Assembly (NCBI GenBank): GCA_029261475.1
Contig: JAJDBG010000043.1
Span: forward strand, 1 to 60,034
Length of the DNA stretch: 60,034 bases
Direction: 5' to 3'
Source: Nitrospinaceae bacterium
GTDB lineage: Bacteria > Nitrospinota > Nitrospinia > Nitrospinales > VA-1
Translations under genes and position numbers: made by a program
Part shown: one piece after another, positions 1 to 60,034 of the stretch
How the letters are laid out: each line of letters begins with the position of its first letter
Position numbering within the stretch: the first letter of the stretch is position 1
Notes under the pieces: model-generated
Seen by the model: the letters and a program-made list of their open reading frames with translations, nothing else
What the model was told of the DNA's origin: nothing
Databases searched by the model: none

Positions 1-1
1 G

Positions 2-214
2 GCTGGAGTTGGCACAGCGGTCGGTGCTGGAGTGGGTGCTGTTGTCGGTGCTGTTATCGGTTCGCTATCGGGTAATGCCGGTGGGGGCGCGGCTACGGGT
101 GCGGCGGTGGGTGGAGCCGGTGGTGGTGTTTCAAGTGGTGCTGGGGCTGAGTCAATTTACAAGGATGCCTTCAAAAAATGCATGAGAAACCGGGGGCATA
201 AGTTACTCAATTGA
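2..214 (+). CDS. Glycine-zipper (YMGG-like) protein, 5'-partial
   Basis: Frame is open from the window edge: AGVGTAVGAGVGAVVGAVIG...GAATGAAVGGAGGG, then YKDAFKKCMRNRGHKLL, the typical glycine-zipper lipoprotein C-terminus. Confidence 0.75.
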   Translation, partial: AGVGTAVGAGVGAVVGAVIGSLSGNAGGGAATGAAVGGAGGGVSSGAGAESIYKDAFKKCMRNRGHKLLN

Positions 215-243
215 GCTAATAAACTCGGCTATGGATGGAATTT

Positions 244-385
244 TGCAGTCGGATCACTCCTTATCTAAGACGGTACCTGCTCATACAAGAGAGCCTGCAA
301 AAGGCATTGATCATTGCCCCTAAGCGATTGTTGGGTTCTCTATATTCCTGCCTGCTTGACGGTGACATACCGGATAACGGTTGCA
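244..385 (+). ncRNA. Candidate rod-like structured RNA (6S-like architecture)
   Basis: Nested pairings 244-251/378-385, 261-265/373-377, 271-275/368-372, an asymmetric bubble, then 289-300/328-340 and 303-306/315-318. G-U pairs favour the + strand. Confidence 0.3.
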
Positions 386-409
386 TCTTTTGCCGCTGCT
401 ATATATAAT
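381..409 (+). promoter_or_regulatory. sigma70-type promoter upstream of cysE
   Basis: TTGCAT-17 bp-TATAAT. Confidence 0.6.
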
Positions 410-500
410 TTTTAATGGACGTTTTTGTTTTTTATATATTTACGTTTGTTCCAATATGAATTGGAATTACTCCAAGCTTGTTTCCGACACGGCATTTTAA

Positions 501-1172
501 ATGATTAAGCAAATAAAGGAAGACATAGCGGTTGCTATGGAAAAGGACCCTGCCGCTCGTAATGTGGTTGAGGTGTTGATCCTTTATCCGGGCGTACATG
601 CTTTGGTGGCTTACCGATTGGCACATGGATTGTGGAACCTTGGGTTTAAATTCGTGAGCCGCATGATCTCGTATTTTGCACGTTGGCTGACAGGTATTGA
701 AATTCATCCTGCCGCTGAAATTGGGAAACGGTTTTTTATCGACCATGGCATGGGAGTGGTGATTGGCGAAACATCGGTCGTGGGAGATAACGTATTTATC
801 TACCAAGGGGTAACTTTAGGTGGACTCAGTACAAAAAAAGGCAAGAGACATCCTACGATTGGAAATAATGTGGTCTTGGGTGCAGGTGCGCAGGTATTAG
901 GCCCCGTTCGCATTGGTGATAATTCCAAGGTGGGGTCTGGTTCCGTTGTCTTGCAAAATGTTCCCGAGTATTCCACTGTGATTGGTGTTCCCGGTCGAGT
1001 GGTATTTTCAGGTGCGGATAATATGACTGGTGAGGATGGCGAAGAGAGATTTCCCGATCCGGTTGCCCGTGTGATTGAGTGTATGCTGGAACGACTTCCT
1101 CAAATGGAGCGCGACATCCGTCAATTGAAAGAGGCCCTTCGGGTTGCTTCCGATTCTTCTGCTGAAAAATAG
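501..1172 (+). CDS. cysE: Serine O-acetyltransferase
   Basis: DPAAR, YPGVHAL, TGIEIHPAAEIG, FIDHGMGVVIGET, KRHPTIG hexapeptide repeats. Confidence 0.95.
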   Translation: MIKQIKEDIAVAMEKDPAARNVVEVLILYPGVHALVAYRLAHGLWNLGFKFVSRMISYFARWLTGIEIHPAAEIGKRFFIDHGMGVVIGETSVVGDNVFIYQGVTLGGLSTKKGKRHPTIGNNVVLGAGAQVLGPVRIGDNSKVGSGSVVLQNVPEYSTVIGVPGRVVFSGADNMTGEDGEERFPDPVARVIECMLERLPQMERDIRQLKEALRVASDSSAEK

Positions 1173-1259
1173 TAATTTCCCCCTGCATTCTCAAGGCCAG
1201 CTTGGTCTTCTGCTCGTAACCACTTAAATTAAAATAAATCAGTTTGAGGCTAGTAGTTT

Positions 1260-2402
1260 GTGCATTATTTAGATTATAACGCGACGACACCTTTGGCGGA
1301 GGAGGCTCTCGCTTCCATGCTAAAGGTTTTGCAGGATGATTTTGGCAATCCATCCAGCATTCATAGTGAAGGACGCAAAGCACGTGAGCATATAGATGTT
1401 GCTCGCATTGATGTTGCGAAATTGCTTGGTGCCAGACCGGGTGAGATCACTTTTACCAGTGGTGGGACGGAAGCCAATAATTTCGCCTTGCTCGGTGCCG
1501 CCATGCCGGCAGGGGCAAGGGGAGGGCGTATCATTTCGACGCAAGTCGAGCACGCCTCTATTCTCAATCCACTCAAGCAATTGGAGAATGATTATGAAAT
1601 CATCCTCTTGCCAGTGGACAACAACGGCCGAGTCGACCCTGCTGATGTTGAAAATGCAATTGACGATAAAACACTCCTTATTTCTGTGCAGTGGGCAAAT
1701 AGTGAGACAGGCGTTTTGCAGGATATCCAGGAGATTGGAAATCTGGCGCGTAAGGCAGGAATTTTATTTCACAGCGACATGGTTCAGGTTGCAGGGAAAA
1801 TGGCAATAGACCTGGATTCCCTGCCTGTGGATTTGGCCTCATTTTCGGCCCACAAATTGTATGGGCCAAAGGGAGTGGGGGCTTTGTATATCAAGCGAGG
1901 CTTGCGTCCGCTGTTCTCACCAGTGTGCGGTGGTGGGCAGGAAAAGAAAAGGCGTGGTGGAACTGAGAATGTTGCGGGAATTTCTGGTTTTGGAAAAGCT
2001 TGTGAATTGGCAAGGAAACGGCTTCAGGGTGAGGGTGCTCAAAATTTGAAGGAATTGGGAGAGTTTTTTTTATCGAAGGTGAGAGAAGAGATTTCAGACA
2101 TTCAGTTATTTGGTGATATTGAGGAAAAATTACCCAACACCTTTAACTTTGGATTTGCTGGGACTGAAAGCGATACTTTGCTCATAGGGCTGGATATAGC
2201 AGGTATCGCAGTGTCGGCAGGTTCGGCTTGTAGCTCTGGCTCGGGCCTACCTTCTCCAACCCTAATGGCAATGGGGATTTCAGAGGAAGTGGTCAATTCC
2301 TCATTGAGATTCAGTCTGGGATGGCAAACGACAGAGGAAGAATTGACCTATGTGGTAGAGAATTTAGCGAAACTGGTCAGGGTAAACCGTAAAAAACATT
2401 GA
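1260..2402 (+). CDS. iscS: Cysteine desulfurase (IscS/NifS family)
   Basis: YLDYNATTP, GNPSSIH, FTSGGTEANN, SAHKLYGPKG (PLP lysine), SAGSACSS catalytic Cys. Confidence 0.9.
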   Translation: MHYLDYNATTPLAEEALASMLKVLQDDFGNPSSIHSEGRKAREHIDVARIDVAKLLGARPGEITFTSGGTEANNFALLGAAMPAGARGGRIISTQVEHASILNPLKQLENDYEIILLPVDNNGRVDPADVENAIDDKTLLISVQWANSETGVLQDIQEIGNLARKAGILFHSDMVQVAGKMAIDLDSLPVDLASFSAHKLYGPKGVGALYIKRGLRPLFSPVCGGGQEKKRRGGTENVAGISGFGKACELARKRLQGEGAQNLKELGEFFLSKVREEISDIQLFGDIEEKLPNTFNFGFAGTESDTLLIGLDIAGIAVSAGSACSSGSGLPSPTLMAMGISEEVVNSSLRFSLGWQTTEEELTYVVENLAKLVRVNRKKH

Positions 2403-2569
2403 TTTTTTATGCAAAAGTGCATGATAGACCTAATGTCATTGCCTCAAAATTCGATACTAAACATAAGACTTACAAGCATATACATTTTTCTAAAGTTTAA
2501 AAAGCGAGACGTTTGTGAATTCAGGTGACCGGATTATCGTTATTTATTTGACGCTTTGGAGAAAATATG

Positions 2570-2598
2570 TTGACACTTCTTTCGTAGATTACTATAAT
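2570..2598 (+). promoter_or_regulatory. Perfect-consensus sigma70 promoter
   Basis: TTGACA-17 bp-TATAAT upstream of the 2752-8715 gene run. Confidence 0.75.
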
Positions 2599-2751
2599 CT
2601 ATTGAAAATTAAGGGTATATGGAGTAATAGAAATATTTAAACTCTCAGTATTTATTCGTAAAATCAGGTGAAAGGGAAGCTTGCCTTCGGGTATATCCTG
2701 TATTTGTCAGATAAAGCCCTAAAACCCGCCATTAAGGAGATTCTACCGCTC

Positions 2752-3720
2752 ATGCTGTCGTCAAACAAATTATCCCACCTATTTTTGGTTCTTCTGCTAT
2801 CCGCTTCTGTTGTTATGCAAGGTTGTAGTTATATTCCATGGATTGGAGAAGATGAGGAAGACATTGCCTTTGAAGACGATTTTGGCGATGAGGATGGTGA
2901 TTTTGGAATAGAAGGAGATGGCGGTGGTGGCGGTGGCAGTGACGAAGGAGACTTTTTTGCGGAAGAAGATGGGGAATTCTTGAATGTTGATGAGGAATTT
3001 TCCAACCCTGCGCAAAGCACAGCCAAGAACGAATTGAAGGGAGATGTCGAGAATTTACAGTCGCAACAAGGTGCGTTAGCTGGTAAGGTCCGACAAATGG
3101 AAGAGATGCTTAAGACCTTGGAGCCTAAAATAAGTGCGACTGAGCAGAGACTACAGGGAAGCCTTGCTGCGGCGCGCGGCAAGACCGAATTTTTGGAACC
3201 AGAGGTTGAACAGTTAAAGAAGCAAGTCGCCGCTTTAAATGCCGAAATCGCTCGATTGAAAGATATAGAAGCCAAAGCCGCGGCGGCGGCAGTGGCCAAG
3301 AAGGAAGAGGTCAAGAAAAAAAGGACAGTACGAAGAAGAAGGGCAACCCCGATTCCACCTGAGTACTCTAGAGCTCTTGCAGCTTACAGAGCCAAAAATT
3401 ATGATGAGTCCATCCTTCTTTTCCAATCCCTTTCTGTGAGCAATCCACCCGTAAGCTTGCGAGACAATATAGCTTTCTGGATTGGAAGTAATTATTTGCA
3501 GTTGGAAATGTTTGATGATGCCATCAAGCAATTTGAAATGGTGCTGAACAAATACCCGCGCGGAAATAAAACGCATGACTCGCATTATATGTTGGGTCTG
3601 AGTTATCACAAAATGGGCCAAAGTAGTAAAGCTGTGGAAATTCTTCAGGCCGCTTTAAAGGCAAATCCCAGTGCTGAAGTGCGTGGTAAAATTCAAAAGA
3701 CGCTGAACGAAATTCGCTAA
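2752..3720 (+). CDS. TPR lipoprotein, CpoB/YbgF-like, with acidic low-complexity N-terminus and coiled coil
   Basis: AGGAGA RBS before ATG 2752 (the ORF track starts at 2668); lipobox VMQGC; coiled coil; C-terminal TPRs (DNIAFWIG, YPRGNK, YMLGLSY). Confidence 0.75.
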   Translation: MLSSNKLSHLFLVLLLSASVVMQGCSYIPWIGEDEEDIAFEDDFGDEDGDFGIEGDGGGGGGSDEGDFFAEEDGEFLNVDEEFSNPAQSTAKNELKGDVENLQSQQGALAGKVRQMEEMLKTLEPKISATEQRLQGSLAAARGKTEFLEPEVEQLKKQVAALNAEIARLKDIEAKAAAAAVAKKEEVKKKRTVRRRRATPIPPEYSRALAAYRAKNYDESILLFQSLSVSNPPVSLRDNIAFWIGSNYLQLEMFDDAIKQFEMVLNKYPRGNKTHDSHYMLGLSYHKMGQSSKAVEILQAALKANPSAEVRGKIQKTLNEIR

Positions 3721-3753
3721 GAGTCCTTCCTATCCTTAAATAACTGGTTGCAG

Positions 3754-4890
3754 ATGAAAGTCGCCATCGTTCACGATTGGTTGACAGGCATGCGTGGTGG
3801 AGAGAAGTGCCTGGAGGTCTTTGTACGCCTGTTTCCGCAAGCTGACCTGTATACCCTCCTGCACATTAAAGGGTCTGTTTCACCGGAAATTGAAGATAGA
3901 AAGATAGCTGTTTCCTTTCTGCAGAACTTACCCTTTGTTCAATCAAAATACCGCTATTACCTCCCTTTGATGCCCTTTGCGATCTCTGGCTTTGATCTGC
4001 GCGATTACGACCTCGTTCTCAGTAGCAGTCATTGTGTGGCAAAGGCTGTTCGTGTTTCTCCCAAGGCATTGCATATTTGTTATTGCCACACTCCCATGCG
4101 GTATATCTGGGATCAGTTTGACCAGTACTTTGGTCAACCCGGATCTCCTAAGATGGCTTCCATGGCCATGAAAATAATCGCACCGGCATTGAGACGTTGG
4201 GATGTGAGAATGAACCGGCACGTTGATTTTTTCATTGCCAATTCCGAGCATGTCCAGAAGCGTATCAAAAAATATTATGACCGAGAATCCACCGTTATCT
4301 ATCCTCCCGTAGATACAGAATATTTCAAGCCACAAGGTTTGGTGAAGGGAGATTTTTTCCTCATTCTATCTGCGTTCGCTCCCTATAAGAGAGTAGATTT
4401 AGCGGTTGAAGCCTTTAATAAACTGGGGTATCCTCTTGTGATTATCGGGACGGGGCAGGATGAGGATAGGTTGCGTCGCCTTGCCAAGGAAAATATTCAG
4501 TTTAAAGGCTGGTTGGAACCTGACGAAATACGTTCCTATCTGGAGCGTTGCAGAGCCTTGATTTTTCCTGGCGAAGAAGATTTTGGAATAACTCCTGTTG
4601 AAGCGCAGGCAATGGGGCGGCCCGTTATCGCTTTTGGAAAAGGAGGCGTTCTGGAAACAGTTGTTTCGAGTTTTGGAAGCACAGTTGAAGACTCCTTTAA
4701 TTCGCAGGAACCCGCTACAGGTGTTTTTTTTAACGAACCTACAGCTGAAGCTTTGATGCAGGCAGTGGCGCATTTTGAAACGATAGAATCCTCCTTTGAT
4801 CCTAATTCCATCCGGCAAAAAGCCCAAAACTTTGATACGAAAATTTTTTCCGACCGTATCAAAAAATTTATCGACCAACAACTTTCCTAG
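3754..4890 (+). CDS. Glycosyltransferase family 4 (GT-B)
   Basis: MKVAIVHDWLTGMRGGEK, YCHTPMRY, EDFGITPVEAQA (EX7E). Confidence 0.9.
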   Translation: MKVAIVHDWLTGMRGGEKCLEVFVRLFPQADLYTLLHIKGSVSPEIEDRKIAVSFLQNLPFVQSKYRYYLPLMPFAISGFDLRDYDLVLSSSHCVAKAVRVSPKALHICYCHTPMRYIWDQFDQYFGQPGSPKMASMAMKIIAPALRRWDVRMNRHVDFFIANSEHVQKRIKKYYDRESTVIYPPVDTEYFKPQGLVKGDFFLILSAFAPYKRVDLAVEAFNKLGYPLVIIGTGQDEDRLRRLAKENIQFKGWLEPDEIRSYLERCRALIFPGEEDFGITPVEAQAMGRPVIAFGKGGVLETVVSSFGSTVEDSFNSQEPATGVFFNEPTAEALMQAVAHFETIESSFDPNSIRQKAQNFDTKIFSDRIKKFIDQQLS

Positions 4891-4899
4891 TCAACGTAA

Positions 4900-6289
4900 A
4901 TGCTGAAGAAACACAGTCAGCTATTTCTTTCCGGCCTGATTGCTGTGGACAGTCTTATTGTCCTGTTTTCCTGGTTTGCGGCTTACTGGCTTCGCATCAA
5001 CCTCACCTGGATTCCTCTCAGGGGGATGCCTTCGTTTGAAGCGTATGCCTGGTCTGCTATTCCTGTTTGGATTGTTTTTATATTCAACGCTAATAATCTT
5101 GGTTTGTATCGTCCGCTTAGAGGAAAAAGTTTTTCCTCCGAATGGGCCGTTATAGTAAAAGTCGTTATTTTTTCGGGACTCATGCTTTCAGCCCTTGCGT
5201 TTTTTTATCGGGGTGACTCATTTTCCAGGGTCATTGCTGCCTACTTTTTGGTTCTGTTGGTCATATTGTTGTCAGCGACCCATTGGGGCATTCGCATTCT
5301 GTTGATTCGTTTTAGAAAGAAAGGCTTTAATTTACGCCATGTCCTGATCTTGGGGGTCGGTGATCTGGCGCAGACACTTTCTGAAAAATTAAAACTCCAT
5401 CCTGAATACGGCTTTAACGTCGTCGGCTTTTTGATGGAGCCACAGGCCACTCCTGTCGAGACTATAGATAAAAAGAAAATTTTAGGGAAGTCCGAGGATG
5501 TTTCCAGAATCATAAAAGAGTTTGGCGTGGATCAGGTTTTCATAGCTTTCCCGCTAAAATCTCAAGGTTCGATAGAAGACGTTCTGGGTTTCTTGACAGA
5601 GGAAACGGTTACTATAAAAGTAGTTCCTGATCTGGTGCAGTTTGTGAGCCTGCAATCCGACATTGAAGAATTGGATGGGCTTCCTATAATCAGTATCAGC
5701 GATAACCCTTTGTACGGCTGGAATCTGGTCATCAAAAGAAGCGTTGATGTGGTTTTTTCTGCATTGGCAATTTTTTTATTGGCTCCATTGATGGCTTTGA
5801 TTGCTCTCGTTGTTAAACTGGAATCTCCGGGGCCAGTATTTTATCGTCAAGAGAGAGAAGGCTTGGACCGCAAGGTTTTTAACATGCTAAAATTCAGATC
5901 AATGAGAACCGATGCAGAGTCAAACTCGGGGCCTGTGTGGGCTAGTAAGGGGGATGACCGGCGAACCCGGATAGGAGCATTTTTAAGAACCACGAGTCTG
6001 GATGAACTCCCTCAATTATATAATGTCCTTAAAGGTGATATGAGCCTCGTGGGTCCGCGCCCAGAGCGACCTGTTTTCATAGACGATTTTAAAAAAACCA
6101 TACCAAAGTACATGTTGCGCATGAAAATGAAAGCAGGTCTCACTGGCTGGGCGCAGGTCAATGGTTGGCGGGGAAATACTTCTCTGGAAAAACGAATTGA
6201 ATTTGATCTGTATTATATCCAGAACTGGTCTCTGGGATTTGATTTCAAAATTCTTTTCATGACCGTATGGAAAGGTTTTGTCAATCCAC

Positions 6290-6300
<11 letters not shown>
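4900..6300 (+). CDS. Undecaprenyl-phosphate sugar phosphotransferase (WcaJ/WbaP family)
   Basis: N-terminal TM helices, CoA-binding-like middle domain, KFRSM, SLDELPQLYNVLKGDMSLVGPRPE, GLTGWAQVNG. Confidence 0.9.
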
Positions 6301-8715
<2,415 letters not shown>

Positions 8716-8735
8716 AGTTCCTTGGATTTACCAAA

Positions 8736-8773
8736 TAAAAAGGGCACCCCCAAGAAGAGGGTGCCCTGAAAAA
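8736..8773 (-). terminator. Intrinsic terminator between convergent pyrG and the 8805-9128 gene
   Basis: AGGGCACCC/GGGTGCCCT stem (8741-8767) preceded by an A-run, i.e. a U-tract on the minus strand. Confidence 0.7.
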
Positions 8774-8804
8774 TCTTTATAGCTAGCGACTTTCTGTCAA
8801 GGAA

Positions 8805-9128
8805 CTATCTCATGCTTCCTTCGGCCTTCTTTTTCATTGGTTGAACTTTCTTCTCCATGTCGGAGCTACCGCTTCCTTCTTCTTTCAGGTGCATGGCCTT
8901 GTCATCGTGTTTTTTGTATTCCTGATATTTTTGTTCAGCCATCCCTTCCGTTTTTTCCTTGTACTTAGAGCCTTCTTCCATATGACCGTCCATTTTTTTC
9001 ATCTGATGGTCAGCCTTTGCTCCATGTCCAGCATCCTCATGAGCGTCATCGTGAGCCCAGCCGTTGCCGGCCACCAAAGCAAATACGATAAAAAATACAG
9101 CCGGTATAGCAGGTAATAATCGTTTCAT
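8805..9128 (-). CDS. Small exported His/Met/Lys-rich low-complexity protein
   Basis: GGAG RBS, signal peptide ending GWA, HDDAHEDAGHG, three xEGS motifs. Confidence 0.75.
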   Translation of the reverse strand: MKRLLPAIPAVFFIVFALVAGNGWAHDDAHEDAGHGAKADHQMKKMDGHMEEGSKYKEKTEGMAEQKYQEYKKHDDKAMHLKEEGSGSSDMEKKVQPMKKKAEGSMR

Positions 9129-9276
9129 TTATGTTCTCCTTCAAATATCAATGATGTGAGGTTTGCCCTTAATTTAATGATAGCAGTGTACTAGGTCGAA
9201 CGAGAATACAATATCTTACAATTATACTTGGAAAAGTTAAGAGGACCGACTCTTTTTTTTAAATAAGATAATCTAG

Positions 9277-9344
9277 AAGGAGGGTGGAGAACCTCAGCTT
9301 TCCCGAAAGGAAAGCCGAGTCTCGTTTTGCAAAGGAAGGAGGTG
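9277..9344 (-). other. Hairpin flanked by two anti-Shine-Dalgarno-like motifs (candidate sRNA or 3'UTR element)
   Basis: Minus strand reads CACCTCCTT ... CTCGGCTTTCC-TTTCG-GGAAAGCTGAG ... CACCCTCCTT. Confidence 0.4.
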
Positions 9345-9358
9345 CTACTCAGTAAAAC

Positions 9359-10324
9359 TCAATGAATGAAACTATTTTGGAAACCGAGGTTAGCTAATTT
9401 GATCTTATCTTTTTTTGCTTTTTGAACGGTCTCGTAACCGTTGACCTGAACAGTGTAAGCGGTTTGTTTGACAGGCATTCTGGGAGTGCTGGCCGTAAAA
9501 CCTTTTTTATCCAAATCACTTTTAAGCTTATCGGCTGAAGATTTGGCGTGGAATTGACCGAGCGAGACAGCAAAGTCGCCTGTTTCCAGTTTTTTCAGAT
9601 TTGGTGTATAACCTTTTTCAGATAGAGATTTCATTCGCTCCAAAGCCAAATTCTCGCTTGGAAAAACTCCCGAAAGAACAACGTATTGTTGGACGGTCGT
9701 TATTTTACTCTTGAGTTCGGATTTGAATCCCTTTTTCTGGAGTTTCTGGGAAAATTTATTGGCATTGTCTTTGATTAAAAAAGCACCGACTTGAATGGAC
9801 CAACTTTTTTCAGCTTTTTTCTTTGAAGCTGGAACCGGCGCGACTGCGGCCACTTTTTTGACAGGATTAGGAACGCGTTTGACTTTTTTAATGACAGCTT
9901 GTTTATTCGTTGTCGTTAGAACGGCTTTGGTTATTTTCCCCGCCGTAGAGCTAGCTTTTGCTGGAGGTTTTAATGCAGACCGTTTCATTTCCGGTTTCAT
10001 TGGGGCAGGTTCCTCTTGAACCGGTGCAATTTTTTTAGGGTCAGTCAGTCCAGAAATCTCAGTTGGAATAGCGGTTTCTTCAACAACCGGCTTACTTGCT
10101 TCGAGAATCGCGGGATCGAGGGCTTGGGGATCATTGCCGCCTTGCACTAAAAAATAAACGACTCCCATAAGCGATAATGCTATGGTTGAAATTCCGACGA
10201 TTTTGGTATTTTTGCTACGAATTTCTTTTTCTGCGTCCAATTCAGCTTCGATCTCGGCATTTTCAGCCAATTCATCGATTTGTTTGCTATATTTGTTGAG
10301 AACTTCAATCGGCGTGTCGGTCAT
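9359..10324 (-). CDS. SPOR-domain membrane protein (FtsN/DedD-like)
   Basis: Single TM helix, Pro/Lys/Ala linker, tandem SPOR repeats (WSIQVGAF..KDNA, YVVLSGVF, VSLGQF, YTVQVNGY). Confidence 0.85.
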   Translation of the reverse strand: MTDTPIEVLNKYSKQIDELAENAEIEAELDAEKEIRSKNTKIVGISTIALSLMGVVYFLVQGGNDPQALDPAILEASKPVVEETAIPTEISGLTDPKKIAPVQEEPAPMKPEMKRSALKPPAKASSTAGKITKAVLTTTNKQAVIKKVKRVPNPVKKVAAVAPVPASKKKAEKSWSIQVGAFLIKDNANKFSQKLQKKGFKSELKSKITTVQQYVVLSGVFPSENLALERMKSLSEKGYTPNLKKLETGDFAVSLGQFHAKSSADKLKSDLDKKGFTASTPRMPVKQTAYTVQVNGYETVQKAKKDKIKLANLGFQNSFIH

Positions 10325-10468
10325 GGGATTGTCTTGATTTGAGTGTTTATTTAAAATAACATCTAATTATAATAAATTAAGCTATGATTAGTATAATTTT
10401 ATAGCAACAAAATGTCAATAACTTTTAATAAATCAATAGTATAGGGTTTTATAGCTGAAAGGTGTGCA

Positions 10469-11380
10469 ATGGAAGTCGATCTTTCCGTCGATTTGGGAGA
10501 ATTGAAATTATCCAGTCCGGTTTTAGCCGCTTCGGGGACTTTTGGATACGGTTTGGAATATTTGCCGTTTGTGGATTTGAATCGCTTGGCCGGGTTTTCG
10601 ACCAAGGGCTTGTCTCTCAAACCACGGATAGGGAATCCCGTGCCCAGAGTGATCGATACCGAGGCGGGAATGCTGAACGCCATTGGTCTCGAAAACGTTG
10701 GCCTCTCTGCATTCCTCGCTGAAAAAATGCCTCTGCTGTCTCGATACAGTTCTAAAATCCTCGTCAATTTTTTCGGCGAGTCGGAAGAGGAATATGAAGA
10801 AATGGCCGCTTCTCTTTCAGAGGTTGAGCGCATCGACGCATTGGAGATGAATATTTCCTGCCCGAACGTTGCCAAAGGAGGGCATCAATTCAGCTCCAGT
10901 CCCGAGCGTGTGGAGTCCGTTGTGAGCAAGGTCCGCAGAGCCACAAAAAAATTCCTCATCGTCAAACTATCGCCCAACGTGCAAGACATCGGCGAAATCG
11001 CCAAGGCCGCAGAATCGGCAGGAGCCGATGCCTTATCCGTCGCCAATACATACGTGGGAATGAAGATAGATGTTCAGTCCGGAGGCAAACCCTATCTTGC
11101 GAACCGTACAGGCGGTCTTTCCGGTTCCGCGATCAAACCCTTGTCGATCTATCTGGTTTACCAGACAGCGCAAGCGGTGAATATCCCTATTTTGGGTATA
11201 GGCGGAATCGCATCCGCGGAAGACGTTTTGGAATACCTTTATGCAGGAGCCTCCGCAGTGCAGATAGGAACCGCAAATTTTCTGGACCCTGCCATCACCA
11301 TGAAAGTTCTAGACGATCTGGAAAAACTCTGCTGGAATTTGGGAATCAAAAAAATCTCCGGCATCCAACCGTCCTTCTGA
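10469..11380 (+). CDS. pyrD: Dihydroorotate dehydrogenase, family 1B catalytic subunit
   Basis: ASGTFGYG, GMLNAIGLEN, EMNISCPNV, VKLSPNV, GGLSGSAIKP, GIGGI. Confidence 0.93.
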   Translation: MEVDLSVDLGELKLSSPVLAASGTFGYGLEYLPFVDLNRLAGFSTKGLSLKPRIGNPVPRVIDTEAGMLNAIGLENVGLSAFLAEKMPLLSRYSSKILVNFFGESEEEYEEMAASLSEVERIDALEMNISCPNVAKGGHQFSSSPERVESVVSKVRRATKKFLIVKLSPNVQDIGEIAKAAESAGADALSVANTYVGMKIDVQSGGKPYLANRTGGLSGSAIKPLSIYLVYQTAQAVNIPILGIGGIASAEDVLEYLYAGASAVQIGTANFLDPAITMKVLDDLEKLCWNLGIKKISGIQPSF

Positions 11381-11395
11381 CTGAAATATTCCTCA

Positions 11396-11599
11396 ATGTT
11401 GAAAAAGATCATTGGCTTTCATCAAGACGAAGAAAATCATTGGGTTGCCGATCTGGAATGCGGGCACGGGCAACACAGGCGTCACAACCCGCCCATGACA
11501 AGACGCGAGTGGGTGTTGAGTCCCGAAGGAAGAAGTAAGTTTATAGGCACGGAATTGAATTGTAAAAAATGCGATGAAGAAATCGCAGACCAGAACTAG
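11396..11599 (+). CDS. DUF3565 family small protein
   Basis: IIGFHQDEENHWVADLECGHGQHRRHNPP...LNCKKCD. Confidence 0.8.
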   Translation: MLKKIIGFHQDEENHWVADLECGHGQHRRHNPPMTRREWVLSPEGRSKFIGTELNCKKCDEEIADQN

Positions 11600-11636
11600 C
11601 TTGCTAGAACTAGCAGACTAGAACTAGCAAGCTAGT
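11592..11636. repeat. 14-bp tandem repeat x3 containing a 13-bp inverted repeat
   Basis: AGAACTAGCttgct AGAACTAGCagact AGAACTAGCaagct; ACTAGCTTGCTAG (11595-11607) pairs with CTAGCAAGCTAGT (11624-11636). Confidence 0.85.
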
Positions 11637-11658
11637 AATTTTATCGAAAGAATAGAAC

Positions 11659-12495
11659 GTGTCCGACATTTTGGAAGCAGAAGAAAAACCCAAAAAAAAA
11701 CTCAAGCTCCTTCTAGAGTACGAAGGCACCCGGTACTGTGGCTGGCAATCTCAGAAAAATGGTGTTTCCATACAGGAAATAGTGCAAGGCGTATTGAGTC
11801 GCTTACAGAACAAGCCGACCGTCGTCTGGTCATCCGGCAGGACAGATGCCGGTGTCCACGCGCAAGAGCAGATGGTGCATTTTTTTACAGATTCCAGAAT
11901 GACCGATCTGCAATGGCTGAAAGGCATCAACGGCCTGCTCCCTACAGATATAGTGGTGAAGAACGTATCACAGGCCGAACCCGATTTTCACGCCCAGGCA
12001 TCCTGCAAAGGCAAACTCTATCGCTACACTATATTGAACCGCGACTTTCCAAGCGCACTCGACTTTCCATACTCCTGGTACATCTACTATCCGCTCGACG
12101 CAGACGCCATGCGCGAGGCCGTGAAAGTCCTAGAAGGCCAGCACGACTTCACATCCTTCCGAGGTTCCAAATGTGGCGCGAAAAGCGCAGATCGTTATTT
12201 GATGAAAACAGTAGTTCGCAAAGAAGGTGACCGCATCCAGTGTTACTTCATCGGCAACGGATTCCTGAAGCACATGATACGCATCATCATGGGAACCGTC
12301 GTAGAAGCAGGAAGAGGGCGACTGAGCCCCGCAGAAATGCAAACAATACTCGAATCCCGCAACCGCAGAAAAGCCGGCCCCACCGCCCCCGCAAAAGGAC
12401 TCTGCCTCATGAGAGTTTTTTACGACATAGAAGAAAGAAGCGATTGCTTGCACCGCCTACAGAACAGCCCCATAGAAATCCCCTTCCTCGGCTGA
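11659..12495 (+). CDS. truA: tRNA pseudouridine(38-40) synthase
   Basis: EYEGTRYCGWQSQ, SSGRTDAGVHA, GQHDFTSF, GFLKHMIRIIMG, AGPTAPAKGLCL. Confidence 0.95.
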   Translation: MSDILEAEEKPKKKLKLLLEYEGTRYCGWQSQKNGVSIQEIVQGVLSRLQNKPTVVWSSGRTDAGVHAQEQMVHFFTDSRMTDLQWLKGINGLLPTDIVVKNVSQAEPDFHAQASCKGKLYRYTILNRDFPSALDFPYSWYIYYPLDADAMREAVKVLEGQHDFTSFRGSKCGAKSADRYLMKTVVRKEGDRIQCYFIGNGFLKHMIRIIMGTVVEAGRGRLSPAEMQTILESRNRRKAGPTAPAKGLCLMRVFYDIEERSDCLHRLQNSPIEIPFLG

Positions 12496-12518
12496 ATAAT
12501 TTCATAAGAAGATTTTGC

Positions 12519-12567
12519 TAAAAGATGAGCCGCCCAAAGCGCAAGCCCTTAATTGGTTCATCTTTTA
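12519..12567. terminator. Hairpin after truA, probable terminator
   Basis: AAAAGATGAGCC (12520-12531) pairs with GGTTCATCTTTT (12555-12566). Confidence 0.45.
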
Positions 12568-12584
12568 AAATAAAAGAATTTCCT

Positions 12585-12637
12585 ACCGCAGAGAACGCAG
12601 AGAGCGCAGAGGGAAAAAGGGCGCAGAGAGAGCAAAG
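12585..12637 (+). repeat. 9-bp-period CGCAGAG short tandem repeat
   Basis: CGCAGAG at 12587, 12596, 12605 and 12622, plus a degenerate copy near 12631. Confidence 0.75.
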
Positions 12638-12660
12638 ATTCCAGTAACAAAACACAAATC

Positions 12661-12695
12661 GTCATTGCGAGCCGCCAAGGGCGGCGCGGCAATCC
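12661..12695. repeat. REP/RPE-like palindromic element (GTCATTGCGAG...GCAATC type)
   Basis: GTCATTGCGA-GCCGCC-AAG-GGCGGC-GCGGCAATCC; resembles widespread short bacterial palindromic repeats. Confidence 0.65.
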
Positions 12696-12821
12696 ATTTT
12701 TATTTTTTTGTTCAAGTGATTCCATACCACAAGTATATTGTTAGTATTGTATTAATATCAAGATTTGACCCTATAATATACTGCTACTCATAAGTAGATT
12801 GATGCCAAACTAAATATTAAA

Positions 12822-13709
12822 CTACAGCTTAAGTGGAATTTCAGACATAGAAATTTGAATATCAGGGGCAATTTGAGACAAATACGATTTTAGGAAATTA
12901 TATCTCTCTTTTTGATCTTTGTGTGGGCCGATGATAATGCGAGAAATATCCTTTTCTAGTGAAAATGGTATCTCATGATACGGTTGTTTGATATATCCTT
13001 GAGTTTCCGCTTGCTCGCCAATAAAGGTGAGTCCAATTCTGACCTCATGCTCTTCAAAAAACGCCGGGTGTTTGGAACATATCAAGAGGCACAATAGATT
13101 CGTCAACATCTCTCTTGTCTTTTCAAACACTTGATCTTCAGAATAGAGAGGTGGAGAGGCGATCCTTGGGACATTGGAAAAGGGGGGATTGACAATCAAG
13201 TCTGAAGCTATATCGAGAAATCGATTAAGTTTTTCAAGATAGCCCTTGTCATTATCATTTTCCCCTTTGTAAATCACCTTATTCATTATACATGCAGGAG
13301 GGATTTCAAGAGTTTTCCAATTGTTTATCGCCACTTTATAGATATTATGGGTCTTGAATGCAATTGCGCAACCGCCATCTGCACCATAATATCTCCACAT
13401 GCCTAATAAGCCGTTGTCTCGGTGGCTGTTATCGGTTTTTCCGCAAAATGAAGTAATGTAAAAGCCCTTTCCAAGAGGTTCGCATAAAGCTTCTATAGCA
13501 TATTTTACCTGCTCAATACTGTAATCCGGCAATCCTTCAAGAATTTTTTCGATGAGTAAGTTTTTAGCGTATTCAATTTCTTGGATATCATTTAGCAGGT
13601 CAAATCTGGTTGCTCTCAGTGTGGCACTATGAAGGATTAATAAAGCGGTGCTAAAATTTGTGTAATGAAGCACTTCGGGGTATTTCATCCAAATTTCTTC
13701 GTCAGACAA
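12822..13709 (-). CDS. DUF2971-family protein
   Basis: LHYT, LRATRFDLLNDIQE, FYITSFC, LGMWRYYG..GCAIAF, KHPAFFEEHEVR, IIIGP; more AT-rich than its neighbours. Confidence 0.75.
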   Translation of the reverse strand: MSDEEIWMKYPEVLHYTNFSTALLILHSATLRATRFDLLNDIQEIEYAKNLLIEKILEGLPDYSIEQVKYAIEALCEPLGKGFYITSFCGKTDNSHRDNGLLGMWRYYGADGGCAIAFKTHNIYKVAINNWKTLEIPPACIMNKVIYKGENDNDKGYLEKLNRFLDIASDLIVNPPFSNVPRIASPPLYSEDQVFEKTREMLTNLLCLLICSKHPAFFEEHEVRIGLTFIGEQAETQGYIKQPYHEIPFSLEKDISRIIIGPHKDQKERYNFLKSYLSQIAPDIQISMSEIPLKL

Positions 13710-13949
13710 CTTATCCCCCTTTTCTTATTTCAATTTTCCAAGGTTACGGTTTGTTTCTCATGGTCTATTATGCAAAAGACTCATTTACTTATTTTTGATA
13801 TTTTGTTTTATGTAAGTCTTTAACTGTAGCTTAACATTTTCAAGAGTAGCATGGATTTTTCGTCGAGTGCGGTCACTTTTTCACAGGTGGAAAAAACTTT
13901 TAACTACCGTATCACCTTAATAATTCCCACGTCTATTGGTTTGTAATCA

Positions 13950-14546
13950 ATGAGTAAAGGTTTGCCGTCTCTTTTAAAAGAAATCAGGGATTGCTGTTTG
14001 TGTGAGGAGCATTTGCCTTTGGGGCCGCGTCCGGTGGTGCAGGCGCATTTGCAGGCGGTGGTTTTGATTGTGGGGCAGGCTCCGGGGCGCAGGGTTCACG
14101 AAACGGGCATTCCGTTCAATGATCCGAGTGGGGTGCGTTTGCGCGAGTGGATGGGAATCGATGCGTCTGTGTTTTACGATGCGAAAAAAATCGCGCTATT
14201 GCCGATGGGATTTTGTTATCCGGGTACGGGCAAGTCGGGCGATTTGCCGCCGCGACCGGAATGCGCGGATGCCTGGTGCGAAAAGCTGTTGGGTGCTTTG
14301 CCCAATATCAGGCTGACTTTGGCGATCGGGCAATACGCGCAAAAATATCACCTCGCCCCTGGCCAGAAAAAGAACCTGACGGAAACGGTCAAGGCTTGGG
14401 AAGACTATTTGGGGGAAGGTTTGGTTCCGCTCCCTCATCCCAGTCCGCGCAACAATCTTTGGTTGCGTAAAAATCCGTGGTTTGAAGTGGAAGTCCTGCC
14501 TGCTTTGAAATTAAAGGTTCGCGCTTTACTGAGTGCGGGAAAATAA
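13950..14546 (+). CDS. Uracil-DNA glycosylase superfamily protein
   Basis: IVGQAPG, FNDPSGVRLREWMG, FCYPG, LPHPSPRN; Cys residues compatible with an Fe-S or metal site. Confidence 0.85.
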   Translation: MSKGLPSLLKEIRDCCLCEEHLPLGPRPVVQAHLQAVVLIVGQAPGRRVHETGIPFNDPSGVRLREWMGIDASVFYDAKKIALLPMGFCYPGTGKSGDLPPRPECADAWCEKLLGALPNIRLTLAIGQYAQKYHLAPGQKKNLTETVKAWEDYLGEGLVPLPHPSPRNNLWLRKNPWFEVEVLPALKLKVRALLSAGK

Positions 14547-14549
14547 ACC

Positions 14550-16394
14550 TTACATATCCTGAATGAACTTGCGCGCGAAGGAGCGAATCTCTTTGCCGTT
14601 CAGTACATGGAACTGGCGTATCTTTTCTATCATTTGATTGGAGAATCGTTTGAGGGGAATGTGGATGATGCGTTTTTTATAATGTTTCGCCAGTTTCCTC
14701 CAACTCATTTTGGGTGGGGTGGGGGAGACGACGGTGACGTGAAGTTCGCGGGAATGAAAAAACGCGGCTTCGAGTAATTTTTCTTCGAGTGTTCTTGCGA
14801 GTCGCATTCTCGGGTCTTCCCATATATTGGGGATCGGTCGCGGTGGGAAGATGGTCATGCATCCGCCGTAGATGGCTTGTCCTATTCCGGGGCCTACCAT
14901 TTTATCCATGTACTCGGTTGCGAAAAAGCAGAGGGTCGATTCTTCATCGTGCTCGGCGTACCAGGTTTGTCGCCATGTGTATTGCTCGGGTGCGGGTTCT
15001 TCGTCGAAGATGAACACGACGATCTCGACTTTGCCGCGTGATGCGGGAATCTCTTTGACGTAGATATCTCCGGTGTGCCAGTTGCGCAGGGTGTCGCGCA
15101 GGTCGATGCCGTCTTTCACGGATGTTGTGAATTTTTCCGTGCGAGCGAGGTCGTTGCTCAACAGGAGTTTCGATTGTTCGCGGACATGGGAATTGAAGTT
15201 TTCGATCTTGTCATCTTCCGGTGGCCAGGAGCATTGCCCGTAAGGGTCCCAATTGTATTTCCAGCGATCTTGTTTTTGGTAGTCTGCTTCCGGTTTCAGA
15301 TCGAGAGACCGCCATTCCATATCGTTTTCGGACAAGCGGTTCTTTGCTTCCAACAGTCCGTCCTCTTCGCTGAGAATCGCTTGATCCATTCCCAGTGTGA
15401 TGGTTTCCAACGATCCGGCACCGTTGTCTTGAAAAGGATAGTCGCGTGCGGTTTCCAGTACCGAAATAGCAAAGGCATCGCCGCCCACTTGTTTGGCGGT
15501 GAGGACCAGTGTGTATAGATCGGGCGTCAAGCGGTGTTCCATCAAGGACAGGTTACGCAGGTATTGCAATTGCGCTTGCAAGGCCGTTGCGGTGAGGCCA
15601 TGGTATTTCAGACTGCGTTTGTCGATGTAGCGTTTCCGCGCTCGCAGGAGAATTTCTTTGATGCCGTCTATCGCTACGCTTCGGTCGGAAAGCAGGTCCT
15701 GTCGGTTTTTCTCGTAGAGATGTGTGACGTATGGAAATTCGGACAGGGCAAAAAAGAGCGAATTTTTTTCGACGCTGAAGAGTTCGGGACGATGATCGAG
15801 TTCTTCGGGTTGGGAGTACTTCAATCGTTCGGTGTAGGCTTCCTGTATCCAGGGCCAATCGAGAATGGAGCAGATAAAAACAATGTGTGAATGGTCGAGC
15901 TCCAGTCGGTGGAGTTGATAGGCCATCCATTTTGCACGTTTATCGTGTAGCGTATTCGCTTCAGGTCGAGGTTGAGTGAGAAGCAGGGCGGCGTTGAATT
16001 TTTCCATGGACAGCCCGGTCAATGCAAAAGGGTCGGGCCAGTCTGCTTTACGAGGTTCATATACAGAAGCACTCCAGTCGATGAATTCTCGTCGGATGCC
16101 CTCTTGCATGGCAATGCGCAAGCCCATGATGATGGGCTGGCAAGGATCGACGGGAACATAATTCAAGGCACCGTCTGGCTCGTTCGCCGCGCATATGCTG
16201 ATGTGTGGAAGCAGTCCGATCCCGCGTTCTACTCCGGCCTGAAATTCTGGCGGCAGGGCTACGGCGAGACAATCTGGCGAATTCAGGAGCAATCGACTCC
16301 TCACTTCGCGGGCGTAGGTTCCTGAACCGTGGATGACAGGCAGGACGGTGATTCTATCGCCCAGCTTAAAAATATTGCTTGATTCCATCGTCAT
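14550..16394 (-). CDS. Conserved hypothetical protein, partner of the MoxR-type ATPase
   Basis: Long ORF; probable start at 16394 or 16388, immediately after the ATPase stop (the ORF track start of 16517 overlaps the ATPase). Motifs LPVIHGS..PDCLAVALP and GIDLRDTLRNW. Confidence 0.8.
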   Translation of the reverse strand: MTMESSNIFKLGDRITVLPVIHGSGTYAREVRSRLLLNSPDCLAVALPPEFQAGVERGIGLLPHISICAANEPDGALNYVPVDPCQPIIMGLRIAMQEGIRREFIDWSASVYEPRKADWPDPFALTGLSMEKFNAALLLTQPRPEANTLHDKRAKWMAYQLHRLELDHSHIVFICSILDWPWIQEAYTERLKYSQPEELDHRPELFSVEKNSLFFALSEFPYVTHLYEKNRQDLLSDRSVAIDGIKEILLRARKRYIDKRSLKYHGLTATALQAQLQYLRNLSLMEHRLTPDLYTLVLTAKQVGGDAFAISVLETARDYPFQDNGAGSLETITLGMDQAILSEEDGLLEAKNRLSENDMEWRSLDLKPEADYQKQDRWKYNWDPYGQCSWPPEDDKIENFNSHVREQSKLLLSNDLARTEKFTTSVKDGIDLRDTLRNWHTGDIYVKEIPASRGKVEIVVFIFDEEPAPEQYTWRQTWYAEHDEESTLCFFATEYMDKMVGPGIGQAIYGGCMTIFPPRPIPNIWEDPRMRLARTLEEKLLEAAFFHSRELHVTVVSPTPPKMSWRKLAKHYKKRIIHIPLKRFSNQMIEKIRQFHVLNGKEIRSFARKFIQDM

Positions 16395-16404
16395 TTGAGG
16401 GCGA

Positions 16405-17349
16405 TCAACGGTCGCTGTCCGGGTGCAATGGGTTGTCTTCGCCAAAGAAAAAGTCGCCCAATCCCATGGGCATACTTTCGTTGCCGAGAGCGCGTCGTTT
16501 TCCTTCGGCCATTCCATCTAGGTCGAGGGCTTCTTCACCAAGGACGCGACTCACCGCTTCGCGCCAATAAGGGTCTTTTCCGAGGGGATGTGTTTTGTCC
16601 TGCCGAAGGCGTTTGAGTGCGTATTGCAGGATGTGCATGCCGTCGCGAGGTGAGAAATCCAGATCCAATTGATGAGCGCGTTGCAAAAAATCGACGGTCA
16701 TATTCAATAAATCATCTTCTGCGAAAGGGAGATGATATTTTAGAATCGCCAGTTCGTCCTTGAAATTGGGCATCTGCAGTTGCAAAGTGGGTTGCAGTCG
16801 GGACAAAATATAATCGGGAATCTCGAACGTGGACTCATCGCTGTTCATGGTAACGCAAGCGCGGAACTCGCGATGGGCATGGATTTGAATGCCTGCGATG
16901 ATGGACTCAACATAACGACGGTGATCAAAAAGCGGTGCCATTGAAGCCCAGCTCTTTTCATTCATCCGGTTGCCTTCGTCGAGGATACATATTCCGCCCT
17001 TCACCATGGCACTCACCAGGGGCGAGGCGTGGTAAGATATTTTTCCGGATTCTGCAAGCACGGGAGTGATCAATAAATCTTCCGGGCGGGTGTCGCTGGT
17101 GCATTGAAAAATATAAAGAGGTTGTTTGCGTTGCAAAGCCGCACACATGGCAAGTGTTGTTTTACCGATGCCAGGCATGCCAACAATACGAGGTGTTAGC
17201 GGCAGGTCTTTTTCGGCAACAACGAGCCAGCAGGCAAGAATTTGTTTGAGAACTTCTTCCTGCCCGATCCATTCAGGTTTTGTAGAATCGGGTCGGCTGA
17301 GGTTTACTTCGACGCCATCCAGATTGATTTTTCGATCACTATCGTTCAA
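16405..17349 (-). CDS. MoxR-like AAA+ ATPase
   Basis: Walker [40 protein letters not shown] (Walker B), [13 protein letters not shown]. Confidence 0.88.
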
Positions 17350-17431
17350 TTTACCGACTCCGTTTTGGTTGAGATAATTGGGTTGCAGTTAGATAATATC
17401 ATTAAGAGACTATGGGTAAGGAAAATTTATT

Positions 17432-18091
17432 ATGTTGATCGATTTAAATATTGAAGGTCAGCGCGTTTTGCTAGTAGGGGCAGGTCGAGAAGCCTCGCGA
17501 AAAGCGTTGGGTTTGCTACAACAGGGAGCGGACATTGTGGTTGTGTCCGAAAATTTTGAGGACAGTTTCAGCGAATGGGAGCGTCAGGGGCAAATGCGCC
17601 TGGTCTGCAAGACCGTGTCCGACGGTGGCATCGTCAAAGACCATCAGCCATTGTATCTGGTGATGGCTCTGACCGACGACCGCGAATTGAATCGAGCCAT
17701 CGTGGACGAAGCGAAAAAGTCGGCACGCTTTGTTTATTCCGTGGACGATCCCGAGTATTCTGATTTCTCGCATCCTTCAATCGTAGAGACGAGGCCACCT
17801 ATCCGCATGGCCATTTCCACGAGTGGTCAAAGCCCTCTGGTTGCCCGGCATTTGCGCGAACGAGCCGAAGCGATCATCGACATTTTAATTCGCGATGAAG
17901 ATTACCTTCAAATCCAATTGCAGGCAAAAATGAGAGAGGCTGTAAAATCCATTTTGCCGACCGCGGAGTTGAGGAAAAGTTTTCTAACTCAAATTTTGCT
18001 CGACCCTGATATAGGCGAACGGCTGAAGGAAGATCAATACGAACAGGCTGAAGCACTGGCTCTGCAACGACTGAAAAGTTTTCAAGGATAA
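17432..18091 (+). CDS. Precorrin-2 dehydrogenase / sirohydrochlorin ferrochelatase (CysG N-terminal / SirC-like)
   Basis: VLLVGAGREASRK, TDDRELN, VDDPEYSDFSHPS, AISTSGQSPLVAR. Confidence 0.88.
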   Translation: MLIDLNIEGQRVLLVGAGREASRKALGLLQQGADIVVVSENFEDSFSEWERQGQMRLVCKTVSDGGIVKDHQPLYLVMALTDDRELNRAIVDEAKKSARFVYSVDDPEYSDFSHPSIVETRPPIRMAISTSGQSPLVARHLRERAEAIIDILIRDEDYLQIQLQAKMREAVKSILPTAELRKSFLTQILLDPDIGERLKEDQYEQAEALALQRLKSFQG

Positions 18092-18101
18092 AAAAAATAG
18101 G

Positions 18102-18881
18102 GTGATGTCGATTTCTAAATTTACGAAATGTTTAGGTGAAAATATTAAAACTGTCTGCTTTTGGGGACTGGCAGTGTTTATTTTTTCTACCCAAGCAGGG
18201 CAGGCGGCTGAGATGCTGGATATTCGCAATCTCAAGTCCAGGGAAATGGCCAGCGCGTATTTTGATCGGGCGATGGGATATCAGAATTCCCGGTTTGCGG
18301 CGGTGTCTCTAGTGGAAGCACTGGACCGTGTGCCTTTTGAGGGTGGGGCGGATGCGCTGATTTTGAGGTGCCGGGACGATTATGAGGGCATCATCAGCTT
18401 TGATGATATCCGTCGTTATGACATTCGGCTGGCGACGGACATCAGGATCGATCCACAATTCAAGCGTCCGTCCTGGTTGCAAGCTTGGCTATTGTTGATC
18501 CCGGATGATTCTTCGGCCCCATCGATGGAACGTTTCATGACGGCGAATATTGAAAAAATTTATCTGGCTAGTTCTGTTGATTATTACGCCCCGCTGGACA
18601 AGGTGGTGATGAATCATCCAGAAGCTGTGTCGGGCAGTCGTGTTTACAAACAGAATTGTCTTTTTTGCCATAGGCTCAAAGGCATTGGGGGCAACAAGGG
18701 CGGTTCTTTGCTTGCTAAATTTGATTTTGGGCAGGGGGGCCGTGATGCGATGGAATCGGCTTTTCTTAACTTCCATCATAAAATGAATGAGGACAAGCAG
18801 AATGTGGAACAATTTGTTTCGCACTCAGCATTGAAAGAGATTGGTCTTTTCCTTTCTCTTGTCTTCTCCGAAGACCATTGA
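18102..18881 (+). CDS. Exported c-type cytochrome with an N-terminal accessory domain
   Basis: Signal peptide ending AGQA; single CxxCH motif (NCLFCH) followed by GIGGNKGG. Confidence 0.7.
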   Translation: MMSISKFTKCLGENIKTVCFWGLAVFIFSTQAGQAAEMLDIRNLKSREMASAYFDRAMGYQNSRFAAVSLVEALDRVPFEGGADALILRCRDDYEGIISFDDIRRYDIRLATDIRIDPQFKRPSWLQAWLLLIPDDSSAPSMERFMTANIEKIYLASSVDYYAPLDKVVMNHPEAVSGSRVYKQNCLFCHRLKGIGGNKGGSLLAKFDFGQGGRDAMESAFLNFHHKMNEDKQNVEQFVSHSALKEIGLFLSLVFSEDH

Positions 18882-18959
18882 TTATGGTAGACTGTCTGGA
18901 TTGTACTTGAACGTATTCAATTTCCACTTAATGCTTATTATAAGAAGAGGGTTTTACTC

Positions 18960-19355
18960 ATGTCCATGATTGTCGCCGCCGCGTTTGCTATCGGCACTGC
19001 TGTTGAAATGGGAGTTCTCATATTCCTGGGTGATTACGTTGATACGATCACTTTGATAAACGAAATCATGCTGACTTTTCTTGTCGGCATCGTTGTGGGG
19101 CGGAGCTACGGCAAGGAGTTTTTTGAAAAAATGCAGTGGCATCTTAAATCAAAAACTTTACCAGCAAAAGATATCCTGAACGGTGCGGTGATGACTATAG
19201 CCAGTATGCTGTTGATCACACCGGGTCTTGTTACGGACTTTGTCGGTTTGCTCATCATCACTCCTTTGACGCGGGGAATTTTTATAGATATAGCGGCCAA
19301 TTTTACGCAGAAAAAAGCCTCGGGTGGTGAGTTGTATTATTTCTTCAAGGACTAG
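18960..19355 (+). CDS. fxsA: FxsA family membrane protein
   Basis: Hydrophobic; LLITPGLVTDFVGLLIITPLTR signature. Confidence 0.8.
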   Translation: MSMIVAAAFAIGTAVEMGVLIFLGDYVDTITLINEIMLTFLVGIVVGRSYGKEFFEKMQWHLKSKTLPAKDILNGAVMTIASMLLITPGLVTDFVGLLIITPLTRGIFIDIAANFTQKKASGGELYYFFKD

Positions 19356-19451
19356 TTCTTTGAGCTGGTGAGTATGAGTTCTGTTGCTCTCTTTAGATCG
19401 CGGGTATTCTCCGGCGATCATTGATTTTTATTTTTCCTGCGATCATTGCCG

Positions 19452-20168
19452 ATGCTGTTTTCTCCGCCTAAACGAGATTTCAAAGCTGAGTTGCTGGACC
19501 TTGACGAGGCACCCTTTGAGGAAGTCCGAAAAAGTCTGAAAGATGTTCGGCGGGTCAATCGTTATCTGAGCGGGTACCGTGTATTGCTGGAGCAGGTGGG
19601 TGAATTTTTTAAACGCCGTGAAGAGGGTCGCCCTTTCAGGGTCATCGACCTTGCCACTGGTTCGGCAGACCAACCGTTGGTTCTTCTCAAGTACGCTCAA
19701 TCTCTGGGTGTGGACATGCGTATCACGGCGGTGGATATCAACGGAAAGATGTTGACTTACGCTAGTGAAGAGACTGGACGACACCCCGAAATAAAATTGA
19801 TTCAGGCAGATATTCTTTCCCTTCCTTTTGCTGACAATAGTTTTGATGTTGCGATCAACTCGCTTTCTCTCCATCATTTTTCCAGGGAGAATGCTATTGG
19901 TATTTTGCGTTCTGCTATGCGTGTTTCGCGGATGGGGGTTGTTGTCAACGATCTGCATCGGAGCCGGGTGGCTTATGCCGCCATTTTATTGCTCACGCGT
20001 TTGTTCACACAAAACCGGCTCACCCGTTACGATGCTCCAGTTTCTGTGATGAATGCTTTTATCCCTGATGAAATGCATGAAATGGCTGAAGAAGCTGGCT
20101 GGAAAAACTTTAAAGTTCATCGTCGTTTCCCCTACCGTTTGGCTCTTGTTGCTGAAAAACAATTATAA
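19452..20168 (+). CDS. SAM-dependent methyltransferase (type usually found beside type III PKS genes)
   Basis: ELLD..VNRYLSG, VIDLATGSAD, SLSLHHF, VVVNDLHRS, TRYDAPVSV..AF, FPYR. Confidence 0.85.
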   Translation: MLFSPPKRDFKAELLDLDEAPFEEVRKSLKDVRRVNRYLSGYRVLLEQVGEFFKRREEGRPFRVIDLATGSADQPLVLLKYAQSLGVDMRITAVDINGKMLTYASEETGRHPEIKLIQADILSLPFADNSFDVAINSLSLHHFSRENAIGILRSAMRVSRMGVVVNDLHRSRVAYAAILLLTRLFTQNRLTRYDAPVSVMNAFIPDEMHEMAEEAGWKNFKVHRRFPYRLALVAEKQL

Positions 20169-20206
20169 CTTTTTAGACTTTTTTAGTTTTTTAAATTCAA
20201 TCCCCA

Positions 20207-21439
20207 ATGAATCTCTTTGATATCATCGTTGTTGGCGGTGGGCCTGCAGGCTCGGCGACGGCAATTTTACTTGCGCTGAAGGGATACCGTGTTGCTTTGC
20301 TGGATCGGGCGAAATTTCCGCGCGATAAGGTTTGCGGCGAATTTATCAGTCCCGGTGCAGACGCTATTCTAGCTGAGCTGGGAGTGTTGGATCGGGTGGA
20401 GTTGGCTTGCAAATCGCGTCTCATGGGGGTTGCTGTCTCGGCCTACGAGGCAGAGGGATTTTGTGCAGATTATCCTCCCTTGGCTGGCAAGTCGATGACG
20501 AGTCTTTCAGTGACGAGATTGGAGTTCGATCATACCCTTTGGCAGAGAGCGGGTGAAGTTGGGGTAGAGTGTTTTGAGGGGTTTCAAGTTGCGGATCTTG
20601 AATTTGAGGCCGGTCGTGTGGTTGGGGTTTCGGGTTGGGATGCGTCTAGAGTTCCTTTCCAGTTCAGAGCGCGGGCTGTGGTGGATGCAGGCGGGCGCAA
20701 TGCTGTTTCCTTACGCCGATTGGGACTCAAGAAATCGAGGCGTTCGGGTGGAAGGCTTGCATTGGCGGCGCATTGGGAAGGTGTCGTTGGTCATATTTCT
20801 CATTGCCATATGCACATCAGTTCTCCGGGATATACTGGCTTGGCTGAGGTGGGGCCGGGCAAGGTCAATATCGTTCTAGTGGTCAGTCCTGATGATCTGC
20901 GGGGCATGGAGCCTCATAAATTCTACGAAGAAAGTGTTCTTAAGAATCCGTTAAGAGCCGAATTGCTAGGCTCTGCCAGACCGAGTGAAAAGGTGAGAAG
21001 TGTGGACTCGCTGGCATTTTCTGTTCGTCCTCCCTCTTGTGGTGGTTTGTTATTGGTTGGGGACGCAACAGGTTTCATTGATCCCTTTACGGGTGAGGGG
21101 ATTTTCCTTTCTTTGCGGAGCGCGCAAATTGCCTGCGAAACTTTAGAAAATGCGTTTGAATTGGGGGATTTTTCACTTCATGCTCTAGGCGGCTACGAAC
21201 GTAAGCGACGTAAGGAGAATGAGAAGAAATTTCGATTGAGTCGCCTGTTGCAGATGATCCTTTACCGTCCGGCTTTATGTAAAAGGGTGACTCGTACGTT
21301 GTCTGAAAATCCCGATTTGTCAGCCCGTCTGGTGGGCGTTATCGGAGATTATTGTGATCCAGATGAACTTGTTTCTGTCGAATTTTTATGGAGCCTGGTG
21401 CTGGGTGCATTGGGGCAAAGGCGGGTAACGGCAATATAG
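20207..21439 (+). CDS. FAD-dependent oxidoreductase, geranylgeranyl-reductase family
   Basis: IVVGGGPAGS, FPRDKVCGEFISP, DAGGRN, LVGDATGFIDPFTGEGI. Confidence 0.88.
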   Translation: MNLFDIIVVGGGPAGSATAILLALKGYRVALLDRAKFPRDKVCGEFISPGADAILAELGVLDRVELACKSRLMGVAVSAYEAEGFCADYPPLAGKSMTSLSVTRLEFDHTLWQRAGEVGVECFEGFQVADLEFEAGRVVGVSGWDASRVPFQFRARAVVDAGGRNAVSLRRLGLKKSRRSGGRLALAAHWEGVVGHISHCHMHISSPGYTGLAEVGPGKVNIVLVVSPDDLRGMEPHKFYEESVLKNPLRAELLGSARPSEKVRSVDSLAFSVRPPSCGGLLLVGDATGFIDPFTGEGIFLSLRSAQIACETLENAFELGDFSLHALGGYERKRRKENEKKFRLSRLLQMILYRPALCKRVTRTLSENPDLSARLVGVIGDYCDPDELVSVEFLWSLVLGALGQRRVTAI

Positions 21440-21450
21440 AATTTTTCAAA

Positions 21451-23331
21451 ATGCGAGTTTCTTTGAATCCAGTTTGGATTATCGGTTCCCTTTTATTGTT
21501 GGGAGGGATTTTGAGATGGCCGACTCTGGTCAGCCCCCTTGCTGGGGACGAGGCTCTTACATTTTCGCGTTACGGTCATTTGCCGTGGAATGAATTACTG
21601 TTTGTCTACAGAGATCCCAATCAACATGTTTTGTTCAGTCTGCTCTCCAATTTCAGCATGGCAGTATTTGGAGAGAATGAAATTGCGTTTCGCGCCCCTT
21701 CCTTTCTCGCTGGCATCTTCGGTCCTGTCGCACTCTATTTTTTAGCTCGACGTTTGTTTGAATCAATCGCAGTCGCATTGCTTGGAGCTGTCCTGTTTTC
21801 CCTTGCTGGCCCTAGTATCGAATATTCGCAATTGGGTCGAGGATACGCTTTGACGATGTGTCTGGCTCCTGTTTTTATCCTTTGTTGTTTGGATTCGTTT
21901 GATTTTTTTTCCAAGCAAACTCTGCTGTTTCTTGTTGTTGGATTCGCCCTTGTTTTAGCTTTGCCTAGCAATGCTTTATTTTTATTTGGTGTCGGAGTCT
22001 GGGTGGCGATAAGAAGTGTTTCCAGCATTAAAAAATATAGTGGGATGTCTTGGGAAACATTGAGACCGACGGTGCTTGCGTGGGGTGCCTTGGCATCATT
22101 TGTAGGGGTTTATTTTTACTACATTCGCGAAGGACTCATGCAAGGCGCGCAACGTTATTCTTCTGATCCATTTGATCTTGCTAGATGGATCGACGTAGCG
22201 GAAATGCTGGTTAGCCCTTGGGGATCATTTCTTTATTTTTTAGTTTTGATAGCTTGTGTGTTGCTGAGAAGGCAAACTCTTTTGTTCGTTTGTATATTTC
22301 TGGGTCCCCTTATGTTGACTCTGGTCATGGGGATTGGAGGTTATTCCAGAACCTATTTATTTTGGCTTCCTTTTATTCTCTTGCTGATTTCTGTTGCTGT
22401 GATTTTTATGATACAGCGTTTGATTGAGATAAACAGGGGCGCAGGGTTTACTGGTATTTTGTTTCTGGTCATTGCTTTGATCGTACCAGTCGGACAATTT
22501 CTTCCCGGACATTTTCAGAAACGAGCCGAAGTCTCAGCGGGAACAATGGCAGAGACACGCGAGATGGCGGCTTATGTTCAGCAGAGTATTTCAACAGAAG
22601 CTTTGATTGTTCTTGTTGCAGACACACCGCAGGGTGGTTTGATAGGTACGCATTTAAAAGGCAAGGTTGAGCGAGGGATGCAGAGCATATCGGCCGGTAC
22701 CTTGCCCACAGAAATTTATTTTGTGGGGCATCGAAATGCGATGCCGGATCGAAAACCCATCGGCGATTATTATAAGGACAGGTCGATTGCTTTGCCTTCC
22801 CATAGTCTTAAGATTATGAAGACGGTTGGCAATTTGGTTTTATGTCAATTCAATGTGACTGTGAGCCGGTTCATACCGACTCGCTTTGATCCCGACAATC
22901 GAGATGCCTTGTCACCTTTTAAAACACCTGGGCTTTTGATGGAAAGAACACAGAAGATAAAGGTTTTTGGCGAGGATGCCTTGTTGTTCCGAAAAGAGGG
23001 GAATGAAACTTTACTGGTTGAATCACGCAAGAAAATTGGAGTCGCTATTGAGAAAGAGGGGAATTATCTTCTGCAAGTCTATAGCCGCAATTATGGCCAA
23101 CGGTCGCGAATGTTGATGTCCGAAAAACCACTTGCAGAGTGGCCCTCAGAATCGGGCTACCTCAATCCCTATTTCGGTGCATTTCGCGCAGGAGAAAAAT
23201 TGTGGCAGTTGGTGATGGTCTTAACCCCGGTCGCCGCCGGAAGCCAAGCGTTTCGACCGGTATTCCATCTCGACGACAAGGAAAGTTATTTCGATGCCTG
23301 GCAAACCTTTTGGCTACGCCCCTCTATTTGA
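21451..23331 (+). CDS. GT-C (ArnT/PMT-like, GT39/83) membrane glycosyltransferase with a C-terminal soluble domain
   Basis: LR..L..PLAGDE, PNQHVLF, GENEIAFRAPS, YSQLGRGYAL, many TM helices. Confidence 0.75.
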   Translation: MRVSLNPVWIIGSLLLLGGILRWPTLVSPLAGDEALTFSRYGHLPWNELLFVYRDPNQHVLFSLLSNFSMAVFGENEIAFRAPSFLAGIFGPVALYFLARRLFESIAVALLGAVLFSLAGPSIEYSQLGRGYALTMCLAPVFILCCLDSFDFFSKQTLLFLVVGFALVLALPSNALFLFGVGVWVAIRSVSSIKKYSGMSWETLRPTVLAWGALASFVGVYFYYIREGLMQGAQRYSSDPFDLARWIDVAEMLVSPWGSFLYFLVLIACVLLRRQTLLFVCIFLGPLMLTLVMGIGGYSRTYLFWLPFILLLISVAVIFMIQRLIEINRGAGFTGILFLVIALIVPVGQFLPGHFQKRAEVSAGTMAETREMAAYVQQSISTEALIVLVADTPQGGLIGTHLKGKVERGMQSISAGTLPTEIYFVGHRNAMPDRKPIGDYYKDRSIALPSHSLKIMKTVGNLVLCQFNVTVSRFIPTRFDPDNRDALSPFKTPGLLMERTQKIKVFGEDALLFRKEGNETLLVESRKKIGVAIEKEGNYLLQVYSRNYGQRSRMLMSEKPLAEWPSESGYLNPYFGAFRAGEKLWQLVMVLTPVAAGSQAFRPVFHLDDKESYFDAWQTFWLRPSI

Positions 23332-23351
23332 AAATGGGGCTAAAATACGCC

Positions 23352-23411
23352 AAGGGGAGAATCAACGGTATTCATTGATTCTGTCGTCGAGACGCACGAA
23401 TCCCCCTTTTT
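23352..23411. terminator. Branched hairpin between convergent genes, possible bidirectional terminator
   Basis: Outer AAGGGG/CCCCTT stem enclosing GAATCAA/TTGATTC and CGTC/GACG, followed by a T-run. Confidence 0.35.
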
Positions 23412-23418
23412 AGCGGTA

Positions 23419-24885
23419 TTACAGGAATTCGCTGTGGGGAAGGGTAGATGTTCCCATCAGGTATTGATCGACACCACGTGCGGCTTCCCGGCCTTCGGCA
23501 ATGGCCCAGACGACGAGTGATTGTCCGCGTGACATGTCACCTGCGACGAACACGCCTTCAACGCTGGTCATTTTATTTTTGTCACAAGCAACATTTTGGC
23601 GAGCATCGAGTTTGACATCAATTTCCTTTATCATTCCCTCGTGGATGGGATGAACAAATCCCATAGCGAGTAGAACCAGGTCCACATCCAGTTCAAATTG
23701 CGAGTTGGGGATTTCCTCCATTGAGGGGCGGCCCGATGCATCGGGTGCTCCGAAACGGATGCGTACAGCTTGAATTTTTTTCAACTTGCCATTTTCGCCG
23801 ATGAATTTTTTTGTGGATACGCAGTAATCAGTGATCTCTCGCCGAGCTTCTTCGTGTGACGTTGTGACTCTAAAAACCTTAGGCCACTGCGGCCAAGGGT
23901 TGTTCTCGCCACGCTCTTCCGGGGGTTGTGGGAGCAGTTCAAATTGACGCACGGATTTAGCCTTTTGCCGTAAAGATGTGCCGAGGCAGTCGGACCCGGT
24001 ATCACCACCGCCGATGATGAGTACATTTTTACCCTTGGCGGTTATGGCTATGTCCTCGGGTATGACATCACCTTCATTGCGCTTGTTTTGTTGTGGAAGG
24101 AATTCCATCGCGAAATGAACGCCGTCCAATTCTCGTCCTTCGATTGGCAAATCACGCGGTTTTTGCGATCCTCCGCACAACACGATGGCATCGTGTTTTT
24201 TGCGCAAGTCTGCAATCGTAATATCGACACCGATGTTGACACCGGTTTTGAATTGAATTCCTTCTTCTTCCATCAAGTTTATTCTGCGTTTGACGATTTT
24301 TTTATCCAGCTTAAAATGAGGGATTCCATACATCAGGAGTCCGCCTACACGATCGTCTTTTTCGTAGACAACGACAGAGTGCCCAACGCTATTGAGTTGT
24401 GCGGCGCAAGCAAGGCCTGCAGGGCCAGACCCGACAACGGCGATGCTTTTTCCTGTTCGTTTGGTAGGTGGACAGGGGGCGATGAATCCTTTTTTGAAGC
24501 CCTTGTCAGAAATCTTTTTTTCAATTTTGCAAATGGTCACAGGCGGTTCGGAGATACCGAGTACGCAAGAGCCTTCGCAGGGTGCAGGGCAAATTCTTCC
24601 AGTAAATTCAGGGAAATTATTGGTTTTGGAGAGAAGTTCGACTGCTTCTTCCCACCGACCCCGATAGACCATGTCGTTCCAGTCAGGAATCAGATTTCCC
24701 AAGGGACAACCTGAATTACTTTGACAGAACGGGACTCCGCAGTCCATGCAACGGGCACCTTGCTGACGAAACTTGTCTTCGGGGAACGGCTCGTAAACTT
24801 CTTTGTGGTCTTTGAGACGCTTATTAATATCTCTGTGAGCGGGGGTCTCCCGATCAAATTCTAAGAATCCTTTAATTGCACCCAT
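23419..24885 (-). CDS. gltD: Glutamate synthase small subunit
   Basis: ARCMDCGVPFC..GCP, TNNFPEFTGRICPAPCEGSC, GSGPAGL, IGGGDTGSDC, RGQSLVVWAI. Confidence 0.96.
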   Translation of the reverse strand: MGAIKGFLEFDRETPAHRDINKRLKDHKEVYEPFPEDKFRQQGARCMDCGVPFCQSNSGCPLGNLIPDWNDMVYRGRWEEAVELLSKTNNFPEFTGRICPAPCEGSCVLGISEPPVTICKIEKKISDKGFKKGFIAPCPPTKRTGKSIAVVGSGPAGLACAAQLNSVGHSVVVYEKDDRVGGLLMYGIPHFKLDKKIVKRRINLMEEEGIQFKTGVNIGVDITIADLRKKHDAIVLCGGSQKPRDLPIEGRELDGVHFAMEFLPQQNKRNEGDVIPEDIAITAKGKNVLIIGGGDTGSDCLGTSLRQKAKSVRQFELLPQPPEERGENNPWPQWPKVFRVTTSHEEARREITDYCVSTKKFIGENGKLKKIQAVRIRFGAPDASGRPSMEEIPNSQFELDVDLVLLAMGFVHPIHEGMIKEIDVKLDARQNVACDKNKMTSVEGVFVAGDMSRGQSLVVWAIAEGREAARGVDQYLMGTSTLPHSEFL

Positions 24886-24929
24886 ATATATAGTTCTTTC
24901 TAAGTCTGATTAGTTTTGTATAGAGTTAC

Positions 24930-27900
24930 TCACGCTACATCTTCAAGCATAGATTGGTCCAGATTTTTTTTCCGTTCCTCAATCACGCGTCGGTAATCCC
25001 TGGGATAAACTTTGATGAATTGAGGCAATGCTGTTTTCCAGTTTTTCAGGATATTTTTTGCGACGCTACTTTTAGTTGCTTGTTGATGATCTTTGAGTAG
25101 AGTTTTTAGTCGAACGATATCTTCATCTTCTTCGACTGGGAAAAGGTCAACAAGACCCTTGTTGCAGTTGACTTCAAATTTATTGTCAGGGTCATAAATG
25201 TAGGCGATACCTCCACTCATCCCGGCGGCAAAGTTTCTTCCCGTAGGGCCGAGTATGACAGCCACACCACCGGTCATGTATTCGCAACCGTGGTCGCCAA
25301 CACCCTCTACAACGGCTCGTGCCCCACTGTTTCTCACACAAAAACGTTCCCCTGCAATGCCTCGGAAGAATGCCGAACCGGAAACAGCTCCATACAAGAC
25401 AACGTTACCAACGATAATGTTTTCTTCGGGAACGAGAGGCGACTCTGGTGCGGGATAGATGGCTATTTTCCCGCCAGAAAGACCTTTGCCGACATAATCA
25501 TTGGCATCACCAGACAAGTTGAAGGTGACACCGGGAGCTAAAAATCCGCCGAAACTTTGTCCCGCAGATCCTTTGAAATTAACAATGATGGTATTGGGTG
25601 CCAATCCTTTTTCCCCAACACGGGTGGAGATTTCGTAACTGAGCATGGCCCCGACGGTTCGATCTGTATTCTTGATGGGATAGTCGAGGCAGACTTCAAA
25701 TCGATTTTGCTTATGGATTAAAGCTTGTTCGCTGTCTTTTATGAGTTGATAGTCGAGCGCGCCATCCATGTCGCCGCTAAGGTCCTGTTTGGTGACGTTG
25801 CGAATGGCAACACCTTCTTTGACTTTGGGTTGATAGAGAAGCTTGGAAACATCTAACCCCCCAGCCTTCCAATGACCGACGGCTTTATCTGCTGTGAGTA
25901 GGTCGACACGTCCAATGAGATCACTGAACTTTCGTACGCCCATTTCTGCCATGATTTCGCGTACTTCCATGGCTATGAAATTGAAGAAATTAACGACGTA
26001 TTCCGCTTTGCCGCTGAATTTTTTTCGTAGCTTTGGATCTTGCGTTGCAATGCCAACAGAACAGGTGTTTAAATGGCATTTACGCATGAGGATGCAACCT
26101 AGTGTGACCAATGCGGTAGTAGAAAATCCGAATTCATCAGCACCCAAGAGTGCACCAATCACCACGTCGCGACCGGTCTTTAATTGCCCGTCCACTTGAA
26201 CGCGGATACGACCACGCAAATCGTTTAGAACGAGAATCTGTTGCGTTTCCGACAAGCCCAATTCCCAAGGGAGTCCTGCATGTTTGATAGAGGTTTGTGG
26301 CGAGGCACCTGTACCGCCATCGTGTCCCGCGATCAAAACGCCTTCTGCATGGGCTTTGGATACGCCCGCAGCGATGGTGCCGACTCCAGCTTCGGCAACA
26401 AGTTTCACACTAACGTCAGCTTTAGGGTTGGCGTTGTGTAGATCGAATATCAATTGTTGCAGATCTTCGATTGAATAAATATCGTGATGTGGTGGTGGTG
26501 AAATCAAGGTAACGCCGGGCGTCGAGTTTCTCAACTGAGCGATGTACTCGGAAACTTTGTGCCCCGGTAATTGACCACCTTCTCCGGGCTTGGCTCCTTG
26601 AGAAACCTTGATCTGTAATTCGTCTGCATTGGCGAGATAGAAACTATTGACCCCAAATCGACCGGATGCAACTTGCTTGATTTTGCTCCTTCGCAAATCA
26701 CCATTCGCATCAGGTGTGAAGCGTACGGGGTCTTCTCCGCCTTCTCCAGTATTACTTTTCCCGCCAATTCTGTTCATGGCAATGGCGATGGTCTCATGAG
26801 TTTCACGGGATATGGAACCAATGGACATTGCGCCAGTGCAAAATCGTTTCGTGATATCTTCGACAGATTCAACCTCTTCAATAGGAATGGAATTCCCTTT
26901 TTTAATCTGTAGCAGTCCACGCAGAGTGCATTGTTTCGCGCTCTCTTCGTTGGAATGTTTTGAGAATTTTTTGAAGATCGAATAATCGTTGGAACGCGTT
27001 GAATGCTGGAGCAGGGCGATAGCATTGGGATTGAGCATGTGCTTTTCTTCACCACGTCGCCAATGGTAATTTCCTCCAGCATTCAAAAGAGAATCTGGTT
27101 TTCCTTGTGCCCAGGCTCGTTGCAAACGGGTTAGTGTTTCTTTTGCGATGATATCCAGTCCGGCACCGCTGACTCGGGAGGTTGTGCCTGTAAAGAATCG
27201 GTCGATGACATCGTCATTCAATCCTACCGCTTCAAAAATTTGCGCGCCCCGATAACTTTGTATGGTTGATATGCCCATCTTTGCGATGATTTTAAACAGA
27301 CCTTTACGAGTGGATAGAATGAAGTTTTCTAACGCTTTTTGGGGGTCTATTTTTTTTACATATAATCCATCTTTAGCAATGTCGAGTGCTGTCTCAAAGG
27401 CGAGGTAAGGACAAACAGCTCCCGCTCCATATCCGATGAGCAGGGCAAAGTGCATCATTTCCCGGGCTTCTCCTGTTTCAACCACGATGCCAGCTTGGGT
27501 ACGGGTTTGCTCACGGAGTAAATGGTGATGCACGGCACCTGTTGCCAGAAGACTGGGAATGGGCGCATTTTTTTCGTCCATATCCTTGTCCGATAAAATC
27601 AGAATCGTTGCTCCGTCGCGTATAGCGTCAGAGGCTTGGGTGCACAATCTCTCTATTCCTTTTTCCAGTCCTTCAACGCCTTCGCTTGAGTTGAAAGTCA
27701 TGGACAGTTGAACCGATTTGATCTTCGGACGGTCCAGTGAACGGATTTTTTCCATCTCCTGGAGGGAGAGTACGGGATGCTTTATTTTGAGTTTCGCGCA
27801 GTGAAGGGCAGACTCGGTCAATAAATTTTCCTCAGCTCCCAAGGTCGATTCCATTGACATGACCAATTCCTCGCGAATGGAGTCGATAGCAGGATTGGTG

Positions 27901-29471
27901 ACTTGGGCGAAGAGTTGCTTGAAATAGTTGAAAAGGAGTTGTGGCTTTTCCGACAAAATTGCTAAGGGGGTGTCATTACCCATCGACCCGGTAGCTTCGC
28001 CACCTGAACTGATCATGGGACTGAGGACGATTTTGATATCCTCTGCCGTGTAGCCAAATGCGAGTTGTTTTTGCAGCAAATTGTCAGAGGCTTTAGTCAA
28101 TTCACCGCCACAGTCCGGCACATTTTCGAGATTGAGCTGGTTTTCCTTCAACCAAGTCCCATACGGACTTTTTGTAATGATGCTTTCCTTCAATTCCTCA
28201 TCGGCGATGATTCGTCCCTGTGAGATATCAACCAGAAACATTTTCCCCGGCTGAAGGCGGCCTTTATGAATGATGTTAGCTTCATCAATGGGCAATACGC
28301 CGACTTCTGAAGACATGACGACCAGATCGTCGCTGGTGACGATATAACGCGAGGGACGCAGGCCGTTACGGTCGAGTATGGCTCCGATCACTTTTCCATC
28401 AGTGAAAGCGACGGAAGCGGGACCATCCCAAGGCTCCATCATAGAGGCGTGAAATTCGTAGAACTGCCGTTTGAGATCACTCATAGACTCGTGCCCGCTC
28501 CATGGCTCCGGGATCATCATCATTACAGCGTGTGGCAGAGAGCGACCCGTCATAGTCAGTAATTCAAGGGTTTGATCGAAATCGGCCGAGTCACTTCCAC
28601 CCTGCGCGATGGCGGGAAGAATTTTTTCAATTTTTTCGAAATAGGGTGACTCGAACATTGCCGAGCGAGCCTGTATCCAGTTTTTGTTGCCTCGAACGGT
28701 GTTGATTTCCCCATTATGAGCGATAAAACGAAAGGGTTGTGCTCTTCCCCAAGAGGGGAAAGTATTGGTGCTGTAACGAGAGTGGGCCACAGCTATAGCC
28801 GATTCAAAATCGGGATCCGTAATATCATGAAAATAGCTTTCCACCTGCTGAGCCATGAGCTGACCTTTGTACACAAAGGTCTGGCTGGAGAGGCTTGGCA
28901 CATAAAAACTGTCGTTGTCGTTGTTGAAACCTGCTTTGCGGATCGCGTTAGCTGTTAGTTTACGGATGGTATACAGCTTGCGTTCAAGATCAACGGTTTC
29001 TTTGATATTGTCGGGGGCAGTGATGAATACATGGCGGATATCTGGCTCTACATTGCGCGCTGTTTCGCCAATGGTCGAGTTATCGACGGGAGGAATACGC
29101 CAGCCCATCAGGTTCAAGCCCTCGTCTTTGATGATTTGATCCATTAGCGCAAAACATTTATCCGTGTTCTCGTTTTTGCGGACGAATACCAAGCCTGTTC
29201 CGTACCTTCCTTTGGCAGGAAGCTCCCAACCCAGTTTTTGGCATTCTTTTTTGAAAAATTTGTGCGGGATTTGAACTAAAATTCCGGCACCATCGCCCGT
29301 CAAAGGGTCGGAACCACAGGCCCCTCGGTGTTCCAATTTCTTCAATATTTCAAGACCCTGAAGAACAATTTCGTGGGATTCTTTCCCCTTCATGTGCGCG
29401 ACAAAGCCTACGCCACAATTTTCATGTTCAAATTCAGGATCGTATAGTCCTTGCTTTTCTGGATAGCCCAT
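24930..29471 (-). CDS. gltB: Glutamate synthase large subunit
   Basis: [64 protein letters not shown]-terminal domain. Confidence 0.98.
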
Positions 29472-29551
29472 AATTTCAATCTATTTCAATAAAAAAACGG
29501 TTATTATATTCACTGAGTGACGATCATCTGCATTCAGGAAGAGGTTGACTT

Positions 29552-29583
29552 GCAAATGTAGTACCATTTGCTAAGTTATTCAA
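29552..29583 (-). promoter_or_regulatory. Candidate gltBD promoter overlapped by a palindrome
   Basis: Minus strand TTGAAT-17 bp-TACATT; the GCAAATG-N6-CATTTGC palindrome (29552-29571) covers the -10 box. Confidence 0.45.
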
Positions 29584-29766
29584 TATATTAAACAACTCCA
29601 CTTTCCCATTTTCAGAAGTGTGTTGTTATTATACTCAATTTTATGTCTATTGTGTGTTTTTTGCGTGTTTGTGTGGTCATGTGAAAGTGCGTGATTTTAT
29701 CATTGTTTGTGGAAAGGTTCATGATTCTTTTTTCCTGTAGTGATACAATGAATTTATACTATATGG

Positions 29767-29786
29767 GGCATTTCATTTGAAATGCC
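29767..29786. promoter_or_regulatory. Perfect inverted repeat, candidate operator
   Basis: GGCATTTCA-TT-TGAAATGCC in the divergent gltB/CBS intergenic region. Confidence 0.4.
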
Positions 29787-30104
29787 TTATTTTTTTAGAT
29801 TTTTGGTAAGTCTGAAGAAAGATTATTTTACTACAATGTTTGTCTGAGTATTGAGAAAATTTCAGATTCCAGAATCTCAGGGTTCCTGAAATGGTAAAGG
29901 TGATAGGACTGCTTAAACGACTGTGCTGAGTATATATATCCAGTCTTTGAGTTATCCTGCCATGAAACAGGAAGTTTGTGGATCATAGTGAAGCTAGTGA
30001 ATAGTTTGTTTGAGATCAGTATTTTTAAAAAGGATTCTATAATCATAGCAGGGAAATGGCCTATTGCTGTGAGAAAATGGATCATTATTTGAGGGAGTTG
30101 ACGC

Positions 30105-30746
30105 ATGATTGTTGAAGAGATTATGACCATTGATCTGGTTACCATAAAGGAAAGCGATTCTTTGCGTAGAGCGCAGGAGCTGATGGTGGAGAAGTCAATT
30201 CGCCATCTACCTGTTGTAAATAAAAAAAAGCTCTTGGGTATCATCACCGAGAGCGATATACGTGGTGCTTTTGTTTTTAATGACAGCCCTAAGGAAGGGA
30301 AACTGGTTAACTTTGATCCTTCAAAAATGCCTGTTAAGGATTACATGACCCGCGATCCTTTGACGGTTACACCTGATACGAATATTGAAGATGCGGCTCT
30401 TGTTATTTATAGAAATAAAATTGGCGGTTTGCCAGTTGTTCAGAACGGGAAGCTGGAAGGAGTCGTTACTATTCTTGATATGTTGGGCTTATTTATAGAC
30501 ATGATGAGTCTACTAGAGAGCAGTTCTCGAATAGATGTTTTGGTCGACAAGAACCAGAAATCGATTGATAAGGTCACTGGTATCATCACAGGGCACGGTT
30601 TAGAAATTATTTCTACAGGAATAGAGCCTTACGAAGATGACCCTAAAAAGCAAGTCTGTTGCTTCAGAATGGACTTATGCGAAACCGCAAGAGTTGTGAA
30701 AGATATAGAAAAAGCGGGCTTTAAAGTATTGGATGCTATTGACTGA
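30105..30746 (+). CDS. CBS-pair + ACT-like protein (AcuB-like)
   Basis: VEEIMT, IRHLPVV..LLGIITESDI, VKDYMTRDP, KIGGLPVV; C-terminal ACT-like region. Confidence 0.85.
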   Translation: MIVEEIMTIDLVTIKESDSLRRAQELMVEKSIRHLPVVNKKKLLGIITESDIRGAFVFNDSPKEGKLVNFDPSKMPVKDYMTRDPLTVTPDTNIEDAALVIYRNKIGGLPVVQNGKLEGVVTILDMLGLFIDMMSLLESSSRIDVLVDKNQKSIDKVTGIITGHGLEIISTGIEPYEDDPKKQVCCFRMDLCETARVVKDIEKAGFKVLDAID

Positions 30747-30796
30747 GCCGAAATTTTGAAGCTCTTATATCCGGTTCATAGCCGGGCAGGCATTCT

Positions 30797-33211
30797 TTAA
30801 AATGTTTCTTTTACTTCGAGAGAAGAATCGGAAGGCGGGTAGGTTTCCTGGAATCTTTTGATAGGGAAAATCTCCAGCTTGGATTTTTTGTCGTAGTAGG
30901 GGAGAGGTTCTCCATCTTCGGGATTGATTTTTGAAAATACAATTTGGTCTGTTTCTGGAAAGTTCAGGACAGGTTTTCCTTTTAAAGCGGCGGTCATGAA
31001 TTGCAACCAAACAGGAATAGCGGTCCGAGAACCTGTTTCATTGACGCCCATGGACGTGTCTTCGTCTTTTCCAACCCATACTCCTGTCAGAAGTTCGGGG
31101 GTATAGCCCATGAACCAGGCATCGACATAATTATTAGTGGTTCCCGTTTTGCCAGCGGCAGGTCGTTTTAGCACTTTGATTTTTTTTGCAGTTCCGTCTT
31201 GCACAACGCTTTGCAGAAGGCTGGTGATTGTGTAAGCAGTTGCTTCAGAAATCGGTTGGTCTATTTTGGGTTGGGCTGAATAAAGAATCTCCCCATTGCT
31301 ATTTTTGATGTGCCGGATGGCGGTAGGCTCGATGCGACTGCCTTTGTTGGAGAAGGCTGAATATGCGGATACGAGCTCTAAAAGGGTGACACCGGATGAC
31401 CCAAGGGCGATGGATAAATTATTTGCCAAATGTTGGGTGATGCCAAGATCTCGAGCGACTTGAATGGCTTTGGATATCCCTATTTGTTGTAGAATCTTCA
31501 CGGTGACAATATTTCGGGAGTGTGCCAGTGCCGTTCGCAAAGGCGTTGGACCGTAGAAAGTTTCTTCAAAATTGACAGGTTTCCATTTGTCGAAGGCATG
31601 ATCTTTTTCTTTAAATATGATTGGCGAATCGACGATGATGCTGGATGCGTTGTAACCTTCCTGCAAAGCGGCCGCATATATGATGGGTTTGAAGACCGAG
31701 CCTGGTTGGCGGACAGCTTGCACGGATCGGTTGAATTGGCTTTTTGAAAAATCGAAGCCACCGACCATGGCCTTGATGTGCCCGGTCTCTGGGGCCAGGC
31801 TGATAAGGGCACCTTCCACTTCGGGTTCTTGTTCAAGAGCGAGTGCCATTTTGAGGTCGGATGGGCGAGTCCCCAGTACTTTGAACAAAGCGCGATCCCC
31901 TGTGTTCAGGGCTTTGTCAACTCCGTTGATTCTGGCCCATCGACCATCGATTTTCGGGTTAGGATTTCTGGCCCAGTCCATATCCTTAAGCTCCAAGATA
32001 CCTTCCTGGGCTCCTGTTAAAATAAAAGCGGAGTTTTTGTCTCGCTCCATCACCATTCCCTGGATGATATCTCCTTCTTTTGGTCCTTCGTCTTCTTCCC
32101 AGCCATTGTACTTGCGCAATTGTGCTTGAAGTTGGTTGATCGACAGGGAAGGATTCATACGCCCGAGAGGGCCTCTATATCCGAATCGCTTATCTGTGAT
32201 GCGTAAATTTTCCTGGATTGCTTTCTGGGCTTCTTCCTGAAGTGTGATGTCGAGTGTGGAGTAGACCATGAGACCACTGTGATACAGTTTTTTAGCCCCA
32301 TATTTTTCGATCAGAAATTGCCGGATGTGTTCAACGAAATAGGGGGCGCGGTTCAACATTCCCGTCACTTCACCGAGTTGGAAGTCGGACTGAAGGGCTT
32401 CTTTTTCTTCTGATGTTTTGATGAAATTCAAATGGGCCATTCGGCGAATAACATGGTCGCGTCTTTTTCTGGCTTTTTTAGGGTATCTGTATGGAGAGTA
32501 GTTGTTAGGTGCTTTGGGCAAACTTGCGATCATAGCGCATTCGGCTATCGTTAAGTCCTTTACGGTTTTGCCAAAGTAGGTTCGAGCGGCGGCTTCTACG
32601 CCGTAGGCTCCGTGACCATAATAGATCTGGTTCAGGTACATCTCAAGAATCTGGTCTTTGGAAAAGATCAGCTCTATGCGAAGAGCCAGAATGGCTTCTT
32701 TGATTTTTCGGACAAGAGTTCTATCGCTTGTGAGCAAAAGAGTTTTGGTCAATTGCTGGGTGATGGTGCTTCCGCCTTCGACGACGCGACCGGCTTGAAA
32801 ATTGGTCCGCATGGCTCTCAGGATAGCCTTGGGATCGATTCCAAAATGGTAATAGAAATTGGAGTCCTCAACGGCAAGGGTGGCCTGCTTCAAACGTAAC
32901 GGAATATCCTCCATGGGGACAAGGATTCTTTTTTCGACATAAAATTCTGCAATAAGCTCATCTGTGTTAGAAAAAACGCGGGTGATTAGACTGGGGCTAA
33001 AATCTTTTAGAACTCGAACATCGGGTAAGTCTTTCGAATATTTGAAATAGACGTAACCTGCCCCTACAGCTCCAAAAATGATAACGAGAAGAAACATTGC
33101 AAACCCGACAAGCATCAGGGTTTTAAAGAATCCAGACGATTTCTTTATAGGTTTTTTTGTTTTGCGTTTTTTCTTTTTCGCAGGTTGCTGACCAATCAGT
33201 ATTTTCGTCAT
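30797..33211 (-). CDS. mrcA: Penicillin-binding protein 1A
   Basis: TM helix; transglycosylase motifs EDSNFYYHFG, GGSTITQQL, RKIKE, YLNQIYYG; OB insert; transpeptidase motifs SVFK, SRN, KTG. Confidence 0.93.
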   Translation of the reverse strand: MTKILIGQQPAKKKKRKTKKPIKKSSGFFKTLMLVGFAMFLLVIIFGAVGAGYVYFKYSKDLPDVRVLKDFSPSLITRVFSNTDELIAEFYVEKRILVPMEDIPLRLKQATLAVEDSNFYYHFGIDPKAILRAMRTNFQAGRVVEGGSTITQQLTKTLLLTSDRTLVRKIKEAILALRIELIFSKDQILEMYLNQIYYGHGAYGVEAAARTYFGKTVKDLTIAECAMIASLPKAPNNYSPYRYPKKARKRRDHVIRRMAHLNFIKTSEEKEALQSDFQLGEVTGMLNRAPYFVEHIRQFLIEKYGAKKLYHSGLMVYSTLDITLQEEAQKAIQENLRITDKRFGYRGPLGRMNPSLSINQLQAQLRKYNGWEEDEGPKEGDIIQGMVMERDKNSAFILTGAQEGILELKDMDWARNPNPKIDGRWARINGVDKALNTGDRALFKVLGTRPSDLKMALALEQEPEVEGALISLAPETGHIKAMVGGFDFSKSQFNRSVQAVRQPGSVFKPIIYAAALQEGYNASSIIVDSPIIFKEKDHAFDKWKPVNFEETFYGPTPLRTALAHSRNIVTVKILQQIGISKAIQVARDLGITQHLANNLSIALGSSGVTLLELVSAYSAFSNKGSRIEPTAIRHIKNSNGEILYSAQPKIDQPISEATAYTITSLLQSVVQDGTAKKIKVLKRPAAGKTGTTNNYVDAWFMGYTPELLTGVWVGKDEDTSMGVNETGSRTAIPVWLQFMTAALKGKPVLNFPETDQIVFSKINPEDGEPLPYYDKKSKLEIFPIKRFQETYPPSDSSLEVKETF

Positions 33212-33295
33212 TTCTGTTTGAGGAATTTAAGAAGGCGAGGAAAGGGCTTCAAGAGGATGTATTATTGTGGACCAAAAAGAAGTTTGAAAGTTGAC

Positions 33296-33727
33296 TCAAT
33301 GGCCTTCTTCGAGGTCGATTAGGCCTGCCCAAGTGGTGATATCAGTGCGAAGAGGATCTATTCTATTGCGAATTTCCATAAAGTATTCCAGCCGGTCTTC
33401 ATTGTCAGGCTTTCTACCAAGGATTTTCCAATTGACAAACTCTATGTCTCTTGGGGAGCAATGATTGGTTTTTCCACTGATCCAGAGCGTGATTTCTTCT
33501 TCAGTCAGGTTCACTGCTTTTTCTGCGAATTCTATAGCGTTGGTTTGGATGAAACTGAGAATGATTTTGTCCAGTGGACATGGGTAGATATACTCGCCCA
33601 AAGTACTTTCTTTTAAAGCCCTTGCTTTATCTATCATACGTGGCAAATGCACGATTCCACATAGCTTTTCCTTGGGGCTCCGAGGAACCTCCTGTGTCAA
33701 ATCCAATGTGGTGTGCGATACGGTCAT
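33296..33727 (-). CDS. DUF5069 family protein
   Basis: PRSPKEKLCGIVHLPRMIDKARA, GEYIYPCPLD, TWAGLIDLEEG. Confidence 0.75.
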   Translation of the reverse strand: MTVSHTTLDLTQEVPRSPKEKLCGIVHLPRMIDKARALKESTLGEYIYPCPLDKIILSFIQTNAIEFAEKAVNLTEEEITLWISGKTNHCSPRDIEFVNWKILGRKPDNEDRLEYFMEIRNRIDPLRTDITTWAGLIDLEEGH

Positions 33728-33731
33728 GCGC

Positions 33732-34214
33732 TCAGTCCAGTCGCAGGCGATTCAAACGGGAAAAGTTTTTAGATGTTTTAATGGCTTTAGCACCTTCATC
33801 GCCAATACGGTTTCGGAATAAGTCCAAAGTTGATAGTTGCCCGAGATACTCTGATTCGGCCAAGGCTTTGGCACCTTCCTCTCCAACTTTGTTGAATTTT
33901 AATATGAGCTGATCGAGATTCATCAAATCCTTGCAATTAGCGATGATTTTGGCCCCGGCCGGGGTGATGTCATTCGACTTTAAATTCAGCGTCCTTACCT
34001 TATGGAGGTGAGGCGAGTCGCAAATTATTTTTACGCCCTCGTCGGTGATTTTATTGTTGCCCAGCTCCAGCCGAGTGATTTCAGCCATTAATTCCAGCTG
34101 AAAAAGGTTTTTGATCCCATCGTCATCGATTTCTTTTTCTTCTAAATTGAGCGTTCCTACGCCCTCAATATGCTTACGGGCAAAGGCTTCCCAATCGTCG
34201 GGTCGATTTTCCAT
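33732..34214 (-). CDS. Short leucine-rich-repeat protein (RI-like 28-aa repeats)
   Basis: LELGNNKITDEGVKII, LNLKSNDITPAGAKII, LILKFNKVGEEGAKAL, LDLFRNRIGDEGAKAI. Confidence 0.88.
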   Translation of the reverse strand: MENRPDDWEAFARKHIEGVGTLNLEEKEIDDDGIKNLFQLELMAEITRLELGNNKITDEGVKIICDSPHLHKVRTLNLKSNDITPAGAKIIANCKDLMNLDQLILKFNKVGEEGAKALAESEYLGQLSTLDLFRNRIGDEGAKAIKTSKNFSRLNRLRLD

Positions 34215-34265
34215 TTATATCGGTCTTAAAGTTTGAATTAAAAATTAAAATTACAACTATCCTCC

Positions 34266-34294
34266 ATACTAGAGGCTTTTTTTTTCAAGGTCAA
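34266..34294 (-). promoter_or_regulatory. sigma70-type promoter for the LRR-DUF5069 genes
   Basis: Minus strand TTGACC-17 bp-TAGTAT. Confidence 0.5.
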
Positions 34295-34543
34295 TCCCGC
34301 AGGCAATATAAATTTCTATAGAACGGCGTTTATTTTTAGGCGGTTTAGAGGTTTTATCAGGTTTTCAATATTGCGCTGGCTGATGATCTGTGTGTTTGGA
34401 AGACAGTGCTTTACAATCCTATAGTTTTATTGAAATTTTTTTATCATCAATGAGGAATAATTTTTGTTTCCAAATGCCTAAAGGAAGTGATAGCTTAAAA
34501 AAAGGCAGCGTTATACTATTTTCTAAATTTTCGGGAGGAAATC

Positions 34544-34903
34544 ATGAAGAAAATGAGTTTTTTGTTAATTGCAGTTTTTGTCCTAGTTTTTCCATTGTCT
34601 GCAATGGCTAATGAAAGCCCTATGCATTTGCCGGAAGGCTCGGATAAAGGTGCAAATATGCACAATGAAGCCGGCATCAAACATTGGGGTATGGGGCATG
34701 CAGAGGAAGCGTTGAAACATTTTAAGGAAGCGGCTGCGGCCGATCCTAGCATTGCTGAAATACATTTCAATGAAGCACTGGCTCTGGATAAATTAGGAAA
34801 CCATGGTGCGGCAACGAAACATTTCCAGAAGGCTAAAGATAAAGCACATGGAAATGACAAAATCCTTAAATCGCCGATTTTAAATGGGCACATCGGACAT
34901 TGA
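34544..34903 (+). CDS. Small exported TPR protein
   Basis: GGAGG RBS, signal peptide ending AMA, HNEAGIKHW..EALKHF..AEIHFNEALALDKLG. Confidence 0.8.
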   Translation: MKKMSFLLIAVFVLVFPLSAMANESPMHLPEGSDKGANMHNEAGIKHWGMGHAEEALKHFKEAAAADPSIAEIHFNEALALDKLGNHGAATKHFQKAKDKAHGNDKILKSPILNGHIGH

Positions 34904-34958
34904 TAAAAAGCTTTAATGCTTTGGATTTGATTTAGGGTTTTCTTTTCTATACTTACTT

Positions 34959-34995
34959 ACGGGGGAAGCGGTTTTCTTGCTTCCCCCGTTTTTTT
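34959..34995 (+). terminator. Intrinsic terminator
   Basis: ACGGGGGAAGC/GCTTCCCCCGT stem followed by a T-run. Confidence 0.85.
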
Positions 34996-35111
34996 GATCC
35001 TTTTTCAAGAGCCTTTTATTGGTGAAGAATAATTGCGGCGATCCAATTCGGTTTTTCTGTTACAATGTGCGTCATAGGTCATTAAAAAAAACATGAAGGG
35101 AGATTAATATC

Positions 35112-35510
35112 ATGATGGGAATTGGCTTTCCTGAGTTGATGGTTATTTTGATCATTATTATGATTATTTTTGGAGCAGGTAAACTTCCTGAAATAGGGAG
35201 TGCTTTTGGTAGGAGTATCAAAAACTTTAAATCATCCATGAAAGAAGCTGAGGCAATGGACGAAGCAGACGAGCAATCTTCAGAGGAAGCTCAGGACAGT
35301 CCGGCTCCAGCAAACACAGCTCAAGCGGCGAAGAAGAAAGAAGAAGAAATCATCGACGAAGCAGCTCTTGAGATCGAGGAGAACAGGATCGATCCCATTC
35401 GTACTGCTCACGATGGTTTGGTACAGCAGGGAGATGTTTTTACGGATTCACTTCGCTCTACGCCAGGTGGACGCGGTCGAGATCGTGGAATTTCCAGGGA
35501 TGTGTTTTAG
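35112..35510 (+). CDS. tatA: Twin-arginine translocase TatA/E subunit
   Basis: GIGFPELMVILIIIMIIFGAGKLPEIGSAFGRSIKNFK. Confidence 0.9.
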   Translation: MMGIGFPELMVILIIIMIIFGAGKLPEIGSAFGRSIKNFKSSMKEAEAMDEADEQSSEEAQDSPAPANTAQAAKKKEEEIIDEAALEIEENRIDPIRTAHDGLVQQGDVFTDSLRSTPGGRGRDRGISRDVF

Positions 35511-35566
35511 GCTTTTGCATCGCTTTGGCAATACTTTCGACTTGCCTGGATCAAGGCAAGAGGCGG

Positions 35567-36832
35567 TTAGACCTTGATACCGTCGCTGGACACAGCCGAA
35601 AGTTCGCTCTCACGTGAAACCAGTTCCACTTTTTTCTGTGGACCGACTGCGAGGACTGATCGACCTGCAAGAATGTTAAGCAGTGTTTCACCGATACATT
35701 CTCTACGCCAGCTTTGAAACAGGAAATGATTTTCAAGGTTTTCGTCACGATCGTAGCATTTGACGAAGTCATGAATTTGCTTGCGATCGGCCAATACATT
35801 GGGTTCGATTCTTAGCTCTTCTGAACGAATTTGTACGCCTGCGGCGAGTAGCTCCTCGACTCCTTTTGGGGCAGAGTAGCTGTCTGTGCTGGGTAGTTGA
35901 GGACACTGATCTTCGGGACAATTCATCCCATTCTCAATCAATTTAAGCAAAGCCTTTCCACTTCTAGACACTTCTTTGTGGTGAAACCCTCGTTGGGACC
36001 GCAGTCCTTCCATGTCGGTGGGTGCCGACCGGGCAACTTCAAGCAGGGTTTCGTCTCGAATGATGGATTTTGGAAGGGTGTCTCTTGTTTGTGCTTCCAA
36101 TTCTCTCCACGCAGTGAGTTCTCTCAGAACTGCTAGTTGCTTGGGTTTTAGAGAACGAATGTTTTTCAATTTCATAAACTGTTTTTGAGGATCATTGAGT
36201 TGAAATGATTTTGGATCCTCAAGATGCAACATCTCGCCTCGTACCCAATTTTCACGATTTAGTTTTTTCACGACTGAACTCAATTTCCAGAAAACAGGTG
36301 TCAGATAACGTACATCGTCCAGCGCGTATTCGATTTGCCCGGTGCTCAAGGGGCGACGGCACCAGTCTGTATAACGGTGAGCCTTGCAGATGTGTTTTTT
36401 AGATACTTTTTGGACGATCTTGGCGAAGGATATTTGGGCACCCCAGCCTACAAGTGATGCTGCAATTTGGGTATCGAAAATGGGACCAATGGCTTCGCCG
36501 CAAAGCCGATAGAAAATTTCAAGATCTTGTTTTGCGGCATGAAAAACCTTTAGTATTTCCGGTTTTTTAATGATTTCGAGGAAGGGGGTCAAGTCGGGAA
36601 CAGCAATAGGATCAATTGCCGCACAGACGCTATCACTTGCGACCTGAATCAAGCCCAAGCGGTGAAAATAGGTTCTTTCTCGTACAAATTCAGTGTCTAT
36701 GGTAAGCATTTCAGAGTCTTGAATTTTTTCGCAAAATTCAAGTAGTTGCTCTTCATTCTCAATATACATTGACTGATCGGCGTTTAAAACGCTTCCATTT
36801 CCTGAAGAGCCTGTTGAATGCAAATCGCTCAC
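35567..36832 (-). CDS. rnd: Ribonuclease D
   Basis: IDTEFVRERTY, KVFHAAKQDLE, FDTQIAA, TDWCRRPLS..QIEYALDDV, HRDC region. Confidence 0.93.
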   Translation of the reverse strand: MSDLHSTGSSGNGSVLNADQSMYIENEEQLLEFCEKIQDSEMLTIDTEFVRERTYFHRLGLIQVASDSVCAAIDPIAVPDLTPFLEIIKKPEILKVFHAAKQDLEIFYRLCGEAIGPIFDTQIAASLVGWGAQISFAKIVQKVSKKHICKAHRYTDWCRRPLSTGQIEYALDDVRYLTPVFWKLSSVVKKLNRENWVRGEMLHLEDPKSFQLNDPQKQFMKLKNIRSLKPKQLAVLRELTAWRELEAQTRDTLPKSIIRDETLLEVARSAPTDMEGLRSQRGFHHKEVSRSGKALLKLIENGMNCPEDQCPQLPSTDSYSAPKGVEELLAAGVQIRSEELRIEPNVLADRKQIHDFVKCYDRDENLENHFLFQSWRRECIGETLLNILAGRSVLAVGPQKKVELVSRESELSAVSSDGIKV

Positions 36833-36866
36833 CCTTTAAATGTGCTACACATTGCTGCATGACACG

Positions 36867-36920
36867 AAAAAAAATGGGCGGGCGTAGACTCAGTAAATAC
36901 CGAGCTTTCGCTCCGCCCGT
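36867..36920 (-). terminator. Long hairpin plus U-tract downstream of the 36942-37148 gene
   Basis: Minus strand CGGGCGGAGCG...CTCGGT-ATTT-ACTGAG...CGCCCGCCCA-TTTTTTTT. Confidence 0.65.
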
Positions 36921-36941
36921 AATAAAAATCAGATTGAAACA

Positions 36942-37148
36942 TTATAAAGCAAACTCGTCCATCTGGATGCCTTTTTGCTTGGCCTCTTTATCAGGACTTT
37001 CTTCCCAACTCCCTGCCGGAGGAGCGGTATCGAAATAATCTACTCCGCTGACAGCATCCTCACGCCAAAACCGCGTACTTAGTTTTTGGGGAGAGACCAC
37101 CTTTTTCAAATCGCCTTTGGAATCAAAAACCTTGACTTCAAAAAACAT
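36942..37148 (-). CDS. Small hypothetical protein
   Basis: GGAGG RBS before ATG, its own downstream terminator, MFFEVKVFDSKGDLKKVVSPQKLSTRFW. Confidence 0.7.
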   Translation of the reverse strand: MFFEVKVFDSKGDLKKVVSPQKLSTRFWREDAVSGVDYFDTAPPAGSWEESPDKEAKQKGIQMDEFAL

Positions 37149-37572
37149 ACGACCCTCCTGTTTACGTAAAGTTTAAACTCTGCCAGTAGACTATCCTGGC
37201 TCAAATAATTAAAAACTACTTTATAAAACAACAACTTAATAAATATTCGCATTCACAATAAATCCAAAATATTGCAATGTCAAGACAATAAGGTCAATAA
37301 AATCAATAGTTAAGCTAATTTATTTTTATCTCCAGGGTGATGAAATGCGAACTGGAATGCAATTGGAATAGGGCTATTTGCTTAAAGTTTGGATGATTTG
37401 TTATTTTGTAAATATACTTATTTATTGCATAAATGTTTATTTGTGTTTTATGGTGTGTTGGGTGGAGTTTGTCGTATTCTGGTTGACTTTTGCTGGTATA
37501 TAATCTATCTTTAGTAACTATTATTTTTTTCATTTTGGGTCGTTAAACCCTCCTCGGGTCGATACCGATAAC

Positions 37573-38289
37573 ATGAAAATTCTGGGAATCGATTCATCTA
37601 CGCCGCAAGCTAGCGTTGCTTTACTCGAAGACGGCGTTCTTTTGTCTGAAGCCACTCATACCCGTTCAAAAAAATTCTCCGATAAAATTTTGCTGATGAC
37701 TGATGAAGTTTTTCAAACAGCAAAGATCGATATCCATGATATTGATGGTTTCTGTGTGACGTCGGGGCCCGGTTCTTTCACAGGCCTTCGGGTGGGAGTT
37801 AGTTTGATTAAGGGTTTTGTATTGGCAACAGAAAAGCCTTATTGGGGAATTGATACACTTTCTGCGATGGCTTTTTCTTTGGGCAAGGTCTCAATGCCAA
37901 TATGTGCTGTTTTGGATGCTAGGAAACAGCAGGTTTACACAGCATTATTTCAGTGGGAAGGGGAAGATTTTAAGCGATTGTCTCCCGACGAAGCTTTGAG
38001 TCCCGAAGAACTTTGTTTGCGCATCACTCAGCCAACTGTATTTACAGGAGGCGGGTTGCAGGTATACGGTGATTTATTTTCAGAAAACCTGGGTGCCCTT
38101 TATATTGAAGGGGAAGAATCTCAATACTCAGTCGCAGAGTCTGCGGTACGGTTTTCTCAGAGGTCCGAAAATATCAATAATAATTCGTTTGATTTAAATA
38201 ATTTAACAATACAATACGCACGGAAGGCTGAAGCAGAATTTAAGCTATGCGCTGCACTTGAACAGGAGAAAATAGACAATGGACATTAA
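37573..38289 (+). CDS. tsaB: tRNA threonylcarbamoyladenosine biosynthesis protein TsaB
   Basis: MKILGIDSS, SGPGSFTGLRVG, VLDARKQQVY. Confidence 0.93.
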   Translation: MKILGIDSSTPQASVALLEDGVLLSEATHTRSKKFSDKILLMTDEVFQTAKIDIHDIDGFCVTSGPGSFTGLRVGVSLIKGFVLATEKPYWGIDTLSAMAFSLGKVSMPICAVLDARKQQVYTALFQWEGEDFKRLSPDEALSPEELCLRITQPTVFTGGGLQVYGDLFSENLGALYIEGEESQYSVAESAVRFSQRSENINNNSFDLNNLTIQYARKAEAEFKLCAALEQEKIDNGH

Positions 38290-38506
38290 CGAAGATTTGC
38301 TTGCAAAACTCAGAAATGATAATCATGAATTCAAGAAACTCCATGACCAGCATTCTGTATTGAAGTTGAGAGTTGAAGAACTGAGTAAACTCAAATTCAT
38401 ATCCGCCGAACAAGAAGTTGAAAAAAAGAAGCACCAAAAAGAAAAGCTCATATTGAAAGATCGAATGGGAGAGATTGTCACTCAGTACGAAGCCAATTCG
38501 AATTAA
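38279..38506 (+). CDS. DUF465 / YdcH family protein
   Basis: EFKKLHDQH..L..........EVEKKK..KEKLILKD. Confidence 0.8.
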   Translation: MDINEDLLAKLRNDNHEFKKLHDQHSVLKLRVEELSKLKFISAEQEVEKKKHQKEKLILKDRMGEIVTQYEANSN

Positions 38507-38534
38507 GATCAGCTAATTTTCAGGATAATATTCT

Positions 38535-38569
38535 TAGAGTGCCTCTCTAAATAAGAGGCCTCTATTTTT
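38535..38569 (+). terminator. Intrinsic terminator
   Basis: TAGAG-t-GCCTCT/AGAGGC-CTCTA stem followed by TTTTT. Confidence 0.6.
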
Positions 38570-38619
38570 CCGAATGATCTGGATCATTGACCCCCTGTTT
38601 TTAGTGGGATGTTGTTCAG

Positions 38620-39273
38620 TCATTTTTGCAAATTTTTAAACCATACTTTGAATTGCTCGGTTTCTCTAAGGGGGGCCAAGTCGGGGTCGCTGGAAATGGT
38701 TTCAACGTTTGGTAATCCCAGTCGCATAGATTGTTTAAGGGCTGACAGGCTGACTTCCATTTTCCCTGAAAGTGCATAGAGGCAAGCATAATTATATTGC
38801 AAATGCGGATTGTCTGGTTCTTGGGTTTCCAGAGCTTTCAGGGTATTTTCGGCTGATTCAAAATTTTTGAGTTTCAAGTAGGCCGAACTCAGGTTGATAT
38901 GGGCTGAGGCCAGTTTGGGGTGATGCCTGAGTGCTCTTTTGTATTTTACGATTGCTTGCTCGGCTTTTCCTTGAGCCAGTAGTTTGTTCCCTTCGTTGTA
39001 ATGAAAGATCCCCATCCTGCGTTGATTTTCGGGATCGGAGTGGTCTATTTCTTTAGGATCATGCTCCTCATGGTCACCACCACTTCCCTCTTGTTGATGA
39101 CTTCCTTCCTCTTTGTGGTTGCTTCCCTCAGCCTGATTTTTACTTTGTTGAACAGGGGCCGGGGTGCTTTTCTCCTCCTGTGTGGGACGGAGTTGATCTG
39201 CAACTATTAAAACTCCTCCACAAATTATGAGTAGTGCGACGCGCAGTTTCTTTGATTTATTCATTGCTTGCAT
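38620..39273 (-). CDS. Membrane-anchored TPR protein with a His/EGS-rich linker
   Basis: N-terminal TM helix, AEGSNHKEEGSHQQEGS, TPRs, YNYACLYAL...DPDLAPLR C-terminal motif. Confidence 0.8.
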   Translation of the reverse strand: MQAMNKSKKLRVALLIICGGVLIVADQLRPTQEEKSTPAPVQQSKNQAEGSNHKEEGSHQQEGSGGDHEEHDPKEIDHSDPENQRRMGIFHYNEGNKLLAQGKAEQAIVKYKRALRHHPKLASAHINLSSAYLKLKNFESAENTLKALETQEPDNPHLQYNYACLYALSGKMEVSLSALKQSMRLGLPNVETISSDPDLAPLRETEQFKVWFKNLQK

Positions 39274-40666
39274 GATGGATGGCTTCTGACGGTGAGTGGA
39301 TGTTTGGCACAGTGTCGATATTAGCTCCCAGAGAGCCTAAATTGTATATTTTTGCCTCTGGGTGAGTGCGGATGATACTTTCGAGTGCCCGCAAGTAACC
39401 ATACATAGCCTGATTTGTGAGGATATCTCGCCCTTGTGTTCCCGCAACGGGAATGGATTTAGTTTTAGCGGTTTTCATTTCATGTTCCTTACCATAGACA
39501 TTGTTGGCGGAGAAACGGTCCATTGCATTCATAGATTGACGGGCATTGCGGGCATAAGTACGGCCTCCAGAAAAGGCGCAATCTTGTCCTACCAGAAGAA
39601 TAGGGCCGCAGGCAAACTGGATCAGGCAATCGAGTGCAAAACAGGCAACGGAACCGCCCGATTGCGTGTATCCTTTTTCCGAGCCTAGGGGATCGTTTTT
39701 AAAAAGAGAATGGCCTTGCTGGATGGCTACAAACTTTTTCTTTGGTGCCTTGGACAGAATATGCGGGTGGGCCGTTGGTGTGAAGATGAGTGCTCCGGTT
39801 TGTTTCGACAGATCGCTGAAATGTTTGCAGTTTTCTGTCTGTGGATCGAGAGTGAAAATATAATCGGGATCGATGCCGGCTTGTATCAAAATAGGCAATG
39901 CGGTATCGACGCAGGCAATCAAGGCCTTTTTCTGCAAGGACTTTAAATATGGAAAGACACCGTCTAGCGAGGGGCCTGCACTTATCAAAAGGGCGGGCTG
40001 GCCTGCGTGTGCATTCATCAGTGTTTTGATTCCTGGTGTTTTGTAAACGGTTTCTTTGTTTCTGTCAAAATTGAGTTTTTCCTGTCCTCCCAGAACAGCG
40101 GGAAAGCGTCTCTCGATCAATAGCACTTCCAGCGCGTTACTCAGCTTTGGAAAATGTTTAGGAATGCATTTGAAGGAGGGGGAGTGAAACAGAATTTCCA
40201 GCGATTCAGAGGATTGCTCTGTGAGCTGTTGCATTTTCTGCGAAATTTGATCTGCAGCGGTGGATTCATTCTCGGAGAAAATCAGCTGAAAACGGGGGTC
40301 TTCGAAAATTTTAGACAAGTCGTTCAGACTAAAGGCCGCTGACAATATGTCGGGATTCAGCTCAATGACGAGTAAGGAGCCCTTGGGACCTATTTTTTCA
40401 AGCAGGGGACCAAGGTGGTAGCCCAGTCCCATTCCATACAGGCAAACGCTTGCACCCGGTTCGATATTCCTGGCAAATTTTTCTCCTTCTTTTTGTGGAT
40501 CGTAAGAACTATGGATCGAGATGCCATTGCATCGAAGAGTGATTTGACCATTTTGTGCCGGGAATGCTTCGATTTCTTCCGAAAAAGGGCGCGGTGAAAA
40601 AAGGTCTTTAGAGTGTGAATTTCTCTCCAGTGCGGAGATATTCTTGTCAAAATAGTTGGGACTCAA
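39257..40666 (-). CDS. Motility-associated factor (Maf/DUF115, MptE-like) glycosyltransferase
   Basis: HSSYDP, YGMGLGY, ISAGPSLD, ACVDTA, DYIFTLDP, GGSVA, ILLVGQDCAF. Confidence 0.85.
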   Translation of the reverse strand: MSPNYFDKNISALERNSHSKDLFSPRPFSEEIEAFPAQNGQITLRCNGISIHSSYDPQKEGEKFARNIEPGASVCLYGMGLGYHLGPLLEKIGPKGSLLVIELNPDILSAAFSLNDLSKIFEDPRFQLIFSENESTAADQISQKMQQLTEQSSESLEILFHSPSFKCIPKHFPKLSNALEVLLIERRFPAVLGGQEKLNFDRNKETVYKTPGIKTLMNAHAGQPALLISAGPSLDGVFPYLKSLQKKALIACVDTALPILIQAGIDPDYIFTLDPQTENCKHFSDLSKQTGALIFTPTAHPHILSKAPKKKFVAIQQGHSLFKNDPLGSEKGYTQSGGSVACFALDCLIQFACGPILLVGQDCAFSGGRTYARNARQSMNAMDRFSANNVYGKEHEMKTAKTKSIPVAGTQGRDILTNQAMYGYLRALESIIRTHPEAKIYNLGSLGANIDTVPNIHSPSEAIHHASNE

Positions 40667-40769
40667 GAGGGGAACCTTTAAAAAATCAGGAATTCCATGG
40701 CTACCTTATGGAGATGATTGTTGAGGTCTCCATAAGTCTTGCAGATATTTATCATAACATTATCCGTAT

Positions 40770-43700
40770 TTAATCCGGTGAATTAAAAGTCCGATACAGT
40801 GCGGGTAGAACAAGCAGGGTGAGTATTGTTGAGGAAACAATGCCACCGATCACTACCGTTGCCAATGGACGCTGAACTTCCGCTCCGGTCCCTGTTGCCA
40901 GAGCCATGGGAATGAATCCGAGAGACGCGACCAAAGCCGTCATCAAAACGGGTCGCAGGCGAGTGAGTGATCCTTTCCAAATAGCCTCGTCCAAAGCGAG
41001 ACCTTTTTCTCGCAATTCTTCTATGAAAGAAATCATGACCAACCCGTTCAAAACCGCTATGCCAGAAAGAGCGATGAAGCCAATGGCGGCTGAAATGGAT
41101 AAGGGAATGCCTCGAATCCACAGGAAGAAGAATCCACCTGTCAAAGCGAGAGGAATTCCTGTGAAAACAAGAAGTGAATTTTTCATGTTACCAAACGCGG
41201 CAAACAGCATGAGAAATATTAACAAAAGCGAAATAGGCACAACAAGCCACAACCTTTGAGCGGCAGAAATCATATGTTCGAATTGTCCGCCCCAGGCAAT
41301 CCAGTAACCGGGATCAATGGTGACTTTTTCTTCAATGGCCTTTTGAGCTTCTTGTACAAATGAGCCGAGATCGCGATCCCTTACATTGGCTGTGACAACG
41401 ATTCGACGCTTTCCATTTTCGCGGCTGATCTGGTTGGGGCCTTTTATGATGGAAAAATTAGCCACTGTGGAGAGTGGAATATAATTCAGGTTATGGCTTC
41501 CTCCGGGTATCTTATCGGGGGAAAAATTCTCTGGCAAGGCTATTGGAATTCTCTTGAGTAGTTCAATATTTGTTCGTATATCTTCGCGTAATCGAACCAT
41601 GATTTCGAAACGACGGTCTCCTTCAAAAACCATTCCCGCACTTTTCCCACCGATGGCAATTTCTACGGTCTCCTGTACAGTGGAAACATTTATTCCCAGT
41701 CGAGCCATTAAATCGCGGTCCAGTTCCAGCGTCAGCACAGGCAGTCCTGTCACTTGCTCGATATCAACATCAGATGCTCCTGGGATGTCTACAAGGACGT
41801 GTTCGATTTTGTCTGCTATGGAAACCAGTGTTTCCAGATCATCCCCAAAAACTTTTACCGCGACATCACTGCGTACCCCGGCGATCAATTCATTGAACCG
41901 CATTTCAATCGGTTGGATGATTTCGTATTTGTTGCCGGGGACTTGGGCTAATTTTTGTTCCAATTCTTGAATGAGATTGATTTTAGAACGCTTGGGATCG
42001 GGCCATTCCGATCGGGGTTTGATGATTGCAAATACGTCTGCAACACTTGGTGGCATGGGGTCTGTTGCAATATCTGCTGTGCCGATTTTGGCGAATACAT
42101 AGTCGACCTCCGGTAATTCCATGATTTTTTTCTCCAACACGTCTTGCATGGAAACGGCTTGAGAGAGGCTGGTTCCGGGAACACGTAAAGCGTGGATGGC
42201 TAAATCACCCTCATCCAGAGTTGGAAGAAACTCGCTCCCCATGCGCGTAGAAAGCAGAAGGCTTAGGGCAACAAGAACGCCTGCAAGGGTTATGACCGTG
42301 GGACGATTCTTCATCGAAATATTCAGCAGTGGCTCATAAATTCTACGAACGGCCATCAGTAAAATATTTTCTTTTTCAGAAATATTCCCCGATGAAAATT
42401 GAGCGACCATGGCAGGTATAAAAGTGATGGACAATATCATGGCCCCTATTAAGGCCGCCAGAACAGTGAAAGCCATCGGTTGGAACATTTTTCCTTCGAT
42501 CCCCGTCAGAGTCAGGATTGGCAGGTAGACGATCATAATGATGAGCCCACCAAAGATACTGGGGCGGGAAACTTCCTTGGTGGCATAAGCGACGATTCCA
42601 AAGCGTTCATCGCGGGTGAGTTCGCGCCCAATTTTTTTATGTTCTTCTGTCAATCTGCGTATACAGTTTTCTACGATTATTACAGCACCGTCTATGATGA
42701 TGCCAAAATCGATAGCTCCCAGGCTCAAAAGATTGCCGCTGATTTTGTTTTCAACCATTCCCGTGATTGCAAACAGCATGGAAAGAGGGATGACAAGGGC
42801 GGTGATGAGAGCGGCGCGGAAATTTCCCAAGAGTAGAAAAAGTACAGCAATGACCAGCAAGGCACCTTCCATGAGATTGTTTTTCATGGTTTCTAGAGTC
42901 GCGTTGACAAGGTGGGTACGATCGTAAACCGTTTTAGCCTTCACACCTTCAGGCAAAGAGCGATTGATTTCCTTCAATTTCTCGGCAACTCTTATTGAAA
43001 CGGTGCGGCTGTTTTCGTCCTTCAGCATAAACACCGTGCCGAGAACAGTCTCTTTACCATTTTCAGTTGCGGCTCCAGTTCTCAGCTCTTTGCCTAAAGC
43101 AACATCGGCAATATCCTTTATGTAAATGGGGGTTCCTTTGCGGGAGCCAACGATTATTTGTTTGATATCATCAATCCCGGTGACTTGTCCGGGCGTTCTG
43201 ATGAGGTATTGTGCCCCGCTATGTTCAATGTAGCCAGCCCCGGTATTGGCATTATTTTTCATTAAAGCTTCCAGCACGTCACGGAAACTTATTCGATAGG
43301 ACATGAGTTTTTCCGGATTTGGAGCGACCTGATATTGTTTTGTAAACCCTCCGATCGTGTTGACATCTGCAACGCCGGGGATATTTCTAATCTGAGGACG
43401 AATGATCCAGTCCTGAATCGTTCTCAGTTCTGCTAGCGAATAGGGCTTGCCATCAGGTTTTATAAAATCCTTGTCGGTTTCCATCGTCCATAAAAAAATC
43501 TCTCCCAACCCTGTAGCGATAGGACCCATGATCGGCTCTGTATTGGGAGGAAGGTTGCCCTTCATTTCTTGAATACGAGTGCTGATGAGTTGCCGGGCAA
43601 AGTAAATATTGGTGTCATCTTCAAAAACGACAGTGACTTGAGAGAGTCCGTAGCGTGAAATAGATCGGGTGTAAGATAACTTTGGAATTCCTGCCAAGGC

Positions 43701-43913
43701 CGTTTCAATGGGGAAGGTGATGCGGTTCTCAACTTCAAGCGGAGTGAAGCCGCGAGCTTCGGTATTGATCTGAACTTGAACGTTGGTGATGTCGGGGACT
43801 GCATCAATGGGCAGTATCTGAAAATTGTAGATTCCCGGAACGGCCAGTGCCAGAGTACCCAGGATCACAAATACTCGGTATTTTATGGAAAACTTTAATA
43901 GAGCAGAAAGCAT
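40770..43913 (-). CDS. czcA: Heavy-metal RND efflux transporter (CzcA/CusA family)
   Basis: LPIDAVPDITNVQVQINT, SLGAIDFGIIIDGAVIIVEN, EGKMFQPMA, RLRPVLMTA, GAEVQRPLATVVIGG. Confidence 0.93.
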   Translation of the reverse strand: MLSALLKFSIKYRVFVILGTLALAVPGIYNFQILPIDAVPDITNVQVQINTEARGFTPLEVENRITFPIETALAGIPKLSYTRSISRYGLSQVTVVFEDDTNIYFARQLISTRIQEMKGNLPPNTEPIMGPIATGLGEIFLWTMETDKDFIKPDGKPYSLAELRTIQDWIIRPQIRNIPGVADVNTIGGFTKQYQVAPNPEKLMSYRISFRDVLEALMKNNANTGAGYIEHSGAQYLIRTPGQVTGIDDIKQIIVGSRKGTPIYIKDIADVALGKELRTGAATENGKETVLGTVFMLKDENSRTVSIRVAEKLKEINRSLPEGVKAKTVYDRTHLVNATLETMKNNLMEGALLVIAVLFLLLGNFRAALITALVIPLSMLFAITGMVENKISGNLLSLGAIDFGIIIDGAVIIVENCIRRLTEEHKKIGRELTRDERFGIVAYATKEVSRPSIFGGLIIMIVYLPILTLTGIEGKMFQPMAFTVLAALIGAMILSITFIPAMVAQFSSGNISEKENILLMAVRRIYEPLLNISMKNRPTVITLAGVLVALSLLLSTRMGSEFLPTLDEGDLAIHALRVPGTSLSQAVSMQDVLEKKIMELPEVDYVFAKIGTADIATDPMPPSVADVFAIIKPRSEWPDPKRSKINLIQELEQKLAQVPGNKYEIIQPIEMRFNELIAGVRSDVAVKVFGDDLETLVSIADKIEHVLVDIPGASDVDIEQVTGLPVLTLELDRDLMARLGINVSTVQETVEIAIGGKSAGMVFEGDRRFEIMVRLREDIRTNIELLKRIPIALPENFSPDKIPGGSHNLNYIPLSTVANFSIIKGPNQISRENGKRRIVVTANVRDRDLGSFVQEAQKAIEEKVTIDPGYWIAWGGQFEHMISAAQRLWLVVPISLLLIFLMLFAAFGNMKNSLLVFTGIPLALTGGFFFLWIRGIPLSISAAIGFIALSGIAVLNGLVMISFIEELREKGLALDEAIWKGSLTRLRPVLMTALVASLGFIPMALATGTGAEVQRPLATVVIGGIVSSTILTLLVLPALYRTFNSPD

Positions 43914-43927
43914 TTAAATCCTTTAGG

Positions 43928-45682
43928 TTAATGGGAGTGAACAGCAGATGATTTTTCAATTTCAGCTTTCACTACGAAACTGTTTTCTGTCACATACTGT
44001 TCTCCCGCAGTCAGGCCCTTTAAAACCTCTGTCCAAGTGCCATCGCTTTCCCCCAACTCTAAAGGGCGAGCTTCAAAGAAATCTCCATAATTGACAAACA
44101 CAACAGACCAGTCTCGAATCGTCTGGATCGCCTTGGTTGGCACAGCCACAGGAACTTTTCGCTTGTCGAGAAGCAGTTCCAGTGTGACGAATGTCCCCGG
44201 TCTCCATTTGGATTTTGGATTTTGAATCACTACCCGGCCGGTAATGGTTCTATTTTTTTCGTCTATTATGGACGCGAGGTAGGTCAATTTTCCGACGGCT
44301 TTTGTTCCAAGGTTTTCATCTCGAACGGTGACCGATTGTCCCAATTTCACATATTTAATATCCTTGGCGGGGATGGCAATGTTTGCCCATAGTTCAGACA
44401 AGTCGGCGAGAAGAAAAACCCCGTCATCATTTTTAACCGCTTCCCCTGTAGATAGGTGTTTTTGAATGACCGTTCCTCCCAGGGGTGACTTCAACTCGTA
44501 TTGAGTCAAAATGGGTTCTTCCTTTTGAGATAGTTTGTCGACTTCTTCATTGGTCAAGCCCAGTGCGAAAAGTTTTTGACTGGTGGTTTGGAGCTTGAGA
44601 TTTTCCATTTCATAGGCTCTTGTTTTTTGATGAACCGCCCATTGACCGTCATAGGCAATCTTTTCGCGTATAGCAAAATAGGTAGCTTCTCGACTTTTGT
44701 AATTTTCTTCTGCCTGCAAGTATTCAGATTGTGAAGATATGCCTTTCTCAAATAATTTTTTCTCGCGCAAATAAACAGATTTTGCCAGGCTTAATTTTGA
44801 GTGTGCGGGGATGAGTAATTCCCGACTTTTCCCAACGGGAAGCTCTTTCAGCTCACGATCAATCTCCTCTTTACTGATTTCCTTTTGTAGAAGTTCCAAC
44901 ATGCGAGTGGTGTTTTTGTAAAGCAAGATCTCTCTTTCCATATCAGCTTTTACCAAACTTGTTCGTTTGGCGGCTGAAAGGTAAGCGATTTTTGTATTTG
45001 CCAGTTCACGACTCTCAATGATTGCGAGAATTTCTCCAGGGGCCACATGATCTCCCAAATCTTTAAATACCTGTTTGACGATTCCGGTGAGTCGGGGAAC
45101 AACGTGCACCACTTTTTCTTCATTCAAGCCGATTTCCCCCGATAATTTGAGGATGTTTTTCAGTCGCGCAGAACCCACTTTTTTTGTAACGATGTTTGCA
45201 TTTTTGAGAGCTGTTTCCGAAAGCTCGACACGGGCCTCAATTTGAGAAAAATTCCATTCATACTTCTGGTCTTTCCACAGAGCCTGAATTTCCATATCAA
45301 ACGAATGCGGTTCTTCAACCGTCATATCTCCCAGCAGATAATCGCCTGCGGGGTTGAAGTGGATTTCATCAATCCGGTCCAGCCGATTCAAGCGGATGGT
45401 CAGTTGCACTTCATCAAAAGGTATTTTGTCGCCTTTAGCATTGCTTGTATAAACTCTGAATTGAGGAGGGACACCGCTTTCAAATATTTTTACTTCTACC
45501 TGCAAATTGTCTTTAGAAAATAACCAGCCCCCATGTGAACCTCTTGGGATAGCATCTGTTTTCTCAGCTACAGGGCTGTGCTTGCTGGATTGAGTATTGG
45601 GATCTATTTTTAGAATTTCCATCGCCACAAAGGTTCCCACAGCAAGGATGATGATTATTGAAACTATAAATCGTTTTTTCAT
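43928..45682 (-). CDS. czcB: RND periplasmic adaptor (CzcB family)
   Basis: TM helix, PRGSHGG N-terminal domain, VVPRLTGIV, LKSPLGGTV, LADLSELWA, WRPGTFV, C-terminal HSH. Confidence 0.88.
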   Translation of the reverse strand: MKKRFIVSIIIILAVGTFVAMEILKIDPNTQSSKHSPVAEKTDAIPRGSHGGWLFSKDNLQVEVKIFESGVPPQFRVYTSNAKGDKIPFDEVQLTIRLNRLDRIDEIHFNPAGDYLLGDMTVEEPHSFDMEIQALWKDQKYEWNFSQIEARVELSETALKNANIVTKKVGSARLKNILKLSGEIGLNEEKVVHVVPRLTGIVKQVFKDLGDHVAPGEILAIIESRELANTKIAYLSAAKRTSLVKADMEREILLYKNTTRMLELLQKEISKEEIDRELKELPVGKSRELLIPAHSKLSLAKSVYLREKKLFEKGISSQSEYLQAEENYKSREATYFAIREKIAYDGQWAVHQKTRAYEMENLKLQTTSQKLFALGLTNEEVDKLSQKEEPILTQYELKSPLGGTVIQKHLSTGEAVKNDDGVFLLADLSELWANIAIPAKDIKYVKLGQSVTVRDENLGTKAVGKLTYLASIIDEKNRTITGRVVIQNPKSKWRPGTFVTLELLLDKRKVPVAVPTKAIQTIRDWSVVFVNYGDFFEARPLELGESDGTWTEVLKGLTAGEQYVTENSFVVKAEIEKSSAVHSH

Positions 45683-47007
45683 TGCAGAGGTTTTCCTTCG
45701 GCTGGCGCAGGTTTGAGTGGCATGAGTGGTTCTCCGATCAATTTTTCAACATCTGCAACGGCAATATGGTAGCTCGCTAGAGAATCTATGTATTGTTGCT
45801 TTGCGGTAAAGAATGTTTTTTGGCTGTCAAGAAATTCCAGGAATCCGAATTTCCCAAAACGGTAGCCTTCGCTAACGCCATCGAAAACCCGTTGCGCCGA
45901 TGGTAAAATTTCCGATTGCAGGGTGTTTGCCCGTGAATAGGCGAGAACAAGGTTTTGATACGCATCCATAAAGGTTTGGTTCATTTCAACTTCAGCCGAG
46001 CGTTTCTCCTCCTGGATCTGCGAGAGATTGTGCTGGGCTTCTGCAATGCCACCCTGATTCCTGTTGAAAAATTGCAGCGGAATGGAGAACCCCAAAGTCA
46101 CCGTATTGTCATCGGTTTGCTCCAATCGGCGGTAACCCCCGGATAGTGTGATATTGGGAATGCTTTTGGAACGCTCCTGCTCAACTTCCGCCTGACGCTG
46201 TTTCATCGCGCTCTTCCAGAGCTTGAAAGAGGGGGTTTGCAGAATCTTGGGTTGCAGTGTTTCGATAGGAGGTGCGGGAGAAATTTTGAACAGGTCGCCA
46301 AGAACCTTATCAAATCCCGGGTTAGCATCTCCCCAGGTACGAGAAAGTTGTCTTTTTGCTTGTTCCAGAGCCTGCTTTTTATTTTCTAATGTGATTTTAA
46401 AATTGGAGAGGGCGACCTTTGCCTTGATTTGTTCGATGGCCGCGACTTTCCCTGCCTTGACCCTTTCAGAGACAGCTTCATAAAATCTGTTTCCAAGTTC
46501 GATCAGGTCTTCTGCCAAAGAGACGCTGTGTTGCATCTTCAGAACATTGACAAAGGCTTTGTGTACGCTCATCAATACTTCTAGACGTTTGTTGTCGTAG
46601 TCCCAACCTGCAAGCTCTTCAGCGGCTTTGCCAACATTTATCCTGGCAGAACGTTTTCCTCCAAGTTCTATCAATTGTCCAAATAGCACATTTGTTTCGG
46701 AGCCACGCAATCCACCAAAAGATCCAGAACCAAAGGCATTTCCGACCTGAATGTCGAGAGTGGGGTTGGGAAACAAGCTGGACTGTAAAGTTCGAGCCGA
46801 CCGCGCACGTTTCTCCAGGGAAAAGGCTGATAATATTGGATTTTTGAGCAAGGCTCGGGCATCGGCTTCTTGCAGACTTAGATCGTTGGATCTTTTTTTT
46901 TCGATATGGAGTGTCCCATCTGGCTCGGCGGATACGTAAGAAAACGATGCCATGCCAAGAAAAGATGCGAAACTCCATAAAATGAAAAATCGTTTCATGG
47001 TTTGCAC
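45679..47007 (-). CDS. czcC: TolC-family outer membrane factor (CzcC)
   Basis: Signal peptide, PNPTL, QLIELGGKR, SIPLQFFNRNQG, GYRFGKFGFLEFLD; first gene of a CBA triad. Confidence 0.88.
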   Translation of the reverse strand: MQTMKRFFILWSFASFLGMASFSYVSAEPDGTLHIEKKRSNDLSLQEADARALLKNPILSAFSLEKRARSARTLQSSLFPNPTLDIQVGNAFGSGSFGGLRGSETNVLFGQLIELGGKRSARINVGKAAEELAGWDYDNKRLEVLMSVHKAFVNVLKMQHSVSLAEDLIELGNRFYEAVSERVKAGKVAAIEQIKAKVALSNFKITLENKKQALEQAKRQLSRTWGDANPGFDKVLGDLFKISPAPPIETLQPKILQTPSFKLWKSAMKQRQAEVEQERSKSIPNITLSGGYRRLEQTDDNTVTLGFSIPLQFFNRNQGGIAEAQHNLSQIQEEKRSAEVEMNQTFMDAYQNLVLAYSRANTLQSEILPSAQRVFDGVSEGYRFGKFGFLEFLDSQKTFFTAKQQYIDSLASYHIAVADVEKLIGEPLMPLKPAPAEGKPLQ

Positions 47008-47105
47008 GTGTAATAAATGAATCGGCGTTTACTTGTAAAATTGGCTCCTCACAGATTGCTGTGGGATATTTTCAAGCGGAATTCGACTGCTGTGTATTGC
47101 TGGGA

Positions 47106-47579
47106 TTAGATTGAGGGTACTAAAGGGGGGGATCGTTCCTGTACTTGTTGCCTGTCCAGTGAATGCCGGTGATCAGGGAAATGGGCAGGGAACCACGAGG
47201 CTTTGGGAATAGGATTGAATTTATGAATCGAAAAATTGGATACCAGCTTTAAAACTGTGTGCGATTTTTGCGGCTCCAGGGTTTTATTATTGGGCTGAAT
47301 ATCAGGCTGATCTCCATCCGATGCGATAGGGTGGTGCGGATGGTGATGGTCGGAATCTTCACTATGAGACGAAGCACTATGATCCGAAGTTTGATGGACA
47401 ATGTTCTCTATGGTCAGTGAGTGATAATGCCCTTTATGCTGGTGTGGCGTGAGCTGGTCCGTATGCGCATGAGTTATTTCTGGATGATAATGGTAATAGG
47501 GCAACAGCAGAAACTGAATTCCTATCACAAGGGTCATCGCGACCAGACTCATCCTGAAATTTTGAATGTGTTTGCGCAT
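47106..47579 (-). CDS. His-rich membrane/exported protein with a C-terminal RSPP motif (CzcI/DUF2946-like leader)
   Basis: Hydrophobic N-terminal helix, many His residues (YYHYH, HAH, HQHKGHYH, DHHHPHH), ends QERSPPLVPSI; directly upstream of czcC. Confidence 0.75.
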   Translation of the reverse strand: MRKHIQNFRMSLVAMTLVIGIQFLLLPYYHYHPEITHAHTDQLTPHQHKGHYHSLTIENIVHQTSDHSASSHSEDSDHHHPHHPIASDGDQPDIQPNNKTLEPQKSHTVLKLVSNFSIHKFNPIPKASWFPAHFPDHRHSLDRQQVQERSPPLVPSI

Positions 47580-47626
47580 AATTCCGTTCGTAAAATTGAA
47601 AGCTACTTACAGTATCGGCTTTTGAT

Positions 47627-47662
47627 TCCAATAATATAATTAATATTCATGTTATTGGACAA
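47627..47662 (-). promoter_or_regulatory. Candidate promoter/operator of the czc operon
   Basis: TCCAATAA-N17-TTATTGGA inverted repeat overlapping a minus-strand TTGTCC-N18-TATATT. Confidence 0.35.
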
Positions 47663-47881
47663 CTTATTTCATAGTGTTAGGATAGCTTACCGTTTGCATT
47701 GAGGTTTGTCGAGAACGGTTTTAAATCTTGTATTCAAGCCCAATTTGTTTTACAAATTATTAAAGAGTGTCTCTCCAAGTTTATTTTTGGCCTAGCCATC
47801 CCTTGCAAAATTGGGGCCGTGTTATTGTGCTAAATCACTTATTATTTGAGATACTTCCCCTCCTTTAAATACGTTGAGATC

Positions 47882-49780
47882 ATGAATGATCCCCAAAATT
47901 TAGCCCCCTCTGCCGATACGGGTTCGCGTATCCAGATACTGCCCGATGATTTGTCCAATCAGATAGCCGCAGGCGAGGTGGTGGAGCGTCCCGCTTCAGT
48001 GGTCAAAGAGTTGGTAGAAAACTCAATCGATGCTGGGGCGAAGAAAATCATCATTGAGATTGAAAAAGGCGGCAAAGATTTGATCCGTGTTGATGACGAC
48101 GGTTGCGGCATGTCCTGGGAAGATGCGGAGCTGGCTTTTTCCCGGCACGCAACAAGCAAGATATCGACTCAGGAGGATTTAGAACGTATCAACACCTTTG
48201 GTTTTCGTGGAGAGGCCCTTCCCAGTATCGGGTCAGTGGCCAAGGTTCGACTCACCAGTTCTCTGGATGAGAATCGAGGCGGCAAACTGGTGGCTATTGA
48301 GGCTGGAAAGTTGCAAACCACCCGACAGATTGGGCGGCCCCAGGGGACTATGATCGAAGTTCGTCACTTGTTTTTTAACACTCCCGCGCGGCGAAAGTTT
48401 CTGAAAGGTGACAGCACCGAGTTTTCGCACATTGCGCAGGGGGTGACGCAACAGGCACTGGCTCGCCCTGAAATTCATTTTAGCTTGATTCATAACGGGC
48501 GCAGTATCATCAACACAGCCCCTACGGAGCAGTTATTGTACCGCATTGCAGAATTGTTCGGCTCTGAACTTGCGGGTGAACTGGTCCCTGTAAATGCGTC
48601 TGCTGGAGATTATCATTTGAGTGGTTTTGTTTCAAATCCAGTTTACACACGCTCGAACCGAACCAATCAATACGTTTATGTGAACGGTCGTCTGGTGCGA
48701 GACAAGGTCATTCAGCATGCGACGCAGTTGGGTTATAGCTATCTGCTTCCCAAAGGCCAACATCCGGTGATATTTCTTTTTTTAACTATGGACCCGGCTT
48801 TGGTGGATGTGAATGTACATCCCTCCAAGGCAGAAGTGCGTTTTGCATTCCAAAATGAAGTGCATCGCTTCGTCAGTCAATCCGTACGTTCAGCTCTTTC
48901 CGAGAGTGGCAAACAACTCCCACTTGAATCGCCACAGAGAGAAGAAGTGGGAGATAGGGGACAAGCTGAGTACCGACAGAACGAGCAAGGGCAGAGCGCA
49001 CAAACTTCAATGGGGCGAGCTACTGATTCCAATGATTATGGAAATCGGCCCGAATCCTTGATTCCCTTTGCACGCGAAAAATTTGGGGATGTGCAAAAGT
49101 CTCTGTCTGCACTCTATGGAGGACTTGGGACTCAGCCTGCGCCTGTGGGTAGCCCCGGTATGGATTCGGCGCATATTTTTGAGAAGGCGGGGACGCCTAT
49201 TTCGGAGTTGATGTATTCAGAATTTGAACCCATCGGCCAGCTGGAAAATTCTTTCATCATCATGCAGGGGAAGAGAGGCGTTTTACTGGTCGATCAGCAC
49301 ATTGCTCACGAGCGTGTCTTGTACGAACGCTTTCGTGAGGCGGCAAAGGATAAAAGGGTAGACGTTCAGCAATTATTGTTTCCAGAATCCTTGGAATTCT
49401 CGCCGAGCGAGGCGCAAATTCTGGGCGATCAACTGGAACTTTTGAAAGGTCTTGGGCTTGAACTGGAGCCTTTTGGCGAAAATGGATTCCTCTTACGTTC
49501 GGTCCCGGCAATTTTGAAGAACGTGGATTACAGTCAGGTGATCCGTGAAATCCTGGAATTGACAGACGGAAGTGCCTTGCAGAAAAAATACGATGAACTT
49601 TTGATCATGATGGCCTGTAAAAGCGCGATCAAGATCAATCATCCAATGGATTTTGACCAAATGCGCAAACTGATTTCAGATTTGGAAAAAACAGAGATGC
49701 CGTATACCTGTCCCCATGGCAGACCCATCTCCCTGTTGTTTGACATGAACGATATTCTGAAACGTTTCCTGCGGAAATGA
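47882..49780 (+). CDS. mutL: DNA mismatch repair protein MutL
   Basis: IAAGEVVERPASVVKELVENSIDAG, HATSKI, GFRGEAL, DVNVHPSKAEV, DQHIAHER, ACK, CPHGRP endonuclease motifs. Confidence 0.96.
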   Translation: MNDPQNLAPSADTGSRIQILPDDLSNQIAAGEVVERPASVVKELVENSIDAGAKKIIIEIEKGGKDLIRVDDDGCGMSWEDAELAFSRHATSKISTQEDLERINTFGFRGEALPSIGSVAKVRLTSSLDENRGGKLVAIEAGKLQTTRQIGRPQGTMIEVRHLFFNTPARRKFLKGDSTEFSHIAQGVTQQALARPEIHFSLIHNGRSIINTAPTEQLLYRIAELFGSELAGELVPVNASAGDYHLSGFVSNPVYTRSNRTNQYVYVNGRLVRDKVIQHATQLGYSYLLPKGQHPVIFLFLTMDPALVDVNVHPSKAEVRFAFQNEVHRFVSQSVRSALSESGKQLPLESPQREEVGDRGQAEYRQNEQGQSAQTSMGRATDSNDYGNRPESLIPFAREKFGDVQKSLSALYGGLGTQPAPVGSPGMDSAHIFEKAGTPISELMYSEFEPIGQLENSFIIMQGKRGVLLVDQHIAHERVLYERFREAAKDKRVDVQQLLFPESLEFSPSEAQILGDQLELLKGLGLELEPFGENGFLLRSVPAILKNVDYSQVIREILELTDGSALQKKYDELLIMMACKSAIKINHPMDFDQMRKLISDLEKTEMPYTCPHGRPISLLFDMNDILKRFLRK

Positions 49781-49870
49781 GCAGTTTTTACAGCTATCCT
49801 GAAATCGTTACCAACGATAATATTTGTTGCCTACTTTTGCCCGATAGCCAATTTTTGGGTAACTGACAGA

Positions 49871-50167
49871 CTATTTTGAGCGCAGGCCTTTCCAAGTGAG
49901 GGTCACGTCGCCTTTTTTGATGCGCATTTGACAGCCGAGTCGCATACCGGCTTCTAGGTCTTCGGGAAACAGGTAGTCGCGTTCTTCTTCTGACGGACGA
50001 GAGCAATTTTTCATGCCATCCAGTACCGTCAATTCGCAGACACCGCAGGTGCCTTCGGTGCAACCGAAGGATAGGGACACATCGACTTCTTCGCAGGCTT
50101 CTATGAGTGGAACGCCGTCTTCTAATTCGTGGGTGATTTTGTCGGGTTTAAAAAATACCTTGGCCAT
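49871..50167 (-). CDS. 2Fe-2S ferredoxin
   Basis: FGCTEGTCGVC ... RLGCQ. Confidence 0.9.
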   Translation of the reverse strand: MAKVFFKPDKITHELEDGVPLIEACEEVDVSLSFGCTEGTCGVCELTVLDGMKNCSRPSEEERDYLFPEDLEAGMRLGCQMRIKKGDVTLTWKGLRSK

Positions 50168-50211
50168 TTTTTCTTTGTCCTCAATCTATTAGATTCTGGT
50201 AGAAGCGGGGG

Positions 50212-51114
50212 TTAAAGTCCGCTTTCTTTGAGTTGTTGCACCAGATTGGTTTGTTCTTCGTTCAGTTCTTTAGGGATTTTGATGATGATTTGTACGAGTT
50301 GGTCGCCAAAAGTATTTGCTTTCTTTTTTGGAATCCCTTTATTTTTGAGTCGTAACTTGGAATGACTCTGTGTTCCAGCAGGGATTTTCATCATGATCTC
50401 TCCATTCAGGGTCGGTATGCTCATTGATGTCCCCAAAAGGGCCTCGAACAGACTGATTTCCTTTTCCATGACGATATTATAGCCATCGCGTTTGAATACG
50501 GGATGGGGTTGAATCTGCACTCTGAGCATCAAATCCCCAGGTTGTCCATTTGGAACAGGGCTTGGAAGTCCTTTTCCACCGAGGCGAATGGTTTTCCCGT
50601 TTTCAATGCCTGCGGGAACTCTAAAACTTGTTTCTTCGCGGGTTCCGCGCCGATTGATTGCTACGATCTTTTTTGCACCGAGTGCTGCCTCTTCGAAGCT
50701 GATCTGGAGATCTTGCTTGAGGTCGCCTCCACGGGTGGTGTAGAAGCTGTTTCCGCCTGCACCCCCGCCTCTTCGCCTGGAAAAGTAATCTTCCAAGCCG
50801 GAAAAGGGGTTATTGCCGCTAAACCCACCTCCAAATTGTTGAAAGGTAGAGGCAAAATCGAAATCCCGAAAGACCTCTTCTTGAGAAAATCGTTGGTTGA
50901 ATCCCTCTTGTCCATAATTATCGTACTCGCGGCGTTTTTTCTCGTCGCTCAATACCGCGTAGGCTTCGCTTAGGTTTTTAAACTTTTCTTCTACGGCAGG
51001 ATTATCTTTATTGCGATCGGGGTGATATTTGAGCGCAAGTTGTCGATAAGCTTTCTTGATATCATCTGCAGAAGTTTTACGGTCTACGCCTAAAGTTGAA
51101 TAATAATCACTCAT
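50212..51114 (-). CDS. Class II DnaJ (CbpA-like) co-chaperone
   Basis: J domain DYY..LG..YHPDRN, G/F-rich linker, C-terminal DnaJ domains, no zinc finger. Confidence 0.9.
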
Positions 51115-51196
51115 ATTTATAAACTATTGAAAAATAAGGGTTTTTATTTTAATATGCCTTAACAAAGGCTGTTTGTATATATATGGAATCGAAAAC

Positions 51197-52036
51197 ATGA
51201 AAAATCCAGCTAGAAACCTGATTTTTTTTACGGTTCTCCTTTTTTGTGCTTGTGCGCAGGTGCAAAATTTGACTTTGATGTCTGAGGAGCCCCCCGTGAA
51301 GGGATCGGAACCGACTGTTGAGGAAGTTTATACATGGTTTCCGCCAAGTCAAGAGAAGTTACAGGCACGTAAGCTTCGCCAGCAACATCTAGATTCGATT
51401 GAGGTAGAAGTTTCGCAACTATATCTCAACCATGAAAACAATATAAAATTGGCGAATCGATTCGAGGATCGTGTAGATCCTTGGGCTCCTGCTATCTCGA
51501 ATTGGGAAAGTCGTGTTCAACAAGAAATAGTCCTGCAGGAAAAACGCGGCGAGTCGGCGGGGAGAATACTCGACAGTGTGAAAAAAGAGATGGCAGTGGT
51601 TGACCAAAAGTTGGAAGATTTTAAAAAGGTCCCGCCAAAATCTGGATTTTCTTATAATGACTATGTAGTCGCGGTAGGTTTCTTTCGTGACGGAAAATAT
51701 AAAGAGAGCATTGATACTTTTAAGAAGGTGTTGGCGCAAAGACCACCTTTGGCCTTAATGGATAATATTCACTTTGCTATCAGTTCCTCTTATTACCATC
51801 TTAAGGAATACAAGAAAACAGTTTTTCATCTGGATAAAATCATTAAAAAATACCCAGAGGGTGACAAATGGCATATGTCTTACGTCATGCTGGGTCTTGC
51901 TTATAATGCTTTGGGGCAGAAGAGTCAGGCCATTTACGGATTGGAAGAGGTTTTAAAGAAAAACCCACCGACGCAAATTATAAAATTAGTCAACCGGTTG
52001 AGGAAATTAATAGATGTCGAACCCGCTGAAAGTTAA
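51197..52036 (+). CDS. TPR lipoprotein, CpoB/YbgF-like (paralogue of 2752-3720)
   Basis: Lipobox FCAC, coiled coil, PPLALMDNIHFAI, YPEGDK, YVMLGLAY..LGQKSQA. Confidence 0.75.
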   Translation: MKNPARNLIFFTVLLFCACAQVQNLTLMSEEPPVKGSEPTVEEVYTWFPPSQEKLQARKLRQQHLDSIEVEVSQLYLNHENNIKLANRFEDRVDPWAPAISNWESRVQQEIVLQEKRGESAGRILDSVKKEMAVVDQKLEDFKKVPPKSGFSYNDYVVAVGFFRDGKYKESIDTFKKVLAQRPPLALMDNIHFAISSSYYHLKEYKKTVFHLDKIIKKYPEGDKWHMSYVMLGLAYNALGQKSQAIYGLEEVLKKNPPTQIIKLVNRLRKLIDVEPAES

Positions 52037-52679
52037 TCATCCCGCACCAGAATTGCAAATCGATTCATGGGTGCAGGGAGAAGCTGGAACGTTGGAGCAG
52101 GAGAAGGGCAAGGTGGTATTGATCGAAGTGTTTCAGGTCAACTGCCCGGGATGTTTTATTGGCGGATTGCCTGAGGCAATCGCTGTATACGAGAAGTTTC
52201 AATCTGCTCCGTTGACCGTATGGGGGCTTGCTACGGCGTTTGAAGATCACGATAAAAATTCCATTGAGAATCTAAAAAAACTGTTAACTAGGGGAGAAGT
52301 TGTTGGCGATACCCTTGCTGAACTTGGACGTAGAAACCTCTTGAATTTTGATCGATTGATTTACTCTATTCCTTTTCCTGTAGCATGGGATAAGGTTGTT
52401 CCAGCGAAGGTGAAAATAGACGATGAGGCGGTAAAAAAAATCATAGATCGAGACATTCCTCAGTTTGAAAAATTAGCTCCAGAAATGAAAAAATCAGTTA
52501 TAGAGCAAGTGGAATCGTATCTTCTCAAAAAAACTCATACCGCTCATACCTTTGAGACTTATCAACTGCGTGGCACACCATCGGCTATATTGATAGACAA
52601 GAAAGGTAATTTGCGAGAGTGCTTGTTTGGTTCCAGTCTTGAATTGGAAGAAAAAGTTAGCCGCTTGCTGGATGAGTGA
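52014..52679 (+). CDS. Redoxin/TlpA-like thioredoxin-fold protein
   Basis: APEL, GKVVLIEVFQVNCPGC, LRGTPSAILIDKKG. Confidence 0.8.
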   Translation: MSNPLKVNHPAPELQIDSWVQGEAGTLEQEKGKVVLIEVFQVNCPGCFIGGLPEAIAVYEKFQSAPLTVWGLATAFEDHDKNSIENLKKLLTRGEVVGDTLAELGRRNLLNFDRLIYSIPFPVAWDKVVPAKVKIDDEAVKKIIDRDIPQFEKLAPEMKKSVIEQVESYLLKKTHTAHTFETYQLRGTPSAILIDKKGNLRECLFGSSLELEEKVSRLLDE

Positions 52680-52730
52680 AGTTGTGGCTTTGGTTGACGA
52701 CCTCCTTTGTAAAACGAAAATCCACACAGT

Positions 52731-53603
52731 ATGAATGAAAATTCGATAGTTTACGTCAACTCAGAATTTGTTCCTCTGAGCCAGGCTAAAATTTCGATCA
52801 TGGATCGCGGGTTTCTCTATGGAGACGGGCTTTTTGAAACCTTGCGTGCTTATGATGGTCAAGTTTTCAAGCTGAATGAACATCTCGCACGCATGGGCCA
52901 CTCTGCCAATGCGCTTAAGATACCCATTCCCATGGAACTTGTGGAATTGGGACGTGTCGTTCAAACCTTGCTCGAAAAAAATAATCTGAAAGATGCAATC
53001 GTTCGCATCACCTTAACGCGGGGTGTCAGCGATCACGGTATTTTGATAGAGGACAGCTCACCCACACTTGTCCTCTTTGCCCGTCCTATAGGTGAATCCC
53101 TGCAATGTTATGAAACGGGCGTTTCTATTGTTCTTGTCCCAGGGGTGACCTCTGCGTTGCCGGGTATATCACAGGGGATCAAGTCCTGCAATTTTCTATC
53201 ACAAATATTATTACGCGAAAATGCGCGTCAAAAAGGGGCTTTTGAAGCCATTGCTTTGAGTGATGATAATTTGTTGACTGAAGGAAGTGTCAGCAATGTT
53301 TTTCTGGTAAAAGATGGCATCTTGAAAACACCTGCGTTGACTTCTTGTATTCTGCCCGGTATCACGAGGCAGACGATTCTTGAAATTGCGTCTGCTCATA
53401 AAATTGAATGTATGGAAACGGAGTTGATGGCCCCGTCTCTGTATTCGGCCGACGAGGTATTCATCGTAAATACGGGATGGGAAATCATGCCAGTGCTTGA
53501 GGTTGATGGCAGGCGCATCGGTTCGGATGTTCCTGGTCTTTTGACCCGACGCATACATTTCTATTATCGCAAAATCATTGAAGCTTTAAACGATCCATGC
53601 TAG
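52731..53603 (+). CDS. Class IV PLP aminotransferase (IlvE/PabC/Dat family)
   Basis: DRGFLYGDGLFETLR, HLARM, KSCN, EGSVSNVF, LPGITR, ADEVF. Confidence 0.9.
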   Translation: MNENSIVYVNSEFVPLSQAKISIMDRGFLYGDGLFETLRAYDGQVFKLNEHLARMGHSANALKIPIPMELVELGRVVQTLLEKNNLKDAIVRITLTRGVSDHGILIEDSSPTLVLFARPIGESLQCYETGVSIVLVPGVTSALPGISQGIKSCNFLSQILLRENARQKGAFEAIALSDDNLLTEGSVSNVFLVKDGILKTPALTSCILPGITRQTILEIASAHKIECMETELMAPSLYSADEVFIVNTGWEIMPVLEVDGRRIGSDVPGLLTRRIHFYYRKIIEALNDPC

Positions 53604-53735
53604 TTTTTCATACATTAAAACCAGACTTCCTTTTAAGTGCTTGCCTGAATCAGTTCTAATTTAAAAGGATGTAGCCTCTCATGAGGAATAGTGTTGACTT
53701 GTGAGATCCAATAATTTGAAGAGAGAATTGACGAT

Positions 53736-54164
53736 ATGACAGATTCTGAGCAATATATTGAGGAGTCCAGCGGACCGATTACCGACACAAAATCAGGTTT
53801 GCAGTGGCTCCCCAAAGATTCAAAGCAAGACCTCGGTGATTGGAAGAATGTTGATGAAATCAACGCCTATATCAGAATAATGAGGCAGGTTTACGCAGGC
53901 GGATGCAACGATTGGCGTATGCCTACTACTAAAGAAGCCCTTACTTTGTTCAATAAAAAAGTGGTGCAAAAGGATTTTGAGGGCAAGGATATTTATATTT
54001 CGCCTCTTTTCGTAGTCAGTTGCGCCTATAAAATGTGGACGAGTGATATCAACGACGAAGGTAAGTTTTGCTGTCTGAATTTAAGAACGGGTGAGAAAGA
54101 ATATGTGGATAAGGACGAAAGGGAAAACAATTCAACCCGGCTTGTGAGGGTTAAATCTCGTTGA
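53736..54164 (+). CDS. DUF1566 (Lcl-type) domain protein
   Basis: ITDTKSGLQW, YAGGCNDWRMPTTKEALTL, WTS, TRLVR. Confidence 0.8.
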   Translation: MTDSEQYIEESSGPITDTKSGLQWLPKDSKQDLGDWKNVDEINAYIRIMRQVYAGGCNDWRMPTTKEALTLFNKKVVQKDFEGKDIYISPLFVVSCAYKMWTSDINDEGKFCCLNLRTGEKEYVDKDERENNSTRLVRVKSR

Positions 54165-54173
54165 TTCCAGTTT

Positions 54174-54587
54174 TTAGGTTGCTTCGTTGACTGATTGCAT
54201 ATTCATAAAGGTTCGCAAAAATTTGTCTGTATTCATTTCCGCTAAACCTTTTTCATGAAAATCAGCGTCCTTAAATATTTTATCGACAGTGCCTTCACCG
54301 GAAGGATTCACTGCAAGAATATCGGCGTGCTTTGTATTGTCGAAACCGTTAAAAAGGGTTCCTGCAATTTCAGCAGGTGCCGATAGGGAAATGCACCTTC
54401 CCAAGCGAATCGATTTGGAATCATCTTTCCAATCAACAAATAGATGTTCGTTGTCAACCCGTGTTTCGGGCTCAACATCCATTTCCGAACCCAAAAGAAA
54501 TATTTTTTGATCTATTCTAACCGCGTAGACAGGTTTGAAAGTACCTTTGATCCAAACCTTCCCCTTGTCCGCTATGTGTTGGGTCAT
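54174..54587 (-). CDS. Hypothetical protein
   Basis: 137-aa ORF filling the gap between genes, normal amino-acid composition, no recognised motif. Confidence 0.65.
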   Translation of the reverse strand: MTQHIADKGKVWIKGTFKPVYAVRIDQKIFLLGSEMDVEPETRVDNEHLFVDWKDDSKSIRLGRCISLSAPAEIAGTLFNGFDNTKHADILAVNPSGEGTVDKIFKDADFHEKGLAEMNTDKFLRTFMNMQSVNEAT

Positions 54588-54735
54588 CGTTATAATGAGA
54601 GTTAAATTGTTTTAGAATTTACACTATACTATTTCAGCTATGTAGATTTTACAATTGAGTTTGGTTTGTGGCTATTTATTTTAAAACATAGAGCCTCTTT
54701 CCAGCGGCCTGCGGATATAAAGTGACCGAACAGTT

Positions 54736-55881
54736 TTGACTAATTACGAACTATTTTATAGCAGATTGCAAAAAGATTTATCCACTCGTCGGGAAAATAA
54801 TTTATACCGTGAAACCCGCCTATCGCCAGAGGGGTTGATTGATCTTTCTTCCAACGATTACCTGCAACTCCGTACTCATCCCGCTGTTCTTGAAGGAGCG
54901 AGAAAAGCTACGGAAACTTATGGTGCCGGGAGTGGTGCATCCCCTCTTTTAACAGGGTTTAAGCCCTGTCACCAAGCCTTACTCGATAAAATTTTGGCCT
55001 GGAAAAGTAAGAAATTTGGCATGTTATTCAATACGGGTTTCATGGCAAATCAGGCCGTATTTTCACACCTCCCACAGAAAAATGATTTGATCCTTGCGGA
55101 CCGCCTGATTCATCATTCCATTGCGCAAACCTTGAATCATTCGAAAGTTCGCTTTAAAAGATACCTTCACCTTGATTTAGAGCATCTGGAACGCGAGCTG
55201 AAAAAAACACAATACGATACCGTATTTGTTGTCACTGAAAGTATTTTCAGTATGGATGGTGACTATCCCGACTTGAAGCATTTGGCAAAATTGAAAGAAA
55301 AGTACGGCTTTGTATGGATTTTAGATGAGGCGCACGGGGTCGGCGTCTATGGCGCGAGCGGAGCGGGGTTGGCCGAGGAAATGGGCGTTGGCTCTATGGT
55401 GGATGTGATGATTGGGACACTAGGTAAAGCCTTGGGAAGTATGGGTGCCTATGTTATATCCGACCGTAGCGAGATCATTGAATTCTTAACCAATACAGCA
55501 GGTGAGTACATATTTTCAACGTTTTTATGCCCTTCGGCGGCGGGTGCCGCGCATTCTGCTATTGATCTAGTCATTGCGGATAGCGATAAACGTCATTCTC
55601 TGCGTGAAAAGTCCCTTGTTTTGCGGCAAGCTCTTGTTAAAATGGGATATAATCTAATAGAGTCAGATTCTCAGATCATTCCCATTGTTTTGAATGATGC
55701 CGGACAGGCTTTGAGGATGAGTGATTATTTTTATGATGAGGGAATACAAATTGGGGCCATTCGTTTTCCGACAGTTCCCAAGGGTAAAGAGCGATTGCGG
55801 TTGTCATTGCATTCGGCTATTTCCACAGAGCAAATATCTATAATCTTAAAGTTGTTCCAAAAATGGAAATCAAAAACATAA
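54736..55881 (+). CDS. bioF: 8-amino-7-oxononanoate synthase
   Basis: DLSSNDYL, GAGSGASPLLTG, TGFMAN, ESIFSMDGD, DEAHG, GTLGKALG, AIRFPTVP..RLR. Confidence 0.92.
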   Translation: MTNYELFYSRLQKDLSTRRENNLYRETRLSPEGLIDLSSNDYLQLRTHPAVLEGARKATETYGAGSGASPLLTGFKPCHQALLDKILAWKSKKFGMLFNTGFMANQAVFSHLPQKNDLILADRLIHHSIAQTLNHSKVRFKRYLHLDLEHLERELKKTQYDTVFVVTESIFSMDGDYPDLKHLAKLKEKYGFVWILDEAHGVGVYGASGAGLAEEMGVGSMVDVMIGTLGKALGSMGAYVISDRSEIIEFLTNTAGEYIFSTFLCPSAAGAAHSAIDLVIADSDKRHSLREKSLVLRQALVKMGYNLIESDSQIIPIVLNDAGQALRMSDYFYDEGIQIGAIRFPTVPKGKERLRLSLHSAISTEQISIILKLFQKWKSKT

Positions 55882-56519
55882 CCGCGGTTTGTGGCTGGGC
55901 TTTGCCACCCAATTGGTTTGGCGAGCAGATTCAGCAAGCGTTCCCCAATAGCCGCATAAAAACCCTTTATCCAACCAACCCGTTTTGCTCTGAGTCGGCT
56001 CGTAAAGCCTTGGACGAAAACCCTGCGGATTTATACATAGGGTATTCTTTGGGAAGTTTGTGGCTGTTCACGCATCGACAGTATTTACCCTCATCGTCGA
56101 TAAAAGCCGCTATCGCTCCGATTTTGTCATTCACACATGAAGGCGATAGGGGAGGGAAAACACCAAAAACTAAATTAAAATTTTTCCTAAGGTTGCTGGA
56201 ACGCAGTTTGGAAACAGGGCAGGCGGCATTGAAAGATTTTTATTCAGTTTGTTCAGCACCTTTTCCTGACGACCGATTGATTGAAGTTCCGCAACGGGGT
56301 GTCTTGATAAAAGGACTGGAGTTTCTGGAATCTGCGTTGGCAACCCCTGCATCCACCAAAGATTTTATTGCCGTTTCAGGGGAAAAGGATGTTTTTTTAG
56401 ATTCTGAAATTTTGCGACGCTATATTCCTGGCTTACTCATAGAAAAGGCAGTGGGGCATTCGCCAGGGCCTTTATTAAGGCGTTTGGCGAAAGAATTGAG
56501 CCGGAGAAATTTATTATGA
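55863..56519 (+). CDS. alpha/beta-hydrolase, probable pimeloyl-ACP methyl ester esterase (BioH-equivalent)
   Basis: CGW oxyanion motif, GYSLG nucleophile elbow, GEKD, GHSP; lies between bioF and bioC. Confidence 0.7.
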
Positions 56520-58789
56520 AAATCCTCGGCATCGACTTCACTTCAGCTCCTAGTAGCAAGAAACTGCTTCCTTGTGTGCACAGTGTTTTTAAAAAGAATC
56601 GGAAGCTCATTCTTGAGCGACTTGATTTTTTAGCAGACTTCGAACAATTTGAACAGTTGATAGATGAAGAGGAGGGACCTTGGTTCCTCGGTATCGATTG
56701 TCCTTTAGGGCTTCCTTCCACATTTCTTTCCCAAATTTCAGATTCGCAAGTATGGAGCGACTATGTTGCATCTGTTTCAAATATGGAATGGAAAGAATTT
56801 GAATCTAAAATTAAAAGTTATAAATCCAGTCGTCCCTCTCAAAGTAAAGACAGTCTGCGACTGACTGATGAACTGGCTCGGGCACTTAGTCCATTGAAAC
56901 TTTTGAATCCTCCTTTAGCGAAAATGTTTTATGAGTTGGCACCCCGGCTATCAGGTAAAGGTGTTTCTATTTTGCCTTGCTGTCCGAGGGATGACGACCG
57001 AATCATTTTGGAGACATATCCTGCATTATTGGCACGTCGTTTCGCAGGAAAATACAAAGGAAATTCCAAGACGCAAACGAATTCGGAAATGCAAGATGCC
57101 CGAAAAGCTATATTGAAAGGAATTTGCTCCGAGGAGTTCAATGCTGAATTTGGTTTTAAGATTGAGGTTGGTGAAGAAATAATAATAAAGGCGGTGGAGG
57201 ACTCGAACGGAGATGTCCTCGATTCTGTTTTGTGCGCAGTGCAGGCGGGCTGGGCCTACCACAATAAAAGTAGAAATTATGGAATTCCAAGCAACGCTCA
57301 CCCCATCATTTCTTCAGAAGGCTGGATTGTTGATCCTCGGTTAGTCACGGAGATGGTTGCTAGTTCGTCTTCCTCCAAGGATAATTTAACTCAACTGTTA
57401 AATAAAAATTTCAATCAATCAGACCATCATGCCGTCAACTTGATGAGCCAAGTCAAAAAGCTATCCGATGTGGGCAGAGCATTGTCTGGCAAGCGTGATT
57501 TGAACGAGTTGCTGGAAAAAATAGTAACAGAATCGCGCACATTGACTAATGCCGATGGTGGAACCTTGTACATTCTTGAAAACGAATCGTTGGCCTTTAA
57601 AATTGTTCAAAACGATTCACTAAATATTTTTATGGGAGGGACGACGGGGACTGAAATAAGTTTCCCTCCTGTGCAGATGAAGAAATCCAACGTTTCTGCC
57701 TATTCTGCAATGAAGGGTATTTCGATCAACATTCCCGATGTTTATAATTATAAGTCTTTCGATTTTACAGGCCCTAGGAAATTTGACAAGGCAACAAATT
57801 ACCGCACACAATCCATGTTGGTTGTACCGATGCGAAACTATGAGGAAGAAGTCATAGGTGTACTGCAAATTCTCAATGCGCTTGATCCAGAGGATGGGAA
57901 AACGGTCATCCCCTTTTCAGAAAACCATGAAGGGCTGGTGGAGTCTTTGGCCTCGCAGGCGGCAGTTGCTCTAAGCAATGTCAATTTGATCAATCAATTG
58001 CAAAAAACCAATACCGAATTGATAACGACACGCGACCAGGCACTTGAAGCCAACCGGGCAAAGAGTGCTTTTCTTGCGAATATGAGTCACGAATTGAGAA
58101 CTCCGATGAATGCGATTCTCGGTTACAGCGAAATACTTTTGGAAGATGCCGAGGAAATGGGTCTCGATGATTTTAATGATGATCTGAAAAAAATACTTTC
58201 CTCTGGAAATCATTTACTAGGATTGATCGATGAAATTCTGGACCTTTCAAAAATAGAAGCGGGAAAAATGGAAATTTTTCTTGCTTCATTTCCAGTTCGA
58301 GAGATGGTTGCAGATGTGTTGGACAATGTGAAAATTTTAGCTCAAAAAAATGGAAATAAGCTGGAGCTGGATTGTCCGAGCGCGATTGGGACAATGACTG
58401 CAGACCCTGTTCGTGTTAAGCAAATGCTGATAAATCTATTGAGCAATGCTTGTAAGTTCACCGAAAAGGGAACGGTCACCTTAAAAATTTATCGTGAATC
58501 AATTGATAGCCAAGGATGGATATTTTTTAACGTGATTGATAACGGTATTGGCATTGAACAGAACCAGATCAAAAGGTTATTTCAAGAGTTCACGCAAGTG
58601 GATGACACCTCGACAAGGAAGGTTGGAGGTACGGGTTTAGGATTAGCTATCAGCCGACGATTTTGCCAAATGATGGGTGGCGACATTCATGTGACCAGTG
58701 AGATAGGAAAAGGTTCTACTTTCAGCATCAAATTGCCCGTGAAAATTGCGGAAACCACTCCGCTCAAAAGAAGAGCAAGCGATCACTAA
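56516..58789 (+). CDS. DUF429 nuclease-like domain + GAF + histidine kinase fusion
   Basis: aa 1-275 has [29 protein letters not shown]; GAF at about aa 325-490; H-box [12 protein letters not shown]; N/G1/G2 boxes [21 protein letters not shown]; no TM helix and no receiver domain. Confidence 0.85.
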
Positions 58790-58851
58790 AATAGCTTTTG
58801 GATTTTTATTTTTGTGCTTCCCCATCCTCAATACCTAAATATCTCTTCGTC

Positions 58852-59604
58852 ATGAAACAACCGGACCCAACCATTGCCATTGCGAAGAGCTTTTCGAAGC
58901 ATGCGGAAAGTTACGAACAGCATGCTTTGTTGCAAAAAGACATGGCTGAACAATTGACGCGGTTTCTACCTCCATCAATTCCTGCCAGTGTATTAGAAAT
59001 CGGTTGCGGTACGGGTCTGTTTACACAAAAATTAATTGGGGCAAATATTGCTCAATTGTACCTCAATGATATTTCTCCACAAATGTTGACGCGGCTTAAG
59101 TCATCATTGGCACTACCGTCGAATACGAAATTGTATTGCGGAGACGCTTGCCAACTTGATTTTCCAAGTTCTGACTTGATCGCGGCCAATGCGGTGTTCC
59201 AATGGTTTGAAAATCCTCAAGACCTTGTACGACGATTGAAGCAATTCCTGAATCCTGAGGGTCATTTGATCTTCAGTGTGTTTGGTCCAGAAACTCTGAA
59301 AGAATTTCGTCGTATTGCCAGGATCGATGGTCCTATAAGCTTGTATTCGCTAGAGCAATGGATACTTTGGTTGAAGAATGCCGGTTTCGTTGTCAAACAA
59401 AGTGAAAAGGAAATTAGAAAAACACACTGGTCCGATACACGTTCACTCATGAAAAATTTACAGCAAGTGGGTGCCGTGCCGATAAGGAAATTATCTTATC
59501 GTGAAGTAAAGAGATTGATCTCAGATTATGAAAACTCTTTTGCAACAGTCGACGGGGTTTCTTCAGAATGGGAGATTTTCTATTTCTCTGCCGTTTTAAT
59601 ATAG
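58852..59604 (+). CDS. bioC: Malonyl-ACP O-methyltransferase
   Basis: IAKSFSKHAESYEQHALLQ, LEIGCGTG, NDIS, NAVFQW, FGPETLKE. Confidence 0.88.
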   Translation: MKQPDPTIAIAKSFSKHAESYEQHALLQKDMAEQLTRFLPPSIPASVLEIGCGTGLFTQKLIGANIAQLYLNDISPQMLTRLKSSLALPSNTKLYCGDACQLDFPSSDLIAANAVFQWFENPQDLVRRLKQFLNPEGHLIFSVFGPETLKEFRRIARIDGPISLYSLEQWILWLKNAGFVVKQSEKEIRKTHWSDTRSLMKNLQQVGAVPIRKLSYREVKRLISDYENSFATVDGVSSEWEIFYFSAVLI

Positions 59605-59622
59605 TTAGAAATCATCGATTTT

Positions 59623-60034
59623 ATGTCTTTAGAAATTTGGAAAAAAAATCTACAGGCTCTTGAAATATTCCATCCTCAATTGGCGCAACAGTTGTCTCTT
59701 GTTTCGAGTAAGGGAGCGTATAGCGCGCCACTATCCAAATCGGGAGTGCCCACACTGGTTTTCCACCCGCCTTCAGGAAACCCCAAATATTTGACCAGCT
59801 CCTATGACCCTTTGAAAGAAGCTCGGCGTACTATTGAGTCGTATTCTGAGTCTAAAATTTCATGCTACACATTCTATGGAATGAGTCTGGGACACACTTT
59901 GCTCGAATTGATTCAACGCTCGGACTCTAATGTAAGAGCCTTTGTTTTTGAGAGAGATCCTGAATTAATGCGATTGGCTATGGAGACTTTTGATTTTGAA
60001 TCAGCGATAAAAAATCAAGCCATTCGCTTTTATT
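59623..60034 (+). CDS. Second Maf/DUF115-family protein, 3'-partial (absent from the ORF track)
   Basis: Hand translation gives MSLEIWKKNLQAL...LTSSYDPLKEA...FYGMSLGH...FVFERDPEL, matching the N-terminus of 39257-40666. Confidence 0.8.
   Translation, partial: MSLEIWKKNLQALEIFHPQLAQQLSLVSSKGAYSAPLSKSGVPTLVFHPPSGNPKYLTSSYDPLKEARRTIESYSESKISCYTFYGMSLGHTLLELIQRSDSNVRAFVFERDPELMRLAMETFDFESAIKNQAIRFY

Follow-up and report, generated by a model that had tools for sequence, protein, structure and literature searches.

The locus lies on the minus strand of the window, the 60,034-nt stretch of DNA that was analysed, where a His-rich leader ORF is followed after 107 nt by czcC, czcB and czcA (Table 1). 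Profile matches confirm the three downstream genes as a CzcCBA heavy-metal RND efflux operon: in addition to the matches in Table 1, TIGR01730 scored 120.6 bits against a cut-off of 94.9, and PF16576 and PF02321 also exceeded their cut-offs. An earlier note on this DNA had placed czcCBA downstream of the leader, and the OEP, HlyD_D23 and TIGR00914 matches on the same strand bear this out. Translation of czcC is likely to begin at ATG 46998 (MKRFF...), as it does in relatives, the first start codon in frame being GTG 47007. A promoter-like site precedes the leader ORF and the consensus scan returned no other on the minus strand between that site and czcC; the scan is a pattern match only, and found 5 sites where 2.5 were expected in shuffled sequences. 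None of the ten flanking ORFs scanned matched a transcription-regulator family, so the statement in the earlier note that no CzcRS-type regulator lies nearby holds for those ten ORFs. The genome possesses a rho gene.

Table 1. Features of the leader and czcCBA region, in window coordinates.
Feature	Position	Strand	Remarks
Promoter-like site TTGTCC, 18-nt spacer, TATATT	47633..47662	-	Consensus scan; about 54 nt 5' of the ORF start
Leader ORF	47106..47579	-	ATG start, 157 aa + TAA; the window's member of an unannotated His-rich family
Putative N-terminal signal-anchor, codons 2-28	47496..47576	-	Basic N-terminus, then hydrophobic helix
His cluster HYHPEITHAHTDQLTPHQHKGHYHS, codons 30-54	47418..47492	-	Four HxH pairs; proposed periplasmic metal-binding sensor
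Linker, codons 66-147	47139..47384	-	Length kept, sequence poorly conserved, predicted disordered
Candidate arrest motif R149 S150 P151 P152	47124..47135	-	Codons CGA TCC CCC CCT; conserved in homologues
Tail codons LVPSI + TAA	47106..47123	-	Five residues after RSPP
C-rich, G-poor, mostly unpaired spacer	47078..47105	-	Between stop and hairpin
Imperfect intergenic hairpin	47031..47077	-	Paired bases; begins 30 nt past the stop
czcC (outer-membrane factor)	45679..46998	-	OEP, E 1e-41
czcB (periplasmic adaptor)	43928..45682	-	HlyD_D23, E 4.5e-41
czcA (CusA/CzcA-family heavy-metal RND pump)	40770..43913	-	TIGR00914, 1563.6 bits against a cut-off of 701.45

The leader protein contains 22 His and no Cys and its C-terminus reads ERSPPLVPSI*, i.e. 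...QVQERSPPLVPSI*. ORF translation, composition and the AlphaFold2 model agree with the earlier description of a 157-aa ORF with a hydrophobic N-terminal helix, His clusters, no Cys and an RSPP five residues before the stop. Residues 2-28 are modelled as a helix (pLDDT 79-96), and a basic N-terminus followed by a hydrophobic stretch is present in 30 of 30 aligned homologues (alignment A2); no small-x-small cleavage site is visible in these 30 sequences, and we read the helix as an uncleaved signal-anchor. Under the positive-inside rule the basic N-terminus MRKHIQNFR suggests an N-in, C-out orientation. In the model the His cluster, next to the membrane, folds into a small unit (pLDDT 85-96) with four short strands (pLDDT 85-90), and its residues H30, H32, H37, H39, H46, H48, H53 and S54 are invariant in the 30 sequences at a mean column identity of 34%. 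The linker that follows is modelled with a pLDDT of 46-68 and no secondary structure, and the confidently modelled part of the protein amounts to only about 60 residues. The roughly 80 residues between the His domain and the C-terminal motif are unconserved in sequence, fixed in length and predicted to be disordered; within them, at codons 78-83, lies HHHPHH, a further His/Asp patch that is semi-conserved. Measured in 45 sequences, RxPP lies 112-123 residues (median 118) beyond the first HxH. The His-ligand, Cys-free character ascribed to the leader in the earlier note is upheld by a His cluster that is invariant at a fixed distance from the motif; A2 has no conserved Cys column and any Cys at all is present in 22 of 45 family members.

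The second conserved element is the C-terminal motif. Among 64 homologues, which are related by descent and so do not count as independent events, 63 carry R-[S/A/G]-P-P near the stop (RSPP in 49, RAPP in 10, RGPP in 4) and one carries LSPP; Arg and both Pro are unchanged except for this single R-to-L replacement, and residue x is Ser, Ala or Gly only. R149, P151 and P152 are invariant in A2, where the sole invariant columns are seven His, one Ser and these R, P and P residues, and the 10-15 residues before RxPP are conserved within sub-groups and not family-wide. All four RSPP codons vary synonymously among the homologues and selection therefore acts on the peptide. The motif is followed by a mostly hydrophobic tail, four residues long in 44 of the 64 homologues (range 1-11). 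The earlier note had proposed conservation of RxPP and of its position as a check on its reading, and these counts clearly bear out both. Protein searches gave a similar picture: R[SAG]PP was present in 33 of 33 full-length proteins among 40 found, the other seven being six shorter or C-terminally divergent sequences, which we read as fragments, and one unrelated 1947-aa match. The motif is also rare elsewhere in the genome. With 2102 non-overlapping ORFs of 150 aa or more (776,069 residues) taken as a proxy proteome, R[SAG]PP was observed twice against an expectation of 15.3, while the reversed control PP[SAG]R was observed 17 times against 15.3; one of the two occurrences is the leader ORF, and this is the only RSPP in the set. 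The presence of RSPP at the leader C-terminus exceeds chance.

We propose that RSPP is a ribosome arrest site where, by analogy with ApdA and ApdP, a stalled ribosome would be expected to hold Pro151 in its P site and Pro152 in its A site. The leader family shares with RAPP-like arrest peptides an RxPP core, its C-terminal position, a size below 300 aa (148-189 aa), an N-terminal localisation signal, a co-oriented downstream gene and a motif that is avoided in the proteome. According to the published text covered, any substitution of Arg or of the P-site Pro abolishes arrest in ApdA, any Arg substitution does so in ApdP, and in these two peptides an Ala-to-Gly change is fully permissive and an Ala-to-Ser change partially permissive (PMC12992588). 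The Ser, Ala or Gly variation of the leader family matches this mutagenesis and we count it in favour of arrest. The same source reports that random arrest screens in E. coli recovered RxPP with x = G, A, S or P, that the motif is insufficient by itself and needs a suitable upstream sequence, and that RAPP-like motifs are avoided in proteomes and placed near the C-termini of small exported proteins (PMC12992588). The partial permissiveness reported for Ser, and an upstream sequence that the leader family does not conserve as a whole, count against arrest.

Members of the leader family were found in 73 of 120 genomes of the phylum Nitrospinota by an alignment-based genome search. Pfam and NCBIfam gave no match to the leader protein at E<=1, and Pfam gave only five single-member chance matches at E<=10 when 30 aligned members were used. 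An exhaustive search of representatives among 1.84 billion proteins returned only 37 matches at E<=1e-3, and the family is therefore narrow; word-indexed protein searches returned 2 matches with the single protein and 5 with a profile. In the window and in 29 of 29 relatives the genes directly 3' of the leader, read in the same direction, are czcC and czcB; 10 of 15 further copies show this order too, and overall a czcC-like gene follows the leader in 40 of the 45 copies examined. The other five of the further copies either precede DUF6488 and HupE_UreJ_2 genes (three copies) or lie at contig ends (two), and the HupE/UreJ-preceding paralogues belong to one genus. That one leader family stands ahead of two metal-transport operons unrelated to each other is easier to reconcile with a regulatory module than with a pump subunit. 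The HupE/UreJ-type family is described as often implicated in Ni/Co homeostasis (PMC9973294, in the text covered), and if the HupE/UreJ-type protein imports metal then the efflux and HupE operons would need opposite responses. Among the papers listed by our literature search, none joins arrest or RSPP terms with Nitrospina; the supplements of PMC9973294 and PMC12992588 could list members of the family.

An imperfect hairpin about 30 nt after the stop had been described before, and folding recovers it with a stability of -13.7 kcal/mol (z -3.83; 1 of 200 dinucleotide shuffles folds as well), in a 151-nt stretch whose folding as a whole is unremarkable (z -1.22). Its stems are retained, without compensatory changes, in the same-genus relative L009 and its sequence is conserved only within the genus. 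Rfam gave no match at E<=1 in 46900-47900 and no U run is found 3' of the hairpin on the mRNA strand. The hairpin does not take in the czcC start region, and because it begins about 50 nt past the P site it is beyond the reach of a stalled ribosome. Neither the stall site nor the czcC start is connected with it in any fold of the window, and the idea in the earlier note that the hairpin forms part of the switch gains no support. Folding does not predict that a stalled ribosome would unmask the czcC start in the window either, since the stall footprint shares only 0.1-0.3 expected pairs with the czcC start, and the unpaired fraction goes from 0.35 to 0.33. We rejected a general intrinsic attenuator, hairpin-plus-U sites being present in 9 of 48 spacers and absent from that of the window, and we likewise do not take the GAGGAG of the hairpin's 3' arm for a masked Shine-Dalgarno sequence, as it is 37 nt from the first start codon and unconserved in the same-genus relative.

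Hairpins are also present in the spacers of relatives. One in the centre of the genus g11 spacer shows compensatory changes at 6 of its pairs when 9 sequences are compared, and in genus g13 (4 sequences) the czcC Shine-Dalgarno region pairs with the tail codons and stop in a 14-bp helix that has one compensatory pair. The segment likeliest to pair with the czcC start falls at -11 to +21 nt of the P-site codon in 15 of 28 loci. Masking of the czcC start region by the tail codons is thus predicted in other genera only and is absent from the window. A feature common to all of the loci is a bias towards C: in 49 of 49 loci every 78-nt window with its centre between -90 and 0 relative to the stop has more C than G, and the bias peaks at the ORF 3' end in 49 of 49, although it is partly a by-product of His and Pro codons. 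At the window locus the stretch [-60,+20] is 34% C and 15% G, and in 42 of 46 loci the remainder of the spacer is less open than this stretch. The C-rich spacer and the ORF 3' end form a possible Rho-loading region, and a Rho-type read-out is a plausible inference at the window locus.

On these grounds we think it rather probable that the leader ORF is a cis-acting metal-sensing arrest leader of czcCBA, working like CutF and CruR but belonging to a distinct, His-only family. The signal-anchor would insert the nascent chain co-translationally, and the invariant HxH cluster would thereby come to lie at the periplasmic side of the membrane. Some 118 residues further on the ribosome would pause at R-S-P-P, its P and A sites occupied, to judge from the motif, by Pro151 and Pro152 respectively. 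The length of the pause would be set by occupancy of the exposed His cluster by Zn, Co, Cd or Ni; bound metal may prolong the pause, as reported for Cu and CutF. Since the mature protein would have only about 10 cytoplasmic residues, only the nascent chain of the leader could pass a signal inward. With a ribosome parked 5 codons before the stop, czcCBA would stay expressed. The likeliest route in the window is that the parked ribosome covers the C-rich, unstructured ORF 3' end, with the result that Rho could neither load nor terminate transcription in the 107-nt spacer, as in CruR; in some other genera the parked ribosome may instead melt a helix that pairs the tail codons with the czcC ribosome-binding site, as in SecM and CutF.

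The main competitor to an arrest leader is a protein that acts after it has been made: a membrane-anchored, periplasmic metal-binding accessory of the pump, a chaperone, buffer or gatekeeper comparable to CusF, CzcE or ZraP, with RxPP and the hydrophobic tail serving the mature protein in binding or processing, for instance as a site for a PDZ-domain protease or for CzcB or CzcC. The seven invariant His lie in a confidently modelled mini-domain near the membrane and the second His/Asp patch is semi-conserved; these features mean that the mature protein may also, or only, be a metal-binding accessory. The gene is moreover full-sized, at about 150-190 aa, with stable synteny beside transport genes, and the residues after RxPP are mostly hydrophobic and fixed in number, a conservation that calls for a reason if they are made only after the stall. 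Such a reason can be found at the level of the RNA, since the U/C-rich codons of the tail pair with the czcC Shine-Dalgarno region in genus g13. An accessory protein also sits poorly with a disordered linker of about 80 residues that is unconserved yet fixed in length, which is odd for a binding partner and expected of a tether or ruler, and with a family that heads the unrelated HupE_UreJ_2 operon as well. Its motif, the sole RSPP in the long ORFs of the genome, is of a proteome-avoided class that is reported near the C-termini of small exported proteins (PMC12992588, text covered). We regard this explanation as unlikely, if still one to be taken seriously.

The intergenic hairpin could itself be the regulatory element, as a metal-responsive RNA, an attenuator or a processing site, with the ORF C-terminus irrelevant. 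Its significant stability and the hairpins in the spacers of relatives, among them the compensated one of genus g11, speak for this possibility, but the lack of an Rfam match and of a U run after the hairpin, the retention of its sequence only within the genus and the position of the czcC start region outside it do not, and the invariance of RxPP is left unexplained; we consider it improbable. A different reading, an arrest peptide of the SecM, MifM or ApdP kind that reports on the membrane-insertion or secretion machinery (Sec, YidC or SRP capacity), with no metal sensing and a His cluster that serves another purpose, would account for the combination of an N-terminal localisation signal and a C-terminal RxPP, which is the architecture of Sec/YidC monitors in the published text covered (PMC7897499, PMC10987492, PMC12992588). 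Wherever the downstream gene can be identified, however, it encodes a metal transporter and never sec or yidC, and besides RxPP the invariant residues are mainly the seven His, typical metal ligands. This last explanation seems very improbable to us.

The metal-sensing arrest leader thus remains our preferred reading, and a broader proposal can be built on it, to which we give slightly less than an even chance. It holds that control of the efflux pump across the phylum, together with that of a HupE/UreJ-type operon in one genus, is exerted by a portable, Cys-free, membrane-anchored nascent-chain sensor in place of a two-component or MerR-type regulator. Four periplasmic HxH pairs would detect Zn, Co, Cd or Ni, and a spacer of about 118 residues would convey this to an RSPP arrest that gates Rho or translation initiation. 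Such a sensor would have evolved independently of the Cu-sensing DUF2946 leaders, as their His-based counterpart, and would be the first natural family with mainly RSPP. Metal-sensing arrest leaders are a recent discovery and the studied examples, CruR and CutF, are copper- and cysteine-based and lie in or near DUF2946. If the proposal is correct, the principle extends to ligands that are His only, to an RND pump of the Zn/Co/Cd type, to a signal-anchor in place of a cleaved signal, to RSPP as a natural arrest core and to a poorly studied phylum of marine nitrite oxidisers. The fixed ligand-to-arrest distance (median 118 residues) makes the family well suited to studying the mechanism by which a nascent chain passes on a periplasmic event, as do the paralogues ahead of a second, unrelated operon. 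In addition, the 'hypothetical proteins' of about 150 aa that lie 5' of czcC in Nitrospinota genomes gain a testable annotation.

Several known systems resemble the leader in part. CzcI of Cupriavidus metallidurans pMOL30 is also a small exported His-containing protein encoded directly 5' of czcC, and it has been discussed as a possible metal-sensing regulator (PMC9973294, text covered). Homology was rejected: hhalign of A2 gave a probability of 5.7% over 16 columns, in the hydrophobic segment only. CzcI differs in having 115 aa and Cys and in ending ...NARAPDRPQWQRLA with no RxPP, and it has a weak, sub-threshold match to DUF2946 (E 0.026); the pMOL30 cluster carries czcR and czcS, whereas the ten flanking ORFs scanned in the window gave no regulator-family match.

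The RAPP-like peptides ApdA, ApdP, ApcA and SecM, together with those of a RAPP/RGPP survey, have in common with the leader a C-terminal R-x-P-P in which Arg and Pro are invariant and the middle residue is small (PMC7897499, PMC10951233, PMC10987492, PMC12992588), and in both cases the motif lies near the C-terminus of a small protein with a localisation signal and is depleted elsewhere in the proteome. In the text covered, the characterised peptides regulate sec or yidC genes and have been shown to stall, whereas in the leader family stalling is predicted. The survey searched for RAPP and RGPP only, while 49 of 64 leader homologues have RSPP. In the text covered, it names TonB receptors, YcnI, PCu(A)C and PepSY as metal-related downstream genes, names no RND or czc genes in that position, and proposes His/Cys-bearing arrest peptides as metal sensors (PMC12992588).

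The earlier note had compared the leader with CruR and CutF, and its account of those two systems is accurate as far as the published text covered shows. Its likening of the leader to DUF2946 uORFs stands for the architecture and fails for the family: 0 of 30 leader family members match the DUF2946 model (PF11162) at E<=10, and PF11162 has no match in the window's own genome (87% complete). A C-terminal RxPP at a fixed distance (112-123 residues) from a ligand motif is a DUF2946-type trait of the leader that counts as an analogy and does not argue for homology. CruR (Bp2923 of Bordetella pertussis, a DUF2946 protein) is described in the text covered as having its RxPP 3 residues before the stop, where the leader family typically has 4, a conserved spacing between CxxC and RAPP that recalls the HxH-RxPP spacing, a long spacer before the regulated outer-membrane protein gene (162 nt, against 107 nt here) and a C>G-rich, unstructured uORF 3' end; its stalled ribosome is reported to prevent Rho-dependent termination (PMC9426467). 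It differs in using CxxC and Cu, which is reportedly sensed in the cytoplasm independently of the signal peptide, and in its logic: there the metal relieves arrest and switches off an uptake gene, and an efflux pump would need the opposite (PMC9426467).

CutF of Rhodobacter capsulatus and the CutF-like proteins are, like the leader, small exported proteins encoded directly 5' of metal-homeostasis operons (PMC9973294; 10.1101/2025.02.05.636593), with a periplasmic metal-binding motif and a C-terminal, Pro-containing motif of the stalling type (PMC9973294). CutF is reported to act in cis only (PMC9973294; 10.1101/2025.02.05.636593) and the protein to be undetectable in cells. The leader differs from it in having His alone as conserved ligands, with no Cys motif, and in having RxPP where the published text covered gives CutF a PPP-type motif; a stem-loop that masks the downstream ribosome-binding site is reported for cutO and none is predicted in the window. 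Most leader family members also exceed the 150-aa filter of the CutF-like study (PMC9973294). In the text covered of that study, the gene most often found just downstream of CutF-like genes encodes an OEP (CusC/CzcC), corresponding to the czcC that follows the leader, and two His-only CutF-like sequence clusters precede HupE/UreJ genes, a context shared by the leader paralogues described here (PMC9973294). The general idea is thus already published, as CutF-like leaders 5' of OEP/CzcC genes and as His-only clusters (PMC9973294).

The leader ORF upstream of czcCBA in the window belongs to a real, conserved and unannotated gene family. It has no Pfam or NCBIfam match at E<=1, and an exhaustive HMMER search, covering 1.84 billion representative proteins, yielded only 37 matches at E<=1e-3. 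A first search among relatives found the family in 30 of 41 genomes; a profile run over the whole phylum found it in 73 of 120 genomes, a count that takes in five weak matches from a second order, and in 40 of 57 high-quality genomes. Nitrospinota is the commonest phylum among the ESM Atlas clusters nearest to the leader ORF. The nearest named cluster beyond it is a Bacteroidota set (score 0.96, 156/256 features shared), 35% of which carry DUF6769 (PF20558); this cluster may represent an analogous leader family, and a Pfam scan found no PF20558 match among the members of our 30-sequence family alignment (A2).

The window's protein has a basic N-terminus, a hydrophobic stretch (MRKHIQNFRMSLVAMTLVIGIQFLLLP), a dense His block (HYHPEITHAHTDQLTPHQHKGHYHS), a second His patch (DHHHPHHP) and the C-terminus ...QVQERSPPLVPSI*, with 22 His and no Cys in all. 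It is followed, after a spacer of 107 nt (98 nt with the GTG start of czcC), by czcC, czcB and czcA in that order. In a consensus scan, a single promoter-like site lay about 54 nt ahead of the leader ORF, and none was found on the same strand between it and czcC. The ORF, His richness, motif, hairpin and czc genes described in the earlier note were all found as it had stated.

Features of the leader operon and of related loci (L081 lies in the window's own genome, L102 is pMOL30, other L-numbers are relatives' loci)
Feature	Location	Strand	Details
Leader ORF	window 47579-47106	minus	ATG start, 157 codons
Imperfect hairpin	window 47031-47077 (paired bases)		begins 30 nt past leader stop
Terminator-like site, antisense of hairpin	window 47048-47065	plus	followed by ATATTTTCAA
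czcC first codons	window 46998-46975	minus	AUGAAACGAUUUUUCAU
czcC			OEP match, E 1e-41
czcB			HlyD_D23 match, E 4.5e-41
czcA			TIGR00914, 1563.6 bits (cut-off 701.45)
Paralogues heading DUF6488/HupE_UreJ_2 units, genus g11	L073:2112-4478; L075:626-2987; L085		ERSPP + 4-10 residues
ORF beside leader-czcCBA unit	L027 (G014:C169) 2319-3410		363 aa
Leader with LSPP	L072 (G114:C53) 4106-4585	minus	no motif Arg
Candidate second leader	L081:416-907 (contig C80)	minus	163 aa
czcI	L102:15177-15524		RAPD nine residues before C-terminus

In the window, as in each of the 29 relatives retrieved at first, czcC, czcB and czcA come immediately after the leader and share its strand. A second set held 15 further copies in 13 loci. 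A czcC-like gene (with a czcB-like gene where the contig allows) follows ten of these, including the four copies from the distant order with contigs long enough to show the downstream gene, where the OEP protein is only about 21% identical to that of the window; two lie at contig ends and three are paralogues in the related genus g11 with other downstream genes. At L073 the paralogue precedes a gene for a secreted DUF6488 protein, a HupE_UreJ_2 membrane protein gene (E 1.9e-55) and an unassigned 193-aa ORF, and this unit is directly upstream of a leader-czcCBA unit; the last two ORFs recur, by sequence, at L075. The 363-aa ORF immediately upstream of the leader-czcCBA unit at L027 has a conserved motif (...THMLTGYDHLLF...) in common with the L073 HupE_UreJ_2 ORF, so HupE_UreJ-like and czc transport genes are linked there again. 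By eye, signal-peptide-like starts were seen within about 400 nt downstream of 19 more leader copies.

The C-terminal motif, proposed in the earlier note to arrest the ribosome, proved to be conserved: R[SAG]PP is present in 63 of 64 homologous ORFs taken from genomes (RSPP 49, RAPP 10, RGPP 4), the exception being LSPP in a distant member, and the mostly hydrophobic tail that follows is four residues long in 44 of the 64 (range 1-11). The LSPP ORF, at L072, still has czcC-like and czcB-like genes downstream and may be a natural loss-of-arrest variant. Among 40 proteins from protein searches, 33 carry R[SAG]PP within their last 20 residues; six of the others are shorter or C-terminally divergent (73-144 aa) and are read as fragments, and one is an unrelated 1947-aa match. 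Mean column identity in A2 is 34%, and the only invariant columns are H30, H32, H37, H39, H46, H48, H53, S54, R149, P151 and P152. All four motif codons vary synonymously (CGA/CGT/CGC/AGG; TCC/TCT/TCG; CCN), showing that the peptide rather than the RNA is conserved. R[SAG]PP is otherwise avoided in the window's genome: a proxy proteome of 2102 non-overlapping ORFs of at least 150 aa (776,069 residues) contains two instances against 15.3 expected from composition, the sole RSPP being that of the leader ORF, while the reversed control PP[SAG]R occurs 17 times against the same expectation.

A candidate second leader lies on another contig of this genome, at L081. It has a signal-peptide-like start, a His run (HHEHHHAH), several Cys and the C-terminus ...FTRAGPPNPPPR*, which includes a SecM-type RAGP and then a Pro-rich tail. 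It has no Pfam match, overlaps the stop of an unassigned 257-aa ORF and has a TlpA-like thioredoxin gene upstream of it, and 415 nt of contig remain beyond it.

The first HxH stands 112-123 residues away from the Arg of RxPP (median 118, 45 sequences), and the roughly 80 residues between the His block and RxPP show almost no sequence conservation. An AlphaFold2 model, with A2 supplied as the alignment, predicts a confident helix (2-28), after which the HxH pairs make up four short strands (30-53); another helix follows (55-65), and no structure is predicted past residue 65 (pLDDT about 46-68). Conservation and model together suggest an anchor, a His mini-domain of about 35 residues, a disordered tether of conserved length and RxPP.

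From these sequence data we consider it reasonably probable that the leader ORF is a cis-acting arrest leader, which is compatible with a second role for the mature protein. That the protein is purely a structural accessory is unlikely: the modelled His mini-domain resembles a real folded unit that could act in the mature protein, but a nascent-chain regulator would better explain an exact arrest-type motif that the genome avoids elsewhere, the fixed place of that motif before the stop, a tether conserved in length and free in sequence, a cytoplasmic part of only about ten residues, and the re-use of the leader before an unrelated transport operon. Caution about the arrest reading comes from the partial permissiveness of RSPP in the two tested contexts that the excerpted literature describes, from an upstream arrest context that is not conserved in the family, and from the expectation that, if the HupE/UreJ-type protein is an importer, it and the efflux pump should respond oppositely to metal.

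The hairpin could instead be the regulator, which we regard as improbable. Alone it folds at -13.7 kcal/mol (z -3.83; 1 of 200 shuffles folds equally well), a stability clearly above chance, but the 151-nt region around it is not unusually stable (z -1.22), and it has no Rfam match. In genus g11 a central spacer hairpin shows compensatory changes at six pairs (nine sequences), so spacer hairpins recur in leader-czc operons. The scan yielded a single terminator-like site, which is the window hairpin read in antisense; no plus-strand gene ends there. The small probability left falls to a secretion-monitoring role or something else.

The read-out of a stall is the weak part of the case for an arrest leader. 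For start-site masking of the SecM and CutF kind, the folds of each locus began ahead of the motif and ran to czcC +40. The 28-nt segment likeliest to pair with the czcC start (-15..+5) begins, in 15 of 28 loci, -11 to +21 nt from the P-site codon (tail codons, stop and first spacer bases), within a possible range of about -90 to +160, although the loci share ancestry and several show few expected pairs. For genus g13 (four sequences) RNAalifold predicts a helix of 14 bp that joins ...UCCUUUCCUGAUCC (tail and stop) to the Shine-Dalgarno region GGGAAAGGA, with one compensatory pair and several G-U changes. Just 4 of 28 loci gained more than 0.15 in start-region accessibility when the footprint was forced open, and no masking is predicted in the window (0.1-0.3 expected pairs; accessibility 0.35 to 0.33). 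There the czcC start has no Shine-Dalgarno sequence and AU-rich surroundings, and its predicted partner is mainly coding sequence further downstream (10.3 expected pairs); the AUGAAA of the start could pair with a UUUCAU located 5 nt downstream, maybe as a mere consequence of the conserved M-K-R-F-F-I codons. An intrinsic attenuator (hairpin plus U) occurs in 9 of 48 spacers and is absent from that of the window.

We tentatively favour a Rho-dependent read-out of the CruR type for the window. In 49/49 loci every 78-nt segment with its centre at -90 to 0 relative to the stop contains more C than G, partly because of His and Pro codons; the excess peaks at +0.20 and is gone beyond +60. Mean composition over [-60,+20] is 33% C and 15% G (34% and 15% in the window); this stretch is more open than the remaining spacer in 42 of 46 loci, and the genome has a rho gene. 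Published excerpts on CruR place the rut site in the 3' portion of the uORF, which is unstructured and has C>G, and describe Rho-dependent termination in a 162-nt spacer that a stalled ribosome blocks, and relief of the stall by Cu (PMC9426467). By this route the window hairpin could be a pause or termination point.

Earlier publications already cover the leader principle, its association with OEP/CzcC neighbours and His-only relatives. Our literature search, outside which lay the survey supplements where the family might be listed, found no description of it, of a mostly-RSPP natural family, of a signal-anchored His-only version before czcCBA or of phylum-wide leader use in this lineage. In the excerpted CutF survey, limited to proteins <150 aa, OEP (CusC/CzcC) is the commonest neighbour of CutF-like genes and two His-only clusters lie upstream of HupE/UreJ genes (PMC9973294). 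Cu on the periplasmic motif of nascent CutF is described as lengthening stalling, which melts a stem-loop over the cutO ribosome-binding site (PMC9973294; bioRxiv 10.1101/2025.02.05.636593, both in excerpt).

By the tests run, the leader family would work like the DUF2946 leaders yet is no DUF2946 member: PF11162 matches 0 of 30 members at E<=10 and nothing in the window's own genome (87% complete), and the family has no conserved Cys. CzcI of C. metallidurans pMOL30 differs in being 115 aa long, in having Cys and in its C-terminus (...NARAPDRPQWQRLA); it has a sub-threshold DUF2946 match (E 0.026), and hhalign aligns it with A2 at 5.7% probability over the hydrophobic segment only. CzcI is said in the excerpted survey to be without a Pro motif (PMC9973294); its gene encodes RAPD near the end, a motif listed, in the excerpted source, for uORFs that cluster with ApcA (PMC10987492).

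Known arrest peptides offer a further comparison, according to excerpts of one study (EMBO J 2025, PMC12992588). ApdA, ApdP and ApcA stall when the ribosome's P site holds residue three of RAPP/G and its A site holds residue four; arrest is abolished by every substitution of the Arg or P-site Pro in ApdA and of the Arg in ApdP, and it needs suitable upstream sequence besides the motif. Changing the motif Ala to Gly is fully permissive and to Ser, Asp or Pro partially so, and random E. coli screens yielded RxPP with x = G, A, S or P. RSPP ranks among the most under-represented tetrapeptides, and RAPP/RGPP concentrate near the C-termini of small exported proteins encoded upstream of sec and metal-related genes (TonB receptors, YcnI, PCu(A)C, PepSY). 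The variation in the leader family, with R, P and P fixed and S, A or G between, closely fits this arrest tolerance as the excerpts describe it.

Follow-up and report, generated by a model that had tools for sequence, protein, structure and literature searches.

The signal perceived by the input domains is what defines a sensor histidine kinase, hence the interest of an input made of a DUF429 domain, a family with no assigned role outside RelZ. RelZ of M. smegmatis (also MS_RHII-RSD, RnhD or MSMEG_5849) is reported to combine a DUF429 domain with a (p)ppGpp synthetase in one chain and, at full length, to cleave both RNA:DNA hybrids and R-loops (PMC7591505, PMC5224475, PMC4429107). Its isolated N-domain is reported to be inactive, activity requiring the full-length protein (PMC5224475). 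As for the DUF429 domain itself, a RuvC-like fold was predicted by Majorek et al. 2014 (PMC3985635), whose passages on the family list fusions to NUDIX and RelA/SpoT only. By analogy, RelZ is the closest characterised counterpart, in design and not as a fellow member, of the Nitrospinales kinase described here. Like RelZ as reported, the kinase joins an N-terminal DUF429 domain (~280 aa) to a C-terminal signalling enzyme within a single cytoplasmic polypeptide; unlike RelZ, which belongs to Actinomycetota and has a RelA/SpoT-type synthetase as its output, it ends in GAF-HisKA-HATPase. The likeness of the two DUF429 domains is one of shared family label and design. RelZ, whose reported length of 567 aa lies within the searched range, was absent from the 49 proteins recovered in the database search with the kinase, and RelA_SpoT was absent from the seven Pfam families matching the 757-aa protein at E <= 1. 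A preliminary description of the locus knew of no characterised protein of such architecture, which holds for the same arrangement of domains but passes over RelZ as a characterised relative in logic.

The kinase is encoded in the window, by which we mean the whole stretch of DNA analysed (60,034 nucleotides), itself a whole contig of a metagenome-assembled genome (MAG) of 154 contigs. The window is assigned to the genus of Ca. Nitrohelix. Positions 56516..58789 of the + strand form, as first described, a single unbroken ORF of 757 aa; it begins with ATG, and Pfam recognises in it DUF429, GAF, HisKA and HATPase_c, each above its cut-off. The gene lies, again as first described, inside the biotin operon; the order is bioF-esterase-kinase-bioC, the esterase being a 218-aa gene to which the preliminary description gave no interpretation. 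The genes of the cluster and the domains of the kinase are:

54736..55881, + strand: bioF-like 8-amino-7-oxononanoate synthase, first gene of the cluster (TIGR00858, E 2e-109; Pfam Aminotran_1_2)
55863..56519, + strand: orf218, BioH-like alpha/beta-hydrolase of 218 aa (BioH structural matches; Ser-Asp-His triad)
56516..57355, + strand: DUF429 domain of the kinase, aa 1-280 (Pfam PF04250 at aa 40-247, E 4.4e-9; RuvC-like RNase H model)
57356..57496, + strand: Ser-rich linker, aa 281-327 (low confidence in the AF2 model)
57497..57973, + strand: GAF domain, aa 328-486 (Pfam E 2.4e-13; cNMP-binding sequence type)
58058..58264, + strand: HisKA dimerisation and phospho-acceptor domain with H525, aa 515-583 (Pfam E 5.6e-20)
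58403..58744, + strand: HATPase_c catalytic domain, aa 630-743 (Pfam E 9.6e-30)
58798..59604, + strand: bioC malonyl-ACP O-methyltransferase (TIGR02072, E 1e-53, 182.7 bits against a cut-off of 184.95)
59623..60033, + strand: 5' part of a Maf/MptE-like gene, truncated by the contig end (Pfam Maf_flag10_N)

The succession of a Ser-rich linker, GAF, HisKA and HATPase given in the preliminary description is borne out by Pfam and by the sequence, and D7, D61, E166, D233, D236, E268 and H525 all stand at the positions it named. The linker carries VASSSSSKD at about aa 281-290, and the AF2 pLDDT is below 50 for aa 281-295. The kinase half contains the H box HELRTP at 525, the N box NLLSNACKF at 640, the G1 box DNGIG at 675 and the G2 box GTGLGL at 705, and every one of the 37 orthologues that includes this region has H525. 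With all four boxes intact, the protein is by its motifs a HisKA-type sensor histidine kinase. The reading of a transmembrane sensor was rejected, as Kyte-Doolittle means over 19 residues do not exceed 1.22 and no TM segment is found in the 757 aa, in agreement with the initial claim. Equally as claimed, the window holds no receiver or response regulator (none of the genome's 63 receiver matches falls there), and on this gene content the DUF429-GAF kinase is a cytoplasmic orphan with no linked response regulator on the contig. DevS/DosS, whose GAF domains are haem-binding and which have a linked regulator gene, likewise place a cytoplasmic GAF before the kinase core with no TM segment, and the DevS GAF is a weak match (E about 0.3); unlike them, the Nitrospinales kinase carries DUF429 in addition, its GAF is of the cNMP type and no regulator is linked to it.

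Cyclic-nucleotide-binding GAF domains are marked by the NKFDE motif. The best PDB sequence matches of aa 316-495 are the PDE5 GAF (3lfv, 4.8e-18), CyaB2 (1ykd, 1.2e-17) and PDE2A GAF-B (1.2e-11), so that the resemblance to cyclic-nucleotide-binding GAFs noted earlier is upheld. In particular, the GAFs of PDE5, PDE2A and Anabaena CyaB2 have in common with the window GAF an N-I-x-D...F...D...Y-[KR]-T-x-S core; they regulate a phosphodiesterase or a cyclase, whereas the window GAF sits in a histidine kinase. In the alignment of the PDB matches, read by eye, N, F and D of NKFDE align, while K is replaced by P and E by K. The window GAF is closest by sequence to cNMP-binding GAFs, binding itself being a prediction, and the genome encodes one class III cyclase.

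The N-terminal domain matches PF04250 with 36.8 bits against a cut-off of 23 (38.6 bits in the whole-genome scan), and a search of the ESM Atlas returned DUF429 clusters only (nearest score 0.97). Its AF2 model (pLDDT 89.7, pTM 0.89) has a secondary-structure order that fits an RNase H-like core, namely a 3-stranded sheet, a helix, strand 4, one or more helices, strand 5 and a C-terminal helix, with a helical insert of ~80 residues at about aa 68-147. D7 belongs to strand 1 of this model, D61 to the end of strand 4 and D233/D236 to the beginning of the C-terminal helix; these are the catalytic positions of RuvC. Alignment of the model with VIA-align gave RuvC 4ld0 (Z 7.7), Ydc2 (Z 7.7) and a poxvirus resolvase (Z 7.3), and the top matches, which also include terminase nucleases and Cas9/Cas12 RuvC domains, belong almost all to RNase H-like clade D (Z about 6.2-7.7); Z stays below 8 throughout, and ASKHA sugar kinases also reach about 6.3. 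As in RuvC, Ydc2 and poxvirus resolvases (126-155 residues aligned, Z 7.3-7.7), acidic residues occupy strand 1, strand 4 and the C-terminal helix; unlike them, the N-domain has the ~80-residue helical insert and gives no sequence-level match. Indeed, no RuvC family appeared in the Pfam search of the 757-aa protein, phmmer of the N-domain against the PDB was empty at E 10, revealing no solved close relative, and Foldseek with the model found nothing at E <= 1e-3, the best being Ydc2 at E 4e-3. Since the matches agree with one another and with the prediction of Majorek et al. 2014, the N-domain models as a RuvC-like RNase H fold despite middling Z values, and the assignment of the N-terminus to DUF429 and the RNase H fold in the preliminary description stands.

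The nuclease part of that assignment does not stand in the same way. D7, D61, D233 and D236 are intact in 27 of the 37 orthologues (the window counted), all outside genera g9 and g12 and with 39-73% identity to the window. All 10 orthologues from g9/g12 carry D7N and an altered D233, with D61N in 8/10 and D236N/T in 5/10, while E96, K111, R115, D118, E140, E166, E268 and W270 are invariant in 37/37. As the aspartates at the RuvC positions are replaced in 10/10 g9/g12 orthologues, nuclease chemistry appears unneeded for the protein to persist, and the label 'nuclease' is not secure for a domain that, in the sequences of g9/g12, is kept along with the kinase after its aspartates have gone; this persistence may also reflect slow loss and not a non-catalytic function. 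The median pI of the DUF429 domain is 9.3 in the 27 intact-set orthologues and 9.1 in the 10 degenerate ones. The domain in the window is an acidic outlier (pI 5.8, net charge -3), which is awkward for nucleic-acid binding. In PADLOC, the models PDC-S44 for defence candidates are matched only weakly (E 5e-6), a lead at most.

Across the phylum, 48 of 120 genomes carry the N-terminal domain; they represent 12 of 30 genera, all in families f1-f4, and 38 of the 48 have it in open frames of at least 700 aa. A further 48 protein clusters in the database are nearly all DUF429+GAF+HisKA+HATPase proteins of ~750 aa, thus making DUF429-GAF kinases present in public databases under generic names and uncharacterised rather than unseen. 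The preliminary description had also considered that relatives might encode the two halves as separate genes. The 37 orthologue sequences taken from the loci comprise one stand-alone DUF429, 4 truncated by the end of a locus, a run of N or an in-frame stop, and otherwise full-length fusions, and the fusion stands. The stand-alone case is in genome G007, where the DUF429 gene follows bioF-esterase and precedes by 4 nt a REC-HisKA-HATPase kinase whose core is only 33% identical to that of the window, against 53-61% for orthologues of families f2-f4; it is thus a non-orthologous replacement and not a split half. In g9/g12 the N-domain is 33-38% identical to the window and the GAF-kinase part 66-67%. 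The same degenerate-aspartate clade shows decay: the gene is split in G060, interrupted by an in-frame stop in G092 and reduced to remnants in G074, G053 and G057; the 722-aa orthologue of G100 owes its shortness to an N run and not to decay. Remnants of the kinase occupy the slot between esterase gene and bioC in two genomes, and an ancestral kinase slot is argued from synteny together with these remnants. Judged from the sequences compared, the bio operon can do without the kinase, which Nitrospinales have repeatedly lost.

The neighbouring genes fit a pathway for biotin synthesis. For bioF, TIGR00858 is the best NCBIfam match (365.7 bits, under the curated cut-off of 426), and the gene adjoins the esterase-like gene in 20/20 kinase loci and 30/30 esterase-centred loci. 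The esterase-like orf218, which shares 19 nt with bioF and 4 nt with the beginning of the kinase gene, had no match in Pfam (even at E 10), NCBIfam or the PDB profile search. Its Ser62 (in GYSLGSLW), Asp176 and His199 are invariant in 25 orthologues, and its AF2 model (pLDDT 92.6) has BioH structures as the top three PDB matches in Foldseek, 4nmw (E 4.4e-9, TM 0.70), 1m33 and 4etw. On this model it is probably a pimeloyl-ACP methyl ester esterase of the BioH type, and esterases of this kind, missed by Pfam and NCBIfam models, may close the bioH gap of biotin synthesis in Nitrospinales. The real start of bioC is probably the ATG at 58853; its orthologue in locus L032 has 252 aa and an ATG start. 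Further downstream, full Maf/MptE-like orthologues are 624 aa long, combine MptE-like with Maf_flag10_N and occur in 17/20 loci. The kinase is likely co-transcribed with bioF, the esterase gene and bioC, as judged from its 4-nt overlap with the esterase gene, and the scan of the kinase-bioC spacer found no promoter- or terminator-like site. Over 54100-60034, promoter-like sites (10, against 12.0 +/- 3.3 in shuffles) are not above chance, and terminator-like sites number 8 against 5.3 +/- 1.8. The order bioF-orf218-kinase-bioC recurs in 19/20 fetched loci across four families. In Nitrospinales, a block of ~12 genes, unrelated ones included, is syntenic around the kinase, and for this reason its position by the bio genes carries little weight. 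Moreover, 17 of 30 esterase-centred loci have bioF-esterase-bioC contiguous with no kinase, which indicates that the bio operon works without it. A functional tie of the kinase to biotin is unproven.

A wider picture comes from the relatives of the N-domain in other phyla. A profile search with the N-domain recovered 1633 representatives at E <= 1e-3, of which 385 remain at E <= 1e-30; the stand-alone relatives match it over their full length, most among the best 150 having 264-300 aa. Across 62 stand-alone relatives and the window, the residues of the acidic set vary little or not at all, and the relatives also carry the RxTD and EGW motifs. Stand-alone DUF429 proteins (PF04250; COG2410/COG4328/COG4923; clade D) thus have the same motifs as the kinase, but are single-domain and lie in other gene contexts. 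Among 80 relative loci, which sample few lineages, 36 have the order Roadblock-Roadblock-small GTPase-DUF429, all 36 labelled Ktedonobacteria or Chloroflexia; Ser/Thr kinase-DUF429 pairs occur in Pseudanabaena loci and hsdS-DUF429-hsdR in Methanoperedens-type loci. DUF429 also occurs fused to NUDIX, a dCMP deaminase and a P-loop kinase. No bioF, bioC or esterase gene lies within 8 kb of the stand-alone relatives (0/80 loci in other phyla), and a biotin linkage as a trait of the DUF429 family was rejected on this count.

The reading that we favour, tentatively and at a little under an even chance, is that of a soluble orphan HisKA kinase of Nitrospinales with two stacked cytoplasmic inputs, a DUF429 domain for a nucleic-acid or phospho-ligand and a GAF. 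DUF429 is placed as an input rather than an obligate enzyme because g9/g12 lose the aspartates yet keep the eight invariant residues and H525. DUF429 would be the primary input and would engage a polyanionic or phosphate-bearing ligand, the likeliest being a nucleic-acid structure, e.g. an RNA:DNA hybrid, by analogy with the DUF429 domain of RelZ. Contact with the ligand may be made by the invariant set K111/R115-x-T-D118/E140/E166/E268-G-W, and D7/D61/D233/D236 might also process the ligand in most lineages, the window included. The GAF would respond in addition to a small molecule, possibly a cyclic nucleotide; together the two inputs would set the autophosphorylation of H525, whose phosphate may pass to an unlinked response regulator, and biotin synthesis would be independent of the kinase. 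A broader and rather unlikely proposal makes DUF429 a general sensor of nucleic-acid structures or nucleotide ligands wired to at least four outputs, the Nitrospinales kinase being its RNase H-like-input, cNMP co-gated version. The four outputs would be the histidine kinase, the RelZ (p)ppGpp synthetase, the Ser/Thr kinase neighbour of Pseudanabaena and the Roadblock/small-GTPase operon of Ktedonobacteria. If true, the kinase would be the first two-component kinase with an RNase H-like input and would report RNA:DNA hybrids or a related signal, and g9/g12 would carry a natural catalytically dead, sensor-only version.

DUF429 could instead be the output, a nuclease gated by the GAF ligand or by the phosphorylation state of the kinase. 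The acidic set, intact in the window and in 27/37 orthologues and conserved in stand-alone relatives, speaks for this, as do the relatives inside type I restriction-modification operons, the weak PDC-S44 match (E 5e-6) and, in RelZ, the reported need of its inactive N-domain for the full-length protein (PMC5224475). We consider it improbable, since the fully conserved kinase motifs point to phosphotransfer as the output, the kinase locus is not a defence island, and 10/10 g9/g12 orthologues retain a GAF-kinase of 66-67% identity with the aspartates gone. DUF429 is, moreover, N-terminal, the placement typical of histidine-kinase input domains. An opposite view, more improbable still, takes DUF429 for a functionless or decaying passenger on a plain GAF-regulated orphan kinase, in keeping with its faster evolution in g9/g12 (33-38% vs 66-67% identity), the aspartates lost there and a gene repeatedly lost or broken; against it stand the eight non-aspartate residues invariant in 37/37, the four aspartates invariant in the 27 orthologues outside g9/g12, the separate DUF429 gene kept in G007 and the confident AF2 model.

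The gene context suggests yet another reading, in which the kinase detects an intermediate or protein of the BioC-BioH pathway (e.g. acyl-ACP) and regulates biotin synthesis in place of a BirA repressor function, which seems to be absent from this organism. In 19/20 loci of four families the kinase keeps the same place after the BioH-like gene and before bioC, it has a 4-nt overlap with the esterase gene, the stand-alone DUF429 of G007 still follows bioF-esterase, and the BirA ORF (<= 278 aa, with ligase profile positions 1-234) would leave no room for an N-terminal HTH; the basic DUF429 surface of most orthologues might also, speculatively, suit the acidic ACP. Nevertheless, the chance of this reading is small, given that relative loci in other phyla are never within 8 kb of bioF, bioC or esterase genes (0/80), that bioF-esterase-bioC does without the kinase in 17/30 esterase-centred loci, that the synteny of ~12 genes with unrelated members makes position alone weigh little, and that no above-chance promoter or terminator signal separates or joins the genes. 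Finally, an assembly chimera, or a fusion made only here by stop-codon loss, might be suspected of a MAG of 154 contigs when G007 has the two parts as separate genes. This was rejected and its probability is negligible: fused frames of at least 700 aa occur in 38 genomes, some in one or few contigs (G077, G020), at conserved loci, 48 further fused protein clusters exist, and the G007 kinase, at 33% core identity, is a replacement and not a split half. Over the junction, for which the preliminary description had raised the chimera, DNA contigs of the public run X1 cover 56723-57453, bridging the linker with 0 differences, and 57418-59000, X1 possibly being the source sample and so not independent.

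In the searchable literature, no description of an RNase H-like DUF429 input of a sensor histidine kinase was found. If DUF429 senses RNA:DNA hybrids or a nucleotide ligand, the favoured two-input kinase would, in marine nitrite oxidisers, connect stress on the genome or on transcription, or else nucleotide signalling, with two-component phosphorelay. A natural control for splitting binding from catalysis is offered by the clade with D7N, D61N and altered D233, and the repeated pairing of DUF429 with signalling proteins provides a testable way into a family that counts more than 1600 representatives at 50% identity.

The open reading frame at 56516..58789 of the forward strand runs without interruption for 757 aa, as the preliminary description had it, and the DUF429-GAF-HisKA-HATPase architecture proposed there proved right, being represented by four Pfam domains above their curated cut-offs:

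DUF429, aa 40-247, E 4.4e-9, 36.8 bits against a curated cut-off of 23
GAF, aa 328-486, E 2.4e-13
HisKA, aa 515-583, E 5.6e-20
HATPase_c, aa 630-743, E 9.6e-30

The acidic residues previously listed for the N-terminal domain (D7, D61, E166, D233, D236 and E268) are found where they had been placed, and H525, also pointed out earlier, lies within an HELRTP motif, with the N, G1 and G2 boxes of the kinase intact. No membrane helix was detected in the kinase, whose top 19-residue hydropathy window reaches 1.22, below the typical value; this agrees with the earlier statement that it has no transmembrane segment. Equally, the receiver domain said to be missing from the window is missing, as the genome's 63 receiver-domain matches all fall on contigs other than C43. 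The source genome measures 2.9 Mb in 154 contigs and is 87% complete, the window being one entire contig (C43). The kinase core is similar to that of the hybrid kinases HrmK, TorS and BarA, yet without a receiver domain. As to the GAF, its best relatives by sequence among solved structures are the GAF of PDE5 (E 4.8e-18), CyaB2 (1.2e-17) and GAF-B of PDE2A (1.2e-11), the next match being an HD-GYP-type phosphohydrolase (E 2.3e-7). It departs at two of five positions from NKFDE, the motif of cNMP-binding GAFs. One class III nucleotide cyclase is encoded in the genome.

The fusion of DUF429, GAF and kinase is old and real. A word-indexed protein-cluster search for the N-domain, covering proteins of 416-1325 aa, returned 48 further clusters, almost all of which share the four-domain layout at about 750 aa; PAS accompanies GAF in a few (896-1026 aa), and in one PAS is present but GAF is not. 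The lineage was assigned to Nitrospinota, Nitrospinales. One cluster (P0004) bears the name Ca. Nitrohelix vancouverensis, and genome G077 belongs to the same genus as the window. Across the phylum, the N-domain is present in 48 of 120 genomes, 12 of 30 genera and 28 of the 57 high-quality genomes. All 48 genomes belong to families f1-f4 of a single order, and the 18 genomes of families f5-f9 have none. Open frames of at least 700 aa account for 38 rows of the 120-genome survey. In addition, contigs from a public run, which may be the source sample itself, span 56723-57453 and 57418-59000 and show no more than a single difference. That the fusion is an artefact can be given practically no credence.

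The fold of the N-domain was approached with an AF2 model (30-sequence alignment; pLDDT 89.7, pTM 0.89), which shows three strands, a helix, strand 4, a mostly helical insert of about 80 residues, strand 5 and a long C-terminal helix. D7 is located on strand 1, D61 at the end of strand 4 and D233/D236 at the start of the C-terminal helix, which are the catalytic positions of RuvC. Foldseek gave no match to the model at E <= 1e-3, the best being the mitochondrial resolvase Ydc2 at 4e-3. A search independent of Foldseek placed RuvC on top (Z 7.7 over 145 residues, rmsd 3.7), along with Ydc2 (Z 7.7), the canarypox resolvase (7.3), phage terminase nucleases (about 6-7) and the RuvC domains of Cas9/Cas12 (about 6.4); ASKHA sugar kinases score about 6.3. 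These middling scores of a predicted model are consistent with the published classification of DUF429 within the RNase H-like superfamily, where it is assigned to the RuvC-like clade D (PMC3985635).

Conservation of the N-domain follows two tiers. Residues E96, K111, R115, D118, E140, E166, E268 and W270 are invariant in 37 orthologues, and H525 is invariant in all those of the set that retain the kinase part. Outside the genera g9 and g12, all 27 sequences keep the aspartates D7, D61, D233 and D236, among them the window and a stand-alone DUF429 protein of genome G007. In the ten g9/g12 sequences, D7 is always replaced by N and D233 by E, A, Y, F, R or H, while D61 is changed to N in eight and D236 to N or T in five. 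The N-domains of g9/g12 are 33-38% identical to that of the window and their GAF-kinase parts 66-67%; the corresponding values for the other families are 39-47% and 53-61%. Decay is also seen in this clade: the gene is split in G060, remnants are left in G074, G053 and G057, and the G092 orthologue (L049:8435-10720) is interrupted within the kinase by an in-frame stop (codon 618), beyond which conserved sequence resumes in frame. A nonsense mutation, a sequencing error or recoding could each account for this stop. Such two-tier conservation suggests that metal-dependent catalysis is under selection in most lineages, the window's included; it is not needed for retention of the N-domain and the kinase. 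Retention without the aspartates is consistent with a binding or sensing role, slow decay being the alternative for the g9/g12 pattern. The N-domain is basic in most orthologues, with a median pI of 9.3 where the aspartates are intact and 9.1 in g9/g12. That of the window (aa 1-278, 56516-57349) has a pI of 5.8 and a net charge of -3 and is the most acidic of the 37 (median pI about 9.2).

The kinase gene sits among genes of biotin synthesis. The upstream flank is bioF, with TIGR00858 as its best NCBIfam match although under the cut-off, and the downstream flank is bioC (TIGR02072, 182.7 bits, just under the cut-off of 184.95), whose start codon is probably the ATG at 58853, some 60 nt past the kinase stop. 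Between bioF and the kinase, a 218-aa gene (55863-56519, +) shares its last 4 nt with the start of the kinase. It has no sequence match in Pfam, NCBIfam or the PDB; Ser62 (in GYSLG), Asp176 and His199 are invariant in 25 orthologues, and its confident AF2 model (pLDDT 92.6) has BioH structures, including the BioH-ACP complex, as the top three Foldseek matches in the PDB. On this modelled fold, the gene may represent a so far unrecognised family of pimeloyl-ACP methyl ester esterases. Because the flanks match bioF and bioC and the 218-aa gene is BioH-like, the cluster reads bioF, bioH-like, kinase, bioC, and the kinase is likely co-expressed with the three biotin genes, judging from their arrangement. 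The order bioF-esterase-kinase-bioC recurs in 19 of 20 loci (16-18 kb each, from four families). Synteny across those 20 loci extends over some 12 genes, from a class IV aminotransferase to a DnaJ-like gene, so gene position alone is weak functional evidence.

Other genes of the neighbourhood were also recorded. A 137-aa ORF divergent from bioF (54174-54587, -) is without family match (only PH_14, E 0.14) and adjoins bioF in all 20 loci at 31-77% identity. A 624-aa Maf/MptE-like gene lies downstream of bioC in 17 of the 20, kinase present or not (complete at L032:11100-12974; in the window 59623-60033, +, cut by the contig end). Two loci (L045 and L046, from G020 and G022) have about 0.8 kb between the kinase stop and bioC, room for an extra small gene. 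Elsewhere in the source genome, the BirA biotin ligase ORF (L162:1393-2229, contig C93) has at most 278 aa and matches positions 1-234 of the ligase profile, so that BirA seems, from its sequence, to be without an N-terminal DNA-binding domain.

The esterase gene is commoner than the kinase, being found in 82 of 120 genomes and 20 of 30 genera. Among 30 esterase-centred loci, 17 run bioF-esterase-bioC directly, ten contain the kinase, two keep DUF429 remnants in its slot (G074 with three stops, G053 with a weak fragment) and one ends too soon to call. From the kinase-less loci and the remnants, it follows that the kinase was probably ancestral in this slot and then repeatedly lost. Biotin synthesis genes remain where it is absent; in this small biotin operon the kinase is an optional addition that the biotin genes do not need. 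A variant locus in G007 (L044:7466-9455, -) has bioF, the esterase, a stand-alone 282-aa DUF429 and, 4 nt away, a 378-aa REC-HisKA-HATPase kinase; bioC was not found there. This kinase core is 33% identical to that of the window, compared with 53-61% for orthologues of families f2-f4, and is a replacement rather than a split half of the fusion. The locus therefore represents a second, independent arrangement of DUF429 adjoining a histidine kinase.

A profile of 30 N-domains searched against 1.84 billion representatives gave 1633 matches at E <= 1e-3 and 385 at E <= 1e-30. The best 150 are mostly stand-alone proteins of 264-300 aa aligned end to end, and D7, D61, E166, D233, D236, E268, RxTD and GW are invariant or nearly so in 62 stand-alone relatives and the window. 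Ten longer matches were scanned for extra domains: an AAA_33/CPT P-loop kinase, a dCMP/cytidine deaminase and a NUDIX domain occur once each and DUF6946 twice, with no recognisable extra domain in the other five. The window's N-domain also matches the PADLOC defence candidate PDC-S44 weakly (E 5e-6). Genomic context was surveyed in 80 loci from other phyla, of 522 relatives found, and no bioF, bioC or esterase gene lies within 8 kb in any of them. The recurrent arrangements are:

C-terminal DUF433 fused to DUF429, two proteins of 360-368 aa: L112:8001-9083 and L114:8001-9107
Roadblock/LC7 (one or two genes), then a small Ras/Arf-like GTPase, then DUF429: L057 (e.g. L057:1481-2941), L059, L060 and 33 more
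hsdS-DUF429-hsdR, type I restriction system, in Methanoperedens-type and Anaerolineales loci: L053:6634-12166, L054, L109 and L055
Ser/Thr protein kinase (574-615 aa) directly upstream of stand-alone DUF429, with a HepT-like RNase gene downstream on the opposite strand, in Pseudanabaena and other cyanobacterial loci: L116:6213-9406, L105, L127 and L111

In 36 of the 80 loci, every one of which carries a Ktedonobacteria or Chloroflexia label, the Roadblock-GTPase genes lie directly upstream on the same strand, at a median GTPase-to-DUF429 spacing of about 16 nt and often with IMPDH further upstream; the set resembles an MglA/MglB-like module, the fourth gene being unexplained. Across these loci the pattern of DUF429 neighbourhoods is one of signalling or nucleic-acid systems rather than metabolism; it is drawn from few lineages, and related genomes among them are not independent.

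The likeliest mechanism, held at a little short of an even chance, is that of a cytoplasmic orphan kinase with two inputs, in which the DUF429 domain would sense a nucleic-acid or phospho-ligand, and in most lineages also process it, while the cNMP-type GAF would provide the second input. That the kinase is instead a sensor of the biotin pathway draws on its conserved place in the operon and has to be set beside the biotin genes that persist without it; we consider this improbable. To the same small degree, DUF429 might be a nuclease effector gated by the GAF-kinase, for which the intact aspartates of most lineages may be invoked and against which stands their loss in g9/g12. Less probable still is a decaying passenger domain, a reading to which the g9/g12 substitutions lend themselves and the residues invariant in all 37 orthologues do not.

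In the literature searched, no paper on DUF429-GAF-kinase was found, and the only characterised DUF429 member is RelZ of Mycobacterium smegmatis (also MS_RHII-RSD or RnhD), in which a small alarmone synthetase follows a DUF429 N-domain in one protein (Atkinson et al. 2011, PMC3153485). There, the full-length protein is described as hydrolysing RNA:DNA hybrids and R-loops, and its isolated N-domain (aa 1-280) as inactive (PMC7591505, PMC5224475, PMC4429107). RelZ is analogous to the kinase in that DUF429 is fused to a signalling enzyme in both. Combinatorial kinase architectures are common, and this, the characterised analogue and a kinase function so far predicted temper the significance of the finding. 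All in all, the kinase is a new input-domain variant, whose proteins are already in databases under generic names.
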